In this document: positions 1 to 64,000 of the stretch, piece after piece | How positions within the stretch are numbered: the stretch's first letter is position 1 | Layout: the number at the start of each line of letters is the position of its first letter | Source of the DNA: a virus | DNA: 64,000 nt | Strand: one strand, 5' to 3' | IMG/VR virus record: IMGVR_UViG_3300023179_000089 | Span: 1-64,000 of that record | The notes under the pieces: model-generated | What the model was told of the DNA's origin: nothing | Seen by the model: only the letters and a program-made list of their open reading frames with translations | The model's database searches: none | Program-made: the position numbers and the translations under genes

Positions 1-2
1 AG

Positions 3-275
3 ATTTTTCTGACAGTGGATCAAGCTATTGAGTTGATTATAAATTGTATGGAAAATGCCACAGACTCAACACCATACTGCCCGTCAATGAAATCTATGAG
101 TATTAAAAATTTGTTACAGGCAATGATAGAAAAGTATGGTAATGGAATTGATATACCTGTAAATATTATTGGGTTGCAGCCTGGAGAAAACATGCATGAA
201 AAAGTTTTAGAGCAAGGGCCCTATTCAAGTGAGGTAGATCAATTTACTATTGATGAAATTAAGGAGCTAATATGA
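3..275 (+). CDS. C-terminal part of a nucleotide-sugar 4,6-dehydratase (PseB/CapD-like), cut by the window edge
   Basis: IIGLQPGENMHE matches the family C-terminal G-x-R/Q-PGEK/N-x-HE motif; sugar-cluster context. Confidence 0.7.
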   Translation: MFLTVDQAIELIINCMENATDSTPYCPSMKSMSIKNLLQAMIEKYGNGIDIPVNIIGLQPGENMHEKVLEQGPYSSEVDQFTIDEIKELI

Positions 276-1180
276 AAATAGCATTTTTTACTGAAATGGG
301 ATTTCAAGGCAAAGTCCCTAGAACTCATAATAATATGAGAACGGAGTTTGCTTGGATGGTTGCTTTAGATGCTGATCATTATAATATCCATTCCAACCCT
401 ACCACTCAATATGATTTAGGAATAGTTATTATTCCTAAAAAGAACCCAGACTTTGATATTAATGTATTGAAGCAATATTGTAAAAAAGTTGCTGTAATGC
501 AAGAAGGTCCTAATTGGCTTTGGCAAGATTATGATTTAGAACGACAAGTTTGGTATTTCAATACATTAACTTCGGCAGATATAATTTTCACTCACAATGA
601 GTCAGATAGAAAATATTATCAAGGGCTAACAGCTCATTCAGATGTTAGAGTAATGCCTTCTTTAATGATTGAAGATGCTATAGGAAAATTAAACGTTGAA
701 GATCGAAGAGCCGTTATCATAGGAGGAAATTTTGTTTCTTGGTATGGCGGATTCGACTCTATGATTATAGCTAAAGAATTAGGGAAAGGCGAAAATGTAT
801 ATGCACCTTCAATGGGGCGTAAACAACCTTTAGAAGATCAGTTAGTTACTCATCTTCCTTACATGAATTGGAAACAATGGATTCATGAGCTTAATAAATT
901 TAAGTATGGAGTTCATTTAATGAGAACTCACGCAGCTGGTACGTTTGCTCTTAATTGCGCGTATTTAGGAATTCCTTGTATAGGATATAAAGGATTAGAC
1001 ACGCAGATGATTTGTCACCCCGACTTAACTGTTGAAGTCGGAGATTTAGATGCTGCTAGAAAAATTGCATCAAATCTTAGGAACGACGAAAATTTTTACT
1101 TATATTGCAGTAAAGTAAGTAAAGAAATGTATAATAAGTATTTTACAGAAACTCAATTTATAGAAAAATTTCATATATGA
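272..1180 (+). CDS. putative glycosyltransferase (GT-B-like)
   Basis: MKIAFF start; C-terminal GTFALNCAYLGIPCIG resembles the GT-B donor-binding motif; cluster context. Confidence 0.55.
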   Translation: MKIAFFTEMGFQGKVPRTHNNMRTEFAWMVALDADHYNIHSNPTTQYDLGIVIIPKKNPDFDINVLKQYCKKVAVMQEGPNWLWQDYDLERQVWYFNTLTSADIIFTHNESDRKYYQGLTAHSDVRVMPSLMIEDAIGKLNVEDRRAVIIGGNFVSWYGGFDSMIIAKELGKGENVYAPSMGRKQPLEDQLVTHLPYMNWKQWIHELNKFKYGVHLMRTHAAGTFALNCAYLGIPCIGYKGLDTQMICHPDLTVEVGDLDAARKIASNLRNDENFYLYCSKVSKEMYNKYFTETQFIEKFHI

Positions 1181-2040
1181 AAAAAATTTTAGTAACCGGT
1201 GGTGCTGGGTTTGTAGGCACTAATTTAATTAAACGGCTTCTTAAAGAAGGTCATAATGTAGTTTCAATTGATAACTATTCAACAGGACTTCTATCCAACC
1301 ATCAAGAAGGCGCTAATTACTATGGATATGATTGTGCAAATATTACTGATTACAGCGCGTTTGGAAATTTCGACGTGGTATATCATTTAGCTGCAATTGC
1401 TAGAATACAGCCTTCATTCAATCAGCCGTTGGAATATTTCAATTCAAATGCAGTAGCTACATTTAACGTAGCAATGTTCTGTGCGAAAAATAATATTCCA
1501 TTACAATTTGCGGGTTCAAGCTCACACCATTCAGGAAAATTTAAAAATCCATATACATTTTCCAAAGATATATCTGAAGAAATTATTAAACTTTGTCAAG
1601 AAATTTATGGTTTAAAAGCTACTATTACTAGATTTTACAATGTATACGGTCCTCATCATTTAAAAGATGGAGGATATTGCACTGTAATCGGAAAATGGGA
1701 AAAAGCTCTTGAAGATCATAATCCAATTACAATTTACGGTGACGGAACTAAAAGAAGAGACTTCACTCATATAGATGACATTGTCGAGGCTTTATTATTA
1801 ATTGAACAAAAAGAAGCTTGGGGTTATACATTTGAATTAGGTACTGGTACAAATTATTCTATTAAAGAAGTAGCAAACATGTTCGTCACTGACGATCATA
1901 TTGTATATGAGTCTAATAAACCAGGCGAAGCTGAAATTACTTTATGCACGGATAAATTAGCTTATGAAATTTTAGGGTGGAAAGCAAAATGTAGTTTATC
2001 AGAATATATCAAGTCTTGGATAGAAACATTTCATAATTAA
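1177..2040 (+). CDS. NAD-dependent epimerase/dehydratase (extended SDR)
   Basis: TGGAGFVG, HLAA, YTFSK (YxxxK), RFYNVYGP, GDGTKRRDF. Confidence 0.92.
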   Translation: MKKILVTGGAGFVGTNLIKRLLKEGHNVVSIDNYSTGLLSNHQEGANYYGYDCANITDYSAFGNFDVVYHLAAIARIQPSFNQPLEYFNSNAVATFNVAMFCAKNNIPLQFAGSSSHHSGKFKNPYTFSKDISEEIIKLCQEIYGLKATITRFYNVYGPHHLKDGGYCTVIGKWEKALEDHNPITIYGDGTKRRDFTHIDDIVEALLLIEQKEAWGYTFELGTGTNYSIKEVANMFVTDDHIVYESNKPGEAEITLCTDKLAYEILGWKAKCSLSEYIKSWIETFHN

Positions 2041-2045
2041 TTCTA

Positions 2046-3239
2046 ATGGAAAAAATTACGTTTGTATTACCTAGCAGAAATAATTTAGATTTTTTGCAAT
2101 TAGCATATCAATCGATAAGAAAATTACATACAGTACATGATATACTAATATTAGACGATGCTAGCTTTGATGGTACGCGCGATTGGATTGAATCGCTAAG
2201 TGACGAAAATTTAATTACATATTACAACCCAGGTCCGGATCGTATAGGCATTGTAGGAATGTTTGACAAAGGAATTGAAATGGCTCGAACTGAAATAATA
2301 TTCGCATTTCATGCTGATATGATAGCAGCCCCAAATTTAGATGAAAATATTCTTAAACATTTAAAACCAGGAACTGTCGTATGCGCTACAAGAATTGAAC
2401 CTCCATTGCATCCTCCAGGTCCTGAAAAGCTTACTGAAAATTTTGGAATTGAATCTACAGAATTCAATGAAAAGTTATTTTTAGAATATGTAAATTATAC
2501 ATGTAAAAATTTTCAAAATAAAATAACTGAAGGAATTTTCGCACCATGGTGTATGTATAAAAAAGATTATCTAGATGTAGGAGGTCATGACGAATTGTTC
2601 GCGCCTCAATCTAAGGAAGACTCGGATTTGTTTAATCGTTTCGTATTAAATGGATATAAGGTAATTCAGTCTTGGGATGGTTTAGTATACCATTTTACAT
2701 CAAGAGGAAGTAGATTTAACAAATTCTCCGGCGGTGCTGCAGGGAAAGACAGTTCAGAATGGCAGTATACTACAAGTAAAAACGCAAGAAATTTCATTCG
2801 TAAATGGGGTCATTTTGTACGTCATGACGAATATATGAAACCTATCATACCTCATAAATACAATATTCACGCCGTTATTGAAAATTGCTCGGTATCTATT
2901 TTAGAAGCTGTCGAGCCATGGTTTAGTAGTGTGATGTTAAAGACAAATTCTTTAGATTTAATTTTCAATTACATTCAAAAAGAACAACTAAATACAACCT
3001 TTGATTTGTTAAAGCGTCTGCAGATATTCAATGAAAAAACATTTAATATGGATACTATTGATATTTTAGTTGAATTTGACGCTAGAAAATTTACTCAAAA
3101 CTCATTTAATATTTTACAAAATTTATCAGATATTATCACTGAAACTAACGATATAGGAGAATTTGATATCGATTGTTTTCGAATTACTATTACCAATTTA
3201 CGCACATATGAAAATCAATTAATACAATGCAACAGTTAG
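2046..3239 (+). CDS. glycosyltransferase family 2
   Basis: ITFVLPSRNN, ILDDASFDGT, HAD (DxD-like), EDSDL. Confidence 0.85.
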   Translation: MEKITFVLPSRNNLDFLQLAYQSIRKLHTVHDILILDDASFDGTRDWIESLSDENLITYYNPGPDRIGIVGMFDKGIEMARTEIIFAFHADMIAAPNLDENILKHLKPGTVVCATRIEPPLHPPGPEKLTENFGIESTEFNEKLFLEYVNYTCKNFQNKITEGIFAPWCMYKKDYLDVGGHDELFAPQSKEDSDLFNRFVLNGYKVIQSWDGLVYHFTSRGSRFNKFSGGAAGKDSSEWQYTTSKNARNFIRKWGHFVRHDEYMKPIIPHKYNIHAVIENCSVSILEAVEPWFSSVMLKTNSLDLIFNYIQKEQLNTTFDLLKRLQIFNEKTFNMDTIDILVEFDARKFTQNSFNILQNLSDIITETNDIGEFDIDCFRITITNLRTYENQLIQCNS

Positions 3240-4078
3240 GAATTATTGGCCAAGGCTTCGTTGGATCGGCCATTCGAGAAGGAATGCAACATGTGTTTGA
3301 TGTTATCGCATTCGATAAAGATCCAAAAAAATATTCAAACGCAAACTCGATTTTTGAGGTAGTTGAATCGACAGATATGACATTTGTCTGTGTACCAACG
3401 CCGATGAAACATTCAGGAGAATGTGACTTGTCAATTTTAAACAATGCACTTTCTGAAATTTCAGAATGCGCAAAATCTCTAAGAAAGACCGACTACATAG
3501 TAGTCATAAAGTCTACGATCCCCCCTGGTACGACTGTAGAACTAAATAAAATCTACAAAAATTTAAGCATTGTATTCAATCCTGAATTTTTAACAGAAGC
3601 GAATGCAGTAGATGATTATCGAAATCAAAATAGAATAATTATAGGCGGAGAGCGACCCGGGACAACTCTTGTACGACAAATGTTCTCAAAAGCATTTCCA
3701 AAAGTACCAATCATAAAAACATCTTCGACTATTGCAGAAATGATTAAGTATGTAACAAATACATTTCTTGCTACAAAAGTTTCATTTGCAAATGAAATGT
3801 TTGAAATTTGTCAGAAGTTAGATATCGATTATGATAAAGTAATTGAATATGCACGATACGATGAACGATTAGGAAATTCACATTGGTCGGTACCTGGACC
3901 AGATGGGCATATGGGCTGGGGACTAAGTTGTTTTCCGAAAGATCTTAATGCATTAATGCATTTAGCAAAGCAGCATAATGTCGATGCTACTATGTTAGAA
4001 GCTACATGGAAGAAAAATTTATTAGTACGACCGGAATGTGATTGGGAACAATTGAAAGGACGGGCAGTGTCAATTTAA
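3227..4078 (+). CDS. UDP-glucose/GDP-mannose dehydrogenase family protein (short form lacking the C-terminal domain)
   Basis: GIIGQGFVG, CVPTP, KSTIPPG, NPEFL, AEMIKY, GLSCFPKD. Confidence 0.9.
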   Translation: MQQLGIIGQGFVGSAIREGMQHVFDVIAFDKDPKKYSNANSIFEVVESTDMTFVCVPTPMKHSGECDLSILNNALSEISECAKSLRKTDYIVVIKSTIPPGTTVELNKIYKNLSIVFNPEFLTEANAVDDYRNQNRIIIGGERPGTTLVRQMFSKAFPKVPIIKTSSTIAEMIKYVTNTFLATKVSFANEMFEICQKLDIDYDKVIEYARYDERLGNSHWSVPGPDGHMGWGLSCFPKDLNALMHLAKQHNVDATMLEATWKKNLLVRPECDWEQLKGRAVSI

Positions 4079-4139
4079 TATTATAAAGATTTGGTTTGTT
4101 AAAAAATTATTCTTATTTTTAAGTAAAATAATTATAATC

Positions 4140-4379
4140 GTGCAGTATTTTATATTCTTACCTGGGGACACAGAAAAAGACGCTTCTCTTGATACAAATT
4201 TATTAGGAGAATCGTCTTTTTCGACGTTTTATGCTGGATTAGGACTCAAAGCTTTGATGAAAATGGTCGATCGAGCTCCGGAACATTTAAGTTCAGTTAC
4301 AATAAAAACAGATCAAAATCAAACATTAACTATAGATCAATTTCTATCTGAAATTCGACATTTAAAAGTAAAAATGTAA
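4140..4379 (+). CDS. hypothetical protein
   Basis: ORF downstream of a TTTGG-N-TATTTTTA promoter. Confidence 0.65.
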   Translation: MQYFIFLPGDTEKDASLDTNLLGESSFSTFYAGLGLKALMKMVDRAPEHLSSVTIKTDQNQTLTIDQFLSEIRHLKVKM

Positions 4380-4810
4380 TGGAAGACGCTTCAATTATTT
4401 CGTATCGATCAAAGATCGATTCTCAATTTCAAGTTTTTGTAGTTTATAAAGAACATGAGCATTATGACTTTATCAGAGAAATGCTGTATAAATGTAATAA
4501 TTCTATAGCTGCATTGCAAGTAAATACAACAAACATTTATATAGACGGAGAGTCTATTGAAGATCTTACTGCAGATCAAATGTTAGCCATTGAGGCTCAT
4601 GAAATTGCACATTATCAACTAAAACATCCTGCAGGGGTATCTGAAGATTTAGAAATTGAAGCAGATTTATTTGCGATTAGTTTATTAGAGTTAGATGGGT
4701 ATTTCGAGGCTGCTAAATACTTAAAGCAGCGATTAAATGATTTGTATGATATAGACTTTGATGAATTTGATTCAGAATGGAATGAGTCTGAAGAAGACAC
4801 GCTTTTATAG
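4379..4810 (+). CDS. HExxH zinc metallopeptidase-like protein (M48/IrrE-like)
   Basis: AHEIAH plus downstream EIEAD. Confidence 0.65.
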   Translation: MEDASIISYRSKIDSQFQVFVVYKEHEHYDFIREMLYKCNNSIAALQVNTTNIYIDGESIEDLTADQMLAIEAHEIAHYQLKHPAGVSEDLEIEADLFAISLLELDGYFEAAKYLKQRLNDLYDIDFDEFDSEWNESEEDTLL

Positions 4811-4833
4811 CGTATTTGGATATTTATTATTGA

Positions 4834-5232
4834 ATGATATCCTTAAAACAACTTCTTTCTGAAAATATAACAAAAGAGCAACAAGACGTTGCCAATTCAT
4901 ACTTCGTTGAGTTTACAAAGACTTTTAAAACGAAAGTAAATTTCAAATATATAGGATTGAAAAATAAAGAATTGGTATTTTCGGCTCCATTAACAGATTT
5001 AGGTTTTTTAAATTTAATAATTTCAGATGCAGTTTTAATAGCTCGTATTACTGATTCATACGCATATTTCGGAGTTATCTATACATTGAATGGACTTGAG
5101 CAATTTGACGCGACAGTATGTAAAATGAAAAGAGCGAAAAATTCAATTGAAGTAAAATTGTTTGACGATTCAGACAGTGATTTCAGTAATCAAAATACCA
5201 ATTTCGCAAAACTATTCAAATTAATGGTGTAG
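4834..5232 (+). CDS. hypothetical protein, possibly virion-associated
   Basis: ATATTTAT late motif upstream; MISLKQLLSE leader. Confidence 0.65.
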   Translation: MISLKQLLSENITKEQQDVANSYFVEFTKTFKTKVNFKYIGLKNKELVFSAPLTDLGFLNLIISDAVLIARITDSYAYFGVIYTLNGLEQFDATVCKMKRAKNSIEVKLFDDSDSDFSNQNTNFAKLFKLMV

Positions 5233-5235
5233 ATA

Positions 5236-5928
5236 ATGAATACAATAGAATCGTTTAATTTTGTGTGTAACGTAACTGCACAAACAAATGAATTTATTGT
5301 TTCCAATGCACTTCCCGATCAATTAGCTGACCAATTATTATTAGATGGCCAATGTCATATAGATCATGAAGGATTTGATTTAAATGAAATTGAGTTAGCA
5401 TACTATAAAGCTAATGGAATTTCACTTTCATATGATAATACCTGGTACAAAGACGGAGGGCAAACTGCCGGAACTAATTCTGTTTTAGAGCCATGGTGCA
5501 TACAATCAAGTCCAATTGAAAATTTAATTATCGATCATAGTCATTTTGTTTTTAAATTTCCTATTACAGGAGATGCTCGAGCTCAAATATTAAAATACAT
5601 ACCTAGACGCGCCGAACTTCTACGTTTACTGTCTGTAAATTTCAAGTGTGGTTTAGATTTATGTATTGATTATTTAAATCATTCAAAACAGTCTGTAGAT
5701 CCAATAGTTCATATTGAATGGGACTTTGATAACATTCAAGAGTTAGTTTTATGTGCGCGCAAAGTACAGAATATTTTAAATGAAAAAGAATGGCTTCATT
5801 CAATTGATTCTATACTTCGATTCAACCAATTAGCTAGAAAAAATAAAATCGATGCGTTTGCACAGGCTGACACTCGATCAATGATCATTTTCGGTGAAAA
5901 ATCATATAAATTAATACCGACTTTATAA
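5236..5928 (+). CDS. hypothetical protein
   Basis: 230-aa ORF in operon. Confidence 0.75.
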   Translation: MNTIESFNFVCNVTAQTNEFIVSNALPDQLADQLLLDGQCHIDHEGFDLNEIELAYYKANGISLSYDNTWYKDGGQTAGTNSVLEPWCIQSSPIENLIIDHSHFVFKFPITGDARAQILKYIPRRAELLRLLSVNFKCGLDLCIDYLNHSKQSVDPIVHIEWDFDNIQELVLCARKVQNILNEKEWLHSIDSILRFNQLARKNKIDAFAQADTRSMIIFGEKSYKLIPTL

Positions 5929-5972
5929 TTACATTTTAACCTTATTACTGATATTTATTAATAAATTTTACA

Positions 5973-7802
5973 ATGATACATGAAGATCTTCGAGCTTGGT
6001 TTGGTAAAGGAAAAAAAGGCGGAGTAGGAGGAGGTGGTTGGGACAGATACAACGCATCAGGAGATCGTGTTGGAAAGTGTGGAGATGCGAAAGAAGGAGA
6101 TCCTTATTCGGCGTGTTTATCCAAAGAAAAAGCAGCTAAATTAGGAAAAGCTGGCAGAGCGGCATTTGTAAAAAGAAAGCGAGCTGCACAGAAAAAAGGA
6201 GGAGATGCTAAAAAAGGTGGCGAACGTAGTAAAGGTCAAAAACCTATCAAAGTGAAAACAGAAGTTAATGAAAACTTTGCAGATGGTAAAAAGCCAGGTC
6301 GCAAAGGATTGTCTAAACGATTTGGCATTAGTCAAAAAATGTCTGTTGCACAATTAGAAAAAATAGCCAACTCATCTTCAGGAGAAAAGAAAAAAATGGC
6401 TCAATGGAATTTAAACATGAAACGAGGTCGTATGAAAAAAGAAAATTTAGACCCAGATACATTCAAAGATACCGGTAAAGCAGCTCCGTATGGATCCGGA
6501 TATCAAGAGTTAGAAGAACGTTTAAATTTGTTTCTTGAGAAAAACGTTCCGACAGATCCAGGTAAATGGTCTTATTATAAAAGTCAAGCAAAAAAGAAGT
6601 TTGACGTGTATCCATCAGCTTATGCAAATGCATGGGCAGCTAAAAAATACAAAGCAGCGGGAGGCAGATGGAGAGTAGCTGAAACGAAAATAACTGCTTT
6701 AGAATCAAATCTTTTAAAAGTTTCAAAACCATATAAAATACTTCCTGGTGATATGGTGCGTAATATCAATCCAGATTGCACACACTATCGATCAACCGGT
6801 AAAGTAGTTTTTGTGCATGATGACGGAGACATTACTTATCAAGTAAATAATCAAGGAGCTACATATACACCAGGAGATGAATTGACTAAATCTGCAGATC
6901 AGCTTATTAAAATTTTTACGCATACTCCGAGACCAGGCTATGCATCATTTTCCAATGAGTCGAAATTAAATGAATGTGTAGTTGCTAAAGTATCATTTCC
7001 TGAAACAACAGTATTAGCCAAAAACCGAGATCGTGGATATAAAGCAGAAATTGAAGTTATTCATGAAATTATCAATGGAGTAGAAGTTGTATATTTACAT
7101 GATCGGTTAACTGATTGGTCTGAAGGAATGAATGAATTCGGAATTGGAATTATCAATGCATCTCTTACTGTCGATTTTGATGAAAAAGAAGGAGACATAG
7201 CGAAACAAAACATTGAAAAAGGAAAAGCTCCGAATACATCGTATGATGGTTTGAAAATACGAACTGCATTAGCAACTAAAAGACTTTCTGAAGCAGTAAG
7301 ATCTGTAGTTTCATTTAAAGGAGAAGATTCTAAAGATGTAGGAGTGAAAGGAATGACAATTATTGCAAACCCAAATCATTCATTCTTAATTGAAATGACT
7401 TCTAAACACGCTCCGATAATTAAAAAAATAGATTCAGATAAAGTTGTAGTGCGAACCAATCACGGTATTGCACATCCCGAAACTGGATACACTTCTGGAA
7501 TTAAGCGTAAATCTTCTGAATCTAGAATGAAAATTGCTCAAGAAAAACTTAATGATGTTTCTTCTCCACACGAGGTTTTAAATGTTCTTTCGAAACAATA
7601 TACTAAAGATAATTTTTTAAACCCATATCGAAGAACAAATAAATACGATATGGAAACAACATCTCAAATAATGTATAATCTAAATGATTTAGAATTTACG
7701 TTACGTTGGGATATCGATCATTCAGAATTTAAAGGAATTGTATCACATTTACCAACCGGTTATAACCCAAAAATAAAAGTTATTGTAACTGAAATAGATT
7801 AA
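5973..7802 (+). CDS. multi-module putative head polyprotein with a C-terminal Ntn-hydrolase (C45/C59-like) domain
   Basis: late motif upstream; basic modules separated by xxE motifs; LNE-CVV...LAKNRD, EGMNEFG, RTNHG. Confidence 0.65.
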   Translation: MIHEDLRAWFGKGKKGGVGGGGWDRYNASGDRVGKCGDAKEGDPYSACLSKEKAAKLGKAGRAAFVKRKRAAQKKGGDAKKGGERSKGQKPIKVKTEVNENFADGKKPGRKGLSKRFGISQKMSVAQLEKIANSSSGEKKKMAQWNLNMKRGRMKKENLDPDTFKDTGKAAPYGSGYQELEERLNLFLEKNVPTDPGKWSYYKSQAKKKFDVYPSAYANAWAAKKYKAAGGRWRVAETKITALESNLLKVSKPYKILPGDMVRNINPDCTHYRSTGKVVFVHDDGDITYQVNNQGATYTPGDELTKSADQLIKIFTHTPRPGYASFSNESKLNECVVAKVSFPETTVLAKNRDRGYKAEIEVIHEIINGVEVVYLHDRLTDWSEGMNEFGIGIINASLTVDFDEKEGDIAKQNIEKGKAPNTSYDGLKIRTALATKRLSEAVRSVVSFKGEDSKDVGVKGMTIIANPNHSFLIEMTSKHAPIIKKIDSDKVVVRTNHGIAHPETGYTSGIKRKSSESRMKIAQEKLNDVSSPHEVLNVLSKQYTKDNFLNPYRRTNKYDMETTSQIMYNLNDLEFTLRWDIDHSEFKGIVSHLPTGYNPKIKVIVTEID

Positions 7803-7804
7803 TC

Positions 7805-8020
7805 ATGAAAAATTATTTAAATCAAATAATGAACGATGCCTTCGAGATTCTTGAAGCAAAAAAAGTTGAGTGGCCTGTAGAATTAGATAAACAACAAAAA
7901 ATAATGTTGATGAATAAATGTTTAGAATATTTCGAGCTTAATGAAGACTACAATAAATGTAAAGTAATACAACATAAAATACAAGTAATGTCTCGCAAAA
8001 GAATACGGCGAAAATCATAG
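7805..8020 (+). CDS. hypothetical protein (UVR-like helical motif)
   Basis: YFELNEDYNKC. Confidence 0.6.
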   Translation: MKNYLNQIMNDAFEILEAKKVEWPVELDKQQKIMLMNKCLEYFELNEDYNKCKVIQHKIQVMSRKRIRRKS

Positions 8021-8086
8021 AATTGGATATTTATATATGACCGAAAAAGGTCGTAACAAATTATTAATCATTTAAAATAAAAATTT

Positions 8087-8281
8087 ATGGAAAAGACAGT
8101 TTTTGAAATTAAAGCAGATATTGATACTCTTATTGCCGAGTTCAATACCAATCACGCTACTTTCGAATCAAAAGGAAACAAGGCAGCTGCGACACGAGCT
8201 CGTAAAGCAATTAACGAAATTAAAAAACTCGTTACTGCGTATAAAAAAGCAAGCGTTGAGCACGTTAAAGCAGCGAAGTAA
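8087..8281 (+). CDS. histone H1-like Hc1-family DNA-binding protein
   Basis: KGNKAAATRARK...YKKASV signature of Bacteroidota Hc1-like proteins. Confidence 0.8.
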   Translation: MEKTVFEIKADIDTLIAEFNTNHATFESKGNKAAATRARKAINEIKKLVTAYKKASVEHVKAAK

Positions 8282-8325
8282 CTAAAATTTATCAACGTCG
8301 CTTATGAATTGTCAAATTTAATATA

Positions 8326-8613
8326 ATGAAAAAAGAAGAATTAATAAAAATTATTCGAGAAGAAATTCAAAACGAATTGGCAAATAATAATTTGCAAATA
8401 AACGAAATATATGACTTAGATCAAGTTAACTATAGCTCGGCAATTCGTAAGCACGTTGACAATTTAGTTGATTCAATTGAAAAAACAACTCTGTCTAAAA
8501 CAGCTATCGCTTCTATTTTAAATGACATTATCATGGGTCTAGGTTTGAATAGAACTCAAATGACCATGTATATGACAATGATAAAGCAGCATAGACAAAA
8601 ATATGGCTTCTAA
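8326..8613 (+). CDS. IIREEI-leader protein (putative head cargo)
   Basis: MKKEELIKIIREEI leader. Confidence 0.7.
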   Translation: MKKEELIKIIREEIQNELANNNLQINEIYDLDQVNYSSAIRKHVDNLVDSIEKTTLSKTAIASILNDIIMGLGLNRTQMTMYMTMIKQHRQKYGF

Positions 8614-8653
8614 TCAATTAGAAGTTTTTGTAAACCAATAAATAGAAACATGA

Positions 8654-8905
8654 GTGATGGCAGTAAGCAAAATCGTGCAAAATTTAAAGAAACGATTGTG
8701 GTTAGAGAGAATATCTCTTTGTTGCATGATGCTAGCAGTTTTTTTCAACCCAATGGGGTTCGACCTGGTCCAATATTGGTTGATAAAGAATACTGGAAGT
8801 ATTTGGCAAGCGAATTTGGTTTTGTATGCGTTGTCGGGTCTATGCTTTGGATTATCTATTTTATTTCGCAAATTATATAAACAATCTACCTCGAAATTTA
8901 TATGA
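8654..8905 (+). CDS. small membrane protein
   Basis: two hydrophobic segments; FFNPMGFD; abuts the next gene. Confidence 0.6.
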   Translation: MMAVSKIVQNLKKRLWLERISLCCMMLAVFFNPMGFDLVQYWLIKNTGSIWQANLVLYALSGLCFGLSILFRKLYKQSTSKFI

Positions 8906-9195
8906 AAAAATCTACATTAATTCAAATAATTCGAGAAGAAATTCAAAAAGAGTTACGTGAAGCATATGGAATGGAGTCTTTATACTACTCTGCTCCAAGC
9001 GGTTATGAACAGTTACCTAAAGGACGAGATGTTCGCATACAACATTTTACCAATTACGAAAAATGGAAAGTTATTGCAATGCAATTAGGGGCTGTTATTC
9101 AAGACCGCGGCGATGATTGGATTGCAGTAATGCCAAATCAAGATAAGCTCGGTACATTTTCCAAGCTTAATCGAATGGGCACACTTTCTATTTAA
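8902..9195 (+). CDS. IIREEI-leader protein (putative head cargo)
   Basis: MKKSTLIQIIREEIQKELRE leader. Confidence 0.7.
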   Translation: MKKSTLIQIIREEIQKELREAYGMESLYYSAPSGYEQLPKGRDVRIQHFTNYEKWKVIAMQLGAVIQDRGDDWIAVMPNQDKLGTFSKLNRMGTLSI

Positions 9196-9200
9196 TCATA

Positions 9201-9359
9201 ATGGCAACAAAAAAGAAATTATCAGTAAAAGACACGCGCACTCAAAAAATAACTTTCGGAACGAAAAAGTCTCGTAAAGGCGTACATTCAAAATCAAAAA
9301 ATTCCAAATTAAAACAAAGTAAAAATTATCGAAAAAAATATCGCGGTCAAGGTAGATAA
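9201..9359 (+). CDS. small very basic protein ending KKYRGQGR (52 aa, not in ORF track)
   Basis: manual translation MATKKKLSVK...NYRKKYRGQGR*; fills the intergenic gap. Confidence 0.7.
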   Translation: MATKKKLSVKDTRTQKITFGTKKSRKGVHSKSKNSKLKQSKNYRKKYRGQGR

Positions 9360-9399
9360 ATTTGGTACTTTCAATTTTAATTCTTATATTTAAGAAAGA

Positions 9400-9681
9400 T
9401 TGAATCCAATGTTATTAATTGCAGTGATACTTTTATCAATAATTACTGTTTTAACTTCGACTATGATAGTCGTTGCTTTCACACAAATTAAAAATTTACG
9501 TCAATCTCTGGATCGATTGCAAGAAACGCAGTCACTACATTCTAGAGAAATTTCAGGATTGATTCAACATGGTCAAAATGTCGCTGTTGGATTAAATGAT
9601 GTCATTTTATCTTTACAAAATAGAGATCGATTCATATTATCAAAAACTATGCTTAATCCAACTGTTATGGGCGAAGCTTAA
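9400..9681 (+). CDS. membrane-anchored hypothetical protein
   Basis: N-terminal TM helix plus coiled coil; promoter at 9361-9392. Confidence 0.65.
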   Translation: MNPMLLIAVILLSIITVLTSTMIVVAFTQIKNLRQSLDRLQETQSLHSREISGLIQHGQNVAVGLNDVILSLQNRDRFILSKTMLNPTVMGEA

Positions 9682-9691
9682 TTTAACGACA

Positions 9692-10402
9692 ATGAAATTT
9701 AATACACTAAGCTCTTCATTTTTTATTTTTGCTGTAATATTAGTAGCAGCTGTAATAATACTTAAATTTTGGTCTGGACCAGTATCATACGTAAAAGATG
9801 CTGAATTTTACAATGCAATACGAAAGCAACAATTAGTTATCGACAGCTCAAAACGAAAAGTTGATAGTTTAAACAAAGTAGAATCAAATTTGCGAATTCA
9901 GTTAAACCAAATAAACACTAAACTACAAAAAGACAGCATAAAAATTTTAAACTTAAAACTTAAATTAAATGAAACACATTCTAACATCGACACTTTTAGT
10001 TCTCGCGACGTTGTTGACTATTTCATAAACGTTACGGCGCAAACTAAAGAAGACTCTATAACTTGCGTTCCTACATATCAACTCAAATCGGCAATTAAAG
10101 ATTTAGAATCATTCGACGTATGTAAAACTGAAAACGATTACTTAACTGAGCGAGTAACTACATTACAACATCAGGTTACACTCGCAACTTCAATAATAGA
10201 AGTAAAAGATTCAAAAGAGTCTGAGTTGAATTTGCAAATTCGATCATATGAAATTTCTCAGGATTTATTCACAAAGCGAGTAGACGAGTTAAACAAGCAA
10301 ATTCGTAAACTTCAATTAAAAAATAAAGCTCTAATTTTAGGATCTTCGACATTTGCGATTGCAGCTATTACATTATTTACCACGTCATTTTTAATAAAAT
10401 AG
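9692..10402 (+). CDS. membrane coiled-coil protein, spanin-like; probably two overlapping genes fused by a 1-nt deletion
   Basis: TM at both ends; internal out-of-frame signal peptide from ATG 9969 (see findings). Confidence 0.55.
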   Translation: MKFNTLSSSFFIFAVILVAAVIILKFWSGPVSYVKDAEFYNAIRKQQLVIDSSKRKVDSLNKVESNLRIQLNQINTKLQKDSIKILNLKLKLNETHSNIDTFSSRDVVDYFINVTAQTKEDSITCVPTYQLKSAIKDLESFDVCKTENDYLTERVTTLQHQVTLATSIIEVKDSKESELNLQIRSYEISQDLFTKRVDELNKQIRKLQLKNKALILGSSTFAIAAITLFTTSFLIK

Positions 10403-10415
10403 TAAATTAACTGAA

Positions 10416-11015
10416 ATGAATTTAACTTTTACAGAAACATTCGCAAAGTCCTTGAAAAAAGTATATTGGCAAAATACTTGGTTATATAAGGTATATTCTT
10501 TTTTGAGATATGACTTACCTAGATTTTTTAAAAACATTTGGAAATTCAGAAAAGCTCTTTACAACCACTATTGGTTTGATCATCACGGAACTCTTATGTT
10601 TATAGAGATAGGTCTTACGGATATTGCCGACAACGTCGAAAAATATGGTATTGAAGTGGATAGTTCTAGATTGAAAAAAGTTGAAAAAATGCGTAGAGCA
10701 GCACAACTCATCAAGAATTACAATGAAGATTTATACATTGAAATGGCCGAAGCTGAGTTAGGAGAAATTATACTTCGTGGGTTTAAATTTGTTCCATTTG
10801 AAGACAAAAAAGATTTGTTTGAATGGGTTGATGATTTATCGAGTGAAGAAAAAGAACATAACAATAAAGTATATGCTCGAGCTAGAGAAGTTGGAGAGCA
10901 AGAGTGGAAAGAATTGTTTTCTATTTTAGAAGGTCAAGACTATACTAAATTTGATAAAGACAAAGACTTTGATGAACAGTTTGATGGTTCAGGTCTTCGT
11001 GGATGGTGGGATTAA
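10416..11015 (+). CDS. hypothetical protein
   Basis: 199 aa ending GWWD. Confidence 0.75.
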   Translation: MNLTFTETFAKSLKKVYWQNTWLYKVYSFLRYDLPRFFKNIWKFRKALYNHYWFDHHGTLMFIEIGLTDIADNVEKYGIEVDSSRLKKVEKMRRAAQLIKNYNEDLYIEMAEAELGEIILRGFKFVPFEDKKDLFEWVDDLSSEEKEHNNKVYARAREVGEQEWKELFSILEGQDYTKFDKDKDFDEQFDGSGLRGWWD

Positions 11016-11026
11016 ATATTAACAAA

Positions 11027-11314
11027 ATGATAAAATGGATATATAAACCTTCAGGAGCATGTCCAGTGCAAGCCGAAGGTTATTTTTTAGGACATTACTT
11101 TTACTTTAGAAGTAGATGGTCGGTAGCAAGAATAGAATTTGCTAAAACTGAAGAATGTTGGAAGAAAGACAATTTAACAGCTAGTTTTGACTTATATCAT
11201 ACCAAAGATACATTTGCTGCTGGTTGGTTAAGTGAAAGATTTTGTACTAAATTAATTTATAAAGGCTGTTTAAAGTTTTCTTGGTTTATTTTAAAAAGAT
11301 TGGTGATTAAATAG
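11027..11314 (+). CDS. hypothetical protein
   Basis: GACPVQAEG...YFRSR; start moved to the A-rich ATG. Confidence 0.65.
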   Translation: MIKWIYKPSGACPVQAEGYFLGHYFYFRSRWSVARIEFAKTEECWKKDNLTASFDLYHTKDTFAAGWLSERFCTKLIYKGCLKFSWFILKRLVIK

Positions 11315-11333
11315 TCATCTAGTATTACTCGTA

Positions 11334-11356
11334 AAAAGCCTCATTCAGAGGCTTTT
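11334..11356 (+). terminator. intrinsic terminator (bidirectional-type hairpin)
   Basis: AAAAGCCTC-ATTCA-GAGGCTTTT. Confidence 0.75.
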
Positions 11357-11367
11357 CTACTGTTAAA

Positions 11368-11375
11368 ATATTTAT
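11368..11375 (+). promoter_or_regulatory. late-type promoter motif ATATTTAT upstream of the histidine kinase
   Basis: same octamer precedes genes at 4820, 5951, 8027, 14216, 40571, 40941, 51183, 55408 and 61917. Confidence 0.6.
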
Positions 11376-11416
11376 ATCAAAGGTTTCGTACCATTTAACG
11401 TATAATTGTTGTATGT

Positions 11417-13084
11417 ATGAATTCCTTCGATCCAAAAATTTCAGATCTTAACCAAAAAATTTCAGATCTTAACCAAAATATGTTAATACAACATGATTTA
11501 GATCATATACAAGACCTCAAATACATTCAATCGCTAAATCAAGTTTTAGTAGAGCAATCGCGCAATAATTTATTTTTTCAAGGAAAAGTTTCAGAAGGAG
11601 CAAAAGTTTTAACCAAACAAGTTGCTAATATTGTCAATACCGACAGATGTTCTTTTTGGTTATTTAACTTAGATAGAACGTCGATAAAATGCGAACAATT
11701 GTATATTAAAGCTGACAACGAATGGTATCAAGGCTTTGAGTTGTACAAAAAAGATTATGAACCGTATTTTAATGCATTAAATGAAAATCCAATCATAGTA
11801 GCTGATATTGTAGAAACGCATTACGCCACGTCTTGTTTTACAGAATCATATCTTAATTTGTATGGAATTAAATCAATGCTTGACGTTCCAATTTTCTATC
11901 AAGCAAATTTAATTGGCGTTATTTGTGTAGAAAGTTTGACATATAGAAAGTGGAGCAGCTTTGAAATTGACTTTTTACAAATTTTATCTTCGTTTTTTTC
12001 ATTTGCATATTCAGTTAAAGAACAAACTAAAGAATGGAAATATGGATTTTTTGATCAGGTTAAAAAAATAAATGAATTTGAAAAATTTGCAGATGAGTCG
12101 ACAATTATTACCAAAGCAGATGCCAATGGTAAAATTACTTACGTTAACCGAAAGTTTACGGAAGTTTCAGAATATGAACTAGACGAAGTAGTTGGAAAAG
12201 ATCATAACATTGTTAATTCCGGAATACATCCAAAAGAGCTATGGACTGATATGTATAAAACAGTTATAAAAGAAAGAAAAATTTGGAATTCAATCATTAC
12301 TAATAAAACAAAAAGTGGTAAGTTGTATTATGTAGATACGTTTATCAAAGCTGAATTTGAAAATGAACAATTAACTGGGTTTATTTCCATGCGCCAAGAC
12401 GTAACTAAAATTTACGAAACGTTAAATGCTATTGATGAAAAGAATGTATATTTAGAACACGCAGCTAAAATACTTCGTCATGATATGCATTCCGGAATAA
12501 ATACATACATTCCTAGAGGGTTTTCTTCTTTAGAGCGAAGACTGACTCCTGAGGTAATAGAACAACTCAAAATAGAGTCTCCGTTAAAAATGATTCGAGA
12601 AGGATTGAAGCATACACAAAAAGTTTATAAAGGTGTGTATGAGTTTACTAATTTAGTGAAACCAGATTCTAAATTAACTAAAATAAATGTTGATTTAAAA
12701 GAAATTTTAACAAGTTATTTACGCTCTACTTCATACTCAAGCCAAGTAATAATAGATACACTCGGCCGTGCGGATGTAAATGAATCATTATTTTGTACTG
12801 CCGTTGATAATTTAATTCGAAATGGTTTGAAATATAATGATTCTGAAACTAAATTTGTTCGTATATTTATAGATGAAGATGTACTCTGTATACAAGACAA
12901 CGGTCGAGGTATGACACAAATGGAATTTGAGAAGTTATCTCAGCCGTATGTAAGAAAAGAAAATCAAAAAGAAACGGGATCAGGATTAGGATTAAATATT
13001 TGCATCGCAATTTTAAAAGAGCATGGATTTTCTATATCCTGTGAACGTCTTAATAATGGAACTAAAATAAAAATAAAAATTTAA
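11417..13084 (+). CDS. soluble sensor histidine kinase (GAF-PAS/PAC-HisKA-HATPase)
   Basis: GAF (GIKSMLDVPI...GVICVE), PAS (ITYVN...NSG...KSGKLYYV), H-box LRHDMH, N-box DNLIRNGLKY, G1 QDNGRGM, G2 GSGLGL. Confidence 0.92.
   Translation: MNSFDPKISDLNQKISDLNQNMLIQHDLDHIQDLKYIQSLNQVLVEQSRNNLFFQGKVSEGAKVLTKQVANIVNTDRCSFWLFNLDRTSIKCEQLYIKADNEWYQGFELYKKDYEPYFNALNENPIIVADIVETHYATSCFTESYLNLYGIKSMLDVPIFYQANLIGVICVESLTYRKWSSFEIDFLQILSSFFSFAYSVKEQTKEWKYGFFDQVKKINEFEKFADESTIITKADANGKITYVNRKFTEVSEYELDEVVGKDHNIVNSGIHPKELWTDMYKTVIKERKIWNSIITNKTKSGKLYYVDTFIKAEFENEQLTGFISMRQDVTKIYETLNAIDEKNVYLEHAAKILRHDMHSGINTYIPRGFSSLERRLTPEVIEQLKIESPLKMIREGLKHTQKVYKGVYEFTNLVKPDSKLTKINVDLKEILTSYLRSTSYSSQVIIDTLGRADVNESLFCTAVDNLIRNGLKYNDSETKFVRIFIDEDVLCIQDNGRGMTQMEFEKLSQPYVRKENQKETGSGLGLNICIAILKEHGFSISCERLNNGTKIKIKI
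11435..11476 (+). repeat. in-frame 21-bp tandem duplication (KISDLNQ x2)
   Basis: AAAATTTCAGATCTTAACCAA twice. Confidence 0.9.
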
Positions 13085-13096
13085 AAAAAAACAAAA

Positions 13097-13534
13097 ATGA
13101 TAAACTCGCTTATGTTAGTAGACGATGAAGATTTATTTCATCTAGTGTTTGAAGATGCATGCTCACTTTTAGATATCAGCTTATCGCTGAAATCGCTAAA
13201 TAGTGCAGACGAAGCTGAAAAGTTATTTAAAAAATGGTTTCATGAAGGGGATACTAAGCATAGACCAGAATGCGTGTTTGTCGACTTAAATATCATTGGG
13301 TCATCTTTTGATGGTATTGAATTGATAAGAAAAATTAATTTTGAGTATGGCAATCATGTAATTATCGGAATAATTTCTTCATCGAATGAACCGGCAGAAC
13401 AAACTAAAGCTTTACAAGCCGGGGCGCAGTTTTGGATTATAAAATCAGATGACATTGAACCAAGACTTGAAGATTTCAAAAAAGACTATGAAAATTACAA
13501 AAATAGAACAGCGCCATTTAAAGTTTATAAATAA
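13097..13534 (+). CDS. single-domain response regulator (REC)
   Basis: LVDDE acidic pocket, FVDL phospho-acceptor Asp, ISSS, IIK. Confidence 0.9.
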   Translation: MINSLMLVDDEDLFHLVFEDACSLLDISLSLKSLNSADEAEKLFKKWFHEGDTKHRPECVFVDLNIIGSSFDGIELIRKINFEYGNHVIIGIISSSNEPAEQTKALQAGAQFWIIKSDDIEPRLEDFKKDYENYKNRTAPFKVYK

Positions 13535-14214
13535 TGTTACGAATACATGATAAATTAAAAAAAGAGTTAATCGCTTTACTCGATGAAAAAAATATTGCTT
13601 TAGAAGGTAATATTGTAAAAATGATCGATGCAGAGGATGACAAAGACTTTCAAGATTATATTGCAATTTGTTTAGAAAAGGATCGAGAATCTAGAAAAAA
13701 GCGTCTTGATATAACAAGACAGGTGCAAATTCAAAATAAAGAGCTAACAGCTCTTAACGAGCAAAACACCAAAATAATGCAGGAGTTGCAGCAAACTCTT
13801 GAAGATATGGAAACTTCAAAAACTCATATCGAATTACAAAACAGAGAGCTTATTGCGTGGAAGCAAGACAACGAGCGAATGTCAATAGAATTGAGAGATG
13901 AAATGATAAAGTCTGAAACTGCGAGAATAGAGGCTGAAAATGCTAAAAAAGCAGCAGAATCTGACTTAGATCTACTTCAAAAGAAAACTCAAACTGAATT
14001 AATTGGTAAAATAGTTACGATTGCTCTTTATGTAATAATCGGGGTTGGAATTTCTACGACCTTAATGTATGTATTTTCCATGATAACAAATAAAGATACT
14101 CAAATGATAGGATCTACATGGTCTAATATGTTTGGAATACTATTAACAAACGCATTTAGTATTATAGGAACAATAATGGGTGTTAAATATGCATCTGAAA
14201 AAAAGGAAGAGTAG
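13534..14214 (+). CDS. coiled-coil protein with two C-terminal TM helices, in the two-component operon
   Basis: heptad-rich middle, hydrophobic C-terminus; overlaps the regulator stop codon. Confidence 0.75.
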   Translation: MLRIHDKLKKELIALLDEKNIALEGNIVKMIDAEDDKDFQDYIAICLEKDRESRKKRLDITRQVQIQNKELTALNEQNTKIMQELQQTLEDMETSKTHIELQNRELIAWKQDNERMSIELRDEMIKSETARIEAENAKKAAESDLDLLQKKTQTELIGKIVTIALYVIIGVGISTTLMYVFSMITNKDTQMIGSTWSNMFGILLTNAFSIIGTIMGVKYASEKKEE

Positions 14215-14235
14215 AATATTTATATTAAATAAATT

Positions 14236-14520
14236 ATGAGTCAAAAGTACTTTTTCGGGTGGTCAAACTTAAAATGGGGCATAAAAGAACTTATTAATAT
14301 TTACAGCAATAAAGACTCGTACTTTTCAAAAAAGCGAATTGAATCAGGTGCTGCATTTGCAATAGCTCAGTTTGGAATGATTGCATATTTTATAACTCAC
14401 TTACATACACTAAACGTTTCCGATGTATTGCTTTGGTCAGCTGCTGAATTTGCAATTGCCGGATATGTAGTATCACAAATTCAAAAAGAAAAACAACAAA
14501 ATGAAACTTCAGGAACTTAA
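14236..14520 (+). CDS. small membrane protein (holin-like)
   Basis: SKKRIES followed by two hydrophobic segments; late motif upstream. Confidence 0.55.
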   Translation: MSQKYFFGWSNLKWGIKELINIYSNKDSYFSKKRIESGAAFAIAQFGMIAYFITHLHTLNVSDVLLWSAAEFAIAGYVVSQIQKEKQQNETSGT

Positions 14521-14842
14521 ACAAATCATACGAAAAGAGATATTAAGTGTAATAAACGAAGCTCCTCAAGAATTCGGAGCGTTTCGTCGATTAGTAATTA
14601 CTACTTCCCAACCTGATGCAGTAAAAAAAGAAATCGATCGTTTTATGAAACAGCCTAACATCAAAGCTGATTATAAAATGAATAAATTTACTGTAAAAGA
14701 TGGTGCAAAAGCTGGAGTAATCGTAGTAGATATGGAAGGACAATCTGCTACAGGATTAAGTTTAAAGATGCAAGATGCTATTAAACGTGTCGACCGTAAT
14801 GCAGATGTCAAGGAGCGTAAAGAAATTAAATTAACTAAATAA
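14501..14842 (+). CDS. IIRxEI-leader protein (putative head cargo)
   Basis: MKLQELKQIIRKEILSVINE. Confidence 0.7.
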   Translation: MKLQELKQIIRKEILSVINEAPQEFGAFRRLVITTSQPDAVKKEIDRFMKQPNIKADYKMNKFTVKDGAKAGVIVVDMEGQSATGLSLKMQDAIKRVDRNADVKERKEIKLTK

Positions 14843-14864
14843 TTCTTACATAATCTATAAAAAG

Positions 14865-14887
14865 AAGCCCGTAGTACGGGCTTTTTT
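14865..14887 (+). terminator. intrinsic terminator
   Basis: AAGCCCGT-AGT-ACGGGCTT then T-run. Confidence 0.8.
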
Positions 14888-14920
14888 CATGTGCAAATAA
14901 TTATTTAAAATAGGTTTATA

Positions 14921-15646
14921 ATGAAAGGAAATAAATCTGGAAAAGGCGTATTCGGTCAATATAAAGGATACCAACTAATGGAAAGCCAGATTCGTTATGC
15001 GATGAGCAATACTACTTCAAATGCAGAAGCGGCAAAATGGCTACATGTATCATTTTCTACATGGAAGAAATATGCAAAACGATATATCGACTCGGAAACG
15101 GGTAAAACGCTATTTCAGCTACACAAAGAGACTGGGTTTGCACAAAGATTAGTGCTACCAAAAACAAAATACAGAAGAAAAGCTTCTTCGCCATGGGCAT
15201 TTCAGCCTCTTCCAATGGCCGACATCTTTGCAAACAAACATTTAAGATACTGTATTAGTCGATTCAAAGATCGTTTAGTAAAAGAAGGGTGGAAGGAAGA
15301 GCGATGCGAAATATGCGGATATCAAGATCGAAGAGTTTCAGATTATGAAGTACCGCTGCGAATTAATTGGCTCGACGATAATAAACGTAATTATTCTTTG
15401 GAAAATATTCAGTTAATCTGCCACAACTGTTATTTCATACATGTAGGAAACTTAAACGGCGGTAAATCAAAACAATTTAAAATTGACGAAGTTACCGGTG
15501 AAGTAGTACCTGCAGTTCCAGATCGAAAAACAATACGAGACCAAACTGTACCTCTCGGTCCTTATTTCAAACCTAGAACTTATGGTCAGCCTCTGCCGGA
15601 GTCTCTGGTGAAGAATCTAAAGTCAGATCCGAACCAAGATCATTAA
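14921..15646 (+). CDS. HTH plus degenerate HNH-like zinc-finger protein
   Basis: AAKWLHVSFSTWKKY (HTH); CEIC...NYSLENIQLICHNC; first HNH His absent. Confidence 0.65.
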   Translation: MKGNKSGKGVFGQYKGYQLMESQIRYAMSNTTSNAEAAKWLHVSFSTWKKYAKRYIDSETGKTLFQLHKETGFAQRLVLPKTKYRRKASSPWAFQPLPMADIFANKHLRYCISRFKDRLVKEGWKEERCEICGYQDRRVSDYEVPLRINWLDDNKRNYSLENIQLICHNCYFIHVGNLNGGKSKQFKIDEVTGEVVPAVPDRKTIRDQTVPLGPYFKPRTYGQPLPESLVKNLKSDPNQDH

Positions 15647-15749
15647 TCTTTGTCATCAGCCATTGTTGGTATTCATAATCAGAATCAATATACGATTCTA
15701 CATACACTTCTTCATCAGAAGCCGCTAATTGTCTTTTAATTAAACTCAT
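15573..15749 (-). CDS. acidic 58-aa protein, only supported minus-strand gene (not in ORF track)
   Basis: MSLIKRQLAASDEEVYVESYIDSDYEYQQW...; own TTTG-N20-TACATTTA promoter on the minus strand at 15753-15784. Confidence 0.55.
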   Translation of the reverse strand: MSLIKRQLAASDEEVYVESYIDSDYEYQQWLMTKINDLGSDLTLDSSPETPAEADHKF

Positions 15750-15806
15750 ACTTAAATGTAAGTAATTCTTTTGTAATTTACAAATTTATTTTGAATATTT
15801 TAATCA

Positions 15807-15912
15807 ATTGATTATTAATCGATTACGCAACTAATTGATAATTAATGTATTAAAATTGCCAAAAAATTTGGTGCGTGTAGATGAATTACTTATTTTTATG
15901 TATAGTAATTAA
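15807..15912 (+). promoter_or_regulatory. early promoter cassette copy 1
   Basis: ATTGA boxes, GATTACGCAAC, CCAAA-TTTGG, CTTATTTTTATGTATAGTAATTAA. Confidence 0.8.
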
Positions 15913-15919
15913 TTAATCA

Positions 15920-16210
15920 ATGAAAGAAAGTACCCAAAACCAGGCAATGACAAATTTAGTTTACAATGCAGTTGAATGTTTTATTTCAAGTGCGTATTTA
16001 TATGAACGTCGTGACACGGAATTTGAGATAGATCAAAGATGGCATAATGCATACGCTGCTGAATGTGAATTGTATGCGCATTTACGTGCGATGTCTGAAT
16101 CGGAAAAAGAAACTTATACTAAGTTTGTTAATTGGCTTGAATACAGTCAATTGTATAAATCGGATTTGACAGTAAACAAACTTTATTCCGTATTTAAATC
16201 TATTAAATAA
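15920..16210 (+). CDS. hypothetical protein
   Basis: directly after the promoter cassette. Confidence 0.7.
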   Translation: MKESTQNQAMTNLVYNAVECFISSAYLYERRDTEFEIDQRWHNAYAAECELYAHLRAMSESEKETYTKFVNWLEYSQLYKSDLTVNKLYSVFKSIK

Positions 16211-16225
16211 TAAAACCGATTCGAA

Positions 16226-16438
16226 ATGACAACAGTAGATAAAAAATCCAACAAAATACCTCAAGGAGCATTTTCAGAAATGATGTCTGCTTTTGTTTAT
16301 TTTGACAAAGTAGATGAAGGATGCGGGTACGATAGATTAAATGCTAAAATGCGAATAATACAAATGAATTATGACCTAACCGATAATGAGTTAGGTATAG
16401 TCGAAAAATGGGCTTATGAAAAGTATTACAAAAACTAG
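16226..16438 (+). CDS. hypothetical protein
   Basis: ORF in operon. Confidence 0.6.
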   Translation: MTTVDKKSNKIPQGAFSEMMSAFVYFDKVDEGCGYDRLNAKMRIIQMNYDLTDNELGIVEKWAYEKYYKN

Positions 16439-16507
16439 AGCTGGAAACGCAAAAGAGCAAATTATCAATTTAAAGGCAAAAGTAAATAATAAAACCGAGA
16501 TAAAATC

Positions 16508-16897
16508 ATGAAAATTTTCTTAGACGATGTAAGAATACCAAGCGATTGTATTGGATATATGTATACTAGAATTGGATCATTGAATCCGATTTATTTAGAA
16601 AATTGGACTATTGTAAGAAATTACAATGAATTCGTAGATGTTGTAACAAATAACATTACGGAAATCACGCATATTTCTTTCGACCACGATTTAGCAGATG
16701 AGCATTACGATCCTGCAATGTATCATGGCACGGAAAAGTATATGGAGTTAGCTGGAAAGTTTAAAGAAAAAACTGGGCTAGATTGCGCGATATGGTTAAA
16801 CGAATTTTATTTATCAGCTGGTAAATCTTTGCCGATCATGTTTGTTCATTCAATGAATCCTGTCGGAACTAAAAATATAATAGACGTTTTTAAATAA
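16508..16897 (+). CDS. cyclic-phosphate-processing receiver-like domain protein
   Basis: KIFLDDVR, ISFDHDL, TGLDCA, VHSMNPVG motifs. Confidence 0.75.
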   Translation: MKIFLDDVRIPSDCIGYMYTRIGSLNPIYLENWTIVRNYNEFVDVVTNNITEITHISFDHDLADEHYDPAMYHGTEKYMELAGKFKEKTGLDCAIWLNEFYLSAGKSLPIMFVHSMNPVGTKNIIDVFK

Positions 16898-16898
16898 A

Positions 16899-17081
16899 AT
16901 GAAAATAGTAGTAAAAAGAAACGAACAACAACCTGAAGTTACAATTGACTTAAAAGATGTGCATTATCCTTATGCTATTAGAGATGCAATTCAATTAGCA
17001 TTAGAAATTGATGGTTTTACAAAAGAAACTATTGCAGAGGTGTTTAATCAAATGCCCGATGCTAAATGTGAGGCATCATAG
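16899..17081 (+). CDS. hypothetical protein (upstream of attC-like site)
   Basis: 60-aa ORF. Confidence 0.6.
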   Translation: MKIVVKRNEQQPEVTIDLKDVHYPYAIRDAIQLALEIDGFTKETIAEVFNQMPDAKCEAS

Positions 17082-17087
17082 CATTGC

Positions 17088-17184
17088 ACCTAACGATTGG
17101 GTATATATGCAGTACCCAATGCAGAAACTTTAAAATTAAATATAAACCTTAATAGGGTATTGCATATATACCTTGTTATACCAC
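17088..17184 (+). mobile_element. attC-like recombination site
   Basis: ACCTAAC (RYYYAAC) ... 18-bp inverted repeat with one mismatch (17100-17117 / 17155-17172) ... GTTATAC. Confidence 0.65.
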
Positions 17185-17192
17185 GTAAACTT

Positions 17193-17513
17193 ATGAAAAG
17201 AAATATAAGCGAAACCCCCGAAAGATGGGTGATATTAAAACTACCAAACAATTACTATAAAGTTTTTGGAACTTGGGCTGGTGGATATTTAGATGGTGAT
17301 AGATGGAAGTTGAACTCTGGAATAGAAAAAATTGAACAGGATGACGATTACTATTATTTTATTGGATTTAGTGGGAGTTGTTATAAATGTCACAAAAAGG
17401 GATATGGAATATCAACATCCTACGGGCTATTGGTACTGAATAAAATAATAGAACAAGGGAATAGTCAGATTGAACTAATGGAAGATTGTGATGATTGGTC
17501 AACAGTGGTATAA
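17193..17513 (+). CDS. hypothetical cassette-borne protein
   Basis: start at ATG 17193 just after GTTATACCAC; stop lies inside GTGGTATAAC. Confidence 0.75.
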   Translation: MKRNISETPERWVILKLPNNYYKVFGTWAGGYLDGDRWKLNSGIEKIEQDDDYYYFIGFSGSCYKCHKKGYGISTSYGLLVLNKIIEQGNSQIELMEDCDDWSTVV

Positions 17514-17815
17514 CTATTATATATACGCAACCCGATTGGTTAACTAACCGAATCAATACTTCAAATTGAAAACGTATAAAGTGTTGTAAACGCGCGTTTA
17601 TCGTCTATTTTACTAGTAACTAGCAGAAGTGTCGACGCGTAAATGGATGAATATATACTATTACTCTTATTACTTTGGCAGAATAGTATCGGTGTAGTAC
17701 GGTAGGTGTACGTAGGTGTAGAACGGGTAGGATGGATAGGCTAGAAAAGACCCGTTCATACACCGCCTCGAGAAAGTTTTTTGCATATAGACCAGACGCC
17801 GCGAAAGATTTATCA

Positions 17816-17921
17816 ATTGCTACTCAATAGGTTACGTAACCAATTAATTGTCAATGCATTAGATCGATCGATCGATTTGGTTCTTCAACGCAAATCACTT
17901 ATCTTTATGTATAGTAATTAA
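17816..17921 (+). promoter_or_regulatory. early promoter cassette copy 2
   Basis: GGTTACGTAACC palindrome, TTTGG, CTTATCTTTATGTATAGTAATTAA. Confidence 0.8.
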
Positions 17922-17928
17922 TTAAAAA

Positions 17929-18087
17929 ATGACTCGTAAATTGAATTCAGTAGAGCAAGTGTTATTTAAAGCCACTTACAACTTTCATCGCGAATTAGGT
18001 GACTCGGATCAAATAGCTCTGGAAAAAGCTCATCTTAAAATTGCTTCAAAGCGTCGGTTAAGCGCAAGTTGTTCTTTTAAATATTAA
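17929..18087 (+). CDS. hypothetical 52-aa protein (not in ORF track)
   Basis: MTRKLNSVEQ...; directly after the promoter. Confidence 0.65.
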   Translation: MTRKLNSVEQVLFKATYNFHRELGDSDQIALEKAHLKIASKRRLSASCSFKY

Positions 18088-18112
18088 AAAACAATCGCAA
18101 GCTTGCGCTCTT

Positions 18113-18229
18113 GTACGTACAGAACTGAATGATTTTGTTGAGTGTAGTGTACGGCGGTGTACGGGGAATGTACATCAATAGTATTGTCATTCAGGTCGTT
18201 CACGTACGTACAGAACTGAATGATTTTGT
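18113..18229 (+). repeat. 26-bp direct repeat pair with a 65-nt spacer
   Basis: GTACGTACAGAACTGAATGATTTTGT at 18113-18138 and 18204-18229. Confidence 0.9.
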
Positions 18230-18262
18230 GTATAGCTAGGTTGTTTCAGTAAAAACAAGCTC

Positions 18263-18368
18263 CTTGAGTATTAATAGGTTACGTAACCAATTAATTTTCA
18301 ATGAAATAAATTCACCAAATTATTTGGTACATGTAGATGAATTACTTATTTTTATGTATAGTAATTAA
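18263..18368 (+). promoter_or_regulatory. early promoter cassette copy 3 (drives the tRNA-like array)
   Basis: full motif; followed by boxA-like AGTTCATTGAAA rather than an ATG. Confidence 0.8.
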
Positions 18369-18399
18369 TTAATTACTAAAAGTTCATTGAAAGAAATTT

Positions 18400-18472
18400 A
18401 GTCAGGTGGCAGATTGGGATGCAGGTTGCCCGAAACGGTCGCTCTATACAGGTTCGAATCCTGTCCTGACTA
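18400..18472 (+). ncRNA. tRNA-like RNA 1 (degenerate anticodon arm)
   Basis: AGTCAGG/CCTGACT acceptor stem plus A discriminator, ACAGG-TTCGAAT-CCTGT T-arm; weak anticodon stem without U33. Confidence 0.75.
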
Positions 18473-18489
18473 CTAAAATAAATAAAGTT

Positions 18490-18591
18490 ATGAAAAATGA
18501 AAAATGGTGGAATGGTTTCCTATTAGGACTTTTTATCGGGGGTATACTTGGTATAGTTATACTTGATTTAGTTCAAAGAGGAATACTATAA
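18490..18591 (+). CDS. 33-aa single-TM peptide between tRNA-like RNAs 1 and 2
   Basis: MKNEKWWNGFLLGLFIGGILGIVIL...; A-rich leader. Confidence 0.55.
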   Translation: MKNEKWWNGFLLGLFIGGILGIVILDLVQRGIL

Positions 18592-18595
18592 ATTT

Positions 18596-18701
18596 AGTCA
18601 GGTGGCGGAATGGTAGACGCTCATAGTCGGATTGAATGAATTGGGGGACGATCCTCCAACCACGGAGTGCCCAAATACAGGTTCGAATCCTGTCCTGACT
18701 A
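18596..18701 (+). ncRNA. tRNA-like RNA 2 (anticodon region replaced by multiple hairpins)
   Basis: same acceptor stem and T-arm; Leu-type D-arm GGCGGAATGGTAGACGC; internal TTGGGGGA/TCCTCCAA stem. Confidence 0.75.
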
Positions 18702-18704
18702 CAA

Positions 18705-18994
18705 TGAGTAAGAGATACTCAGCAGACTTGCCAATGTCTCATTTAAACTTGGTAGGGTATTGGACTGGACATCCTTAAACGCCAGTCTCAGTGGGAATAA
18801 AGGCAGGTAGCAGAGCCTCCCAGTAGCTTGACTAATTTTATGAGGGATGCCTCGCAGGTTTATTGAAAGCAAGAAAACCGAAATAACTACTCACCAGTAA
18901 TCTCAAGGTGGGGTCTGTAATGATAAAAAACAAAGGGCAGGGCGCAAAGACACTGAACAACGGGAGAGGCTGAGGAACTTCCATTATCATTACA
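18705..18994 (+). ncRNA. candidate structured RNA(s) between tRNA-like RNAs 2 and 3
   Basis: GC-richer, no long ORF; stems TGAGTA/TACTCA, GCAGACTT/GGGTCTGT, GACTGG/CCAGTC, TGAGG/CCTCG, CACC/GGTG, TGTAATGATAA/TTATCATTACA. Confidence 0.55.
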
Positions 18995-18997
18995 AAT

Positions 18998-19114
18998 AGT
19001 CAGGTGGCGGAATTTGGTTAGACGTACAGTACTTAACCTTGCAACACAGGTAACTCTGTTTAGTTGATTTGCTCACGGTACTGGGATATACAGGTTCGAA
19101 TCCTGTCCTGACTA
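18998..19114 (+). ncRNA. tRNA-like RNA 3 (tRNA-Leu(UAA)-like with a 40-nt anticodon-loop insert)
   Basis: same acceptor stem and T-arm; CAGTA-CT-TAA...TACTG anticodon stem enclosing the insert. Confidence 0.75.
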
Positions 19115-19151
19115 CAAATAACAAAATAATAGAAATAAAACTAAATTAAGC

Positions 19152-19355
19152 ATGACTAACAAAGTAGAAATAAAATCAATTATTCAAGACCTTAACCTTA
19201 TGAATGAAGGAGTAGGTGTTGACGGTGAAACAATGCAGTATATTTTACAGCAAGTGGGAATGGAATGGCAAATGCTTCGACAGTTAATGTTAACAATGCC
19301 ACCGCAGCAAGTACAGTATTTACTGCAAGAGCGTGAAGAGTTACAAATATTATAA
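19152..19355 (+). CDS. hypothetical protein
   Basis: VDGETMQYIL ORF after the array. Confidence 0.65.
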   Translation: MTNKVEIKSIIQDLNLMNEGVGVDGETMQYILQQVGMEWQMLRQLMLTMPPQQVQYLLQEREELQIL

Positions 19356-19647
19356 TCTAAAATTACAAAAACACATAATCCTGACTGCTAAATTAAATAA
19401 CATACACGTGCGTATTCAAGATTTAAAATCTAAGCTTAGATTATCCAGACTGTTACTAAAAACCGTTTCTTACAGAATACTCGCTACTGCTACGACTGTG
19501 GCAATTGCTTATTACTTAGGAATGTCTCTTCAAATTTCTTCTTTACTAGGCCTCAGTGAGCTAATTGTAAAACCAATTCTTTATTTTCTACATGAATTGT
19601 GTTGGCTACCTTACTTGTCAAGCTTGAAGATTCAATCGAACAGTTAG
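19333..19647 (+). CDS. DUF2061-like small membrane protein (start uncertain)
   Basis: KTVSYRILAT...ELIVKPILYFLHE. Confidence 0.65.
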   Translation: MKSYKYYNLKLQKHIILTAKLNNIHVRIQDLKSKLRLSRLLLKTVSYRILATATTVAIAYYLGMSLQISSLLGLSELIVKPILYFLHELCWLPYLSSLKIQSNS

Positions 19648-19822
19648 TGTACACGTACGTACTGCATTGATACTCAATCAGAAATAATTTTACTGTACGT
19701 GCGTACTGTATTCATTTAATTCTTATCTTTATACTGTTCGATAATTGGGACTATCCCGGAGCCAACAAAAAAGAGCCCGGTAGGAGTAAGGCGCCAACAG
19801 ATTTTTTTAAAAAAAATAATCT

Positions 19823-19927
19823 ATTGATACTCAATAGGTTACGTAACGCATTGATAGACATGGTAATAAATTTACCAAATGATTTGGTTCGATTGTATTT
19901 TTACTTATCTTTATGTATAGTAATTAA
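19823..19927 (+). promoter_or_regulatory. early promoter cassette copy 4
   Basis: ATTGATACTCAAT-AGGTTACGTAAC...CTTATCTTTATGTATAGTAATTAA. Confidence 0.8.
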
Positions 19928-19934
19928 TTAAAAA

Positions 19935-20762
19935 ATGAAAGCAGAAACCAAAACCCTAAAAGTTCGTAAAACTCGTAAAGCTCGTAAAACTCGTAAACCG
20001 CGTACTCCGAGAGCAATGCAAGTTGCATTTAATCCTGATATTGTAAAATTAATTAGAGGTCAGGAATTAGACTTTTCAGACGCCGCTTTAGACCCTATGC
20101 CTACCGGAAAAGAGATTGACATTTTATTGTCGACTGAAGGAGGATTAATGCCTGGAACCAACTTAATGCTTTGTGGTGGACCTGGATCGGGTAAGACAAC
20201 TATCGCGTTAGACATATTATCTAACTTAACTAAATCAGGTTATAAGTGTTTATTCGTGTCAGCTGAAATGGATGAAATACAGCATTATAAGTATTGTAAA
20301 CGTATGCCACATATAGGTTGTGTGCAGACATTGTTTTTGAAAAATTATGCAGAAAACCCGCAACCGGTATTAGAATATGTATTCAATCAAGGTTATGATG
20401 TTGTATGTATAGACTCCTTTGCAGAAGTAATAGAATTGCTCCGCGACGCTTATAAATACTCTGAAGCGACAGCTGAAACTTGGTTATTGCATATTCAGGA
20501 TAGAATGAAAAAAGGTGATAATCCTAACAAGTATTTTACGACATTTATTAATATTCAGCAAGTAACTAAAGGAGGTGACTTTGTGGGATCAAATCGTATT
20601 AAGCATATGACAGACGCTATGGGACATGTAGAAAGAAGTAAAGATGGAATGGAAAGAAGTATATACTTTTCCAAGCATAGAGATTGTGATAAAGATTATA
20701 AATTGCTTTTCGCAATAGGATCTGAAGGAGTTCATTATAGTTATGAGCCTGTTAAAGACTAA
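19935..20762 (+). CDS. RecA-superfamily ATPase (RadA/Sms- or KaiC-like)
   Basis: GGLMPG, Walker A GGPGSGKT, SAEM, Walker B VCIDS, QVTKGG...HMTD. Confidence 0.8.
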   Translation: MKAETKTLKVRKTRKARKTRKPRTPRAMQVAFNPDIVKLIRGQELDFSDAALDPMPTGKEIDILLSTEGGLMPGTNLMLCGGPGSGKTTIALDILSNLTKSGYKCLFVSAEMDEIQHYKYCKRMPHIGCVQTLFLKNYAENPQPVLEYVFNQGYDVVCIDSFAEVIELLRDAYKYSEATAETWLLHIQDRMKKGDNPNKYFTTFINIQQVTKGGDFVGSNRIKHMTDAMGHVERSKDGMERSIYFSKHRDCDKDYKLLFAIGSEGVHYSYEPVKD

Positions 20763-20765
20763 TGC

Positions 20766-20844
20766 ATTGAGTATCAATGTAATTAATTTACCTAAATATT
20801 TGGTAGTTTAAAACGATATACTTATCTTTATGTATAGTAATTAA
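20766..20844 (+). promoter_or_regulatory. early promoter cassette copy 5 (short)
   Basis: ATTGAGTATCAAT...TTTGG...CTTATCTTTATGTATAGTAATTAA. Confidence 0.8.
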
Positions 20845-20855
20845 TTAATCAATAA

Positions 20856-21587
20856 ATGAAAAACCACTTAAAACTTTATCAGATCCCTGACAGTTTAGAC
20901 GCTGCGCAAGCTTTTGCAAAAACAATCTCTGGAAAATACATTCATCCATCTTTACGCAATGCAAATTACATTCCTAGTATTCAACCTGTCGAAGAATTTC
21001 GCAAATTAGGATGGCAAATTACCGGTGTAAGAGATTGGAATACAAATGGAAAACCTTTAGAGAATTCAGTTCAAATGACGCATCCTGACTTCGCAGATTC
21101 AGAATCTAAATTAAATTTATTAATTAATAATTCTGCGAATGGAAATTGGCCAATGACAATGTCGCTAGGACTTTATCGAAAAGTATGCAGTAATGGATTA
21201 GTTGCATTTCGCGAAAATGCGACAGCTGTGATTCAACATAAAGCAGGTGTAGATCTTCAATCTTATATTGATGTACTTAATTCGCAAGCCGCGGAAATAC
21301 ATAAAGACTTTGCGCGAATGAAAGACGTCGTGTTGTCGACAGCTCAAATTGAAGAATTTGCGAAAGCAGCTATTGCAAAACGTTATCAACTTTCTTTAGA
21401 AGAAGAATCGAAAATAGATGTCACTCCATTTTTAACGATTAGAAGAGAAGAAGACGCGGGGCAGGATTTATGGAAAGTATTCAATAGACTGCAAGAAAAT
21501 CTTTCTTTAGATTTTACAGATGCAAAACAATATGTAGCATTTAATCGAGAAATTTCTTCTATGGCTTCGACTTTAGTAACTGCATAA
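20856..21587 (+). CDS. DUF932/DUF945-family protein
   Basis: GLYRKVCSNGL, RREEDAGQDLWKVFNRLQEN. Confidence 0.8.
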   Translation: MKNHLKLYQIPDSLDAAQAFAKTISGKYIHPSLRNANYIPSIQPVEEFRKLGWQITGVRDWNTNGKPLENSVQMTHPDFADSESKLNLLINNSANGNWPMTMSLGLYRKVCSNGLVAFRENATAVIQHKAGVDLQSYIDVLNSQAAEIHKDFARMKDVVLSTAQIEEFAKAAIAKRYQLSLEEESKIDVTPFLTIRREEDAGQDLWKVFNRLQENLSLDFTDAKQYVAFNREISSMASTLVTA

Positions 21588-21600
21588 TCAATATATATAC

Positions 21601-21735
21601 ATGAACTCAAAACCTACCCTGACCTGGAATCAATTCACTCAACGTGTTGAAGAGATAGCGCGACAGTATGAATCGAAATCAATAGCTATTCGATTAGCAG
21701 TAGATAAAATGGCAGAGTGTCGAAAATGGTCGTAA
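21601..21735 (+). CDS. hypothetical 44-aa protein (not in ORF track)
   Basis: MNSKPTLTWNQF... Confidence 0.45.
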   Translation: MNSKPTLTWNQFTQRVEEIARQYESKSIAIRLAVDKMAECRKWS

Positions 21736-21738
21736 TTT

Positions 21739-22100
21739 CTAGGGTTTATTATTAAGTAAATCTAGGGTGATACGAGAGTACACCTAGGGTTTTTTCCGTA
21801 TAGATCTAGGGTTTACATGCTAATACACTAGCAGAAACCCTAGATATTGGCCGGAAATCAAGGGTGAAAATCAAGGGTGAATTTCCATGAAAACCAAGCG
21901 AACAAATCGGCGAGCGGGCGTGCATAATTGATTTTTATTGAGACAATAAGTTTTTTCATATAGACCTTGGTCGCAATGGTTAAGGTACCCTTACCACCCT
22001 CAACCGATACTATCAATACATTAACCGATACTATCCACCCTCAACCGATAATTTATCGATACTATCCACCCTCAACCGATCCGTATCCGATCCGGGCCCG
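21739..22100. repeat. iteron-like repeat block (candidate origin or packaging site)
   Basis: CTAGGGT x4 plus 1 inverted, AAATCAAGGGTGAA x2, CCACCCTCAACCGAT x3, several CCGAT. Confidence 0.8.
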
Positions 22101-22146
22101 ATAAAAACCAATACCTTTAAACACGTAATCATCAGACTCTATTAAA

Positions 22147-22389
22147 TTGAAACCAATACACGCAATCCATCAAATCTATCGTCAATTTACAAGCGCAACA
22201 CGCATTGCACTATTCAGTTGTGTATTCCATTGCTCGTGTATGCCAGTACGCACTACACACTGCATTTCCGTGCAGCACGTAGATTCCAATTGGCAATCTG
22301 TATGGGTTGAAGAGCGTGATACCATTGTACGCATCGATTCCATACCACTCTTCACCGTCGGAGATTCCGTGCAATACACGCGCTTTTAA
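22147..22389 (+). CDS. doubtful hypothetical protein
   Basis: TTG start, atypical composition. Confidence 0.3.
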   Translation: MKPIHAIHQIYRQFTSATRIALFSCVFHCSCMPVRTTHCISVQHVDSNWQSVWVEERDTIVRIDSIPLFTVGDSVQYTRF

Positions 22390-22393
22390 TTTC

Positions 22394-22499
22394 ATTGAAT
22401 TTCAATCGGTTACGTAACCTATTGAGTATCAATGGAATTAATTCACCAAATGATTTGGTAAATTGCTCTTAATTTCATATTTTTATGTATAATAATTAA
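22394..22499 (+). promoter_or_regulatory. early promoter cassette copy 6
   Basis: ATTGAATTTCAAT-CGGTTACGTAACCT-ATTGAGTATCAAT, ACCAAA-N3-TTTGGT, TATTTTTATGTATA. Confidence 0.8.
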
Positions 22500-22509
22500 A
22501 TAATTGAAA

Positions 22510-22722
22510 ATGAGAAAATTTGAATCCCACTCCAAACCTATTCGCAGTAAATGCAGCGAGCAAGAATTTGCGACCGTAGCCGCGCGCGATACCAATGCAT
22601 ATCGATCCGTTTACAAGCGTCAGCCATTGGCGACCATTTCGAAATACCAGATGATTCAAGGTGTGCCGCATAAATTGGTTGCGGGTCAATTTCAACCGTT
22701 AACTAGTAAATTGGTAAAATAA
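22510..22722 (+). CDS. hypothetical protein
   Basis: follows the promoter. Confidence 0.6.
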   Translation: MRKFESHSKPIRSKCSEQEFATVAARDTNAYRSVYKRQPLATISKYQMIQGVPHKLVAGQFQPLTSKLVK

Positions 22723-22724
22723 TC

Positions 22725-22955
22725 ATGAGTAGCGTAACAAATTCACAAGATCCGATCAATCCAAATTCTAAAGGGTGGAATGTATTTACTGTATTGTTTT
22801 TGATTTTTCTAACTCTTAAGTTAGGAGAGTTCGGAGTAGTGCGAGAATGGAGCTGGTGGATGGTTACTAGTCCTCTATGGGGGCCGGTGGTTGTAATAGG
22901 GATGATTTTGCTACTTGCTTTAATTGCGAAATGTATTGATGATTTATTAAAATAA
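22725..22955 (+). CDS. phage small membrane protein (WSWW..SPLW type)
   Basis: LFLIFLTLKLG...WSWWMVTSPLW. Confidence 0.75.
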   Translation: MSSVTNSQDPINPNSKGWNVFTVLFLIFLTLKLGEFGVVREWSWWMVTSPLWGPVVVIGMILLLALIAKCIDDLLK

Positions 22956-22970
22956 TAATTGTAATTGAAA

Positions 22971-23225
22971 ATGAAAAAAATTAAAACGTTTTCTGTAGAT
23001 CATTTGTTAGGAATGCGTATGAGCTCGGATCGGCCGATGACAGTTAACTTTCGGCAAGGAAAGAAAAATCAAATAACGTGTAGCGAAGTGCAAGTGCTTG
23101 AAGCGAATTGCACAGGACGAAGACTTACGTTGCAGTTCGCAAATGCAAATCGAGAAGTACTTCGACGTCGAGTGTATTTCGAGCATTTCGAGAAAATAGC
23201 TGAAACGTTCGGAGTAGATATTTAA
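22971..23225 (+). CDS. hypothetical protein
   Basis: ORF in operon. Confidence 0.6.
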   Translation: MKKIKTFSVDHLLGMRMSSDRPMTVNFRQGKKNQITCSEVQVLEANCTGRRLTLQFANANREVLRRRVYFEHFEKIAETFGVDI

Positions 23226-23267
23226 TTTTTAAGATTTGCGATTTATTTACTTAAATATACTCAACTC

Positions 23268-23651
23268 ATGATAAGAATAAACAACATAGAATTTAAAAAA
23301 TACAATTCTAATAAAACAAAAAAACCTTTGTATGAAATAATTAAATGGGAACCTAATCCTTATTACGGTAAAAAACTAGAATATTTTAAAGAAGGTTATA
23401 AAGTAAATCATGAAGGATGGGGTTTAACAAAAAATGGTCATACTATTGATATGGAATTTTTTAATACTCGCGAAACTTGTTTTGTTATAGCTTTTATAGA
23501 AAAAGAAAGTGAAAGTTGGGAACTTAGAAGTGTTGGAGAAAGACTATTAGATTTAACACCTGAAGAATGGAATGATTTTTATCAAGTTTATAGATTAGGA
23601 CAAGCTAAATTAAATAAAAATGCAAAAATTGTCATTTCTAAAAGCATTTAA
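23268..23651 (+). CDS. hypothetical protein
   Basis: ORF, ELRSVGERLL. Confidence 0.7.
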   Translation: MIRINNIEFKKYNSNKTKKPLYEIIKWEPNPYYGKKLEYFKEGYKVNHEGWGLTKNGHTIDMEFFNTRETCFVIAFIEKESESWELRSVGERLLDLTPEEWNDFYQVYRLGQAKLNKNAKIVISKSI

Positions 23652-24204
23652 TTCACCATTCAAGCGACCTAAACTTAAATGGTATTGTGGTAAAACAGCC
23701 ATAGGTACTCCTTATTTCTATCCTAGAAAATGGGTAAAAGGTACACCAAAATTAATTCATGAAGCTGTATTAAAACATATACAAAAAGAAGAAAACTATA
23801 ATAAACTTAACCCAAATTATGCTCGTAAAATAAAATCTTATGATGAACTTTATGAAGAAAAGAAAAATTATCTTTATGCAGTTCCTAAAAAGATAGGATT
23901 TGATTTTGTTGGCTTAGGTTGGAAAACAAAATGGTCAGAAACTGATTATAGATTTGAATGGTCTCCAATGTTTTCATTTGTATTTTTTGGTTATCAAATA
24001 GCTGTAATGTTTATTGTACCTGATCAATCTCATTATTGGGAAGCTTGGTTATATTATGAACTTAATACAGATAAAACTAAGTCTAAAAAAGAAAGAATTG
24101 AACAATGTAAAAAAGAATTTTCTTTAAATTGTACAGTTTATTCTCAAAAAGTAGAAACTAAAGTAAATTATTATGACACAGTACTAAAAGCTAAGTATAT
24201 ATGA
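23620..24204 (+). CDS. hypothetical protein, paralog of 26324-26920
   Basis: shared GKTAIGTPYF.PR, KKIGFDFV, WKTKW, HYWEAWL. Confidence 0.8.
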   Translation: MQKLSFLKAFNSPFKRPKLKWYCGKTAIGTPYFYPRKWVKGTPKLIHEAVLKHIQKEENYNKLNPNYARKIKSYDELYEEKKNYLYAVPKKIGFDFVGLGWKTKWSETDYRFEWSPMFSFVFFGYQIAVMFIVPDQSHYWEAWLYYELNTDKTKSKKERIEQCKKEFSLNCTVYSQKVETKVNYYDTVLKAKYI

Positions 24205-24518
24205 AACTAATTAAAATTAACACAGACCACTATGTAGTAGTAGATGATTCAGAGATTAAAAAAGGGGATTGGACTTATCATCATGTTAAAGGTATATACA
24301 AAGCGGTTACAGATGATGCATATACCAATCAAAAGAAAATCACCCACTCAACACAACCACTTGAATATACAAATGAAGACCATTTACATTGGGATAAAAT
24401 TAAACATATATCTCTCCAAGAAGTAAAAGAACTAATTGGTGAGAAAAGTTGGAAAGGTTATATTGATGGTACAGAGTGGGAAGTAGAAATAGTAGATGGT
24501 AAACTTAAATTAAAATAA
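24201..24518 (+). CDS. hypothetical protein
   Basis: KKITHSTQPL; overlaps the previous stop. Confidence 0.7.
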   Translation: MKLIKINTDHYVVVDDSEIKKGDWTYHHVKGIYKAVTDDAYTNQKKITHSTQPLEYTNEDHLHWDKIKHISLQEVKELIGEKSWKGYIDGTEWEVEIVDGKLKLK

Positions 24519-24519
24519 C

Positions 24520-24762
24520 ATGGAAGACGAATTTATAATTATCAACAAGACAGCTATTCAACAAAAAATAGAAGAGTTACATAAACTTTGTGTTGAAGGT
24601 GAATATCCTTTATCAGCTTTTAATGTAGATTTAGAACACCTTCTATCCCAATCAGTTCCTTTAATTCCTGAAATTGAAAAGGCTTTTGGTGCTGGATGCA
24701 GATGTAAAGATTGGATAGATGGTAGGCAAAACTACATCTCAAACTTAAAACTTGATATATGA
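24520..24762 (+). CDS. hypothetical protein
   Basis: ORF in operon. Confidence 0.65.
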   Translation: MEDEFIIINKTAIQQKIEELHKLCVEGEYPLSAFNVDLEHLLSQSVPLIPEIEKAFGAGCRCKDWIDGRQNYISNLKLDI

Positions 24763-25148
24763 ACACACTAGTAAAATTTGAATTAGCTAAGTTGCTAAAA
24801 GAAAAAAGGTTTGATAAACCAATTAATTCATTTTATACTGATACAGGTAAATTATGGAAACAAAGAAAACAAATACCCACTGCTAATTACAATGCTTATC
24901 CTAAAAATCCTAATTCAAAGTTATTTTACAAGTATGGCTACTCTGCACCAACTATTGCAAAGGTTGTTATGTGGTTATATGAGAAACATGGGATTTGGAT
25001 TGCAGTTACTCAAGAATTAGGTTATACTACTACATTTTGTTACCAAATAATGGGAGAACATATATCAGCTACTTATAAACCATATTTTAAAACACCAACA
25101 AAAGCTTATGAAGCTGCTATTGAATTCACACTTGAAAATTTAATTTAA
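24759..25148 (+). CDS. hypothetical protein (same family as 25148-25516)
   Basis: LAKLLKEK.FD...APT...WL.EKH. Confidence 0.75.
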   Translation: MNTLVKFELAKLLKEKRFDKPINSFYTDTGKLWKQRKQIPTANYNAYPKNPNSKLFYKYGYSAPTIAKVVMWLYEKHGIWIAVTQELGYTTTFCYQIMGEHISATYKPYFKTPTKAYEAAIEFTLENLI

Positions 25149-25516
25149 TGGAAAAAGAATTTATCCCTTACGAACAAGCATTAGCTTTGAAAGAACTTGG
25201 ATTTGATGAACCTTGTTTTGGGTATCACAATATAGACCCCTATTTAAAAATTCCTGCATTTAACTTGGTTAAACCTTTTGAGCATGAATGGTGTTTACCA
25301 GCACCACTCAAACAACAAGTGTTTAGATGGTTTAGAGAGAAACATGGGTATTATATCTCTGTTTTTAGAACTCATGATAATAATTGGGGAGTTGATTTAT
25401 GGTTATTAGGGGTACATAAACCAAAAGCTACAATTTTTGGAGAAACCTACGAAGAAGCAGAAAATGCTTGTCTAAATAAATTAATTGAATTGACTACTAA
25501 TAGGTTACGTAACTAA
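25148..25516 (+). CDS. hypothetical protein
   Basis: ALALKELGFDEPC...WFREKH...TYEEAE. Confidence 0.75.
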   Translation: MEKEFIPYEQALALKELGFDEPCFGYHNIDPYLKIPAFNLVKPFEHEWCLPAPLKQQVFRWFREKHGYYISVFRTHDNNWGVDLWLLGVHKPKATIFGETYEEAENACLNKLIELTTNRLRN

Positions 25517-25594
25517 TTGATTTTTAATAGAAATAACTTACCAAATTATTTGTTTCATTGAAATTGATTACTTATTTTTATGTATAGTAATTAA
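25489..25594 (+). promoter_or_regulatory. early promoter cassette copy 7
   Basis: AGGTTACGTAAC...CTTATTTTTATGTATAGTAATTAA. Confidence 0.8.
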
Positions 25595-25603
25595 ATAATA
25601 AAA

Positions 25604-25828
25604 ATGAAAAATAAACAGACAGCAGTAGAATGGTTAGTTGATTGGATGGATAAAAATCAATACTTTATTGGTAATGATTTAATTCAAGCAGTTGAACAAG
25701 CTAAACAGATGGAAAAAAACCAGATGTTTGATTATATCAAAGAAAACTATGTTAATGGGGAAAATTCATTAAAGTTCCATCAAGAACAATTTGAACAATA
25801 TTACACTGAAACTTTTAAATCAGAATAA
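25604..25828 (+). CDS. hypothetical protein (QTAVEWL type)
   Basis: KQTAVEWL...AKQMEK...EQYYTETF. Confidence 0.75.
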   Translation: MKNKQTAVEWLVDWMDKNQYFIGNDLIQAVEQAKQMEKNQMFDYIKENYVNGENSLKFHQEQFEQYYTETFKSE

Positions 25829-25829
25829 A

Positions 25830-26069
25830 ATGGAAAATAAAATAACATATGAAGAAGCATACAATAAAGCAATAAAAGTAAAATGGAAAGTAGAACCATG
25901 TTTTTCAGGTGAAGATTGTTGGTGCAGGATTATTGTACCTGATGAACCTATAAAATATGGTCCTAATGATGTTGAAGAAGTACAAATTGTTAGTTCAGCA
26001 TCTATAAATAAAAAAATGGCAGAACATATTGTAAACATTCACAATCAATGTATAAATAATGGAAACTAA
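25830..26069 (+). CDS. hypothetical protein
   Basis: start at the A-rich ATG 25830. Confidence 0.65.
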   Translation: MENKITYEEAYNKAIKVKWKVEPCFSGEDCWCRIIVPDEPIKYGPNDVEEVQIVSSASINKKMAEHIVNIHNQCINNGN

Positions 26070-26334
26070 ACAATATCAACCTAGATGGGAAGTAGATTTT
26101 AGTAATCCTAATGCTAATAATATAATTACAGGAACTACTACAGGAAAACCTATAGAAAATAAACAATACACAAGAAATGAAGTACATGAGTTAATGTGTA
26201 AAGCATTTTTAGCTGGTTATAAAAAAGCTGATGTAGTTGAAGCTGGTTTAGAGCCTTTAGAAGAAAAAACTGAATGTGCTTGGATATTAACTAAATATGA
26301 CAGTACACCTAATAAAAATAACAATGAGAAATAA
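26059..26334 (+). CDS. hypothetical protein
   Basis: ORF in operon. Confidence 0.6.
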   Translation: METKQYQPRWEVDFSNPNANNIITGTTTGKPIENKQYTRNEVHELMCKAFLAGYKKADVVEAGLEPLEEKTECAWILTKYDSTPNKNNNEK

Positions 26335-26920
26335 CTTTACATTTCTAAAAGCATTTTTCAGTCCATTTGTAAGACCTAAAATTCGTTTATACATTGGTAA
26401 AACAGCCATAGGTACACCTTACTTTTTTCCTAGAAGATGGGTTAAAGCAACTCCAGAATTAGCCCATAAAGCTGTTGAGGATTACATTAAGCGTGAAGAA
26501 AATTACAACAAAGCGAATCCTAATTATGCTCGTAAAATAAAACCATATAATGAAGTTTATCAAGAAAAATTAAGGTATGAATATGCAATACCTAAAAAAA
26601 TAGGTTTTGATTTTGTTGATTTAGGTTGGAAAACTAAATGGAAAGAAACAGATTATAGATTTGAATGGAATCCAGTATGGTCATTTGTATTTTTTGGTTA
26701 TCAAATAGCTCTTACATTTACACCTGTAGAATCAAGTCATTATTGGGAAGCATGGTTATATTATACTAGAAATACAGACAAGTCTAAATCTACAAAAGAA
26801 AGATTAATAGATTGTATGAGCAATTTTTCATTAACATACACATCTTACCCAAGCGAAAAAGAAATAGATTATTATAAACATATACTTAAAAACAAATGGA
26901 AAAATTCAATGACAGAATAG
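26324..26920 (+). CDS. hypothetical protein, paralog of 23620-24204
   Basis: extensive shared motifs. Confidence 0.8.
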   Translation: MRNNFTFLKAFFSPFVRPKIRLYIGKTAIGTPYFFPRRWVKATPELAHKAVEDYIKREENYNKANPNYARKIKPYNEVYQEKLRYEYAIPKKIGFDFVDLGWKTKWKETDYRFEWNPVWSFVFFGYQIALTFTPVESSHYWEAWLYYTRNTDKSKSTKERLIDCMSNFSLTYTSYPSEKEIDYYKHILKNKWKNSMTE

Positions 26921-27300
26921 TATACAATGCTATTCAAACACCTGATGGTACTGTAATTCAATCTAAATACAGACATGATTATGTAGAATATACAGATAAA
27001 AATGGTCAATATTATATGGTTGATGGTGGTTTAGATTATCCTAGAAGAGGTTTTGATAAAAATGACTATATTGATTTGTGCAAATTATTTAAAGACTGTA
27101 CTTTAGATGAATGTACTCAATATTTAATGTGGGGTCAGAACTATGATAAAGACATGAATAAACTACCTGAAACAATATTTAAACCTATATGTGAATTAAC
27201 TACTGATCATATAGAAGCTATTATAAATGGTAATTACTGTAGTAATGAAATGTATTTGTATGTATTTAATTATGAATTAAATAAAAGACTTTGTAAATAA
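26896..27300 (+). CDS. phage hypothetical protein (VDGG.DY.RR type)
   Basis: SKYRHDY...VDGGLDYPRR. Confidence 0.75.
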   Translation: MEKFNDRIVYNAIQTPDGTVIQSKYRHDYVEYTDKNGQYYMVDGGLDYPRRGFDKNDYIDLCKLFKDCTLDECTQYLMWGQNYDKDMNKLPETIFKPICELTTDHIEAIINGNYCSNEMYLYVFNYELNKRLCK

Positions 27301-27391
27301 ATTATATAACTAATTGATAATTAATTCAATTAATTTACCAAAGAATTTGTTTCGTGTAGATGAATTACTTATCTTTATGTATAGTAATTAA
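27301..27391 (+). promoter_or_regulatory. early promoter cassette copy 8
   Basis: TAACTAATTGA...TTTACCAAA...TTTG...CTTATCTTTATGTATAGTAATTAA. Confidence 0.8.
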
Positions 27392-27399
27392 TAAAAAAA

Positions 27400-27681
27400 A
27401 TGATTAGATCAACAAGCAACAAAGGGTTCTCCCTTACTTTTGAAAATGGTTGGACAATTTCAGTTCAATTTGGTTATGGTAACTATTGCGATAACAAACA
27501 TCATCCCGATGGATGGGACTTTAGCAAAAAACAAGAAGTAACTCAATCTTCTGATGCTGAAATTGCAATTTGGGATGCTAATGGAGAGTGGTATAATTTT
27601 GATTCAGATACCGTTAAAGGATATTGTTCTGCCAATGAAGTAGCTGAATGGATTACAAAAGTATCTAAATTTAAACCTTAG
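27400..27681 (+). CDS. hypothetical protein (related to 32598-32915)
   Basis: KGFSLTFENGWTISVQFG...AEIA. Confidence 0.75.
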   Translation: MIRSTSNKGFSLTFENGWTISVQFGYGNYCDNKHHPDGWDFSKKQEVTQSSDAEIAIWDANGEWYNFDSDTVKGYCSANEVAEWITKVSKFKP

Positions 27682-27711
27682 TCTATTATAACAGTAATTA
27701 AAAAATAAAAA

Positions 27712-28866
27712 ATGACCAAACAAAAAATTTACGCAACCGTAATATCAGAAGGACGATTTATCAAAGCAATAACCCAGGAAGGCCTGGACGTATCTAATCA
27801 AATCGATCGTTCTTTACGTAGAAAAGCATTGGAATCTAATTTAGATTTAGAATTTGATTCTGTAGCTAATTGTTGGAATTTTGCAACTAGAAATACTTCT
27901 ATAGCCCCGGCTCTCGAAGAAGAGTTAGCAGAACCAAATTCAGATCACGAAACTATTAAAAACTTTATTCATAGTTCAGCAAGGCTGAAGCCGGCACAAT
28001 TAATGATCAGCGACTTGAAATGGAAATATCTAGTTCGCTCAGCGATGCGTGGAAAGAACATTATGATGACGGGTCCTGCAGGTACCGGCAAAACTTTGGC
28101 AGCGAAATATTTAGTGCAAGCCTTAGATCGCCCTGACTTCTATTTTAATTTAGGGGCTACGCAGGACCCGCGTTCCACGCTTATTGGTAACACTCATTTC
28201 TCTAAAGAGACAGGAACATACTTTTCAGAGTCGCTTTTCGTAAAAGCTATTCAAACAGAAAATGCCGTAATTTTATTAGATGAGTTATCACGCGCACATC
28301 CTGAAGCTTGGAATATTTTAATGACCGTGCTTGATGTAAACCAGCGTTATTTACGTTTAGATGAAAAGGACGGCTCGCCAACTATTAAAGTCGCTTCTGG
28401 TGTCTGTTTTATCGCAACGGCAAATATTGGAAATGACTATACTTCAACTAGAAAATTAGATAGAGCATTAGAAGACCGATTTACAACCATTGAAATGGAT
28501 CAGTTAAATGCCGAAGCTGAATTTGAACTTTTACAAATGAAATTTCCATTAGCGGTAAAATCGTCACTAAAAGATTTAGCTACAATAGCTGACACTACAA
28601 GAAAAGAATGTAAAGGATCTAATCCAAAATTGACTAACTCTTTATCTACAAGATCTTCAGTGGAAGCAGCCTCGTTGATATACGACGGCTTTTCGTTAGC
28701 AGAAGTAGCTGAAATTGCAATTTACCCATTCTTTAATGATGATGGAGGCGTTGACTCTGAACGTACTTTTGTTAAGCAAGTAGTGCAAAAATATTGCACT
28801 AACCCAATAGAAGAGTCTAAGAAGCCGCTATTCGGATCAGACGATATTGAAGATACTCCTTTTTAA
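27712..28866 (+). CDS. MoxR/CbbQ/CobS-like AAA+ ATPase
   Basis: GPAGTGKT, LLDELSR, ATAN, DRALEDRF. Confidence 0.9.
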   Translation: MTKQKIYATVISEGRFIKAITQEGLDVSNQIDRSLRRKALESNLDLEFDSVANCWNFATRNTSIAPALEEELAEPNSDHETIKNFIHSSARLKPAQLMISDLKWKYLVRSAMRGKNIMMTGPAGTGKTLAAKYLVQALDRPDFYFNLGATQDPRSTLIGNTHFSKETGTYFSESLFVKAIQTENAVILLDELSRAHPEAWNILMTVLDVNQRYLRLDEKDGSPTIKVASGVCFIATANIGNDYTSTRKLDRALEDRFTTIEMDQLNAEAEFELLQMKFPLAVKSSLKDLATIADTTRKECKGSNPKLTNSLSTRSSVEAASLIYDGFSLAEVAEIAIYPFFNDDGGVDSERTFVKQVVQKYCTNPIEESKKPLFGSDDIEDTPF

Positions 28867-28888
28867 TTATTAATTACTATATGGTGTT

Positions 28889-28912
28889 TAGGCTACTACT
28901 ATTAGTAGCCTA
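28889..28912. terminator. hairpin between the AAA and VWA genes
   Basis: TAGGCTACTA-CTAT-TAGTAGCCTA, perfect 10-bp stem; weak U-tract. Confidence 0.55.
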
Positions 28913-28963
28913 TCTCCATTTTGGAATTAAATATTTATCTTTTTATATTAAATTATTTATCGA

Positions 28964-31042
28964 ATGTCTAAACAGTATTCAAAATACGATTCATACAAAT
29001 ATCAACCCGTAAACAAGAAATATCAAAATTCTTCTTTTTGGCTTGGAAATGACTTTCTTGAAGGCCAAACTCAAATTAAACATGATATTATAAAATTAGC
29101 AGCGTATAAACGAGCAATATCTAACTTTGTACGAATAGTAACCAATCGCAGTGACATCAAAGTTTCATACTCGTCAGGACAACAATCTTACACTGACGGT
29201 AAAGCCGTTGTAATTTCATCGAAAATTTCCGACGGCGAATTTGATTGTACTGTCGGCTTAGCTTTACATGAAGGCAGTCATATTGCGTTAACTGATTTTC
29301 AATTTTTGAAAACTGCATTTAAGTTTACACAGTATGATAGACAAACCGAATTCGGTGCATTTATGTTAGATAATTTACATTATATAAAAGAATTAACTAA
29401 TATTATTGAAGACCGAAGAATAGACTATTACGTATACACGCAATCTCCAGGATATCGAGGTTATTACAATTCGCTTTACGATACATACTTTAATAGTAAA
29501 GAAATTGACATAGCATTAAAAACTAATTTAAAAACTTCAGGATCAATTGACGATTATATATTTCATATCTGCAACTTTGCAAATTCTAATCGACAACTCG
29601 ATTCAATGCCCGGGCTTCGCGAAATATGGGAATGTATAAATTTACCAAACATAAAACGTTTAAATTCTACATCAGAAGTATTTTCAATAGCTTGCGATGT
29701 AATGAAATTAATTTTAAAACATCAAAACACCGAATCTTCAAATCAAGAAACAACTCAATCTGAAAGCTTAGAGAAAGTTAAACTAAATCAAAATTATAAC
29801 GAGCATGAAGATCCAAATTTAGATACGTCAAATTATAATAACACTGAAATTAGTAGTAATGATGATTCAAATCCAATAGATTCGCAATCAAATTCATTGA
29901 ATTCGAATCTTTCAGATAAAGAGCAAAAGAAGCATGACAAACTATTAAATAGTCTAGAAAAAGCAATTAATCGACAAAAAGAATTTCTCAACGGAAATGT
30001 TAAAAAGAGTAAACTTTCAGCTGCTGAAAATGCAAAAGTTAACGCTGCAGCTGAATCTTCTATTTCTATAGAAAATGTCGGAGGATCGGTCATTAATGAA
30101 CAAAAAGACGGATCTAAGAAAGAAATAAACAAAGGTACCGCACAATGCATTGTAATTCGTGGTATTACGCAATCAGGAATAGATAGTAATTTATATGGAT
30201 GCAATTACAGGCCAGAAGAAAAGAATTACAATCCAATTTCTGAAGGTATTGCTTTAGGAACTATGTTAGGAAAGAGATTGAAAACGCGAGATGAAAATCG
30301 AACTTTAACTAGTACTCGAGCAGAACATGGTCGTATTGATCGACGTCTGTTAGCCGAACTAGGTTTTGGGAATGACCGCGTTTTTCAAAATACCACTCAT
30401 TATCAAGTAACGCCTGGTTTAGTACATATTTCTATTGACGGGTCTGGATCAATGTCAGGTAGCAAATGGGACGCTGCAATTAAATCAACTATCGCAATTT
30501 GTAAAGCGGCTACGATGATTTCTTCAATTAACGTAATTGTATCTGTAAGATCAACTATACATTACGGTTCACAATTTCAGCCGCTGATGTGGATAGTTTA
30601 TGACTCTAGAAAAGATAAATTGGTTACGTTTTGTAAACACGCAGCGAATTTAATTCCGGCCGGGTCTACGCCTGAAGGATTATGCTTTCAATCAATTACA
30701 TCTGAAATTATAAAAGATTCTAATGGGAAAGCTGCATTTTTTATTAATCTATCTGACGGAGAACCGTCATTTGTAAATAACCGAATAAATTATAACGGAA
30801 CCTATGCACTATTACATACAAAAAATCAAGTTGATAGTTTAAGAAAACATAACATTCACGTTCAATCTTATTTTATATATAACAAGTATCGAGATGATTG
30901 GTCAATATCCGATTTCGCGCAAACTTCTTCAGCTAACAATTTTCGTACAATGTATGGGTCTGACTCAAAATTTATTGACGTAACTAATCTATCGCATTTA
31001 GCAAATTCATTAAATGATTTGTTTGTGCGCGGAATTGAATAA
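28964..31042 (+). CDS. VWA-domain protein with an N-terminal HExxH domain (MoxR partner, CobT-like)
   Basis: ALHEGSH, NIIEDRRID, GRIDRR, MIDAS DGSGS, LSDGEP. Confidence 0.85.
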   Translation: MSKQYSKYDSYKYQPVNKKYQNSSFWLGNDFLEGQTQIKHDIIKLAAYKRAISNFVRIVTNRSDIKVSYSSGQQSYTDGKAVVISSKISDGEFDCTVGLALHEGSHIALTDFQFLKTAFKFTQYDRQTEFGAFMLDNLHYIKELTNIIEDRRIDYYVYTQSPGYRGYYNSLYDTYFNSKEIDIALKTNLKTSGSIDDYIFHICNFANSNRQLDSMPGLREIWECINLPNIKRLNSTSEVFSIACDVMKLILKHQNTESSNQETTQSESLEKVKLNQNYNEHEDPNLDTSNYNNTEISSNDDSNPIDSQSNSLNSNLSDKEQKKHDKLLNSLEKAINRQKEFLNGNVKKSKLSAAENAKVNAAAESSISIENVGGSVINEQKDGSKKEINKGTAQCIVIRGITQSGIDSNLYGCNYRPEEKNYNPISEGIALGTMLGKRLKTRDENRTLTSTRAEHGRIDRRLLAELGFGNDRVFQNTTHYQVTPGLVHISIDGSGSMSGSKWDAAIKSTIAICKAATMISSINVIVSVRSTIHYGSQFQPLMWIVYDSRKDKLVTFCKHAANLIPAGSTPEGLCFQSITSEIIKDSNGKAAFFINLSDGEPSFVNNRINYNGTYALLHTKNQVDSLRKHNIHVQSYFIYNKYRDDWSISDFAQTSSANNFRTMYGSDSKFIDVTNLSHLANSLNDLFVRGIE

Positions 31043-31050
31043 TTCAAATA

Positions 31051-31527
31051 ATGAAACGAACTACATCAGATGAAGAGCGACGCCAATTGCTCGCGACGCA
31101 ACAGTATTTGCTAGAATATATTTATTCAATGAATTTTGAAGTTAATTTACGGTCGTCATGGTTTGCAATCTTTCCGGAAGAGCAATTAATAACTTGCAAC
31201 GTACGTTGTCGAAACGAATGGTTAAAAACTATTTCTATTGCACATGAAGCGGGGCATATTACTGCAACTCGTCCTCGATACATGAAGTCATGGAGAAAAT
31301 GTAAAACTGCAGTGCATACTGCTATTCTTCATGAAGAATGGGCTGCTTGGGAACATGGTTGGACGTTGATTGACGAATGGCAAAAACAATCCAATATATT
31401 TACGCACAATTTTTATAACACTCTTCAAACTGAATATTGGAAATGTGCACGAATTTCATGGAACAAATACATACAATACATTGCATCTGCGCCGACAACG
31501 GACGCGCTTGTAAATGCTTATTGGTAA
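31051..31527 (+). CDS. HExxH metallopeptidase-like protein
   Basis: AHEAGH...EEWAAW. Confidence 0.65.
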   Translation: MKRTTSDEERRQLLATQQYLLEYIYSMNFEVNLRSSWFAIFPEEQLITCNVRCRNEWLKTISIAHEAGHITATRPRYMKSWRKCKTAVHTAILHEEWAAWEHGWTLIDEWQKQSNIFTHNFYNTLQTEYWKCARISWNKYIQYIASAPTTDALVNAYW

Positions 31528-31529
31528 AT

Positions 31530-31619
31530 TTATATAACTAATTGATATTCAATGTAATTAATTTACCAAAAAATTTGGTTCGTGTAGAACAATTACTTAT
31601 TTTTATGTATAGTAATTAA
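31530..31619 (+). promoter_or_regulatory. early promoter cassette copy 9
   Basis: ATTGATATTCAAT, ACCAAA-N3-TTTGGT, CTTATTTTTATGTATAGTAATTAA. Confidence 0.8.
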
Positions 31620-31628
31620 ATAATAAAA

Positions 31629-31883
31629 ATGACATCAGTAATTTCAAAATCTCAAGTAGTTGAGTTTCTAAATGCAAAATGCAAAACAACTGCCGCTCAT
31701 GTAATTGACGGAATAAAAAATGTTGTTTTTCTAAAAGAAATAGAAGGAGAATTTATTTTCATACATGATATGTGTAATCTGTTGACCAAGTCACTTACCG
31801 ACGATATAGAATGTAATATCATTCAATTTATGGTCGACGAAGATCAACTAATTTCTGAAATTAATCTTTACATTAACAAATAA
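31629..31883 (+). CDS. hypothetical protein
   Basis: follows the promoter. Confidence 0.65.
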   Translation: MTSVISKSQVVEFLNAKCKTTAAHVIDGIKNVVFLKEIEGEFIFIHDMCNLLTKSLTDDIECNIIQFMVDEDQLISEINLYINK

Positions 31884-31894
31884 TAAATAATAGT

Positions 31895-32023
31895 ATGACT
31901 CACGCAATTCAAACCTTAAAAGATGCTTTTCGTAACGACCCTGTAGAGTTTTCAAAAGCAATAGTATTTTTACTAGTAATGAGTGTATTTACATATTTAT
32001 CTTTAGTTATTGCTGCTATATAA
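31895..32023 (+). CDS. 42-aa membrane peptide (not in ORF track)
   Basis: MTHAIQTLKDAFRNDPVEF plus TM. Confidence 0.55.
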   Translation: MTHAIQTLKDAFRNDPVEFSKAIVFLLVMSVFTYLSLVIAAI

Positions 32024-32024
32024 T

Positions 32025-32516
32025 ATGCGTTATTGTAATAATTGTAATCAACCTATTCCGGTGCAACGACTTAAAGTAGTACCGACAACAGAAACTTGTG
32101 TATCTTGCTCTAATGTCAATCGACTATCAGCAATTCCAGTTATTCATCATAAAACAGGAAATGAAATACAAATCGTAAAAGACCCAGAAGTAGCAAAAGA
32201 ATTTTACCGACTGTCGTCGCGTGTTGGGTTTGGTTGTCTCCGAGGTCTGAAATCAGGAAAATCAAGCTCGAGTCAAGTAAAAAAATATTCGACAGCTCCG
32301 ACAACAAAACTTTCTTTAGGAATGGCATCAAGAAATATGTTTGAAGAGTTAGGCACTAAAATAATGAATACTTTTGACTATGCAGGGGCGTCAGCAGCAA
32401 AATCTCAAGCTCAGGAATATTTAGACACTAGACTAATAGATAGAAACCAATTTAATAAATTAATTACTATAATCGACGCGTGTATTGTGTCAAAAGCTCC
32501 AATGGAGCAGCGCTAA
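32025..32516 (+). CDS. DksA/TraR-type C4 zinc-finger protein
   Basis: CNNC.QPIP..RL.VVP....CVSC. Confidence 0.7.
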   Translation: MRYCNNCNQPIPVQRLKVVPTTETCVSCSNVNRLSAIPVIHHKTGNEIQIVKDPEVAKEFYRLSSRVGFGCLRGLKSGKSSSSQVKKYSTAPTTKLSLGMASRNMFEELGTKIMNTFDYAGASAAKSQAQEYLDTRLIDRNQFNKLITIIDACIVSKAPMEQR

Positions 32517-32550
32517 AACTTAAGGTTTAAGGGGTTAGGCCTAAGTTTAT

Positions 32551-32584
32551 AAGGGAGGTTGAAATAATACCTCCCTTTTTTTTT
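32551..32584 (+). terminator. intrinsic terminator
   Basis: AAGGGAGGT...ACCTCCCTT then T-run. Confidence 0.85.
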
Positions 32585-32597
32585 AAACATTAATGTA

Positions 32598-32915
32598 ATG
32601 AATATTATCAATCATTCGCCTTTAATAAAAATTTTCGGAAATGGATTTCAAATAACATTTCCAAATCGGTATTCAATCGTCGTAAAAAACGGGCCAGGTG
32701 CAAAATGTACTCAACCTGATAAATTAAATGACGACCCCGCTTCAATGATTATGGCAGCAAGATTTGGAGGAACTCAATCTCCAGATTGTGAAGTTGAAAT
32801 TTACAATGCAAAAAAAGAAAATGTATCTTTAAATTTCGGAGAAGAAATAAGCTTATCAAATATTTCTCCGTTTCAATTAGCAAATTTATTTTACATTATT
32901 TCAGGACTTAAATAA
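32598..32915 (+). CDS. hypothetical protein
   Basis: GFQITFPNRYSIV, similar to 27400. Confidence 0.65.
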   Translation: MNIINHSPLIKIFGNGFQITFPNRYSIVVKNGPGAKCTQPDKLNDDPASMIMAARFGGTQSPDCEVEIYNAKKENVSLNFGEEISLSNISPFQLANLFYIISGLK

Positions 32916-32918
32916 ACA

Positions 32919-33365
32919 ATGAACCGTTTTGTCGACAATCAAATCTTTAAAAATTTTCTCGAATGTTCTGAACAAGAACAAACATTGGTATTAAAAACAA
33001 TTTCAGAAAACGTATGGAGTTTTAATGATGAGTTGCGTGGTATAGATTTTAATATAGAAAGTTATTATGAACGCAGAATAGCGGATCGCGACCCGAATAT
33101 AACATGGCCAAAGAATCTTTCAAAAAAAGAACGAGTTTTATGTAAAATTACTTTACTAACAAAACTATTGCGTAACTGTAGCTCATCTAATACTGATAAT
33201 GACTACATTTACCATTGGTGTAGTAACTTTGTTTATTCTATAAAAAATAACATTTTCAAACCTAAAGATAGCACCTGGAAAGGATTATCGAAAATAGAAG
33301 CTTTAATATTAAACAGTATTTATGAATCTTTAACTCGTTGTTACCGACAACAAATTGTTTTTTAA
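32919..33365 (+). CDS. hypothetical protein
   Basis: ORF in operon. Confidence 0.65.
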   Translation: MNRFVDNQIFKNFLECSEQEQTLVLKTISENVWSFNDELRGIDFNIESYYERRIADRDPNITWPKNLSKKERVLCKITLLTKLLRNCSSSNTDNDYIYHWCSNFVYSIKNNIFKPKDSTWKGLSKIEALILNSIYESLTRCYRQQIVF

Positions 33366-33420
33366 AAATTATTTTGTACATTCAAAAGAATTTCTTATAT
33401 TTAATAAATCAATAAATAAT

Positions 33421-33621
33421 ATGTATTACATCGCAAAAGTAAAACTCGAATTCGAGACTGACAAAGGTCAGCTAAAGAAAAAAACAGAAACTTATTTAGT
33501 TCAGGCAGAGTCCGTCACAGACGCGGAAGCTATCGTACACACAAAATTTTCCGATTGGAAGTATGAATTTGAAGTTAAATCAGTATCTCAATCAAATATT
33601 TTAGACGTTTATTCAGTATAA
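33421..33621 (+). CDS. DUF4494-like protein
   Basis: YIAKVK...KKKTETYLVQAESVTDAEA...SNILDV; promoter at 33373-33403. Confidence 0.7.
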   Translation: MYYIAKVKLEFETDKGQLKKKTETYLVQAESVTDAEAIVHTKFSDWKYEFEVKSVSQSNILDVYSV

Positions 33622-33622
33622 T

Positions 33623-33997
33623 ATGGCTCGTATCAAAAAAAGATTTTCGACTAATCAAGTCGTAGTATTTCGGTTCAGTGACCGTAAAATGGTAGGTCGC
33701 GTTGTAATGGTAAGACCTATAGGTAAAATTTTCAATTACGATGTACTGGCAGAAGACGGTAAAATTTATGAAGAATTAGCCGTTGATTCAAATATGAATC
33801 ATAGTATAGATACTTATTTAACAAGACTGTTTTATAGAAAGTATAACATTAGCGAATCAGAAATTCCGGTTACGGCAGTAAATGTACCAGAAATTGATCC
33901 TTCTCAATATTTACAAGAGAGTAGTATCATATCAGATGACTACCGGCCGGATATGTCGAAATTTGCGGATCAATCTTTTAATGAATTAGAAGATTGA
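33623..33997 (+). CDS. hypothetical protein
   Basis: ORF upstream of tmRNA. Confidence 0.7.
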   Translation: MARIKKRFSTNQVVVFRFSDRKMVGRVVMVRPIGKIFNYDVLAEDGKIYEELAVDSNMNHSIDTYLTRLFYRKYNISESEIPVTAVNVPEIDPSQYLQESSIISDDYRPDMSKFADQSFNELED

Positions 33998-34003
33998 TTC
34001 ATT

Positions 34004-34390
34004 GGGGGCGAATGGTATAGATTGACAGAATAGTTCTTTGAGATGATGCACGCAGTGCTAGTATTGGAAGCACTTAAATATCCTATATAACGAATAACTG
34101 GAAACGAAATCTCTGATTTCACTTACGAAGACGCTATGGCGTTCGTAAGCGGCGAATATGCTTTAGCAGCTTAATTGCCAACGGGTCGGCGCACATATAA
34201 CCTAGGAACAGAAGTGAATGGATTGGTGAAAAAACAATTGAACCTTAAATCGAATTGTCCATTGGTTGTTAGTTTACGATGGCTGAAGAACAAACTAAAT
34301 ATTTTGAGTCGTTAGAAAATGACATCTAAGCGTGTGAATGAGTCCTTAAATTGTCTGGGCAAGACGAGGGTTCGACTCCCTCCGCCTCCA
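34004..34390 (+). ncRNA. ssrA: tmRNA
   Basis: GGGGGCG/CGCCTCC-A acceptor stem with G3.U70, T-arm GAGGG-TTCGACT-CCCTC, tag ORF 34100-34174 GNEISDFTYEDAMAFVSGEYALAA*. Confidence 0.92.
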
Positions 34391-34428
34391 CTAATTCACG
34401 GAGTATTAACCTTTAAATTGAATCGAAT

Positions 34429-34596
34429 ATGAAAAAGATCTTTTTCTTGTTTGTAACAATTTCATTGCTAACGAGCTGTACAACCAGCAGTACAGAGCAA
34501 CTTTCAACCGCAGATTCTTGCGTAGTTGAAACCGTTGCAGCTGATACAACTGTATCAGACTCGATAGCAGTAGTTGCTACTGACACTGTAAAGTAA
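34429..34596 (+). CDS. small lipoprotein (55 aa, not in ORF track)
   Basis: MKKIFFLFVTISLLTSC lipobox; D-S/T-rich tail. Confidence 0.75.
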   Translation: MKKIFFLFVTISLLTSCTTSSTEQLSTADSCVVETVAADTTVSDSIAVVATDTVK

Positions 34597-34607
34597 AATG
34601 TAAAATT

Positions 34608-34699
34608 TCGAACGGTGCACAAGAAGTGCAAGCCTAACGTGAGGTTGTGAAAGGAAACGTAAACTTCCTTAACTTCGGTAAAAGTCCGACCCGCATCGA
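34608..34699 (+). ncRNA. candidate multi-stem structured RNA
   Basis: outer TCGA-CGG/CCG-TCGA enclosing TGCAC/GTGCA, AGCCT/AGGTT, AAGGAA/TTCCTT, TCGG/CCGA. Confidence 0.5.
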
Positions 34700-34714
34700 T
34701 TTAATTGTTATTAA

Positions 34715-35122
34715 ATGAAATTTACTCATGGTTATCAAGGATATGAACTATATCCTGAATTAGATGAGCATCAGCGTTGTTGTAATAACGGTTGCTCGTT
34801 TCCTAGAAGAAAAACTGGTGCTAATAAAACTGCTTACGTTTTAGCCCCTGTATGTATACATTGTTTTCATGCAGCTATTGAACCTCCGAGGCATGGTTAT
34901 CGAGACGGAGTTACTGCTATCAAAAAAGACTTTTGTGAAAATAGAGATGGTCGTTTAGGATTTAATTGCACTGCAACGATCATACATCGTCGTCAGTTAG
35001 ATTTAGATCATATCGACGGAAATCACGATAATAACATTCCAGAAAATTTGCAGACTATATGCAAAAACTGCCATGCACAAAAAACTTGGGCAGATCGAAA
35101 TCATATTAAATCTATAAAATGA
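34715..35122 (+). CDS. HNH endonuclease
   Basis: LDLDHIDGNHDNNIPENLQTICKNCHAQK. Confidence 0.88.
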   Translation: MKFTHGYQGYELYPELDEHQRCCNNGCSFPRRKTGANKTAYVLAPVCIHCFHAAIEPPRHGYRDGVTAIKKDFCENRDGRLGFNCTATIIHRRQLDLDHIDGNHDNNIPENLQTICKNCHAQKTWADRNHIKSIK

Positions 35123-35403
35123 GCTTATTACAAAATCTTAAAGAAAATCAATTTCCTTGTTTGGAATTACTAAATTTTGAAGGTCCGGTGCTAACAGCGA
35201 TTAAGGTAGAAAATAATTTTGTTATTATCGATCAATGGAACAAACTTTGTAGTATACTTACGTTTGATCAGATGCTTCATTTTATTTACGAGTATAATTC
35301 AATTACTGACTCAAGCGGAAAGAAATGGATTTATCCTAAAGAATCTAAAGAAGCAAAACCAAAAGAAGAAATACTATTAGACTTTTTATCATTTAAAAAT
35401 TAA
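35119..35403 (+). CDS. hypothetical protein
   Basis: ORF in operon. Confidence 0.65.
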   Translation: MSLLQNLKENQFPCLELLNFEGPVLTAIKVENNFVIIDQWNKLCSILTFDQMLHFIYEYNSITDSSGKKWIYPKESKEAKPKEEILLDFLSFKN

Positions 35404-35795
35404 TGGCAACACTGCAAACACAATACCAAAACTATCTTAAAAAAAATCCACACTGTAGTTATGATGAGTGGCTTGATATTCTCAGCGATAAATTTTTAAC
35501 AATAATCAGACACGATGAACCAAGAGTGTCTGACGATTTTCAAATCGGACCTGATGGGGCGTATGAGCACACTGATATCTATCTAATAGATAGAGAAATT
35601 AATTTCAAAGACACTATAAATTCTTTAATCACCAGATTAGGCTCAGTTGAATACGATAACGGAGACTTGTCAGATTTGGGTAATGAAATTGGAATTGGAT
35701 TAGGCAATGTATTGTCTGACTTGTCCACAGATGAAATAAGTATGTTCATATCAGGTTTTAGACACGGAGTTAGTTTAACAAACGGAACACATTGA
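35403..35795 (+). CDS. hypothetical protein
   Basis: SDDFQIGPDGAYEH. Confidence 0.7.
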   Translation: MATLQTQYQNYLKKNPHCSYDEWLDILSDKFLTIIRHDEPRVSDDFQIGPDGAYEHTDIYLIDREINFKDTINSLITRLGSVEYDNGDLSDLGNEIGIGLGNVLSDLSTDEISMFISGFRHGVSLTNGTH

Positions 35796-35821
35796 TTTAA
35801 TAGTAATCATACTTAAATGTT

Positions 35822-36034
35822 ATGAGTAATAAACCAATAACAAGAGAACATTTCTCACAACAATCACAAATAAATTCAAACGCTAATAAGTTTTTTGCGT
35901 TAGTGAAAACAGACGATTATTTAGACAATTTTAAATTAACTGAATTGCCAGAATATTTGTTTGATGATTATGAATTCATTACAAATAGAGGGATATTTCC
36001 AGTTGTCAAACAAATTACGAAATTAAATAAGTAA
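35822..36034 (+). CDS. hypothetical protein
   Basis: ORF. Confidence 0.55.
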   Translation: MSNKPITREHFSQQSQINSNANKFFALVKTDDYLDNFKLTELPEYLFDDYEFITNRGIFPVVKQITKLNK

Positions 36035-36093
36035 AAAAGATTTGTAGAATTGAAAAATTATTCTTATCTTTATGTATAATAAAAATTTAAACT

Positions 36094-36339
36094 ATGGCAA
36101 AAGTAACATTAGAATTTGACTCTTACGAAGAGGCAGTAGAATTAGAAAATGCGCTAAATGGAAGTAAATGGAGTTCTGCATTTTGGGAATTAGATCAAGC
36201 TTTACGAAATACTACTAAGTATGGAGTTCCTTTAAGAGGATTTACCGAAGGAGCGACTTCTGAAGAAATAGAAGCTGCAGACCGCTGCCGAGAATTAATT
36301 CGAGAAGTATTATCTGAATATAGTCTTAAATTAGGCTAA
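36094..36339 (+). CDS. hypothetical protein, paralog of 36604
   Basis: EFDSYEEA...LDQALR.TTKYG; promoter at 36041-36080. Confidence 0.8.
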   Translation: MAKVTLEFDSYEEAVELENALNGSKWSSAFWELDQALRNTTKYGVPLRGFTEGATSEEIEAADRCRELIREVLSEYSLKLG

Positions 36340-36343
36340 CAAT

Positions 36344-36502
36344 ATGGGACTAGTTGAACACGCAAAAACAGAATTACAAATAGCCGGACTATTTGATGAA
36401 GACTCCGACTACAATGGAACGCTTGGGTGTGGTTATGAATTACTACCAAATGAAACTCCTCTTGAATGTTTAATGAGAATGGAAAAAGAAAGAGAATTTT
36501 AA
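36344..36502 (+). pseudogene. chimeric truncated copy of the 36861 gene
   Basis: MGLVEHAKTELQIAGLFDEDSDYNG then switches to an unrelated tail GCGYELLPNETPLECLMRMEKEREF*. Confidence 0.65.
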
Positions 36503-36603
36503 TAATATAAAACAAATGATTAATACACATACAAAGAAACAATAATAAAAGTTTGGTAAATTGTAAAATTCTACTTATTTTTATGTATAATAAAATATAA
36601 TCT

Positions 36604-36855
36604 ATGGCAAAAATAACATTAACATTTGAATTCGACTCTTATGAAGAAGCTGAAGAAATAGAAACCACTTTAAATGCAAGTAAATGGAAAGCTGCATTTT
36701 GGTCTTTAGATCAAGCGTTACGTGACACTACTAAATACGGTGCTTCTTTAGAACGCGGCGGCGGTGAAGCTACGCCTGCAGAAATAGAAGCTGCAGAACG
36801 TTGTAGAGATTTAATTCGTGAAAAATTAAATGAATATAATCTTTTTTTAAATTAA
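36604..36855 (+). CDS. hypothetical protein, paralog of 36094
   Basis: same motifs; promoter at 36552-36592. Confidence 0.8.
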   Translation: MAKITLTFEFDSYEEAEEIETTLNASKWKAAFWSLDQALRDTTKYGASLERGGGEATPAEIEAAERCRDLIREKLNEYNLFLN

Positions 36856-36860
36856 ACAGT

Positions 36861-37433
36861 ATGGGACTAATAGATCACGCAAAATTAGAATTACAAATAG
36901 CAGGACTATTTGATAGCGACTCTGATTATGGAGGAATGGTAGCGCAAGATGTATTAGAATTAATAGAAGTATTTTCTAAACAAGGCCATTCAGGTATGTC
37001 AGCTCCTTATGTTGCAAGTATATTTAATAAGTTAGCCAACTATGAACCACTAATACCGATTACAGGTAAAGATGAAGAGTGGGGCGATGTAAGAAATTTA
37101 GGTGATGGAAAACCTTGGTATCAAAATAAAAGATGTTCAGCACTCTTTAAAGATGGAAAAGACGGTAAGCCATACTATATTGACGCTATTGTAAAACGAG
37201 ACCAAAATAGAACTTGCTGGAGTGGATTTGCTTGGTTAAGTGAAGAAGATTATAAAACAGGAGACAGAAGTAAAATGGTTGGTAAAAAAGGTTACATTAA
37301 GTCATTTCCATTTACACCTAAAACATTTTACATTGACGTAAAGGATGTAGAAGTAGCAAAGGATGATTGGGAGTCATTTATAGTCGATCCTTCTCAATTA
37401 GACGAAATTCGTAAATATTACGATCTAGATTAA
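36861..37433 (+). CDS. phage hypothetical protein
   Basis: FSKQGHSGMSA...PITGKDEEW...QNKRCSALFK. Confidence 0.8.
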   Translation: MGLIDHAKLELQIAGLFDSDSDYGGMVAQDVLELIEVFSKQGHSGMSAPYVASIFNKLANYEPLIPITGKDEEWGDVRNLGDGKPWYQNKRCSALFKDGKDGKPYYIDAIVKRDQNRTCWSGFAWLSEEDYKTGDRSKMVGKKGYIKSFPFTPKTFYIDVKDVEVAKDDWESFIVDPSQLDEIRKYYDLD

Positions 37434-37443
37434 ATAGAATAAA

Positions 37444-38058
37444 ATGATTGATAATTTATCATTAATAAAACCGATTTTAAGCTTTCATGAAGAAGGTGAT
37501 TTTTATATGCTTTATGTTTTCAAACGTAAGAAAGATCAACCGGAAGATGAAAGAGATAATCACCAATCAGTTAGAACTATTAAAACTTACTGTATCGAAA
37601 GCATAGAACATTTAGATCGTCGTTACGAAGAAATTAAACAGCTTTGTGAAATGTTTAAAGCTAGAGCATATATACATGTTCAAAAACAAAATCATAAAGA
37701 TGTTTCTCTTAATATGATGGTTGATCTTGCTCAAAGAATTCAAAATGGGCAACATGATCAGAAAGGTCTATTTGATTCGGTAGTCGGTCAAATAAAAACA
37801 AAAGAAAAGAGATGGATAGTTGATATCGATACAAAAGATCAAACAGAAATTGATGCAGTTAAATTTGCAATCAACAAATTCTGTCGTCCTGAAGGTGATA
37901 AAATTGAAGCTATCATTCCTACCAAGAACGGGTTTCATCTAATCACCGAAAGATTTGATGTTCAAGAATTTACCAAACATTTTCCTAACATCGATATTCA
38001 AAAGAAAAATCCTACTCTTCTTTATCTACCAAATACATTATCTAACGACTTATCATGA
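37444..38058 (+). CDS. AEP/primase-polymerase-like protein
   Basis: WIVDID (hhhDhD) and TKNGFHL motifs. Confidence 0.5.
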   Translation: MIDNLSLIKPILSFHEEGDFYMLYVFKRKKDQPEDERDNHQSVRTIKTYCIESIEHLDRRYEEIKQLCEMFKARAYIHVQKQNHKDVSLNMMVDLAQRIQNGQHDQKGLFDSVVGQIKTKEKRWIVDIDTKDQTEIDAVKFAINKFCRPEGDKIEAIIPTKNGFHLITERFDVQEFTKHFPNIDIQKKNPTLLYLPNTLSNDLS

Positions 38059-38228
38059 GAAGTAAAACAATACAACGAATTATAGATGAGATGGATAAAG
38101 ATACATGGTATATTAAACTTAAACGTTGGATTAGACTTCAAACGTGGGTTTATATATGTTTAACTAGAAAATATTGGGACAAAAAATATGAACATTACAT
38201 TTTTAAAAAATTCATTAAATCAAATTAA
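38055..38228 (+). CDS. hypothetical 57-aa protein (not in ORF track)
   Basis: overlaps the neighbouring stop and start codons. Confidence 0.55.
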   Translation: MRSKTIQRIIDEMDKDTWYIKLKRWIRLQTWVYICLTRKYWDKKYEHYIFKKFIKSN

Positions 38229-38494
38229 TGGAAAATAATCTAATAGACAAAATTACTTATTCGCATTACTGCCATGTTTGCTCAGGTTGTGGAGAAGAAG
38301 GATGTTGTTCTCCATTAATGTGTAAACAAAGTCCTGAAGGGAACTATTGCGAATCTTATTTGAAAGATTTAAAATTTGGGTATAAAATGTATGAACATTT
38401 GATGGAACTGGTTGGTGACGATGAGAAATATAAAGAACAAATTGACGAGTTATGGGATAAAACTTACGATAGAATTTACACTTCAATAGAATAA
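38228..38494 (+). CDS. Cys-rich hypothetical protein
   Basis: CHVCSGCGEEGCCSPLMC. Confidence 0.7.
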   Translation: MENNLIDKITYSHYCHVCSGCGEEGCCSPLMCKQSPEGNYCESYLKDLKFGYKMYEHLMELVGDDEKYKEQIDELWDKTYDRIYTSIE

Positions 38495-38498
38495 AAAT

Positions 38499-38666
38499 AT
38501 GAATAAACTAAATTTAACCAATCTTCTAGTAGGAATTATGGTAATTCTCTTAGCCTTAGTTACAGAAAACACATTTATGACACCTATCTTACTTATTTTA
38601 GGTTCAATAAATTTAGTTATCGGTCTTAATGGTATTGAGTTTATTAGAAAAAAACTAAATAAATAG
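38499..38666 (+). CDS. small membrane protein (not in ORF track)
   Basis: 55 aa, two hydrophobic segments. Confidence 0.5.
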   Translation: MNKLNLTNLLVGIMVILLALVTENTFMTPILLILGSINLVIGLNGIEFIRKKLNK

Positions 38667-38682
38667 TAGACGAAATAAAAAG

Positions 38683-38772
38683 ATGAACAAACTAGACCAA
38701 GACTATTTAGCACTCCTTCAAGATATACTTGATAATGGAGTTGAAAAGAAAGACAGAACGACAAACCAATAG
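38683..38772 (+). pseudogene. 5' fragment of thymidylate synthase
   Basis: MNKLDQDYLALLQDILDNGVEKKDRT vs thyA MNKLDKDYLALCQDILDNGTKKETR. Confidence 0.8.
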
Positions 38773-38926
38773 AAAGTTATGAATAAAGAAAGAAGAATAA
38801 TTAAAGTACCTGTCCCAAAAGAAATTTGGGATGCTGATATGTCAATATGGAATGTACTCTTTGGGAGAAGAGATATTATGGGAGCTTGGATGAATAGTAT
38901 AAAAGATGTAATTAAACAAATGAATT

Positions 38927-39145
38927 ATGAATAATAACATAGACAAATTAATAGAGCAAGGCGCTGAATTGGCACGTAAACACGAAGAGCTACGTGATGA
39001 AATTTTAAACAATCCTGATATGCCGCAGGAGTTGAAAGACATTATCATTAAAAACAGAATACCTGATGATAAGATAGTTGATTTGACAGGGGGTAAGAAA
39101 ATTAAGTATATTAATCCTGATACATTTGAAATTGAATATGAATAA
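38927..39145 (+). CDS. hypothetical protein
   Basis: 72-aa ORF. Confidence 0.6.
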   Translation: MNNNIDKLIEQGAELARKHEELRDEILNNPDMPQELKDIIIKNRIPDDKIVDLTGGKKIKYINPDTFEIEYE

Positions 39146-39289
39146 CATAGATAAAACAATAGAAAGTTATGAGTAACGAAATAAAAAACCAAAATATAAT
39201 TCAAATAGATTTGAGTGGTTGTAAAAATTGGAATGAATGTATGAAGGTAATAGAATTAATTACATTAGGTAGAGTTAAAATTAAAGTAA

Positions 39290-40567
39290 ATGAACAAACT
39301 AGATAAAGATTATTTAGCACTATGTCAAGACATTCTTGATAATGGTACTAAAAAAGAAACAAGAAATGGTGACACCATATCTGTATTCGGTAGACAGATA
39401 AGACATTCTATGAAAGATGGCTTTCCATTGCTTACAACCAAGAAAATTCATTTCAAATCAGTAGTAACTGAGTTGCTTTGGTTTTTACAAGGTAGAACTG
39501 ATTTAAAATGGTTGTTAGAACAAGGTAATACTATTTGGGTGGGTGACGCATATAAGAATTGGTGTAAACAATTTGAAGTTGACCCAAACAATTTTGATGG
39601 AGAGGAGATTGCTAAAGGTCATAATGACCAATGCTGGGGATATCCTATACTGGACCATGTTAAACCTACATCAAAGGAATATAAGAGAGGACAGATAAAT
39701 GCTTATTTAGAAGGTAAAGCAGAAAAACCATTTTTTTACTTAACACAAGAAGAATTCATCAACAAAATCAAACTAGATGATGAGTTTGCTAAGAAGTGGG
39801 GGTCACTCGGAAAAATTTATGGGGCGCAGTGGAGAAGTTGGACAAACTATACTGGTAATGAAATTGCTGAAGGTACTTATGAAATGACTAATGAACCGAT
39901 AGACCAAATCCAAAACCTAATCAACGACCTTAAAACAAATCCTGATTCTCGCAGACTTATCGTGAATAGCTGGAATGTAGGTGAGCTCGACCAAATGGTT
40001 CTTCCACCTTGTCATTATGGATTTCAAGTTTATACAAGAGAGTTGAGTTTTGAAGAAAGGTATAATAAATGGTTCACCTATAATTACGAAACAGGTATGG
40101 AAAGATTTTTTGACCCAAACAACTTACCTGACTTTGACAACGAATATTATGTTCGAACTCCAACCAGAGCAATCTCTCTAATGTGGAATCAACGTTCAGT
40201 AGATACATTTTTAGGTTTACCGTTTAACATAGCATCTTATGGTTTACTACTTGAAATCATTGCTAAAGCTGTAAATATGGTTCCTGATGAATTGATTGGT
40301 AACTTAGGTGATGTGCATTTATATTCAAATCATATTGAACAAGCAAAGGAACAGATTGGTAGAACACCTTATGAACTACCTAAACTAAACATCAATACAG
40401 AGTTTTGGCCATATGAAGGTGGTGAGTGCGGTGTAGGTCCTTTAGATGCAGTTGCAGTATTTGAATCATTTAAAGATGAAAACTTTTGTAAGTGTTTGTT
40501 GGAAGAAGATATTCAGTTAAGTAATTATGAATCACACCCAACAATTAAAGCCATTTTATCAAATTAA
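39290..40567 (+). CDS. thyA: thymidylate synthase with large insertions
   Basis: GFPLLTTKK, ELLWF, YGAQWR, PDSRR, LPPCH, QRSVD, PFNIASY, DVHLY. Confidence 0.95.
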   Translation: MNKLDKDYLALCQDILDNGTKKETRNGDTISVFGRQIRHSMKDGFPLLTTKKIHFKSVVTELLWFLQGRTDLKWLLEQGNTIWVGDAYKNWCKQFEVDPNNFDGEEIAKGHNDQCWGYPILDHVKPTSKEYKRGQINAYLEGKAEKPFFYLTQEEFINKIKLDDEFAKKWGSLGKIYGAQWRSWTNYTGNEIAEGTYEMTNEPIDQIQNLINDLKTNPDSRRLIVNSWNVGELDQMVLPPCHYGFQVYTRELSFEERYNKWFTYNYETGMERFFDPNNLPDFDNEYYVRTPTRAISLMWNQRSVDTFLGLPFNIASYGLLLEIIAKAVNMVPDELIGNLGDVHLYSNHIEQAKEQIGRTPYELPKLNINTEFWPYEGGECGVGPLDAVAVFESFKDENFCKCLLEEDIQLSNYESHPTIKAILSN

Positions 40568-40594
40568 TCGATATTTATTAATAAAAGCATAAAC

Positions 40595-40903
40595 ATGAAA
40601 AAATCAGAATTACAACAAATTATTAGAGAAGAAATTCGTAAAGTATTAAACGAAGCAAGTAATTTGCCTGTGACTATAACATCAGTAAATGGAAAGTCAT
40701 TTTATTTTACTAAAGATTCCTTTAACTCACCTAAAATAGATGGAGCTGGATTTATCCAACAATTAAGAGACTTAGAAGCAACAGCTCCTGACGGATATAC
40801 TTCAGCTGAAATGTGGGTACATGATAAAGAAACAAGACGTACTCCAGGTGCAAGTGCTAATATTAAAGTGAATCCATCTAAGTTTTCTGCCTATTTCAAA
40901 TAG
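40595..40903 (+). CDS. IIREEI-leader protein (putative head cargo)
   Basis: MKKSELQQIIREEIRKVLNE; ATATTTAT at 40571. Confidence 0.8.
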   Translation: MKKSELQQIIREEIRKVLNEASNLPVTITSVNGKSFYFTKDSFNSPKIDGAGFIQQLRDLEATAPDGYTSAEMWVHDKETRRTPGASANIKVNPSKFSAYFK

Positions 40904-40964
40904 GGAAAATAATAATTAAAGCACCTTTATCAAATTAATGATATTTATATTAAAAGTATAAACC

Positions 40965-41234
40965 ATGAAAAAATCAGAATTACAACAAATTATTAGAGAA
41001 GAGATTCAAAAGGTATTAAGTGAAAATAAAGAACTTATTAAGTTTAAACAACTAATTGATAAAGGGGAGATAAAAAAAGCAGCTAGACTGTATTACGGTA
41101 CTGGGGCTATAACAGGTAATGATGCTAGAGAAGCACTTAAATATGTTAAATCAAAGGGATTAGAAAAACAATTTGATGATTTAGATCCGGATGTTGATCC
41201 TGCTGGAGGTAGTGGACTATATTCACATATATAG
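40965..41234 (+). CDS. IIREEI-leader protein (putative head cargo)
   Basis: MKKSELQQIIREEIQKVLSE; ATATTTAT at 40941. Confidence 0.8.
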   Translation: MKKSELQQIIREEIQKVLSENKELIKFKQLIDKGEIKKAARLYYGTGAITGNDAREALKYVKSKGLEKQFDDLDPDVDPAGGSGLYSHI

Positions 41235-41425
41235 ACTATAATCACACCCAACAATTAAAGCACTTTTAACCAATTTAAAAAGTTATGAATTTACAATTTA
41301 ATAGCATTGATTCGCAATGTTATATACTCCCTTACATAAAAATTACCTACAGTAAATGGTTAACAGGTAATTATGAAATTATCATAGGTTGGCTTACTAA
41401 AGAAATATGCATTTCATTTTAAATT

Positions 41426-42121
41426 ATGAAAATAGAAGCGTTATTTATTTCAGACGTACATTTAGGATCTAAAGGCAGCTGTTCAGCACAGCTGCTTGAA
41501 GTTTTAAAAAGTTACGAACCTAAACATCTTTTCATTGTCGGAGATTTTATTGATGGATGGATTTTAAAGAAACGACATTATTGGTGTAATGATTTTAATT
41601 CAGTAATCAAAAAAATTATACAGTTATCACAACGAGGTACGCGTGTAATTTACATTACCGGAAATCATGATGATTTTTTACGTGGGTATTCTCCTATGTC
41701 GTTAGGAGACTCGATTCAAATTGTTGATGAATATATTTGGAACGGATATTACATTTGTCATGGAGATAAATTTGATGGTATAGTTAAACTTAAATGGTTA
41801 GGAGTTTTAGGATCGGTAGGATATGAGATAGCTATATCATTTGATCGTTTAATCAAGCGATTCGGATATAAATTTTCTTTAAGTTCGTTTCTGAAAAAGA
41901 ATGTAAAAAATGCAATAAAATTTATTACTAATTTTGAAACGCAACTTGCATATCAAGCAAAACATCATAGATGTCATGGTGTAATTGCCGGTCATATTCA
42001 TACCCCGGACAATAAAATAGTCGACGACATTCATTATTTAAACTGCGGTGATTGGGTAGAAAATTGCAGTTATATTATATACGACAAACACGAATTTTCA
42101 GTTAAATTTTACAATCAATAA
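41426..42121 (+). CDS. calcineurin-like metallophosphoesterase (UDP-2,3-diacylglucosamine hydrolase-like)
   Basis: SDVHLG, GDFID, GNHD, HGD, GHIH, NCGDW. Confidence 0.88.
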   Translation: MKIEALFISDVHLGSKGSCSAQLLEVLKSYEPKHLFIVGDFIDGWILKKRHYWCNDFNSVIKKIIQLSQRGTRVIYITGNHDDFLRGYSPMSLGDSIQIVDEYIWNGYYICHGDKFDGIVKLKWLGVLGSVGYEIAISFDRLIKRFGYKFSLSSFLKKNVKNAIKFITNFETQLAYQAKHHRCHGVIAGHIHTPDNKIVDDIHYLNCGDWVENCSYIIYDKHEFSVKFYNQ

Positions 42122-42125
42122 AGTT

Positions 42126-42575
42126 TTGGAACTTATTACTACATACATATGTAAGCAAGGAGATATTGGCGTACATAACAATATGTTCGGTGGAACGATA
42201 TTATCTATTATCGACGACGCTTCAGCTTCATACGCTGCGCAAATTTGTGATACGCAACGTATCGTAACTGTAAAAATAGATGAACTAGTTTTTACTAAAC
42301 CTGTTAAAGTCGGAAACATTTTAAAAGTATACGGGCAAGTCGTTGAATTTGGGACTACGTCAATTTCAATTTATATTGAAGTGCGAAAGCATAATGTATA
42401 CACCGGCGCGCAAGAAACTGTCACTCATACAAAAATTAAATTTGTGCGAATTGATGATGACGGAAAACCGTTACCAATTCATGAGTTTGTAAAAGTTCGA
42501 TATTTTGACCGAGTATCAAAATACGGAAAAGGTTTATTAAGTCAAGAAGAAAAGATGCATAATTTGGCACTTTGA
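42126..42575 (+). CDS. acyl-CoA thioesterase (hotdog fold, YciA-like)
   Basis: HNNMFGGTILSIIDD...FTKPVKVG...FVRIDDDGKP. Confidence 0.85.
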   Translation: MELITTYICKQGDIGVHNNMFGGTILSIIDDASASYAAQICDTQRIVTVKIDELVFTKPVKVGNILKVYGQVVEFGTTSISIYIEVRKHNVYTGAQETVTHTKIKFVRIDDDGKPLPIHEFVKVRYFDRVSKYGKGLLSQEEKMHNLAL

Positions 42576-42598
42576 TAATTTTGTCTTATATTTAAGTA

Positions 42599-42757
42599 AT
42601 GACAGAATTATTACATATACTAGGTGGTTGCCCAGACCACATATCACATCTAAATTTTCTAGATTTAATAGCTGCTGATTACAACAGCATTTCCGGTTTG
42701 TTACAAAACTTTAATTTTTTTAAACTTAAATGTATACAGCTTCTCAAAAGTATTTAG
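42599..42757 (+). CDS. hypothetical 52-aa protein (not in ORF track)
   Basis: MTELLHILGGCPDH; promoter TTTGG...TATATTTA immediately upstream. Confidence 0.5.
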   Translation: MTELLHILGGCPDHISHLNFLDLIAADYNSISGLLQNFNFFKLKCIQLLKSI

Positions 42758-42954
42758 ACATTCAATCTAGAATTGTCGATATTATTTACAGCTGCACTAC
42801 TGTTATTCAGTTAGAAGCATGCGAAAAATTAATTGAAAATTTTACAATAATTACAAATCCATCTAACATTTACGATCGGTTTTTAGTTGAAGAATGTGCT
42901 ATACATTTACAGGCTCGCGTTAATTTACGTAGAAAACTTTTAACCTGTAAGTAG
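42730..42954 (+). CDS. hypothetical protein
   Basis: IIYSCTT..QL.AC..LIENF. Confidence 0.65.
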   Translation: MYTASQKYLDIQSRIVDIIYSCTTVIQLEACEKLIENFTIITNPSNIYDRFLVEECAIHLQARVNLRRKLLTCK

Positions 42955-43040
42955 ATAACTAATTGACTTTCAATTGAAAAAGTTTACCAAATAATTTGGT
43001 ACTTTGGCAAATAAATACTATTTTTATGTATAGTAATTAA
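42955..43040 (+). promoter_or_regulatory. early promoter cassette copy 10
   Basis: ATTGACTTTCAAT, ACCAAA-N3-TTTGGT, TATTTTTATGTATAGTAATTAA. Confidence 0.8.
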
Positions 43041-43045
43041 AAAAT

Positions 43046-44353
43046 ATGACAGATTTTTCTTTAGTGCAAAAAGTAGTTGATGAGCTAAATTCAACCAATT
43101 CAATCAATGACAAAAAAGAGATTCTTGCAAAATATGCAAATAACGAATTTCTGAAAAAAGTATTGTATTATACATATAATCCATTTTATCAATATTATCT
43201 AACGCCTGATAACTTGGATAAGTATTATGATGAAGATCTTGGATCATTGTATGAATTTACAGATTTGTTTGAAATGCTTGATATTTTACGTAAACGTGAA
43301 GTTACGGGTCATAAAGCAATCAATTCTGTAAATTACTTTTGTCTTCGTAACGAAAAATATAAAGATCTTATTTATAAAATTATTGGTAAGGATTTAGAAA
43401 TCAGAATGGGTGTCAGTTTAATTAACAAAGTCATTCCTGAGTTAATTCCTTCATTTGATGTTGCATTAGCTACGCCGTTTGAAGATGTAGCAGTTGATTT
43501 TACAAAAGACTCTTGGTATGCGTCTCGTAAATTAGATGGAGTAAGATGTTTGGCCGTTATAGATGAAAATGGTCAGATATCTCTTTGGTCTCGTCAAGGT
43601 AATGAGTTTGAGACTTTACAAAAAGTTAAAGATGAAATTGCTAAACTTAATTTAAAAGATAAAGTGTTAGACGGAGAAATTTGTTTAGTAGATGGTAACG
43701 AAAATGAAGATTTTCAAGGGATAATGAAAGAGATACGTAGAAAAAACCATACAATTACTAATCCGAAATATTTAATATTTGACGTCATTGACGGTAGCGA
43801 TTTTCGAACCAAGTCGGGAAATACGTCATATTCTAGCAGATACGAAGAATTGAATGATTATCTGTACAATTACAAAGAAAAAGAATTAAATCATTTGCAG
43901 ATAGTAACCCAGTCTAAAATCATTAATGAAAAGCATTATGTTGAATATATGGAAAATGCTGATAGTATCGGTTGGGAAGGACTTATTTTACGTAAAGCTG
44001 ATTCAGTATATGAAGGCAAACGAAGTAAAAACATGCTCAAATGTAAATCATTCCACGACGCTGAATATACAGTTATTGATTTAGAATTTGGTCCTTTTAG
44101 AATGATTGAAAATGGATTGGAAGTAACTAAAGAAGTTCTTTCCAATGTAGTTATCGAGCATAAAGGAAATAGAGTTTCAGTAGGATCTGGATTTAGTATT
44201 GAAGAAAGAGAATACTTTAAAACTAACCCAAATGAGATTCTTAATAAAGTCATAACTGTTAAGTATTTTGAAGAATCAAAAAATCAATCCGGTAATTATA
44301 GTCTCAGATTTCCGACCGTAAAATGTATACATGGTAATAAAAGATTAGTATAA
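43046..44353 (+). CDS. lig: ATP-dependent DNA ligase
   Basis: KLDGVR, LDGEI, FDVI, EGLILR, VGSGFS, SLRFP. Confidence 0.95.
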   Translation: MTDFSLVQKVVDELNSTNSINDKKEILAKYANNEFLKKVLYYTYNPFYQYYLTPDNLDKYYDEDLGSLYEFTDLFEMLDILRKREVTGHKAINSVNYFCLRNEKYKDLIYKIIGKDLEIRMGVSLINKVIPELIPSFDVALATPFEDVAVDFTKDSWYASRKLDGVRCLAVIDENGQISLWSRQGNEFETLQKVKDEIAKLNLKDKVLDGEICLVDGNENEDFQGIMKEIRRKNHTITNPKYLIFDVIDGSDFRTKSGNTSYSSRYEELNDYLYNYKEKELNHLQIVTQSKIINEKHYVEYMENADSIGWEGLILRKADSVYEGKRSKNMLKCKSFHDAEYTVIDLEFGPFRMIENGLEVTKEVLSNVVIEHKGNRVSVGSGFSIEEREYFKTNPNEILNKVITVKYFEESKNQSGNYSLRFPTVKCIHGNKRLV

Positions 44354-44619
44354 TGGCAAGACCAAAAAAAGAACAAACTCCGATCGAACAAATGAAAAAA
44401 CCAAAATGGAAAATTGGAGAGATCGTCGACATTACCTTTTTAGGAGCATCTAAAAAAGTTAGATTAACTGAATTACGTACTCATCCGCAACATTCCGAGC
44501 GTTGGATTTATACAGGAGTATCTATTAATGACAGTATCATTATCCCGTTTATTGGAATCGATGGATCTGAACGATTTGCTAATATTTGGTCGAAAAAGAA
44601 ACTTATTACGAAAGATTAA
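44353..44619 (+). CDS. hypothetical protein
   Basis: overlaps the ligase stop. Confidence 0.65.
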   Translation: MARPKKEQTPIEQMKKPKWKIGEIVDITFLGASKKVRLTELRTHPQHSERWIYTGVSINDSIIIPFIGIDGSERFANIWSKKKLITKD

Positions 44620-44650
44620 TTTAATTATATAAACTTTAAATCAAATAATC

Positions 44651-44962
44651 ATGAAACAAGTTTGGATTAAAATTCAAAGCTACGTTAAACCTACATTAAA
44701 TGTAGCTTTATTTGCCGGAGCGGTAACCGGAGCTTTTTTCGGAGGATATTATTATACTTCCATGAAAAAAGTCGTTAACAGTTCTGAAATTGAATCTGTA
44801 AAAGTTATATCGTCAACAAGCTGCTCAATAGCAGTAACCGAACGAGGAGAATTGTTAGTTTTAAACCGAATTGATGGCACGTATAAATTATATGACGAAA
44901 CTATCGGATTATCAGTTTTCAAAGCTTACGGTAACAGAATAACTTCTAATCAACCTAAATAA
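44651..44962 (+). CDS. membrane-anchored hypothetical protein
   Basis: N-terminal TM; precedes SLT. Confidence 0.7.
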   Translation: MKQVWIKIQSYVKPTLNVALFAGAVTGAFFGGYYYTSMKKVVNSSEIESVKVISSTSCSIAVTERGELLVLNRIDGTYKLYDETIGLSVFKAYGNRITSNQPK

Positions 44963-44963
44963 C

Positions 44964-45497
44964 ATGAAACGTAAATTAGTTACAATAGCAGTGCTAGCAG
45001 CTTGTATGATTGCAAGTTTATCAATGACTTCAGGTACTTCAAAAAAAGATCCGTATGTATACGGTAAAGATAGCATAGGTATCGTTAATTCTTCTCCGTC
45101 AATACAAATGTATTTCTATATTAAAAAATACGCAAAATTGTATGACATTCCAGAAGCATATGCATTTTCATTAGCATATCAAGAAACCAATTATCGCGGG
45201 CCATTACATTTTTCATATAATCCAGAGCAAGTATCAACTGCCGGTGCACTCGGCCCAATGCAAATTATGCCAAACACATTTAAAATGGTTAATAAAAAAT
45301 CTATTTCTAATCGTAGATTGAAATCAGATATTCAGTTAAATGTAATGACTTCAATGAAACTTCTTCGTATGTTACATAATCAATACCAAGATTGGGGACT
45401 AGCTTTTGGCGCGTATAATACTGGTAAGCCTTGCATCAATGAATATTCACAGAACATTCTAAACAAAGAATTTTTTTGGATTTCTGGTAAAATTTAA
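44964..45497 (+). CDS. lytic transglycosylase (SLT domain) with signal peptide
   Basis: AYQET, GALGPMQIMP, AYNTG. Confidence 0.88.
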   Translation: MKRKLVTIAVLAACMIASLSMTSGTSKKDPYVYGKDSIGIVNSSPSIQMYFYIKKYAKLYDIPEAYAFSLAYQETNYRGPLHFSYNPEQVSTAGALGPMQIMPNTFKMVNKKSISNRRLKSDIQLNVMTSMKLLRMLHNQYQDWGLAFGAYNTGKPCINEYSQNILNKEFFWISGKI

Positions 45498-45549
45498 AAT
45501 TAACTTGTTTTTTTGAAATTTAATTCTTATATTTAAAAAATAATCAATC

Positions 45550-45756
45550 ATGAATACAATATCTTTAAACATTAAAAAAAATATTTTGACAATAGCTGAA
45601 AAAGTTTATGTTAATCGTTTCGCTTTGCAATACATTTCGTCATTAATTTTTGCAATAACTTGCCTTTTTTTAAATCAATTGAATTTTTCATTTTTATTTC
45701 TTCTAATGGCATCTTTAATGGATGGAATGAATTCTATATATAGAAAAAACAATTAA
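45550..45756 (+). CDS. small membrane protein
   Basis: hydrophobic; promoter-like sequence upstream. Confidence 0.5.
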   Translation: MNTISLNIKKNILTIAEKVYVNRFALQYISSLIFAITCLFLNQLNFSFLFLLMASLMDGMNSIYRKNN

Positions 45757-45768
45757 GATAATTACTAT

Positions 45769-45843
45769 CGCGGGATGGACTGGAGATGGTACCAGCTCGG
45801 TCTCATAAGCCGAACGACGTAGGTTCGAATCCTACTCCCGCTA
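45769..45843 (+). tRNA. tRNA-Met(CAT), initiator-like
   Basis: C1.U72 mismatch, GCGGGA/TCCCGC, TCGGT-CTCATAA-GCCGA, GTAGG-TTCGAAT-CCTAC. Confidence 0.88.
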
Positions 45844-45871
45844 CTAAATGCGATCGTTTTTCTTAAATCAA

Positions 45872-45900
45872 GCCGGTTCTTAAAGACCGGCCTTTCTTTT
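45872..45900 (+). terminator. intrinsic terminator
   Basis: GCCGGT-N8-ACCGGC then a T-rich tail. Confidence 0.75.
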
Positions 45901-45921
45901 GTAACTTGTTATTATTTTTAA

Positions 45922-46365
45922 ATGAAAAAACATATAAAACTATGGTTGCGATATCGATTCGCACGAACTCGAGTTGTATTTCGAAGATTTAGTCGATACT
46001 TTGAAACTGTATTAGACTCAAAACTTGAAGAGAGCGAAACAAAAGATTTAGCTATTGCAATAGTGCGAAGAGCGATTGCTAATCCAACATCGACTATGCT
46101 AATTGCGCCCATATCCGGGACTCGATACATTCATTTTGATGAAATTTTCATAAAACTAAATGAAAATTTAATTACCATTGTTAACGGTACATATACATAT
46201 CAAATTTCTATTTCAGATAAAGAAACTGAAGTTCTGCTTGACAAATTTAATTTTCGATTAGAATTTATTAGGAAACAATGGGAAAATTCTATAATGACAA
46301 AAACTAAAAAAAGCTTAGGAAATATTCTTGAAGAATTGAATAGCAAATTCATAAAATCAATTTAA
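45922..46365 (+). CDS. hypothetical protein
   Basis: LIAPISGTRYI. Confidence 0.75.
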   Translation: MKKHIKLWLRYRFARTRVVFRRFSRYFETVLDSKLEESETKDLAIAIVRRAIANPTSTMLIAPISGTRYIHFDEIFIKLNENLITIVNGTYTYQISISDKETEVLLDKFNFRLEFIRKQWENSIMTKTKKSLGNILEELNSKFIKSI

Positions 46366-46383
46366 TTTTAGATAATTTTTCTA

Positions 46384-46489
46384 ATTGATATACAAATAGT
46401 TACGTAACCTGTTGGTAGTCAATAGATAAAACTAACCAAATAATTTGGTTAGTATTAACTAATCTCTTATTTTTATGTATAGTAATTAA
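46384..46489 (+). promoter_or_regulatory. early promoter cassette copy 11
   Basis: GTTACGTAAC, AACCAAA-N3-TTTGGTT, CTTATTTTTATGTATAGTAATTAA. Confidence 0.8.
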
Positions 46490-46500
46490 ATAATTAAAAA

Positions 46501-46743
46501 ATGAGATTAGAAACCGAAGCCCCAGTTAGTGATTTAGAAAAATCAATTGAAGCCATTTTAATGTTAAATGGCTATGAGCAATCAGAAATTCAATTTAGAC
46601 AAGAAGAGCGTTATTTACGTATAGGATATTGGAAAGCCTTATCTGAAAAAGCATTGGCTCAACTTGAATCATTTATTGATTATAAAGTAGATTGGGATGA
46701 CGATGATTGTGGATACCTTTGTTTTTATAGATTGAAAAAATAA
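46501..46743 (+). CDS. hypothetical protein
   Basis: follows the promoter. Confidence 0.7.
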   Translation: MRLETEAPVSDLEKSIEAILMLNGYEQSEIQFRQEERYLRIGYWKALSEKALAQLESFIDYKVDWDDDDCGYLCFYRLKK

Positions 46744-46800
46744 TTTAAAAAGATTTGGTACTTAACTAATTAATTCTTAACTTAAAGCTCAATAAATCAA

Positions 46801-47040
46801 ATGACAAAAAAACCAATACCAGCAACGACTAACGCAGTTAAATTTGACAGATTTGCAATTGTACTTGAAAAAGAACAACTTTCGTATTATAATAAAGGAG
46901 AGTTGACTCGAGTTGCAGATGTAGGAGTTGATTTTTCAAATAAAGACCTTTTCGATTTAGCAACGAGAATTTCTGAAAAAAATTCATATGGTCCTGTAGA
47001 ATATACTTCAAAAGATTTAGTAATTAAAACCCGTAAATAA
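46801..47040 (+). CDS. hypothetical protein
   Basis: ORF after a TTTGG promoter. Confidence 0.65.
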   Translation: MTKKPIPATTNAVKFDRFAIVLEKEQLSYYNKGELTRVADVGVDFSNKDLFDLATRISEKNSYGPVEYTSKDLVIKTRK

Positions 47041-47042
47041 TC

Positions 47043-47252
47043 ATGAGACAGAAAAAATCAAAATTTCGAATCGTTCCAGCAACGCATCCTAAATTTGGAT
47101 CATGTTGGTCTTTAAAAGAAGGTGAATTTGTAATCGGTACTTTTGTTAATAAACAAGCTGCCGAGTCTCGTAAATTGCAATTAGAAAAATCTAATTTAGA
47201 AAATTTCCTTTTAGTAAAAACCGCAAACCAAGAACTTAAAATCGAAGAATAA
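47043..47252 (+). CDS. hypothetical protein
   Basis: ORF in operon. Confidence 0.6.
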   Translation: MRQKKSKFRIVPATHPKFGSCWSLKEGEFVIGTFVNKQAAESRKLQLEKSNLENFLLVKTANQELKIEE

Positions 47253-47506
47253 TGCCAACCTTTTATCAAGAAACCGAAATAGATATTTCCATAGAAGAAT
47301 TTGTCGATCAATTATCAGATTGGGAATTAGAAGAATTGAAAGATCGAATTAATGATGCGCTCGATGTAAATGTAACAAAAAACATCGGAGACAGAATTGC
47401 AAATGACGAAACTAACATTGCTTTAGACAAGCTAGCTCGTAATTTAAGTCTCTTGACTGTTGAAGAAGAAGACTATATTAAGAAACTTGCAGAAAGATTC
47501 TTATAA
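47252..47506 (+). CDS. acidic hypothetical protein
   Basis: ORF in operon. Confidence 0.7.
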   Translation: MPTFYQETEIDISIEEFVDQLSDWELEELKDRINDALDVNVTKNIGDRIANDETNIALDKLARNLSLLTVEEEDYIKKLAERFL

Positions 47507-47592
47507 GGAACTAGACTTTATTTTTTACCGATTATATAGCGTATTTCATCGTATACATTCGTTCTTAATCACTCAGTATATTGATAATCAAA

Positions 47593-47949
47593 ATGACAAA
47601 ACTTTTAGATACCGATAAAAAACTCATAGAAAAATATAAGAAAAAAGTACATAAACAGTTTCCCGGGGCGTATTTATTAGCTACTGCAAATGGATATACA
47701 ATTGTACAAGAGCAGGAAAATTTGCAATTAAAAGATATTTTATCTGAATTTTTCATTGCTCCGACTACAACGCCTGTCAAAGCTTGGGAGTATGCACAAA
47801 GTAATGCTAGAATTTTTCAAAATTTAAATCGCACTCATCCGCTTCGAATCGAAGGAATGGAAATGGAAGATAAATTAGCACGTATTGAAGCTAGAAAAAA
47901 TCGTCGCGATGAAAGACCGATTAAATCATCGAAATTTGATATTTATTAA
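47593..47949 (+). CDS. hypothetical protein
   Basis: QNLNRTHP. Confidence 0.7.
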   Translation: MTKLLDTDKKLIEKYKKKVHKQFPGAYLLATANGYTIVQEQENLQLKDILSEFFIAPTTTPVKAWEYAQSNARIFQNLNRTHPLRIEGMEMEDKLARIEARKNRRDERPIKSSKFDIY

Positions 47950-47964
47950 TAAATTAGTTTAGTT

Positions 47965-48693
47965 ATGTGGAATTCAATAAAAACACTTTTTGATAAAAAC
48001 AGCGAGCGAGTCGCAATGCAAGATCCGGAAATTATAGAAGAAGTTTCTGAAGAAATTGTTAATGAATCAGCTTCTATAGAAGTCGACAACTTACCAGAAA
48101 CTGAGTTAAATGAACCTGTGTTCGATGCTGATTATTTATTAACGAATCCTTTAGTTGTTGGATGGCTATCTACTGTCGAGCAAGAATTATTATTTTCGGC
48201 ATTATGTTATTTTTCGCAACAAAATAATTCATTTCTTGATGTAGGCTGTGGTCGTGCAGATTTATATGGTTATTTACAGACAGTATTTCAAACCGATCAA
48301 ATTCAATATAAAGGCATTGACCTTAATCCTAATTTAGTAGAAATTGCAAAACGTAAATTTGTTAACGCAAATGTCGAATCTGCAGATATTCTAAAGTTTA
48401 AAACGGAAAATTATGATTGGGTAGTAGGGTCAGGTCTTTTCAATTTAAACGATCATCCTGATATGGTTGAATATGCAAAAAAAGTAATAGATCAAATGTT
48501 TTCTGTATGTAATATCGGAGTCGCTGTTAATTTTTTAACAGGAGTGCCTGAAGATTTAGCAGATGAAGATTTAAAGGCTTTAATCGTTCATGATCCCGGC
48601 ATATGGCTAAACTATTTAGTAGAAAAATACAATAAAGTTATTACACGTGCTGACTATTTAACTGGAGACATTACATTTTACATTTTAAAATAA
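47965..48693 (+). CDS. class I SAM-dependent methyltransferase
   Basis: FLDVGCGRAD, YKGID, YDWVVGSGLFN. Confidence 0.85.
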   Translation: MWNSIKTLFDKNSERVAMQDPEIIEEVSEEIVNESASIEVDNLPETELNEPVFDADYLLTNPLVVGWLSTVEQELLFSALCYFSQQNNSFLDVGCGRADLYGYLQTVFQTDQIQYKGIDLNPNLVEIAKRKFVNANVESADILKFKTENYDWVVGSGLFNLNDHPDMVEYAKKVIDQMFSVCNIGVAVNFLTGVPEDLADEDLKALIVHDPGIWLNYLVEKYNKVITRADYLTGDITFYILK

Positions 48694-48694
48694 C

Positions 48695-48934
48695 ATGACC
48701 GCAAGCTTAATACTATCTATTTCTGGATTTGTAATATTCATTTCTATTGCATTTTACAATTATCATTTACGACAACTTATTCAAGTTCATGAATTAACAA
48801 TTGAATCAAAATACCATATTATATCAGCATTACAAGATTATGTTTCCAAATTGGAAGAAAAAAATGCTGACTTGGTAGACGAAAATAATTCTTTAAAAAC
48901 TAAAAAGTCTGCAACTCGAAAAAAATCAAATTAA
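48695..48934 (+). CDS. membrane-anchored hypothetical protein
   Basis: N-terminal TM plus coiled coil. Confidence 0.65.
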   Translation: MTASLILSISGFVIFISIAFYNYHLRQLIQVHELTIESKYHIISALQDYVSKLEEKNADLVDENNSLKTKKSATRKKSN

Positions 48935-49345
48935 ATGTCTAAGCCGCTTTCATTAGAAGAATTTTTTCGAAATTTTGAAACTCACGTTTCACAAATCGCA
49001 TCGAATTCTGGAAGTATGCATACAGACATAATTTGGGATTTACCTGCAAATTCTATAGCCTCTTCTTCTAAATTAGAAAGCGCAAAGTTACTTCTCGAAG
49101 CATGTATTGACAGACAGAAACAATATTCAGATTTAACTAAACAAGAATCAGTAATTAAAAAATTAAATACATTAAGAAATCTTATATCTGCAAATTACAA
49201 CGCCGAGTCGACAAACATAGTTACAGAACAAGTCGAGGTTGATTTATATTTACTTGACAATTGTATACGAGCCGTTAAAAATAAAATAACGCTTTCTCAT
49301 TATGGATTAATCATTTTAAATAAACTTCATGAAAAATATACATAA
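48935..49345 (+). CDS. hypothetical protein
   Basis: ORF in operon. Confidence 0.65.
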   Translation: MSKPLSLEEFFRNFETHVSQIASNSGSMHTDIIWDLPANSIASSSKLESAKLLLEACIDRQKQYSDLTKQESVIKKLNTLRNLISANYNAESTNIVTEQVEVDLYLLDNCIRAVKNKITLSHYGLIILNKLHEKYT

Positions 49346-49547
49346 TTCTTCAAAAACTATTCAATTCTCAAAGTCTCAATGGATTGAGTTAGAAAAGTTA
49401 GCTGCGATTGAAGATATTGATCAGCGTCGTATAGCATTTCGTAATTATTTTCATAATCAAGAAATGTTTGATTATATAAAAGACAAAGTCGACCCTTCTT
49501 GGCTTGCTCATGATATGTCCGTAAATTCTGAGTCATATGGATTATAA
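49329..49547 (+). CDS. hypothetical protein
   Basis: ORF in operon. Confidence 0.65.
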   Translation: MKNIHNSSKTIQFSKSQWIELEKLAAIEDIDQRRIAFRNYFHNQEMFDYIKDKVDPSWLAHDMSVNSESYGL

Positions 49548-49974
49548 TGATATTGAATTTGACGAGTCGGATTATGAATTTTTCGTTTCGTTACCGACAG
49601 ACGAAAAAATATTATTTTTGTTTGACTTGTTATGCACTAATCTTTTTGAAGATTATTCAAATGACAAAATTTCAGAAATAATTCCAGCTTCATATGAAGA
49701 TTTGACAGGCCCTTTGAAATCGACAGTAGTCGAAGCTATTGACTTTGCTTTTTCAAAAGAAGCTGACGTAAATATTGTTTTTGTAAATGATTTTATTGTA
49801 ATTAATAGCGATAACGAAAAAATTTTAAAAACATCTGTACGAGAAATATTCATGCGCGGATATGTACTTTCAGAAATGAAAGTGTCGTCCCGCGAAATGA
49901 AATTATTTCAACGAAGTACTTTTTGTAAAATCTATTCTATAATCGGTCACAACGACCCTATACTTAAAAATTAA
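49537..49974 (+). CDS. hypothetical protein
   Basis: ORF in operon. Confidence 0.7.
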   Translation: MDYNDIEFDESDYEFFVSLPTDEKILFLFDLLCTNLFEDYSNDKISEIIPASYEDLTGPLKSTVVEAIDFAFSKEADVNIVFVNDFIVINSDNEKILKTSVREIFMRGYVLSEMKVSSREMKLFQRSTFCKIYSIIGHNDPILKN

Positions 49975-49975
49975 C

Positions 49976-50179
49976 ATGTTTTCAATTAATAGAACGTTTG
50001 TTAACTTTCAAAATAATTTATATGAAGTAGTAAGAGTATTCAGCGAGTCGCAAGTAAAAAATATAGAATTAATAAAGGAATATTTGGATACATCATTGGC
50101 ATTGCGTAAAAATGGCAAAATATACTTTTGTCGATTAATTGAAGAAGCTGCCATTCTTGAAGAAAAATTTGGTAATTAG
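49976..50179 (+). CDS. hypothetical protein
   Basis: YFCRLIEEA. Confidence 0.7.
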   Translation: MFSINRTFVNFQNNLYEVVRVFSESQVKNIELIKEYLDTSLALRKNGKIYFCRLIEEAAILEEKFGN

Positions 50180-50229
50180 AAAATTTTAACTTATATTTAA
50201 TAAATAAAAATTAATAAATAAAAATTGTT

Positions 50230-51165
50230 ATGAGTAACATTGGTTATGCATGTATCAACATGACTTTAGGTAAGAAACATATTCTAACCGGCCGCGCGAT
50301 GCGTAAAGCAACGCTTGAAGCTAAAGGATTGCAACATGCTTCTGAATTGGCATTGTTAAATGCACGAGACTTAGAAACAATTCTCAAATGGAATTTAGAA
50401 AATGACATTTATTTTTTCCGATTAGGAAGTGACTTATTTCCATGGGGTAATAAAGTTGATGTACGAAAATTTCCTGACTTTGACGAAATTTGCGCAACTC
50501 TTAAACGTTGCGGTGATTTTGCTAGTAAACATGGAATTCGCATTACAACCCACCCTGGTCCTTTTAACTTACTTGCTTCGTCAAATGAAGAGGTAGTGCA
50601 AAATACTATTAAGGATTTGGAAATGCATGCACTGTTATTTGATTTAATGGGATTATCGCGAACCCCATACAATAAAATTAACATTCATATCGGAGCTACA
50701 TATGGTAATAAATTCAGCGCGGCTGAAACTTGGTGCGAAAACTTTCTCAGGCTATCGGAGGGTGTTAGATCCCGTTTAACTGTTGAAAATGACGATAAAG
50801 CTACTATGTTTTCAGTGTTGGATTTATATGAATTAGTGTATCGAAAAGTCGGTGTACCAATAGTATTTGACTTTCATCATCACACATTTAACACAGGTGA
50901 TTTAACAGCCGAGCAAGCGCTTCGATTAGCAGCTACGACTTGGAATGACATAAAACCTGTAGTGCATTATTCTGAGTCGAAGTCGATTCATGAAAATGAC
51001 AGTTCAATTAATCCGCGCGCACATTCAGATTTTGTGTCTGAATATATAGATACGTTCGGTGTAGATGTTGATGTTATGATCGAAGCTAAAAGTAAAGAAC
51101 TGGCTTTGTTAGAATATCGTAAAAAATATTCAAAAATTTTAAAAGAAAATTTACAAATTCAATAA
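50230..51165 (+). CDS. uvsE: UV DNA damage endonuclease
   Basis: IGYACIN, FRLGSDLFP, HPGPF, ENDDK, FDFHHH, HYSES, RAHSD, MIEAKSKE. Confidence 0.93.
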   Translation: MSNIGYACINMTLGKKHILTGRAMRKATLEAKGLQHASELALLNARDLETILKWNLENDIYFFRLGSDLFPWGNKVDVRKFPDFDEICATLKRCGDFASKHGIRITTHPGPFNLLASSNEEVVQNTIKDLEMHALLFDLMGLSRTPYNKINIHIGATYGNKFSAAETWCENFLRLSEGVRSRLTVENDDKATMFSVLDLYELVYRKVGVPIVFDFHHHTFNTGDLTAEQALRLAATTWNDIKPVVHYSESKSIHENDSSINPRAHSDFVSEYIDTFGVDVDVMIEAKSKELALLEYRKKYSKILKENLQIQ

Positions 51166-51224
51166 TTATTGTTAAAATATTAATATTTATTTATTATATT
51201 TTATTAATATTAATTTAATAAATT

Positions 51225-51404
51225 ATGCGTTATAAAGAACATACAATTAGAAAAATTGAAGCACAGACTTTTAAATTACAGTCTCTTCAACGTGCTATCG
51301 AAATGAAATCAATGTCAGGAAACGAAGCAATCAATTTCATTGAATCCATTGTTAAAGATTTAAAAGTAATAGTCGATCGACTCGAGCTTGAACCTAATGA
51401 ATAA
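51225..51404 (+). CDS. hypothetical 59-aa protein (not in ORF track)
   Basis: MRYKEHTIRKIE...; late motif at 51183. Confidence 0.6.
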   Translation: MRYKEHTIRKIEAQTFKLQSLQRAIEMKSMSGNEAINFIESIVKDLKVIVDRLELEPNE

Positions 51405-52410
51405 ACTTCTATTAAAAATTCTTGTCGGCGTTATCGCTCTATCATTAGCAATTTGCGCGGCATTTTTTTCAATAGTAGGTCTATCAAAACTTTTCGCCGG
51501 AGCCTCAGTTGCTGTCATAATTATGGCTTCAACACTCGAAGCTTCGAAATTAGTAATAGCATCGTTTTTACATAAACATTGGAATACAGCAGCTGCTGCG
51601 CTTAAATTTTATTTAATAACATCAATGCTTATTATTATGAGCATTACATCGATCGGTATTTATGGATTTTTGTCAGCAGCGTATCAGCAAACTAAGTCAA
51701 AATACGATTTAACAAAAACGTCAGTTGATAGTTTAACAGCTAAACAATTATATTATGAGTCGACAATTAAAATGAATATGACTCAGCTAGATGCGAAAAA
51801 TAAGCAATTAGCAAATTATTTAAACTTGCAAAATTTGCAAGAGCAACGTGCAAGTCAATTAGTATCACAAAACAAGGCGTCTAGAACAGCAGATAGAAGT
51901 TCTGCTAAATCTGAACTTTCAATTAATCGATTAAATGAAGAAATTGAAGTTTTAAACCAAAAATTAGTTGCATATACCGATTCAGTGTCAAAAATAAAAG
52001 TGGCAATAACGCAATCGTCTATTCAAAATGATATAGGTTCAGAGTTAGGATCGTTAACGTATATTTCTAAATTATTAAACGTGCCCATGGATAAAATAGT
52101 TAATATACTTATTATCTTGTTTATTATAGTTTTCGATCCATTAGCAATTTGCATGGTTTTAGTTTTTAATTTTCTTTCACTCAGCGAATTTCCGAGTATT
52201 AAAATCGAGACTGAAATTCATGATGCTGCATCAACTATTCAGGATCAAATATTGACGATTGACAATACTGAGCCAATTATTGATCGGCCACCGGTTGAAG
52301 AAAAAATTGAAGATAAAATTGAAGATATCACGGCAATAGAAAAAAGGTACCCGGAGCCTCCTAAAAAAAATAAAGCAGCTGCGCAATATACAGGCGGAAT
52401 TAAAGTTTAA
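51397..52410 (+). CDS. multi-TM coiled-coil membrane protein
   Basis: three N-terminal TMs (LEASKLV, SIGIYGFLS), coiled coil, IVFDPLAI TM. Confidence 0.8.
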   Translation: MNKLLLKILVGVIALSLAICAAFFSIVGLSKLFAGASVAVIIMASTLEASKLVIASFLHKHWNTAAAALKFYLITSMLIIMSITSIGIYGFLSAAYQQTKSKYDLTKTSVDSLTAKQLYYESTIKMNMTQLDAKNKQLANYLNLQNLQEQRASQLVSQNKASRTADRSSAKSELSINRLNEEIEVLNQKLVAYTDSVSKIKVAITQSSIQNDIGSELGSLTYISKLLNVPMDKIVNILIILFIIVFDPLAICMVLVFNFLSLSEFPSIKIETEIHDAASTIQDQILTIDNTEPIIDRPPVEEKIEDKIEDITAIEKRYPEPPKKNKAAAQYTGGIKV

Positions 52411-52428
52411 TTTTAAAAGTTATAAATT

Positions 52429-52968
52429 ATGAGTGTAAATTCAAATTCTCAAACAGGAAGAAACTATCCTAAAACAGAATATAAAGTAAAATTTGATGAA
52501 CGAAATCGAAGAATGATGATTTGCAGTAATTCCATTCCAGATGGAAAGTATTGGAAAGGAAAAGAATGCAAAAATTATTCTTTAGTAGGCGATAAAGCAA
52601 TTGCCGTGTTATGCTGGAAATGCGCACAAAGTTATTGCGAACCTCCGGTAATACGATCTGCGCAAAATAATTCAGGAAAACCTAAAGGATGGAAATTCAT
52701 GAAAGAGTATGTAGATTCTGAAGGAAATGTATTTTTTAAAGGCGTCGAGCAGCCTTCATTGAAAGGAACGATAAAACCTTCAGTAATCGAACCAAAGCAA
52801 GAAAAACAAAAGTTAACAAAGCAAGAAAAAGAAACGCTAACTCATGAACTAGCTAAACGTATTCAGACATTGAAGGTTGAGTTATTTCATGAAAAACGTA
52901 AAGGCAAAAAAGCTGAAATGTTACGTGAATTGAAAAAAGCTAATAAAGAATTGTCAAAACTAATTTAG
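52429..52968 (+). CDS. hypothetical protein with Cys cluster and basic tail
   Basis: LCWKC, GKPKGWKFMKEYVD. Confidence 0.75.
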   Translation: MSVNSNSQTGRNYPKTEYKVKFDERNRRMMICSNSIPDGKYWKGKECKNYSLVGDKAIAVLCWKCAQSYCEPPVIRSAQNNSGKPKGWKFMKEYVDSEGNVFFKGVEQPSLKGTIKPSVIEPKQEKQKLTKQEKETLTHELAKRIQTLKVELFHEKRKGKKAEMLRELKKANKELSKLI

Positions 52969-53006
52969 ATACAAAAGAAATTCATATATTTCTTAAAATA
53001 ATTAAT

Positions 53007-53624
53007 ATGCGAAAAAATATATATGGCGACGAGCCTATTAAAAAGAAACAAGTAGCATCGACAGAATCGTCCGACGTCGATTATACATTTAATGAAGTTG
53101 AATATGGATTAAACATTGACGATTCAATTGTATATTTACATGGAGATATTGTAATTGGATGTTTATTTGATTTCATTTCAAAAGTAAGAATTATATTAAA
53201 TAACAGACCCGAAGATAAAAAATCAGATCCTGTTACATTAATGATAAATTCCAATGGCGGCGATGTATATGAAGCTTTAGGAATTATTGATTACATATCA
53301 ACATTATCTGTTCCAGTTAATGTTATTGTACGAGGTCGTGCAATGTCAGCAGCTGCAATGATTCTTTGTTGTGGTACAGGAGTTCGAGCAGCATCAAAAT
53401 CATCCACTATTATGTTGCATGAAGTGTCAGCTGAAATTTTCGGAAAATCGGCTGATATAAAAGCAAATGCAGAGCATATCGATTATATCGAAGATGAGTT
53501 TTTTAAATTAATGTCAGTTAAGACTAACCAAAATGACGAATTTTGGAGAAAATCTTGCAGAAAAGATTTTTATATGAACGCTGAAAAAGCATTGGAATTT
53601 GGAATTATTGATAAAATTATATAA
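53007..53624 (+). CDS. clpP: ClpP-family protease subunit
   Basis: INSNGGDV, AMSAA (catalytic Ser), MLHE (His), EKALEFGIIDKI. Confidence 0.85.
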   Translation: MRKNIYGDEPIKKKQVASTESSDVDYTFNEVEYGLNIDDSIVYLHGDIVIGCLFDFISKVRIILNNRPEDKKSDPVTLMINSNGGDVYEALGIIDYISTLSVPVNVIVRGRAMSAAAMILCCGTGVRAASKSSTIMLHEVSAEIFGKSADIKANAEHIDYIEDEFFKLMSVKTNQNDEFWRKSCRKDFYMNAEKALEFGIIDKII

Positions 53625-53627
53625 ATC

Positions 53628-54359
53628 ATGGGAAAACAAGACACGCATGCACAATGGGAGACGTTAATGTCGTATATCGACAAGTATATTTCTTCTCCGA
53701 GAAAAGAAGCGATGATAAAAATGTATGAAGAATTAGCTGATCGCATTTTAACAGCTCCGGCTTCATCACACTCAACAAGACATAATTGCTTTCCAGGAGG
53801 ATATATTGATCACGTTAACCGTGTAGTTAAAGTTTCTATTTCGCTATATGAAACTTGGAGTAAATTAGGAGCCGACGTAAATAAATTCACTCTTGAAGAA
53901 GTGGTATTCGCAGCAATCAATCATGATTTAGGTAAAATTGGATCGAAGACAGAAGACTATTATGTGCCAAACGATTCAAAATGGCACGTAGAGCGTGGTC
54001 AAATTTATAAAATTAATCCTGCTTTAAATTTTATGAAAGTACCTGATCGAAGCGTGTTTACATTGCAACAATTTGGAGTATCCTATTCTGAAAATGAATA
54101 TCTAGCTATTAAGTTGCATGACGGCTTGTATAGTAAAGGAAATGAGTCGTACTTAATGGCAGGTCAGCCTGAATTTTCTTTGAAAACGGATTTACCTATT
54201 TTACTTCATCATTCTGATCATTTAGCTACGTTAATTGAGTCTAATCAAAAGCACGTGACAGAACCGGCAATTACAAAACCAAAAACAAAAATGAATTCAG
54301 TAAATGATCCAGTAGCTGATGAAAGTCTTAAATCTGCATTTGATAAAATTTTCGGATAA
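53628..54359 (+). CDS. HD-domain phosphohydrolase
   Basis: APAS...H...GGYIDH, NHDLGK, LHDG, HSD. Confidence 0.85.
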   Translation: MGKQDTHAQWETLMSYIDKYISSPRKEAMIKMYEELADRILTAPASSHSTRHNCFPGGYIDHVNRVVKVSISLYETWSKLGADVNKFTLEEVVFAAINHDLGKIGSKTEDYYVPNDSKWHVERGQIYKINPALNFMKVPDRSVFTLQQFGVSYSENEYLAIKLHDGLYSKGNESYLMAGQPEFSLKTDLPILLHHSDHLATLIESNQKHVTEPAITKPKTKMNSVNDPVADESLKSAFDKIFG

Positions 54360-54658
54360 TGTTTACATTTATTATACTAATAATTGCAATTGGAATAATT
54401 GCTGCACTTTCAATTGGCTGTTATAATTTAACAGTTCAATCAGAACTTCTTGAAGACGAACTTTTATTTTATTATAATAAGTTAGAAGAAATTCGAAAAG
54501 TCGTTTTAGAAACTGAAATACAGCTTAAAGAAATTGATCTTCGCGGTTCATTTGAAGCCGATGATGAAGTAGGATTTACATTTAAAAATATTAAATCTTT
54601 ATCTGAAGATTTAACAAAAACTATCGAATCAATATATGAGTACAGAGACACTGAATAA
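54359..54658 (+). CDS. membrane-anchored hypothetical protein
   Basis: N-terminal TM; GSFEADDEVG. Confidence 0.7.
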   Translation: MFTFIILIIAIGIIAALSIGCYNLTVQSELLEDELLFYYNKLEEIRKVVLETEIQLKEIDLRGSFEADDEVGFTFKNIKSLSEDLTKTIESIYEYRDTE

Positions 54659-55406
54659 TCAAACGCAGCCGAAAACGCGTGGTAGAAAATCAAAAAACAA
54701 GCAGTATTTTACTAAAGATACTGAAAACGCAATATTGCGCTACAATCAATTAACAAATGATATTGATCGTAATAGACTTTATGAATCGCATATTAAATAT
54801 CCGTTTGATAAGCTAGTCGAAAACATAATTCATACGTTTAAATTTTATCAATTTGACGTTCCATATGAAGATGTTAAACATGAAGTCGTAGCATTTTTAA
54901 ATGAAAAAATTCATAAGTATACCGATCCTAGTAAAGGAAAAGCATTTTCATACTTTTCAATTATCGCTAAAAACTATTTGATTATTCATAATAACAACAA
55001 CTATCATAAGTTTAGGAATTCTGAAGATTTACAAGTAGTCGACGATTCTAGAAGCGTAATCAATGAAATTGTTCGTGAGCAAGATTTGCAAGAGAAAACA
55101 GAATTCATGGATTTATATATAAAATTCATGGATGATAATTTAACGAACTTTTTTCATAAAAATTCTGATTTAGCAGTAGCCGATTCAATTTTAGAACTTT
55201 TTCGGCATAGAGAAAATATTGAAAATTTCAATAAAAAGGCATTGTATATATTAATTCGAGAGCGAACCGGAGTTAAGACTCAATACATAACTCGAGTAGT
55301 TAATATAATGAAAGGCGCGTATTTAGAAATGTATATGAATTTCAAACGCACAGGTATTGCGACTTTAAATAAAGATTATTTTACAAAATCAGAATTCCTC
55401 GAATAA
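54636..55406 (+). CDS. phage sigma-factor-like protein (T4 gp55-like, probable late sigma)
   Basis: region-2-like KYTDPSKGKAFSYFSIIAKNYL; sits at the start of the structural block. Confidence 0.6.
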   Translation: MSTETLNNQTQPKTRGRKSKNKQYFTKDTENAILRYNQLTNDIDRNRLYESHIKYPFDKLVENIIHTFKFYQFDVPYEDVKHEVVAFLNEKIHKYTDPSKGKAFSYFSIIAKNYLIIHNNNNYHKFRNSEDLQVVDDSRSVINEIVREQDLQEKTEFMDLYIKFMDDNLTNFFHKNSDLAVADSILELFRHRENIENFNKKALYILIRERTGVKTQYITRVVNIMKGAYLEMYMNFKRTGIATLNKDYFTKSEFLE

Positions 55407-55426
55407 AATATTTATTTAAAAAGTCT

Positions 55427-55858
55427 ATGGATTTTGATGTTGAAATATTTAAAGGAAAAAGCTTTTCTGAATTAATGAAAGACATTTATCAGAATAGCTC
55501 TAAAAAGGACAGACAAATTAATTTGTTAATTGCAGAACTCAAACCGCTGATAAAAAATATCGGCGATGCGACAGTAATAGTCCCTTTAATTAAAGAATAT
55601 TTAGAAATTAGCGTTAAAAATGACGAAGCGCTAGTAAAATTAGCTGCTGTCGTTCAGCGATTAATTTCTACAAATAGTCGAGTTCAAGCCGAAACCGGAA
55701 ACTCTTGGATGTTATCTGAAGAAGAGAAAAAACAGTTGTTAGGAGAATTAGACCAGATTACTGGCACTGAGACAAATATAAATCAAAAAGTTATTGATTT
55801 ATCTGCTAAGCAATCGCAGTTAGAGTCAGAGATTGATAATTTACAAGACGGATTATAA
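55427..55858 (+). CDS. hypothetical protein
   Basis: late motif at 55408; PLIKEYLEISVKND. Confidence 0.75.
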   Translation: MDFDVEIFKGKSFSELMKDIYQNSSKKDRQINLLIAELKPLIKNIGDATVIVPLIKEYLEISVKNDEALVKLAAVVQRLISTNSRVQAETGNSWMLSEEEKKQLLGELDQITGTETNINQKVIDLSAKQSQLESEIDNLQDGL

Positions 55859-56986
55859 ATGTATTTCGCTGAAGTTAAAGAAGTAATTTATGTAGATGAC
55901 AACCCTAATTTAATTTACGGGGTAAAGGTCGCTCCGTTAGGATTATATCCAAAAACAGAAAAAAATTCTGCATCTATTGTTACTGTAAGACCTTTTAATA
56001 TTTCAGTAGTTCGAATTCCAATTGTCGGTGAAGTAGTCGCAATTATTCAAGCTCCTGGATCATTCGCATCAGGTTTGGATAGTGCACTTGAACATTACTA
56101 CGTAGATGTTGTAAGTTTGCAAGGTAATATTCATCATAATGCTATCCCGACAGTTCAGTCTAAAGAAGTAAGTGGAGCCACTTCTGGAAATTCAAATTCA
56201 TATCAAGAAGCGTCTGCAGGAAATACTAATGATTCAAAATCTGCAGAAATTGACTCTGACTTTACTGAAAATGAAAATATTGGAATCCTTCAACCGTATA
56301 TCGGAGATGTAATTTTTTCCGGTAGATATGGTCAATCAATACGATTTAGCACAACGCCTAAATCAGGAAAATTTTCATTAACTCAAAATTGGTCGGCAGG
56401 ATCTGAAGCTGCTCCGATTACAATAATTCGTAATTCAGAACAAAAAGAATCGCCGGGCAAGGTAAACGGGTTTATAACTGAAAATTTTACTGATGACGAC
56501 AATTCTATTATTATGGCATCTGGTCAGGAACTTGTATTTGAGCAAGCTTCGCAAGTACTTACTTCAATCAATACAAATGAAATTACGTCCTGGCGCAGCG
56601 AAAAATGGGGCAAAACTCCGCAAACGTTAATCAATTCTGGGAGAATTGTACTTAACAGTCAACAGCAAGAAATTATCGCGTTTGCTAAAAATGGAATTGG
56701 TCTTTCATCTGAAACAAATATAGCTATTGACGCGAATGACGTTATAGCACTTAATTCAGAAAAAATTGAATTAGGCGACAAGGCTGATCAGTCTCTTATT
56801 TTAGGAAATGATTGGGAAGAGTGGATGAAAGATTTAGTAAATGCAATCGGCAATCTAACTGCTATTACTCCTCAAGGTCCTACATTGCCTTTTCGCTTAG
56901 CTCCGCAATGGCCGCAAGTAGAACAAATTATGTCTAAAATTAATGAATTGCTCAGTAAGTTGTCATACACTAAAAAGAGCAGTTAA
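55859..56986 (+). CDS. baseplate hub/spike protein (gp5/GpV-like)
   Basis: PIVGEVV OB-fold-like motif, GDVIFSGRYGQSIRF, beta-rich C-terminus, ILG..W. Confidence 0.65.
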   Translation: MYFAEVKEVIYVDDNPNLIYGVKVAPLGLYPKTEKNSASIVTVRPFNISVVRIPIVGEVVAIIQAPGSFASGLDSALEHYYVDVVSLQGNIHHNAIPTVQSKEVSGATSGNSNSYQEASAGNTNDSKSAEIDSDFTENENIGILQPYIGDVIFSGRYGQSIRFSTTPKSGKFSLTQNWSAGSEAAPITIIRNSEQKESPGKVNGFITENFTDDDNSIIMASGQELVFEQASQVLTSINTNEITSWRSEKWGKTPQTLINSGRIVLNSQQQEIIAFAKNGIGLSSETNIAIDANDVIALNSEKIELGDKADQSLILGNDWEEWMKDLVNAIGNLTAITPQGPTLPFRLAPQWPQVEQIMSKINELLSKLSYTKKSS

Positions 56987-57018
56987 TTTTCAAACTAAAT
57001 AATTATTAAAAAAAGAAT

Positions 57019-57480
57019 ATGAATTCCAAAGAATTTATACAGTCTCTTAGAAAACTAATTCGTGAAGAAGTGCAAACAGCTGTTCGTACAGAAGTAGCTA
57101 AATTAGTAAATGTAATTACAGAATCTAAAACGCAAGAGATTGGCACGTTTAAACCGACAGCACCTAAGCCGAAAAAACGAACATTTTCGGAAAATCCTTC
57201 ATTGAATGATTTATTAAATGAAACTGCTGGATTTTCTTCTTCAGGACCGCAAGTAAGTTACGAGTCAGAAATTAATTATAATGATTTTTCTGAATGGCCA
57301 ACGATGCGCGGAAACTCAATGATTGCGTCTAAAGCTCCGATGGTCATGACAGATGTTAATGGCTCGGCTGTTGATATGAAACAGTTAGCTAAGACTGAAG
57401 CTGGTGCGGCAGTTGTTGACGCATTAACAAAAGACTACTCTGCGTTAATGAAACGTATTAATGATAAAAAAGGAATGTAA
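57019..57480 (+). CDS. structural-region protein with an LIREEV leader
   Basis: LRKLIREEV; LTKDYSALMK. Confidence 0.7.
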   Translation: MNSKEFIQSLRKLIREEVQTAVRTEVAKLVNVITESKTQEIGTFKPTAPKPKKRTFSENPSLNDLLNETAGFSSSGPQVSYESEINYNDFSEWPTMRGNSMIASKAPMVMTDVNGSAVDMKQLAKTEAGAAVVDALTKDYSALMKRINDKKGM

Positions 57481-57929
57481 TGTCGATTGAACAAAGATAT
57501 TTTCCGATTGATCTTCAACCCGACGTTGCTGTCGGAATAAAAATTCCATGGACAAGATTAGATGGAGTTTTATTTAATCAATCGTATTCTACTATCGATC
57601 AATTACTTTCCAATGTAAAAAATTTAATTTTAACGAGACAAGGCGAACGAGTTATGCAACCTTTGTTCGGAACGAATTTGCAAGATTCTTTATTTGAACA
57701 AAATACAGAAAGTTTGCGAAGTTCAATTCGAAACTCAATATCAAGAGCAATTGAATTTTGGCTTCCATACGTGTCAATTGATCGTTTAGATGTTGAGCCT
57801 GTAATTGCTGTGTTAGGGCCTGACGAAGAGCATGGCGCGAAAGTGGTATTGTACATTTCTTTAAATGGGCAGCAAGCAGAACAACCTATAACATTTTTAG
57901 TAACACCGTCTGGAGTAGAATTAATATAA
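57480..57929 (+). CDS. baseplate wedge subunit (gp25-like)
   Basis: NLILTRQGERVMQPLFGTNL...WLPYV. Confidence 0.9.
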   Translation: MSIEQRYFPIDLQPDVAVGIKIPWTRLDGVLFNQSYSTIDQLLSNVKNLILTRQGERVMQPLFGTNLQDSLFEQNTESLRSSIRNSISRAIEFWLPYVSIDRLDVEPVIAVLGPDEEHGAKVVLYISLNGQQAEQPITFLVTPSGVELI

Positions 57930-57930
57930 A

Positions 57931-59808
57931 ATGGCACAACTTAGCAAAAAAGACATACGTTATCTAAATAAAGATTTCAGTCAGTATAGAGCAAATTTAA
58001 TTGAATTTGCTAAAAATTATTTTCCATATACTTACAATGATTTCAACGAAACGTCTCCTGGAATGATGTTTATTGAAATGGCTGCGTATGTCGGAGACGT
58101 TCTATCATACTATACAGACAGTCAATTAAAAGAGTCTTTTTTAGAATTTGCCGGCAGTCGGCCAAATGTTTTAGCGCTCGCAGCTAACGTTGGATATAAA
58201 ATAAAAAATACAATTCCAGCTACTGTTGATCTAGATGTATTTCAGTTATTACCTGCGAAAACAGTATCCGGTTCTAAAGTGCCAGATTTTTCGTACGCAT
58301 TGACAATTAAAGAAAATATGTTGGTTGGAGCTGAAGGCACTACTGTTGAATTTCGCACATTAAATTTAGTTAATTTTGCAATATCTAGTAGTATAGATCC
58401 TTTAGAAGTATCAGTATATCAAACCAATTCAGTTACCAATGAGCCTGAATATTATCTTCTTAAAAAGAAAGTAAAAGCAATTTCTGGCACGGTGAAAACT
58501 AATACATATGCTTTTGGTGCTGCAAAACGGTTTGATAAAATTTTAATTTCTGACACTGATATTATAGACGTCGTTTCTATTACAGACTCAGACAATAATG
58601 AGTGGACTGAAGTACCATATCTTGCTCAGGATACTGTATTTCAAGCCATTGCAAATACACCTCAAAATGATCCAGATTTGTATGGATATACAAATGTACC
58701 ATATCTTTTAAAATTAAAGAAAACTTCTAGAAGATTTGTAACAAAATTTCGTTCAGATAAAAATTTAGAAATTCAATTTGGCCCTGGAATTACAGACACA
58801 GATGATCAAGAGTTAATTCCAAATCCAGATAATGTAGGATCTAGTTTAACTGGATTGCAAATTCAATTTGACCATCCAATCGATCCTTCAAATTTTATGT
58901 ATACAAAGTCATATGGCGTGGCTCCATCAAATACTACATTAACTGTTAAATATACAACAGGCGGTGGAATTGCTTCAAACGTGGCTTCGTTTACATTAAA
59001 AAATATCAATGACATTCAATTTCTAATTGACAGTCAAAATTTAAGTAAAGCTTTATTAGATAGAATAAAAGCCTCTGTAGCATGCACAAATCCACTTCCG
59101 GCCACCGGAGGTAAAAGTGAAGAGTCTTTAGACGAGATTCGTCAAAATGCTATGGCAACATTTGCGAGTCAGCAGCGATCAGTAACTGCTCAAGATTATG
59201 TAATACGAACATATTCTATGCCATCAAAATTTGGGTCAGTTGCAAAAGCATATGTAATTCAAGATCAACAAATTAGTCCTAGAAATAAAGATTTAATGAT
59301 ACCAAATCCGTTAGCAATAAATCTTTACACACTTGGATATGACGGAAATGGAAATTTAATTCCGTTAAATTTAGCAGTTTTAGAAAATTTAAGAAATTAT
59401 CTAGGAATGTATCGAATGTTAACGGATGCAATTAATATTAAAACGGCGTATATTATAAACATAGGAATACGATTTGAAATTATCACGTTTCCAGAATATA
59501 ATTCAAATGAAGTTTTATTAAAATGTATTGATAAATTAAAATCAATATTTAATAACAAACTTTGGCAAATTAATCAACCAATCGTTTTATCTAAAATTTA
59601 CACTGAATTAGATAAAATTGAAGGTGTGCAAACAGTATCGAATTTAGAGATTGTAAACTTATACGGAACATCTGGCGGATATTCAAGTAATTTTTACGAT
59701 ATAAAAGCCGCTACAAAAGCTGGTGTAATATATCCTTCATTAGATCCGAGTATTTTTGAAATAAAATATCCAAATTCAGATATTATTGGAAGAGTAGTGT
59801 CATTATAA
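57931..59808 (+). CDS. baseplate wedge subunit (gp6/baseplate J-like)
   Basis: NKDFSQ, YNDFNETSPG, AYVGDVLSYY, GG..EESLDEIR, QRSVTAQDY. Confidence 0.9.
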   Translation: MAQLSKKDIRYLNKDFSQYRANLIEFAKNYFPYTYNDFNETSPGMMFIEMAAYVGDVLSYYTDSQLKESFLEFAGSRPNVLALAANVGYKIKNTIPATVDLDVFQLLPAKTVSGSKVPDFSYALTIKENMLVGAEGTTVEFRTLNLVNFAISSSIDPLEVSVYQTNSVTNEPEYYLLKKKVKAISGTVKTNTYAFGAAKRFDKILISDTDIIDVVSITDSDNNEWTEVPYLAQDTVFQAIANTPQNDPDLYGYTNVPYLLKLKKTSRRFVTKFRSDKNLEIQFGPGITDTDDQELIPNPDNVGSSLTGLQIQFDHPIDPSNFMYTKSYGVAPSNTTLTVKYTTGGGIASNVASFTLKNINDIQFLIDSQNLSKALLDRIKASVACTNPLPATGGKSEESLDEIRQNAMATFASQQRSVTAQDYVIRTYSMPSKFGSVAKAYVIQDQQISPRNKDLMIPNPLAINLYTLGYDGNGNLIPLNLAVLENLRNYLGMYRMLTDAINIKTAYIINIGIRFEIITFPEYNSNEVLLKCIDKLKSIFNNKLWQINQPIVLSKIYTELDKIEGVQTVSNLEIVNLYGTSGGYSSNFYDIKAATKAGVIYPSLDPSIFEIKYPNSDIIGRVVSL

Positions 59809-59819
59809 ATTAACATAAC

Positions 59820-60938
59820 ATGATTTGGTCTATACCAGCAACATTAGATACGACAATTTATGAATCAGACCCATATAGAAATACTGGGTTAGATCCTGTC
59901 ATTGAGCTTTCAAAGCTAGGCGATACTTCTACAAACGATTTAACAGAGTCTAGAATTTTAATTAAATTTGATATAACTGACTTAAATTCTATTTTATCGA
60001 CAAATGGAATTTCAATAACTGACATCACTGCTAGTATACAATTATATGCAGTTCAGTCATATGCATTGCCGAAAACGTATACTATCGAAGCAAGACCAAT
60101 TTCAGTTCCATGGGACAATGGTTCGGGATATTTTGTATATCCTGAAGCAGCGCAAACTAATGCTTCTATTACAGACGGAGCTACATGGATAACTACTGCC
60201 GGTACCGGGTCTATTTCATGGACAGGATCTTTATCAACCGGCGCTGCTATGTTATTTAATTCGTCAAGCACTATAGGCGGCGGAACATGGTATACATCGT
60301 CAGTTGCAAGTCAATCATTTTCATTTAAATCTTCTGATTCAGTTTCCATAAATGTTACTGATATTGTGCGAAGTTGGTATACAGGCTCGTTATCAAATAA
60401 CGGATTTATTTTAGCATTTAATCATAACAGTATTACGGCCAGTAATTATCCAGAGACAAGAATTGAATTTTACAGTAGCGATACGACATCAGTACTTGAA
60501 CCTCAATTATACATTAGTTGGTCACCTGGAGTTTCATACTCTACAGGTTCATTAACGGTGGCCACTACTAACGACAATCCAATAGTATACGTAAACAATT
60601 TCAATGCCGTTTTCAAAAAAGATCAAAAAGTTCGTATACGAATTGCAGCAAGAAAAAAGTTTCCTAGACCGGCATTTGCTCAGAATTCAGTTTTTTCAGA
60701 CGTTCTAGCTCTTCCTGCGAATTCATATTACAGAATAAAAGACGCGCATACTAATTTAATTTTAATTGATTACAGCGAGAATACAAAAATCAGCGCAGAC
60801 TCAAATGGAAATTATTTTGATTTTTACGCTACAATGATGTATCCGGAAAGATTTTATATGTTTGAAATAAAATCTGAGTATCTTGATGCAACACGATATT
60901 ACGACGCAAAAGAATTTACATTTAAAATAGTAAACTAA
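59820..60938 (+). CDS. baseplate/tail structural protein (DNRLRE-like)
   Basis: DTTIYE, SRILIKFD, NVTDIVRSW..G..NNGF, EPQL. Confidence 0.65.
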   Translation: MIWSIPATLDTTIYESDPYRNTGLDPVIELSKLGDTSTNDLTESRILIKFDITDLNSILSTNGISITDITASIQLYAVQSYALPKTYTIEARPISVPWDNGSGYFVYPEAAQTNASITDGATWITTAGTGSISWTGSLSTGAAMLFNSSSTIGGGTWYTSSVASQSFSFKSSDSVSINVTDIVRSWYTGSLSNNGFILAFNHNSITASNYPETRIEFYSSDTTSVLEPQLYISWSPGVSYSTGSLTVATTNDNPIVYVNNFNAVFKKDQKVRIRIAARKKFPRPAFAQNSVFSDVLALPANSYYRIKDAHTNLILIDYSENTKISADSNGNYFDFYATMMYPERFYMFEIKSEYLDATRYYDAKEFTFKIVN

Positions 60939-60939
60939 T

Positions 60940-61890
60940 ATGTCTATTTACGAATTACATGAATTTCAGCCAGACCGTTTATTGTCTGGGCAAATAGTTC
61001 CTACTCGAGTCATTCCTACAAAGTATATATCGTATGCTACGGCTTCAAATGGAATTACGGTAATAAATGAAAATACTAATATAAGCAACAATAGATCGTT
61101 TATTAGTTTATATACTACAAAAATTTCTGACGTAAAATTTAATCAAATAATAGATTTAGAATTTAAAGAATTTCCTCCGATCATTATTGACACGACTATT
61201 AGAGACTTGCAGACTAGAATTTCAGAACTTGAAGCCTCGTCATCAGTGCTGTTAGCTACAGACGCCGCAAATAAAAATCTGATAAATACATTAAACGATC
61301 AGATAGATTCATTGAATAAAATTAATTTGATTGTCGATCAAAGCGTTCAATCATCGAATAATAATCCTAACTTAATTCCAAGTGAGTTCAAAGTCGGAAC
61401 AAAACTTCTGTCAAATTCTTCAAGTCAAAACAAACTTCAGTCTCCGAATGGAAAATATATATTCCAGTTAAATTACGACGGGTCTATAAGTCTTTATGAA
61501 AATCGAAGTACTGACAGTAATACAGTACAGTTAATATTAGTACAAGAAATAGCGTCGATAGCACCGGATGGTGCTTTGGACGAGCGTCAAGAATTGCGAG
61601 CTACCAAACCAGGATTGTATTATGCGGCTGAAATTTCTCCGAGTCCAAACAACGGAAATTTTAGTAGATCAAAATTCAGAGTTAGAGCGTATTATAAACT
61701 TGATGGTAATGACGAGCCTTCAGTAATTATTCATGAATCGCAACAAATCGATTCTATAGAAAGTACCGTTGTACGATTATTAGATGATGGTCGTTTAGTA
61801 CTAACTCTTGAAAATGAATACGATTTTAATGTATTGAATCCAGGATTGACAACTTCAACGACTATTATATCTCCTACATATCCTTTTTAA
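60940..61890 (+). CDS. structural protein with a coiled coil and a possible bulb-lectin-like repeat
   Basis: LQSPNGKY.FQLNYDG.I.LY, LLDDGRLVL. Confidence 0.55.
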   Translation: MSIYELHEFQPDRLLSGQIVPTRVIPTKYISYATASNGITVINENTNISNNRSFISLYTTKISDVKFNQIIDLEFKEFPPIIIDTTIRDLQTRISELEASSSVLLATDAANKNLINTLNDQIDSLNKINLIVDQSVQSSNNNPNLIPSEFKVGTKLLSNSSSQNKLQSPNGKYIFQLNYDGSISLYENRSTDSNTVQLILVQEIASIAPDGALDERQELRATKPGLYYAAEISPSPNNGNFSRSKFRVRAYYKLDGNDEPSVIIHESQQIDSIESTVVRLLDDGRLVLTLENEYDFNVLNPGLTTSTTIISPTYPF

Positions 61891-61939
61891 GTATTAGCCT
61901 AGAATATCTTATTAAGATATTTATTTAAAAGGCTAATTA

Positions 61940-64000
61940 ATGTTATCCGTATATACTAATCAACAAGACCTTTTAAGGACATCAGTACCTATACCGACAA
62001 CGCGGTATCAAACTGTTGATAAAGAACTATTCGATAAAAGACAATTTTCCGTAACGCTTAAAGACACGCCAGTTAAACCAAAGTTGGAATTTCATGTATA
62101 TTCCAATGACGGCGTTTATTTAACAGGCGATCACGGTGCGTTATTTTCCATAGAAAAAAACAATACATCGACTAATACCGAAGCGTATGAATATTTAGCG
62201 GTAAATTCTCGAGATGTATTTGCTAGATTAGGAATAAGTAGAGGTCAATATCGAGTTGTATATAACTTTTTTGATAATTTAATTGGCTCGTTTGAAGGCG
62301 AAAAATTATTTATAAAAGAAATATCTCCTTCTCGCCGAGAATTGCGTTTACAGCTTTCAAACAATGACGGCATTACTTTACGTAACCAATATCAAAGTTT
62401 TAAAGATCGGTGGGATGAAACTCGTAAAAATGATTTATTTGATTCGTTTGTATTAAACTTTGGGTTTAATGAAACATTTCAAATTGTAAATCTTCGATTT
62501 GAAGAGCAGGAATATTTAGAAATTATAGTAAAGCTGTATCAACCTTTGCCGGCCCGGTTCGGAGAAAGAGTAAAGCTATGGATTTCTGAAGAAATAATTT
62601 CTCCGATTGTCGAAGTTATATCAATCGTACCAAAAGAAGTTTCCGAGGCTTATAATCGTTTATCCGGTCCAAATTTTGATTTAGATGAGTTCGAAGGATT
62701 TTCAACTGCTACTAGTTATAAGTCTTGGAATGATTTACTCGCTGCAAATATTCAGACATCACAGCAAATTATAGACAGTCAATTTTCAGGCTCACTTTCA
62801 GGGTTGAAATTAAATATAAGTTATCGTATATTTGATAATTTTGTGCATTACAGTTCAGCAGTTGAGCGAGTAAAGAATTTCAAATACAAACTTGAAGTAA
62901 TTGAAAATTACACAAACCAAATTAATAATGTAGCTGTTATTCCAGGCGGAGCGATAATTCAAACAAATTTAGCTGATTTATACAATAAACGAAATAATAT
63001 AGTAAGTAGTTTTGATGATTTTGAAAAATATTTATTTTTCGAATCGACAGGAAGTCAGTTATACACTCACGTCGACGAAACTGCAAATTCTATAATTACC
63101 GGTTCTGGAATTATCAATCCATGGCCAAAGACAACTCCGGTTTCTGCTACATGGCAAACAGCATTTTCGTTATGGAGTACAATGACATCGCAATGGTCCA
63201 TTGCTAGTAATCCTGACCCATACGGATATTTTTCTATTCAAGAACTTACTACGTCGGCTACTGCAGAAGCATATTATGCTGATTTACTTGAAAAAGCAGA
63301 GTTATACGATACGCTGAATATACATAAATTACAAAATACAGTTCCAATGCACTTGCAGGGCTTGAGTGACTCTGACGAGTTTTTACTGTTCGTGCATATG
63401 CTTGGTCAACATTTTGATATTTTATGGACTTACATAAAAGCGCTTTCTACCATACATACTCGAGAAGAGCATCCAAAAGATGGTATGCCTAGCGATTTGC
63501 TGTACAACGTAGCTAAATCTTTAGGATTTCAGTTATTAAATGGCAAATCTACTTCAGATTTATGGAGGTATGCTTTAGGAGTAGACGCTAATGGAACTGC
63601 ATTGCAAACCAATGTCAATGGAATTTCGTCAATTTCTGATTCAGATGCTACAAAAGAAGTTTGGAGAAGAATAGTAAACAACCTTCCATACATTTTAAAA
63701 TCAAAAGGAACGTCTAGAGCTATTAAAGCATTGGTTACATGTTTTGGAATTCCAACTTCTATTTTAACTATAAAAGAGTATGGAGGACCTTCGACATTTA
63801 CCGACAATGACCACTATCCAGAATACGTGCATGACACGTATCGTTATGCGTGGTTATCAACAACAGGAAGCATTCAAATACCAATTACTAGGTATCGTAA
63901 CTCACTGAATACTTTAGTATTTCCTGATTCTTTAGAGTTTCGGTTTAAAACTGACGCTAACTTTACTTACAGCACTGGTACGCAATATAATATTTTATCA
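61940..64000 (+). CDS. large baseplate/tail protein (gp7/P2 gpI-like), runs off the window end
   Basis: open frame from ATG 61940; EISPSRRELRL, HYSSAVERVKNF, MLGQHFD, LKSKGTSRAI; late motif at 61917. Confidence 0.8.
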   Translation, partial: MLSVYTNQQDLLRTSVPIPTTRYQTVDKELFDKRQFSVTLKDTPVKPKLEFHVYSNDGVYLTGDHGALFSIEKNNTSTNTEAYEYLAVNSRDVFARLGISRGQYRVVYNFFDNLIGSFEGEKLFIKEISPSRRELRLQLSNNDGITLRNQYQSFKDRWDETRKNDLFDSFVLNFGFNETFQIVNLRFEEQEYLEIIVKLYQPLPARFGERVKLWISEEIISPIVEVISIVPKEVSEAYNRLSGPNFDLDEFEGFSTATSYKSWNDLLAANIQTSQQIIDSQFSGSLSGLKLNISYRIFDNFVHYSSAVERVKNFKYKLEVIENYTNQINNVAVIPGGAIIQTNLADLYNKRNNIVSSFDDFEKYLFFESTGSQLYTHVDETANSIITGSGIINPWPKTTPVSATWQTAFSLWSTMTSQWSIASNPDPYGYFSIQELTTSATAEAYYADLLEKAELYDTLNIHKLQNTVPMHLQGLSDSDEFLLFVHMLGQHFDILWTYIKALSTIHTREEHPKDGMPSDLLYNVAKSLGFQLLNGKSTSDLWRYALGVDANGTALQTNVNGISSISDSDATKEVWRRIVNNLPYILKSKGTSRAIKALVTCFGIPTSILTIKEYGGPSTFTDNDHYPEYVHDTYRYAWLSTTGSIQIPITRYRNSLNTLVFPDSLEFRFKTDANFTYSTGTQYNILS

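Follow-up and report, generated by a model that had tools for sequence, protein, structure and literature searches.

A single gene cassette with an attC-like site in a phage genome, probably the remnant of an integron-like platform carried by phages

Positions 17095-17513 of the window, by which we mean the whole stretch of 64,000 nucleotides analysed from a 72.5-kb IMG/VR virus record, probably constitute a single cassette of a phage-borne integron-like gene-capture platform whose recombinase gene has decayed to a stub. A preliminary description of this DNA had proposed that the phage carries a cassette of the integron type, flanked by attC-type sites. This core reading is supported by homology breakpoints at a TAAC core and by hairpins of the same family elsewhere. 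All sequence features named in that description (stop codon, ACCTAAC, inverted repeat, both 10-mers, ATG, TATACG/CGTATA and GTTGTAA) are present; they are collected, together with those added here, in Table 1.

Results

The site upstream of gene B

The attC-like site leads from TAAC over a one-sided loop of 4 nt into a hairpin of about 20 bp and ends in GTTA. Its closing helix is TAACG/TGTTA. The sole mismatch of the 18-nt inverted repeat is a G.T wobble on the + strand, and the repeat can be extended to 21 nt at 90%. The left box TGCACC lacks complementarity to the hairpin's right box and appears to form part of the preceding unit.

Table 1. Features of the cassette and its surroundings (window coordinates).
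Feature	Position	Strand	Remarks
Gene A, 60 aa	16899-17081	+	stop TAG 17079-17081; upstream of the site
attC-like site, medium class, 100 nt	17085-17184	+	~88 nt core to core; covariance model, alignment, DNA fold
Left box TGCACC and invariant core TAAC	17086-17095	+	proposed crossover core
ACCTAAC	17089-17095	+	read from the sequence
Stem arms, 18-nt inverted repeat	17100-17117 with 17156-17173	+	enclose a 38-nt A/T-rich loop
Core GTTA and right box TACCAC, GTTATACCAC	17175-17184	+	5' end of the cassette's own putative half-site
Gene B, probable cassette cargo, 106 aa	17193-17513	+	ATG at 17193, 9 nt after 17184
Left box GTGGTA and core TAAC, GTGGTATAAC	17505-17514	+	probable cassette 3' end; holds stop TAA 17511-17513
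attI-like sequence, TAACTATTATATATACGCAAC	17511-17531	+	conserved across recombinase loci
TATACG, CGTATA, GTTGTAA	17522-17527, 17573-17578, 17583-17589		present as in the preliminary description
Decayed 5' stub of recombinase gene	17566-17616	+	TTG start; in-frame stops 17587-17589 and 17614-17616

For the site family we built a covariance model, R1, from 49 sites of relatives, leaving out the window site and its near-twin in locus L288. R1 matches the window site with 88.5 bits (E 9e-17) on the + strand versus 36.9 bits on the - strand; the runner-up match in the 64 kb reaches 18.9 bits. The whole 72.5-kb record contains one site of the family only.

A scan for sigma-70 promoters and terminators revealed no promoter-like or terminator-like site on the + strand of 17082-17192, and the record's own recurrent promoter block is absent from this interval as well. 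Canonical terminators are present elsewhere in the record; the G+C-rich stem followed by a T run, by which an intrinsic terminator is recognized, is not found at the window site. In the Rfam scan, no family reached its gathering score (best match 25.2 bits versus a gathering score of 90.8), and blastn of 15900-18900 against the INPHARED phages gave no match.

Genes A and B and the ends of the cassette

Gene A, together with the next 14 nt, ends in TAGCATTGCACCTAAC, a motif typical of the 3' ends of cassettes or backbone. In locus L293, the last unit before the attI-like sequence ends with the same 16 nt. Gene A has no match in Pfam, PHROG or NCBIfam, and no site with a right box complementary to TGCACCTAAC was found above chance upstream of it.

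Relatives of gene B form 416 clusters at 90% identity, and 1401 representatives at 50% identity match with E <= 0.001, which suggests that gene B is a member of a large, conserved family of small phage proteins. Its structure is predicted with an AF2 pLDDT of 94.8; no usable match was obtained from Pfam, PHROGs, NCBIfam, the PDB sequence search, the ESM Atlas, or Foldseek against the PDB.

The 10-mer at the end of gene B reads as the perfect reverse complement of the 10-mer with which the upstream site closes (10 of 10 nt, including 6 of 6 beyond the cores). A reverse-complement match of at least 10 nt to the end of gene B arises in 6 of 20,000 shuffles of the 60 nt upstream of the gene, and a repeat of this kind and length occurs in 2 of 117 crude ORFs of the genome, the other case being an A/T run. 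Within 303,821 bases, comprising the genome and 24 related loci, the 10-mer is found only at the two ends of gene B. Both copies recur in six more of the 80 scored loci (L001, L004, L005, L008, L013, and L030), while the hairpin subtype at gene B differs between the window and L001/L004. Distant homologues of gene B (about 40-60% identity) have no 5'/3' inverted repeat of their own; the repeat is confined to the close subclade and is always the same 10-mer. The C after the stop codon of gene B is retained in unrelated contexts, and TAAC after stop codons is not a genome-wide habit of the record (9 of 118 genes).

Neither a joint excising 17095-17513 nor a circular junction was seen in Logan contigs, which are assembled contigs and not raw reads, so that absence of such molecules is not implied. 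The joints listed from Logan contigs lie elsewhere.

The site family in related loci

All 49 aligned sites have TAAC and GTTA, with covarying stems and variable loops. The consensus fold comprises 25 pairs, 15 of which show compensatory changes; 99.3% of cells are paired versus 78.6% in shuffles, and the covariation score of 0.561 (shuffles 0.163) was reached by none of 500 shuffles. The consensus stem has a one-sided internal loop of 4-5 nt and four positions with conserved G.T wobbles, and bulged bases are absent. At these four positions, the G lies on the 5' arm in 47, 37, 29, and 48 of the 49 sequences, respectively. The - strand would carry A.C mismatches there, and the + strand folds better than the - strand. 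The hairpins fall into short, medium and long size classes of about 45, 88, and 125 nt. Sites start a few nucleotides past stop codons. In long-class sites, the 3' arm extends over the start region of the ORF that follows; some sites overlap the first ~20 codons of the ORF. Hairpins of this family bound hundreds of ORFs; their absence around other ORFs had been named in the preliminary description as an observation that would speak against it.

That description had seen no integrase in the window. This holds for the whole 72.5-kb record, in which, as in the window, no PF00589 match and hence no tyrosine recombinase was found. A 267-aa Xer/IntI-like tyrosine recombinase is encoded in related loci. 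In the 79 IMG/VR loci with this gene, 299 sites share the strand of the recombinase and 7 lie opposite. The 6 kb upstream of the gene contain 294 of the same-strand sites; the remaining 5 lie downstream. At least one site is present in 51 of the 54 recombinase loci having at least 1.5 kb of upstream sequence, and the arrays reach a density of 12 sites per 6 kb. The near-absence of sites in the 6 kb downstream of the gene holds across very different phage backbones. The ORFs of the arrays run toward and along with the recombinase gene, on the strand that has TAAC at the 5' end of the site. Altogether, IMG/VR contains at least 210 relatives of the recombinase, adjoining arrays of unique small ORFs.

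In sequence, the recombinase is nearest to XerA, XerC, and XerD (4A8E, E 1.4e-31; XerD, E 3.6e-24) and stays below the cut-offs for integron integrases (TIGR02249, 153.6 versus 265 bits; NF011946, 99.3 versus 435 bits). In an alignment to VchIntIA (2A3V), a stretch of 79 residues in IntI corresponds to 31 residues in the phage enzyme, which is thus devoid of a segment of about 48 residues specific for IntI. Bacterial relatives of the enzyme in Flavobacterium, Algoriphagus, Nitrospirae, and Desulfitobacterium appear to be accompanied by the same kind of array in inverted geometry. The 93-kb record G002, rated 100% complete, contains 23 sites within 24 kb and no tyrosine recombinase; sites can thus persist without the enzyme in cis. 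In Polaribacter phage P12002L, short-class sites flank methyltransferase genes.

Complementary boxes, reshuffling and breakpoints

The boxes of 6 nt beyond the cores were compared in two ways. Boxes that flank a gene are complementary to each other at 4.53 of 6 positions on average (n=132), with 52 perfect pairs and 87 of 132 pairs at 5/6 or better. For boxes that flank a hairpin the mean is 2.33 (n=260) with not a single perfect pair, compared to 2.31 for random pairs. Complementarity across the gene and not across the hairpin is the signature of integron cassettes.

Cassette order differs between relatives. Loci L240, L254, and L255, which have the recombinase and a near-identical backbone in common, contain the same cassettes arranged differently; one of these cassettes lies proximal to the recombinase in two loci and internally in the third. 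Loci L012 and L023 differ by one extra gene of 353 bp in L012, which has TATAAC on both sides.

Breakpoints between relatives had been chosen beforehand as a point on which the cassette reading could fail. Homology breaks at the TAAC core: between the window and related loci it stops at 17514-17515 in 15 of 24 loci, and where two junctions share the upstream cassette and differ downstream, identity stops 4-5 nt into the site in 12 of 16 pairs. Separate counts of HSP ends are only partly informative, as conserved sites end alignments by themselves. Nine pairs share the downstream cassette and differ upstream; here identity spans the entire site in three, is lost within it in four, and ends at GTTA in two. 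A 1-nt spacer marker goes with the upstream cassette in L240, L254, and L255. The junction pairs therefore do not assign the hairpin cleanly to the gene with which it travels. A test on the flanks of similar hairpins gave 10 downstream-only versus 1 upstream-only cases. We do not rely on it, since 1036 of 1092 similar hairpin pairs share neither flank, i.e., hairpin types are common to unrelated cassettes.

An attI-like sequence and a recombinase stub

The preliminary description had regarded the sequence after gene B as a degenerate second attC site. This assignment has to be revised: the motifs belong to a conserved attI-like sequence and to a decayed recombinase stub. The attI-like sequence is identical over 21-22 nt (100%) to that of L235 and L281. 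In relatives it has the same TAAC core and lies 55-60 nt ahead of the start codon of the recombinase gene. The attI-like region and recombinase gene start of L239 and L283 align to the window by blastn with 70-74% identity over 76-88 nt. Similarity of the stub ends after 17616, an end point inferred by eye. With the attI-like sequence and the stub directly after the cassette, the window holds what appears to be a one-cassette fossil of the platform. As the recombinase gene is reduced to a stub, the cassette has probably become immobile, barring a recombinase supplied in trans. The record has an estimated completeness of 41% (CheckV, 72.5 kb), and the single site and missing recombinase in this part do not support activity in this phage.

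The ORF at 28964-31042 was considered as a recombinase on account of a weak likeness (E 0.002), which PF00589 did not confirm.

Discussion

Alternative explanations

The hairpins might be RNA elements of polycistronic early transcripts that serve processing, stability or translational coupling, with boundaries set by short homologies and ordinary recombination, and with the recombinase as an integrase or dimer resolvase that stands at the end of the block by chance. Much of the site geometry suits this explanation: all 299 sites lie on the coding strand and begin a few nucleotides after stop codons, the conserved wobbles would do equally well as G.U in RNA, where the better folding of the + strand also fits, the 3' arm of the long class covers the start region of the next ORF, and G002 has kept its 23 sites without a tyrosine recombinase. 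However, an RNA element predicts complementary boxes around the hairpin, which match no better than random (2.33 versus 2.31 of 6), while it is the gene-flanking boxes that pair (4.53). In the medium and short classes, moreover, the next start codon is left uncovered (in the window, the ATG lies 15 nt past the site), the recombinase gene is directly preceded by a conserved attI-like sequence that shares the TAAC core, and the 6 kb downstream of that gene are nearly free of sites in very different backbones. We regard such an RNA function as unlikely. A modular shuffling as described for the PeSLs of T4-type phages, in which repeated intergenic regulatory cassettes allow ORFs to be exchanged by general recombination over homology or microhomology, with no site-specific step, seems improbable to us for other reasons. 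Exchange within hairpins does not yield complementary boxes around genes, leaves the 12 of 16 breakpoints exactly after TAAC(G) unexplained, and does not account for one-sided, one-strand arrays abutting a conserved recombinase and an attI-like site; nor is there a promoter-like site in 17082-17192. On its side are highly similar hairpins at unrelated cassettes (1036 of 1092 similar pairs with neither flank in common), the six of nine same-downstream pairs that break inside the hairpin or at GTTA, the L012/L023 indel, whose bounding 6-nt direct repeat is also compatible with a microhomology deletion, and the precedent itself in T4-type phages (PMC2839356 and PMC4122927).

It is hardly credible that the 10-nt inverted repeat around gene B is a coincidence and that the sharp edge of homology merely shows a conserved coding sequence kept by selection while the phage genomes around it are mosaic. 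Such a 10-nt repeat is also present at a second gene of the record, the distant homologues of gene B (~40-60% identity) lack it, and the 3' copy is coding (N-V-V-stop). Yet only 6 of 20,000 shuffles reach 10 nt, the 10-mer of the other gene is an A/T run, the same design recurs in 87 of the 132 gene-flanking box pairs of relatives, unrelated contexts retain the C that follows the stop codon, and the covariance model matches the adjoining site with E 9e-17.

Comparison with known systems

The platform resembles integrons in having a tyrosine recombinase beside a primary site and a one-sided array of mostly single small ORFs. Its sites are imperfect palindromes with invariant AAC...GTT and variable, covarying stems, as is characteristic of attC; each cassette carries two complementary halves of one site (10 of 10 nt in the window), cassette order is reshuffled between relatives, and the folded site is strand-asymmetric. 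The array lies in one orientation and adjoins the recombinase gene and the attI-like site in relatives; in the window, only the attI-like sequence and the stub are left of this arrangement. In the frame of the site, position and direction of the recombinase gene in the classical integron layout match those of the platform. The ORFs of canonical integron cassettes, however, read away from the integrase, from the Pc promoter, on the top strand, whereas those of the platform read toward the recombinase on the strand equivalent to the attC bottom strand. In a correction to the preliminary description, the hairpin is best assigned to the gene downstream of it, so that gene B, too, lies on this equivalent of the integron bottom strand. 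Further differences concern the strand asymmetry, which in the platform comes from a one-sided loop of 4-5 nt and G.T wobbles with no bulged stem bases seen, the overlap of some sites with the first ~20 codons of an ORF, the carriage by phages, and the recombinase of 267 aa without the IntI-specific domain. In canonical integrons, the recombined strand is marked by extrahelical bases and an unpaired central spacer, a role that the loop and the wobbles may have in the platform. The lack of this domain implies that the platform is not a canonical integron.

Although the platform recombinase is nearest to XerA, XerC, and XerD in sequence, its sites are unlike those of Xer/dif systems: dif-type sites are short duplexes with two arms around a spacer of 6-8 bp, while the platform cores are 40-120 nt apart, joined by a hairpin, and occur in arrays. 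In PeSLs, an early promoter is coupled to a terminator-like stem-loop, and exchange reportedly proceeds by homologous recombination. The likeness to them (PMC2839356, PMC4122927) lies in structured elements that recur between genes, delimit small accessory ORFs of hyperplastic regions, and coincide with the boundaries of insertions, deletions and replacements. The window site differs in having neither promoter nor terminator, and the platform in its complementary gene-flanking boxes and in a dedicated recombinase and attI-like site beside the arrays.

Clusters of attC sites without integrase (CALINs) are a further close system, and one reported from phages. According to the available sections of Qi et al. 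2023 (PMC9892861), IntegronFinder and HattCI identified such clusters in 21 sequenced phage genomes; attC sites were predicted in P12002L, and one of them recombined with IntI1, on the bottom strand only. Shared with our findings are attC-type sites in virulent phages without IntI and the tested phage P12002L, which carries short-class sites that may include the tested one; Xer (0 occurrences) and a phage recombinase with attI and array are unmentioned in those sections (PMC9892861). The default of IntegronFinder 2 for a CALIN is at least two sites, as stated in the accessible part of PMC9024848. With one attC-type site in 72.5 kb and no recombinase, the record of the window is therefore a single-site case.

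Proposed mechanism and implications

By analogy with integrons, we infer the following for an intact platform, which consists of an array of small ORFs, each after a structured site, followed by the attI-like site and the gene for the short Xer/IntI-like recombinase. The + strand would fold as single-stranded DNA, TAAC(G) pairing with (T)GTTA, and this recombinase would be the enzyme that swaps strands, with cleavage presumably in or beside the TAAC core. Cassettes would leave as circles, in which a single, fully paired site is restored from the 3' box of the gene and the box that follows GTTA, and would re-enter at the attI-like TAAC beside the recombinase gene. In the window, the hairpin and gene B would then form a single cassette, placed after a backbone gene and before the attI-like site.

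On balance we lean, by a small degree, towards a wider reading: a second, IntI-independent integron lineage, common in phages of Bacteroidota-type hosts, in which cassettes are captured via folded single-strand sites by a short Xer-like recombinase that has an attI of its own, and in which a one-sided loop and G.T wobbles, not extrahelical bases, distinguish the recombining strand. Under such an IntI-independent lineage, some sites would provide the captured ORF with a leader peptide and its start codon. In G002, the platform takes up about a quarter of the phage genome. It may represent the missing 'integron' of phyla nearly devoid of canonical integrons, or be related to the ancestor of IntI/attC.

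For gene capture in bacteria, integrons are the textbook system. From phages, to our knowledge, reports are limited to scattered attC clusters and a few borrowed bacterial integrons; our literature search found phage attC clusters and no platform with its own recombinase, attI, and array. The data presented here point to a dedicated integron-like platform of the phages themselves, with a recombinase family of its own. If active, it would provide a concrete mechanism by which phages gain, lose, and reorder accessory genes, likely including counter-defence genes such as the methyltransferases seen in P12002L. An active platform would also mean that cassette recombination at folded sites does not need the IntI-specific domain, which bears on the question of how integrons and attC sites originated. 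Finally, the sites mark thousands of cassette ORFs as a catalogue of mobile accessory genes of phages.

Sequence features of the proposed cassette and of its record

The source record (72,562 bp, 32% G+C, CheckV completeness estimate 41%), whose first 64 kb form the window, carries nearly all of its genes on the + strand. The preliminary description placed an attC-type site between a 60-aa gene (gene A) and a 106-aa gene (gene B), composed of an inverted repeat and a 10-mer whose reverse complement closes gene B. Site, repeats, both 10-mers and gene B are accurately described; their positions are collected below.

Positions of the cassette elements, of long-class sites and of the recurrent intergenic block
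Feature	Position	Strand or remark
Stop codon of gene A (60 aa)	17079-17081	+
ACCTAAC	17089-17095	+
Inverted repeat, 18 nt	17100-17117 with 17156-17173	single mismatch is a G.T wobble on the + strand
GTTATACCAC	17175-17184	+
Gene B (106 aa)	17193-17513	+
GTGGTATAAC	17505-17514	contains the gene B stop codon
Long-class site, L004	6319-6444	
Long-class site, L012	6313-6438	
Long-class site, L036	3670-3795	
Long-class sites, G001	26487-26612, 27492-27617	reverse complement
Recurrent intergenic block	15830-15915, 17880-17928, 20763-20855, 25517-25603, 27301-27399, 31528-31628, 42955-43045, 46366-46500	

A complementary match of at least 10 nt arises in 6 of 20,000 shuffles of the 60 nt upstream of gene B. 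Of the 117 genes compared, one besides gene B has such a match, which is an A/T run, and within 303,821 bases the 10-mer occurs solely at the ends of gene B. A comparable inverted repeat was sought in distant homologues of gene B and not found, and TAAC is not enriched after the stop codons of the record (9 of 118 genes). Evidence from the window alone would have left the cassette question undecided.

Two genes upstream of the cassette, 16508-16897 matches PF20274 (cREC_REC, cyclic-phosphate processing receiver domain; E 2.5e-18) and also phrog_1479. The phage record further contains a tmRNA gene (34004-34391), tRNA Ser-cga (18400-18473) and tRNA Met-cat (45769-45844), and stretches of 26-32 nt near 18446-18705 reappear at 96-100% identity in four compared loci (L009, L012, L016, L017). 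In the recurrent intergenic block, TTACTTAT.TTTATGTATAGTAATTAA comes after a palindromic TTTACCAAA..TTTGG part. The block is similar to the consensus of Bacteroidota-type -33/-7 promoters, and this likeness points to a Bacteroidota host.

A family of covarying sites

In two loci, L030 and L036, the motif TAACG.TT repeats 1-31 nt beyond gene stops. A scanner for TAAC, 3-7 nt, a stem of at least 9 pairs (one mismatch allowed), 0-3 nt and GTTA returned three size classes of about 45-53 nt (short), 75-93 nt (medium) and 111-139 nt (long). The exact short-class pattern occurs in at least 120 stretches of IMG/VR; among the matches listed there are 68 distinct instances, with covarying stems and fixed cores and loop.

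An alignment of 49 medium-class sites, with the window left out, has 25 consensus pairs, 15 of them with compensatory changes. Its cells are paired to 99.3% versus 78.6% in shuffles, a level reached by 0 of 500 shuffles and inflated because the detector pre-selected well-paired stems; the compensatory changes are unaffected by this pre-selection. The covariance model built from the alignment matches the window at 17085-17184 on the + strand with 88.5 bits (E 9e-17) and with 36.9 bits on the - strand, and gives no convincing match in the rest of the window. A near-twin of the window hairpin lies within a recombinase-linked array (L288).

The long-class sites overlap coding sequence: the 3' arm and GTTA fall within the first ~20 codons of the next ORF, whose start codon is inside the site, and the GTT of the core is a Val codon. 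Similar leaders stand ahead of unrelated ORF bodies, and the long-class site may be a source of translation start signals and a leader peptide.

At four positions of the medium class, G.T wobbles occur in 47, 37, 29 and 48 of the 49 sequences, always with G on the 5' arm; their - strand equivalents would be A.C mismatches. In folding predictions with DNA parameters, the + strand is at least as stable as the - strand, both at the window site (-13.6 vs -13.1 kcal/mol) and at that of L243 (-17.2 vs -11.7 kcal/mol). In the frame of these sites, the bottom strand of an integron attC corresponds to the + strand.

Arrays linked to a tyrosine recombinase

In G001, the larger virus record containing L030, the array terminates at a 267-aa tyrosine recombinase with domains PF00589 and PF13495. 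Its best NCBIfam model, NF040815 ("tyrosine recombinase/integron integrase"), scores 180.6 bits, below the cut-off of 220, and the integron-integrase model TIGR02249 scores 153.6 bits, below the cut-off of 265. Among relatives of solved structure, XerA (E 1.4e-31) and VchIntIA (E 1.6e-26) are closest. In the alignment, 31 residues of the recombinase take the place of 79 in VchIntIA, and the IntI-specific segment is therefore absent.

At least 210 relatives of this recombinase are present in IMG/VR; the closest ones in INPHARED reach merely 36-40% identity. We examined 79 loci of the best 80 (60-87% identity), omitting L227, the locus of G001 itself. In these loci the recombinase strand bears 299 sites and the opposite strand 7. 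Of the 299, 294 are located within 6 kb upstream of the recombinase and 5 in the 6 kb downstream. Some loci are duplicates, and unique sites or junctions number 258-260. Site density climbs to about one per 500 bp close to the recombinase gene. Among the 54 loci whose upstream sequence extends for 1.5 kb or more, 51 carry one site or several (maximum 12). The gene order is site, ORF, site, ORF and so on up to the recombinase. Most of these ORFs, at 40-150 aa, are singletons, and on the downstream side the loci have mutually unrelated backbones. Eight contigs are common to the recombinase matches and the short-class pattern matches listed. Similar hairpins thus bound ORFs other than gene B.

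The recombinase gene and the attI-like site preceding it occupy the positions of intI and attI in a classical integron. Only the ORFs differ, being here on the other strand.

Complementary boxes and cassette exchange

Gene-flanking boxes were compared, the 6 nt following the GTTA of a site against the 6 nt that precede the TAAC of the site after it. These are complementary at a mean of 4.53 of 6 positions, perfectly so in 52 of 132 pairs and at five or more positions in 87; of the 105 pairs with a separation below 700 nt, 81 match at five or more. Boxes around the same hairpin reach 2.33 on average (0 of 260 perfect), random pairs 2.31. The opposite pattern would be expected of an RNA hairpin or of a plain homology linker, whereas complementary gene-flanking boxes are likewise a feature of integron cassettes. 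The 10-mer repeat around gene B is therefore one instance of a family-wide property.

Three loci (L240, L254, L255) have the recombinase and downstream backbone in common and carry the same cassettes in different order; the unit c25-c26-c27 is next to the recombinase in L254 and L255 and internal in L240. Where the upstream cassette is the same and the downstream one differs, 12 of 16 junction pairs lose identity after the first 4-5 nt of the site. The converse case (nine pairs) is less uniform: identity continues across the entire site in three, ends inside it in four and ends at GTTA in two. A one-base spacer marker goes with the upstream cassette in the three reordered loci, and unrelated cassettes have hairpin types in common. 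Both observations complicate the junction result, as do the differing hairpin subtypes of gene B described below. The main crossover is accordingly assigned to TAAC(G) or its immediate vicinity, no finer; exchange of the hairpin itself seems to occur as well.

Gene B and its right flank

The gene B product has no match in Pfam, PHROG, NCBIfam, PDB sequences or Foldseek. It nevertheless has many relatives among small phage proteins, which form 416 clusters at 90% identity and, at 50% identity, comprise 1401 representatives with E <= 0.001. Its AF2 model is confident (pLDDT 94.8). The source sequence is present in lake, estuary and freshwater metagenomes (11 studies).

Relatives of gene B at 75-91% identity were found in 24 IMG/VR loci with at least 10 unrelated gene neighbourhoods. 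For 15 of the 24 loci, homology with the window DNA stops at 17514-17515, one base beyond the gene B stop. Left boundaries range from 17076 to 17196, and the hairpin subtype differs between the window and L001/L004. Compared with L023, L012 has one additional 353-bp gene inserted exactly 3' of gene B, and both genes terminate in TATAAC. L007 and L008 are 98.7% identical, with a swapped segment that begins directly after GTGGTATAAC.

In nearly all recombinase loci, x6-TAAC and a conserved A/T-rich block, the attI-like site, lie some 55-60 nt ahead of the recombinase start codon. The window is identical to this block of L235 and L281 at 17511-17531 (100%, 21-22 nt), and 17509-17591 matches the attI-like region and first recombinase codons of L239 and L283 at 70-74%. 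In the recombinase frame, a stub opens with TTG at 17566 and meets stops at 17587 and 17614. What had been described as a degenerate second site is instead this attI-like block with a recombinase stub. The window was also said to lack an integrase, and a search for a tyrosine recombinase elsewhere in the record indeed found none. The order in the window thus appears to be backbone gene, single inserted cassette, attI-like site and dead recombinase gene, a layout which itself argues that insertion took place at the attI-like TAAC. One contig of sequencing run X5 follows gene B up to 17514 and then runs into the beginning of another site instead of the attI-like block.

By tblastn, a 692-aa ORF (28964-31042) weakly resembles the array recombinases (E 0.002; 25% across 230 aa); it has no match to PF00589. 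The long non-coding stretch 3' of the stub, around a 52-aa ORF and tRNA-Ser, contains two pairs of 28-33-nt direct repeats (17826-17854 and 18264-18300; 18106-18138 and 18197-18229), one of which includes the palindrome GGTTACGTAACC.

Occurrence in other phages and in bacteria

G002, a larger virus record (93 kb, CheckV 100%; L308-L312), has 23 sites on one strand at 69,020-92,241, its last 24 kb; a PF00589 search of it found no tyrosine recombinase. Sites of the short class are present in the cultured flavobacterial phages P12002L and P12002S (Polaribacter) and JQ (Tenacibaculum), and in two uncultured phages of very large size. In P12002L, they bound the methyltransferase genes gp36 and gp35 (5981-7720), the latter with complementary boxes GTTAGGCAC and GTGCCTAAC. 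In P12002L, Qi et al. 2023 (PMC9892861) predicted two attC sites forming one cluster with two methyltransferase genes; IntI1 recombined one of these sites in their assay.

Bacterial relatives of the recombinase (41-51% identity) are mainly from Bacteroidota, and their taxa include Flavobacterium, Arundinibacter, Algoriphagus, Nitrospirae and Desulfitobacterium. At these loci, 40 sites of the same kind lie downstream of the gene on the opposite strand versus one on the same strand (23 of 80 loci). Three of five bacterial recombinases tested reach the NF040815 cut-off, none that of TIGR02249. IntegronFinder 2.0 lists one complete integron in Bacteroidetes (PMC9024848). A literature search, mostly outside subscription journals, retrieved no phage recombinase-attI-array platform of such kind.

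The integron-like reading of the cassette is supported by the covariance match, box complementarity and reshuffling, with three corrections. The platform appears to work like an integron, yet departs from the definition in two respects, having no IntI-specific domain and a different ORF orientation. The sequence comparisons support the view that what remains in the window is one fossil cassette of an integron-like platform, which is widespread in phages and apparently present in Bacteroidota as well.

What the first reader, a model, noticed from the sequence alone, without database searches (positions are those of the whole stretch)
18705..18918. Candidate novel ~200-nt multibranch ncRNA inside the tRNA-like array
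Seen: starts 3 nt after unit 2, is GC-richer than the genome and has no long ORF. A TGAGTA/TACTCA hairpin is followed by a long-range stem GCAGACTT(18722)/GGGTCTGT(18911) enclosing GACTGG/CCAGTC, AGTAG/CTACT, TGAGG/CCTCG, GGTTT/AAACC and CACC/GGTG helices. I do not recognise it as a known Rfam family. Large phage ncRNAs such as GOLLD and ROOL are known to sit among tRNAs.
Basis: partly seen in the sequence, partly recalled or inferred. Interest (0 to 1): 0.7.

Follow-up and report, generated by a model that had tools for sequence, protein, structure and literature searches.

The report
New pseudoknotted phage tRNA-island RNA
This is a real, previously unclassified folded RNA of about 205 bases that many large aquatic phages carry, usually once per genome, wedged between their tRNA genes; what it does is unknown, but its conservation says it matters to the phage.

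Summary
The flagged stretch is real and its limits are almost exact.

- **Family:** it belongs to a large phage-only RNA family. A covariance model gives 116 full-length matches, 90 of them distinct.
- **No known relative:** nothing matched in Rfam 15, in 50,697 GenBank phages, or in T4 rnaC/rnaD. Cellular genomes gave only one 39-nt match cut off at the end of a MAG contig.
- **Structure:** covariation is strong. 84-87.5% of cells pair, against 36-53% in slid controls, and 0 of 500 shuffles reach the observed values.
- **Fold:** a 5' hairpin, three H-type pseudoknots, two internal hairpins and a 3' hairpin. The loops of the first and last hairpins are complementary.
six of eight hold. The outer closing stem is not conserved. 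AGTAG/CTACT cannot be decided because it never varies.
- **Processing:** members start 2 nt after an upstream tRNA's discriminator base and end 5-7 nt before the next tRNA. This points to release by tRNA-end processing.
- **Open:** function is unknown and expression was not tested.

My best guess is a trans-acting stable RNA of the phage tRNA island. It may close on itself or form multimers through the loop-loop contact.

The parts
18704..18913 (+). Element A: the conserved ~205-nt RNA unit (210 nt here)
   Evidence: Covariance model R1 scores it 176.6 bits, E 7e-49, over model positions 1-207. It is the only copy in the 72.5-kb record. Contigs of other phages diverge from the window at 18913 and at 18722 (loose ends).
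18702..18703 (+). 'CA' spacer between the discriminator base of unit 2 (18701) and the element
   Evidence: 40 of the 43 upstream tRNAs called by ARAGORN lie at the same fixed distance. Flanks read ...NCA|ATGAGT.
18705..18721 (+). H1: 5' hairpin (18705-18710 with 18716-18721) with a near-invariant loop
   Evidence: 99.4% of cells pair. Compensatory variants occur in L096/L262 (G-C to A-U), in L252/L259/L042-type (U-A to C-G), in L257, and in the second copy in L150.
18712..18716 (+). 5' half of the loop-loop (kissing) contact, GAGAU
   Evidence: It is complementary to 18900-18904. Across 96 distinct members no combination loses the complementarity. The L042 type changes both loops (AGAC with GUCU). 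The second copy in L150 swaps both loops and keeps 4 of 5 pairs.
18724..18739 (+). H2: hairpin (18724-18727 with 18736-18739), stem 1 of pseudoknot 1
   Evidence: 94.7% paired on MAFFT alignment A1 and 92.1% on A3. All 6 pairs show double-sided changes on A3.
18730..18753 (+). H3: loop of H2 (18730-18733) paired with 18750-18753, completing pseudoknot 1
   Evidence: 92.9% paired on the alignment that was not fitted to the structure. All 4 pairs covary, with 14-20 double-sided cells each. RNAalifold found it independently.
18754..18788 (+). Pseudoknot 2: H4 (18754-18758 with 18771-18775) crossing H5 (18762-18768 with 18782-18788)
   Evidence: All 7 pairs of H5 covary. H4 shows G-C to C-G swaps in 26-29 cells. 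Some members carry a ~50-nt insertion in the H5 loop.
18792..18828 (+). Pseudoknot 3: H6 (18792-18796 with 18818-18822) encloses H7 (18802-18804 with 18815-18817), whose loop (18809-18811) pairs with 18826-18828 (H8)
   Evidence: H6 is 89.5% paired and all 5 pairs covary. H8 is 72-80% paired with 8-15 double-sided cells per pair. Longer versions of H8 are visible in L181, L139 and L053.
18823..18830 (+). Conserved junction GUA..UG (invariant A18825 and G18830)
   Evidence: Element positions 120-122 and 126-127 are at least 97% conserved in 90 distinct sequences. Pairing of GUA with UAC at 18888-18890 can be neither shown nor excluded.
18842..18853 (+). H10: hairpin with a conserved loop (GAUG here, GUAAGA in others)
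   Evidence: 80% paired and all 4 pairs covary. Loop positions A18847 and G18849 are invariant.
18857..18879 (+). H11: hairpin GGUUU/AAACC
   Evidence: 92.5% paired and 4 of 5 pairs covary. Some members have extra hairpins inserted between H10 and H11.
18887..18890 (+). Conserved CUAC (invariant A18889)
18890..18912 (+). H12: 3' hairpin (18890-18895 with 18907-18912). Its loop carries AUCUC (18900-18904), the 3' half of the loop-loop contact
   Evidence: 99.0% paired and all 6 pairs covary. The U-G pair kept in 79 of 90 sequences fixes the + strand as the RNA strand.
18353..18372 (+). Copy of the phage's repeated promoter-like motif, just upstream of the RNA array
   Evidence: The motif occurs 11 times in the window, all on the + strand, against 0.07 expected. 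Several other copies sit directly before ORF starts. That it is a promoter is inference.
18596..18701 (+). tRNA-like unit 2, whose 3' end defines the 5' end of element A
   Evidence: Rfam tRNA match, 40.1 bits.
18918..18996 (+). Element B: a separate small conserved module between element A and unit 3
   Evidence: nhmmer splits the spacer into two modules. The core of B recurs in 5 loci, free-standing or inside tRNA-like units. Fold z-score -2.64.

Best explanation
Element A (18704-18913, + strand) is a genuine, independently folding non-coding RNA of a new family carried by large aquatic phages.

**Shown**
- The family exists and is sharply bounded.
- It is single-copy in 48 of 50 records searched whole.
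- Its fold is a 5' hairpin, three consecutive H-type pseudoknots, two internal hairpins around a highly conserved junction, and a 3' hairpin.

**Well supported**
- The loops of the first and last hairpins pair with each other (GAGAU with AUCUC).

**Inferred from anatomy**
- The RNA is transcribed with the tRNA array from the phage's own promoter-like element.
- It is cut out by the host's tRNA-end processing. 3' processing of the upstream tRNA (RNase Z or equivalent) would make its 5' end. RNase P cleavage at the next tRNA would make its 3' end. The product would be a stable RNA with a 5' phosphate and a 3' hydroxyl, in the manner of T4's rnaC and rnaD.

**Inferred, weakest step**
- It acts in trans. 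The loop-loop contact would close the chain of pseudoknots into a compact ring.
- The conserved core (GUA..UG, the H10 loop and CUAC) would form a binding surface for a protein or RNA partner.
- That partner would belong to the tRNA, translation or RNA-repair conflict that phage tRNA islands serve.

**My odds**
- Real structured RNA: 0.97.
- Release by tRNA-end processing: 0.8.
- Loop-loop contact: 0.75.
- The functional niche as stated: about 0.35.
For: **Family and limits**
- Model R1 gives 116 full-length matches, 90 of them distinct. Nine more came from a second pattern.
- 48 of 50 records hold one copy and 2 of 50 hold two. All 4 records that are at least 90% complete (182-465 kb) hold one.

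**Structure**
- On the alignment not fitted to the structure: 84.0% paired against 36-53% slid, 394 double-sided cells against 76-144, and 0 of 500 shuffles.
- On the model-fitted alignment: 87.5% paired, 49 of 57 pairs with double-sided change, 610 cells against 93-222.
- G-U pairs fix the strand.
- 33 positions are at least 97% conserved although identity to the window is only 48-88%.

**Not coding**
- The frame from the ATG is open for anywhere from 6 to 56 codons.

**Loop-loop contact**
- 96 distinct sequences give 13 loop combinations, and none loses complementarity.
- There is one clean compensatory switch, in 3 sequences of the L042 type.
- There is one wholesale swap, in the second copy in L150.

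**Punctuation by tRNAs (93 distinct contexts)**
- Upstream there are 43 ARAGORN tRNAs, 40 of them at the same distance, plus 32 T-arm-bearing tRNA-like ends.
- Downstream there are 51 tRNAs at 5-7 nt, plus 18 tRNA-like starts.
- T4's rnaD and rnaC abut tRNA-Arg in the same way.

**Context**
- A promoter-like repeat lies upstream.
- cREC_REC, which is tied to RNA repair in passages of PMC7824862, lies at 16508-16897 and in 8 of 90 family loci.
Against: - There is no expression data at all. No RNA run holds the region, and the laid runs are DNA contigs.
- The single-sequence folding energy is no better than shuffles.
- No partner was identified. The commonest neighbouring protein family is present in only 18 of 90 loci.
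- TROVE, RtcB and RNA ligase were not found in the 72.5-kb record, which is only 41% complete.
- The RNA is dispensable for phages that carry the tRNA-like scaffold units. Only 9 of 49 such records hold it, and 0 of the 6 that are at least 90% complete.
- The closest cultured relatives lack it.
- About 8 of 93 contexts have no upstream tRNA, so tRNA processing cannot be the only way to make the 5' end.
- The loop-loop contact rests on few independent events, and covariation cannot tell pairing within one molecule from pairing between molecules.
Confidence: 0.55

Rival explanations
1. RNA-only multimer. The two terminal loops pair between molecules, 'hand in hand', so that copies assemble head to tail into a ring, filament or cage. 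The assembly would be the functional form, as in ROOL and GOLLD nanocages or the phi29 pRNA ring.
For: - The two loops are complementary to each other, not to themselves, and they change together.
- In ROOL, a kissing loop that covariation had filed as a tertiary contact turned out to link different chains. ROOL and GOLLD also sit near phage tRNA islands (passages of 10.1101/2024.12.08.627333).
- In the only lineage with two copies (2 of 50 records), the second copy has a loop pair that cannot pair with the first copy's loops. That is what one would expect if mixed assemblies had to be avoided.
- Both loops are nearly invariant while ordinary helices covary freely.
Against: - Covariation cannot separate pairing within a molecule from pairing between molecules.
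- The two-copy argument rests on one lineage.
- At 205 nt the RNA is much smaller than ROOL or GOLLD.
- No structural or biochemical data exist.
Confidence: 0.2
2. Ribozyme. The pseudoknotted core with its invariant unpaired nucleotides would be a catalytic site, for example for self-cleavage at one of its own boundaries or for a reaction on tRNA ends.
For: - 33 positions are at least 97% conserved. The invariant ones lie in junctions and in a loop (A122, G127, A144, G146, A186).
- The fold has several pseudoknots.
- The boundaries are sharp, with a fixed 'CA' before the element.
- About 8 of 93 contexts lack an upstream tRNA yet keep the same 5' start.
Against: - No ribozyme family of Rfam matches, even at E<=10.
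- The boundaries are explained by the flanking tRNAs in most members.
- No cleavage-site signature could be identified.
- The laid runs were contigs, which cannot show ends.
Confidence: 0.1
3. Cis-acting element of the tRNA operon. It would be a structured spacer that helps folding, processing order, stability or termination of the polycistronic tRNA transcript, with no role once released.
For: It is always embedded in tRNA arrays on the tRNA strand. It is dispensable in many related phages.
Against: A spacer would not need 33 near-invariant positions, three pseudoknots and a long-range loop contact kept across sequences only 48-88% identical. The neighbouring tRNAs differ from phage to phage: Asp, Glu, Gln, Gly and others upstream, and Ser, Asp, Pro, Met and others downstream.
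Confidence: 0.07
4. Not an RNA at all. It would be a short protein-coding gene or a DNA-level site such as a recombination, packaging or replication signal.
For: The element begins with ATG. The window has short ORFs across it (48 aa on the + strand, 57 and 50 aa on the - strand).
Against: - The ATG frame stops after 6 to 56 codons in different members.
- Insertions and deletions are not in threes.
- Changes are compensatory in helices, and G-U pairs are kept on one strand only.
Confidence: 0.02

Closest known systems
ROOL and GOLLD RNAs (large ornate phage and prophage RNAs)
   Same: They are structured RNAs of phages with no known function, often next to tRNA islands. They are rich in pseudoknots and kissing loops, and covariation-supported loop contacts matter for their architecture (passages of 10.1101/2024.12.08.627333; passages of PMC5737381).
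   Different: Their Rfam models give no match here. Element A is about 205 nt against about 580 and over 800 nt. Its fold is a linear chain of three H-type pseudoknots. Multimer formation is untested.
Phage T4 rnaC and rnaD (species 1 and 2 stable RNAs)
   Same: They are small stable RNAs of unknown function inside the phage tRNA cluster, directly abutting a tRNA. rnaD starts 1 nt after tRNA-Arg and rnaC starts 6 nt after rnaD. This is the same 'tRNA punctuation' as here.
   Different: Model R1 gave no match over rnaC or rnaD in the T4 tRNA region, with filters off and E<=10. They are 139 and 119 nt long. T4 gave no blastn match either.
phi29-type packaging RNA (pRNA)
   Same: One RNA carries two loops that are complementary to each other and change together among relatives. 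In pRNA this contact is between molecules and builds a ring. That statement is recalled from the literature and comes from no call.
   Different: No Rfam match. Element A lies in tRNA arrays of 180-465 kb phages, not beside a packaging motor gene. No link to packaging was seen.
tmRNA (its pseudoknot ring)
   Same: It is a chain of H-type pseudoknots closed into a ring by an interaction between the two ends of the molecule. It is a stable RNA matured by tRNA-processing enzymes. This phage also encodes a bona fide tmRNA at 34004-34393.
   Different: Element A has no tRNA-like domain and no tag reading frame. ARAGORN and Rfam call tmRNA only at 34004. The ring here would be closed by a loop-loop contact, not by an acceptor stem.

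Membership tests
Any of the 4227 Rfam 15 families (including tRNA, tmRNA, RNase P, group I/II introns, riboswitches, self-cleaving ribozymes, GOLLD, ROOL, raiA, OLE, pRNA, Y RNA) | A score against the family's covariance model at the gathering threshold, or at least E<=10 | tested here: not met
   At the gathering threshold the whole window gives only tmRNA and two tRNAs. At E<=10 on 18300-19200 the only matches are the three tRNA-like units, with nothing in 18704-18996.
ROOL / GOLLD | Location in phages or prophages near tRNA islands | tested here: met
   Of 93 contexts, 75 have a tRNA or tRNA-like end directly upstream and 69 have one directly downstream. The literature basis is passages read.
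ROOL / GOLLD | Size of about 580 nt or more than 800 nt, with their specific multistem architecture | tested here: not met
   Members are 200-226 nt, or up to 284 nt with insertions. The architecture differs.
ROOL / GOLLD | Self-assembly into RNA-only multimers | not testable with these tools
   This needs biochemistry or cryo-EM. Only the complementary terminal loops are seen.
T4 rnaC / rnaD-type stable RNAs | Directly abuts a tRNA in the phage tRNA cluster, on the same strand | tested here: met
T4 rnaC / rnaD-type stable RNAs | Similarity of sequence and structure | tested here: not met
   R1 with filters off on the T4 tRNA region gives 17 chance-level rows (best E 0.094), none over rnaC or rnaD.
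tmRNA | tRNA-like domain plus a tag reading frame | tested here: not met
   ARAGORN and Rfam find tmRNA only at 34004-34393.
tmRNA | A chain of H-type pseudoknots | tested here: met
   Three pseudoknots are supported by covariation.
phi29 pRNA | Two mutually complementary loops that covary | tested here: inconclusive
   All 13 loop combinations in 96 distinct sequences stay complementary, but there are only two independent double-sided events, and one of them keeps 4 of 5 pairs.
phi29 pRNA | Association with the packaging motor or a genome end | tested here: inconclusive
   In the four records that are at least 90% complete, the element lies at 160.7 of 181.6 kb, 14.6 of 318 kb, 123.7 of 197 kb and 222.2 of 464.6 kb. 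Contig ends may be arbitrary. No packaging genes were examined.
Protein-coding gene | A conserved open reading frame | tested here: not met
   The ATG frame is open for 6-56 codons across 86 members.

The most novel reading that the evidence does not exclude
Element A would be the smallest member yet of a class of self-assembling phage RNAs. On this reading, about 205-nt monomers join hand in hand through their terminal loops into a closed ring or cage, and that assembly acts on tRNAs or ribosomes during infection. Alternatively, its invariant pseudoknotted core would be a new ribozyme acting on tRNA ends. Either way it would be a new functional RNA class, sitting beside a natural 'tRNA scaffold' system that displays variable RNA cargos.
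Probability: 0.25. Interest if true: 0.9.

Novelty: new variant of a known kind. Interest (0 to 1): 0.74.

Why it matters
Phage tRNA islands are now seen as hubs of the fight over the host's translation machinery. The structured RNAs that live in them (T4 rnaC and rnaD, GOLLD, ROOL) still have no known function.

This family adds a compact and tractable case:
- about 205 nt;
- three pseudoknots;
- 33 near-invariant positions;
- a testable loop-loop contact;
- at least 119 natural variants, in phages of 180-465 kb from lakes, reservoirs and estuaries.

Its size suits probing, crystallography or cryo-EM, and in-vitro processing assays with RNase P and RNase Z. The natural two-copy lineage with mismatched loops offers a ready test of pairing within one molecule against pairing between molecules.

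It also shows that phages use tRNA ends as processing handles for non-tRNA RNAs far beyond T4.

Tried and rejected
- **Single-sequence folding:** z = -0.62 and -0.24, so it gives no signal on its own.
- **GenBank phages:** blastn ('distant') of the array and of the element alone against 50,697 records gave no match, even at E<=1.
- **Rfam:** nothing at gathering scores or at E<=10.
- **Cellular genomes:** the 5' motif gave 11 exact matches in one scan of genome contigs. By my own estimate that is no more than chance. R1 confirms only a 39-nt match cut off at the end of a 4.4-kb MAG contig (L242), and two more rows are weak.
- **Closest cultured relatives:** judged by the baseplate wedge protein, these are Microcystis phage Mel-JY01, Flavobacterium phage immuto and uncultured phage LR756508. 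R1 gave E 0.36, E 0.48 and no match.
- **T4 rnaC and rnaD:** no match.
- **Expression:** no RNA holder was listed. The four laid runs are DNA-like contigs and say nothing on expression or ends.
- **Conserved protein partner:** clustering 866 ORFs from 90 loci found no family in more than 18 loci.
- **RNA-repair genes in this record:** TROVE, RtcB and RNA ligase gave no match, but the record is only 41% complete.
- **Obligate link to the tRNA-like scaffold units:** rejected, since 9 of 49 records hold the element and 0 of the 6 near-complete ones do.
- **Alternative long-range pairing of the 5' strand with the second TACTCA (18888-18893):** 96.1% paired, but 273 of 500 shuffles do as well, so this is conservation only. 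It is lost in L096, L046 and the L042 type.
rejected.
- **Coding reading:** rejected.
- **Sigma-70 promoter and terminator scan:** counts at or below the shuffle means, so not informative.
- **Literature:** six full-text searches found no description of this family. Passages of PMC10690425, a catalogue of 10,006 candidate viral structured RNAs built partly from IMG/VR, do not mention it. Its supplementary tables could not be read and may list it.
Full report
**What is there**

The window is the first 64 kb of a 72.5-kb IMG/VR viral record estimated at 41% complete. It has phage genes for thymidylate synthase, DNA ligase and baseplate wedge, and a tmRNA gene at 34004-34393. Its closest cultured relatives by the baseplate wedge protein are Microcystis phage Mel-JY01 (53% identity) and Flavobacterium phage immuto (44.6%).

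The flagged stretch lies in an RNA array on the + strand. In order, the array holds:
- a copy of the phage's repeated promoter-like motif at 18353-18372. The motif occurs 11 times in the window, all on the + strand, against 0.07 expected;
- tRNA-like unit 1 (18400-18473);
- a 33-codon ORF;
- unit 2 (18596-18701);
- the flagged stretch;
- unit 3 (18999-19114).

The stretch is GC-richer than its surroundings (0.43-0.475 against about 0.3) and has only short ORFs.

**Checking the observation**

On the single sequence, however, the predicted fold is no better than shuffles (z = -0.62; 56 of 200 shuffles fold as well).

Rfam 15 has nothing here. At gathering scores the window gives only tmRNA and two tRNAs. 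At E<=10 on 18300-19200 only the three tRNA-like units match. blastn against 50,697 GenBank phages finds nothing, even at E<=1.

**Relatives**

- nhmmer of 18704-18996 against those loci split the spacer into two independent modules. Module A is 18704-18913 and module B is about 18923-18990.
- The same pattern gave only 11 matches in one genome each of 185,579 prokaryote species. By my own estimate that is no more than chance.
- A covariance model, R1, was built from a plain MAFFT alignment of 69 members. It found 116 full-length matches, 90 of them distinct, and 9 more came from a second pattern.
- Among the cellular-genome loci, R1 confirms only a 39-nt match cut off at the end of a 4.4-kb MAG contig.
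- R1 finds nothing in the cultured relatives or over T4's rnaC and rnaD.
- Of 50 records searched whole, 48 hold one copy and 2 hold two. The four records that are at least 90% complete are 182-465 kb.
- The window's phage, or close kin, is present in lake, reservoir, estuary and freshwater DNA runs of 12 studies.
- In four laid runs, summed contig depth over element A is 60-200 against about 5-20 on the flanks. Foreign contigs break away from the window exactly at 18913 and at 18722, which matches the family's 3' end and the end of its invariant 5' segment.

**Structure**

On the MAFFT alignment, which was not fitted to any structure, my model of 54 pairs gives 84.0% paired cells. Slid controls give 36.4-53.2%. 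There are 394 double-sided changes against 76-144, and 0 of 500 shuffles reach the observed values. On the model-fitted alignment of 90 distinct sequences the figures are 87.5% paired, 49 of 57 pairs with double-sided change, and 610 cells against 93-222. That alignment leans towards the nested helices by construction.

The fold, in element positions (add 18703 for window coordinates):

| Helix | Positions | Role |
|---|---|---|
| H1 | 2-7 / 13-18 | 5' hairpin |
| H2 | 21-24 / 33-36 | stem 1 of pseudoknot 1 |
| H3 | 27-30 / 47-50 | completes pseudoknot 1 |
| H4 | 51-55 / 68-72 | pseudoknot 2, crosses H5 |
| H5 | 59-65 / 79-85 | pseudoknot 2 |
| H6 | 89-93 / 115-119 | encloses H7 |
| H7 | 99-101 / 112-114 | hairpin inside H6 |
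| H8 | 106-108 / 123-125 | H7 loop to the segment after H6; completes pseudoknot 3 |
| H10 | 139-142 / 147-150 | internal hairpin |
| H11 | 154-158 / 172-176 | internal hairpin |
| H12 | 187-192 / 204-209 | 3' hairpin |

- The three pseudoknot helices are supported on the unfitted alignment. H3 is 92.9% paired with 14-20 double-sided cells per pair, and RNAalifold found it independently.
- H1 is almost invariant but has compensatory variants in several lineages: UAAGUA/UACUUA in L096 and L262, C-G for U-A in L252, L259 and the L042 type, UGGG/CCCG in L257, and an unrelated stem in the second L150 copy.
- G-U pairs kept on one strand, such as U188-G208 in 79 of 90 sequences, show that the + strand is the RNA.
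- 33 positions are at least 97% conserved although identity to the window is only 48-88%. The five invariant ones (A122, G127, A144, G146, A186) are in a junction and the H10 loop.
- The frame from the initial ATG stays open for 6 to 56 codons, so the element is not coding.

**The loop-loop contact**

The H1 loop (GAGAU, positions 9-13) is complementary to the H12 loop (AUCUC, positions 197-201). Among 96 distinct sequences there are 13 loop combinations, and none loses the complementarity.
- 71 sequences are canonical.
- Several differ by G-U wobble.
- One sequence loses the terminal pair.
- The L042 type (3 distinct sequences, 4 contigs) changes both loops, to AGAC with GUCU.
- The second copy in L150 and L125 replaces both loops and keeps 4 of 5 pairs.

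This is good evidence but it rests on few independent events. It also cannot say whether the pairing is within one molecule or between molecules.

- Six of eight hold.
- The outer stem GCAGACTT/GGGTCTGT is specific to this window. Its 5' half is H2. Its 3' half lies beyond the family's end, where the other members listed have different sequence followed by a tRNA.
- AGTAG/CTACT pairs in 84.1% of cells, but every departure breaks the pair and there is no covariation, so it cannot be decided (240 of 500 shuffles).
- A tempting alternative, the 5' strand of H1 pairing with the second TACTCA, is conservation only (273 of 500 shuffles).

**How it is probably made**

In 93 distinct contexts:
- 43 have an ARAGORN tRNA directly upstream, 40 of them at the same distance. 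The flank reads discriminator base, 'CA', then the element.
- 32 more have a T-arm-bearing tRNA-like end upstream.
- 51 have a tRNA starting 5-7 nt after the final GGGG, and 18 have a tRNA-like start there.
- The neighbouring tRNAs are of many identities.

From established knowledge of tRNA maturation (recalled, not from a call), RNase Z or an equivalent cuts after the discriminator base and RNase P cuts at tRNA position +1. The element would therefore be released with a 5' phosphate and a 3' hydroxyl. T4's rnaD and rnaC abut tRNA-Arg in the same way. About 8 contexts lack an upstream tRNA, so another route to the 5' end must also exist. In the window the downstream neighbour is module B, not a tRNA.

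**What it may do**

No partner emerged.
- The commonest neighbouring protein families are PF04308 RNaseH_like (18 of 90 loci), an HNH endonuclease (12), DUF932 (11) and cREC_REC (8).
- The window itself has cREC_REC at 16508-16897 and DUF932 at 20856-21587.
- cREC is predicted to process cyclic phosphate ends and is linked to RNA ligases in large phages (passages of PMC7824862).
- TROVE, RtcB and RNA ligase were not found in this incomplete record.
- The element is not tied to the tRNA-like scaffold units. Only 9 of 49 scaffold-bearing records hold it, and none of the 6 near-complete ones.

My best reading is a trans-acting stable RNA of the tRNA island, closed or multimerised through its terminal loops. 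Its conserved core would bind a partner in the conflict over tRNA, translation and RNA repair. The rivals are an RNA-only multimer, a ribozyme, a cis-acting spacer, and a non-RNA reading.

The multimer reading gains some weight from three points:
- the ROOL precedent, where a covariation-supported 'tertiary' kissing loop proved to link chains;
- the near invariance of both loops;
- the mismatched loop pair of the only two-copy lineage.

**Comparison and novelty**

The element shares its setting with ROOL and GOLLD and its punctuation with T4 rnaC and rnaD. It shares the logic of paired loops with pRNA (recalled) and the ring of pseudoknots with tmRNA. It fails the model or homology test for each of them.

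I file it as a new RNA class within the known category of structured RNAs in phage tRNA islands. Six literature searches found no description of it. The IMG/VR-based catalogue of PMC10690425 may list it in supplements that I could not read.

**Limits**

- There is no expression data.
- The function is inferred.
- Members were found through exact motifs, so divergent members are under-sampled.

Noticed in passing
window 18400-18473, 18596-18701, 18999-19114; loci L003-L122: The three 'tRNA-like units' belong to a very large phage family with a constant tRNA-Leu-like frame: acceptor stem AGUCAGG/CCUGACU, a GGCGGAAUUGGUAGACGC-type D-arm, a T-arm and discriminator A. The middle, where the anticodon arm should be, is hypervariable. 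There are 210 distinct units of 63-191 nt, and ARAGORN calls only 44 of them tRNAs, with scattered anticodons. More than 120 viral contigs carry the frame, with up to 6 copies per locus. It looks like a natural tRNA scaffold displaying variable RNA cargos. Leucyl-tRNA synthetase does not read the anticodon (recalled), so charging is conceivable.
   Followed up: partly
Its core recurs in 5 loci. In L079, L159 and L090 it sits inside a tRNA-like scaffold unit in place of the anticodon arm. In L009 and the window it stands free. Rfam has no match.
   Followed up: partly
L150 2441-2640 and L125 (records G073, G052): This is the only lineage with two copies of element A. The second copy lies about 500 nt downstream and is divergent (52.7 bits). 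Its H1 stem and both terminal loops are replaced, so its loops cannot pair with those of the first copy.
   Followed up: partly
L153 4139-4181: This looks like a deletion derivative of element A. The 5' hairpin is joined directly to the 3' hairpin, as if the DNA between the two TACTCA repeats had been lost (19.4 bits only).
   Followed up: no
L126, L129, L134, L170; L124, L141, L146, L161, L187: Some members carry lineage-specific expansions. One is a ~50-nt insertion in the loop of H5. The other is one or more extra hairpins between H10 and H11. They give members of 254-284 nt.
   Followed up: no
window 18490-18591: A 33-codon ORF between units 1 and 2 encodes a hydrophobic, membrane-like peptide, MKNEKWWNGFLLGLFIGGILGIVILDLVQRGIL. 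Contigs of related phages differ at many places across it (table 3).
   Followed up: no
window 15897-46493 (11 sites), e.g. 18353-18372: The motif TATGTATAGTAATTAATTAA occurs 11 times, all on the + strand (0.07 expected), and several copies lie directly before ORF starts. A palindrome, AATAGGTTACGTAAC, lies about 80 nt upstream of at least three of them. This is probably a phage-specific promoter with an operator.
   Followed up: partly
window 34004-34393: The phage encodes a tmRNA (75.7 bits) with an unusually long predicted tag, GNEISDFTYEDAMAFVSGEYALAA.
   Followed up: no
window 16508-16897 and 20856-21587: A cREC_REC domain protein (predicted to process cyclic phosphate ends) and a DUF932 protein flank the RNA array. 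The same two families recur near element A in 8 and 11 of 90 other loci.
   Followed up: partly
window 18106-18138, 18197-18229, 19649-19670: A GTACGTACAGAACTGAATGATTTTGT-type element is repeated at the ends of short transcription units. It may be a phage-specific terminator or processing site.
   Followed up: no
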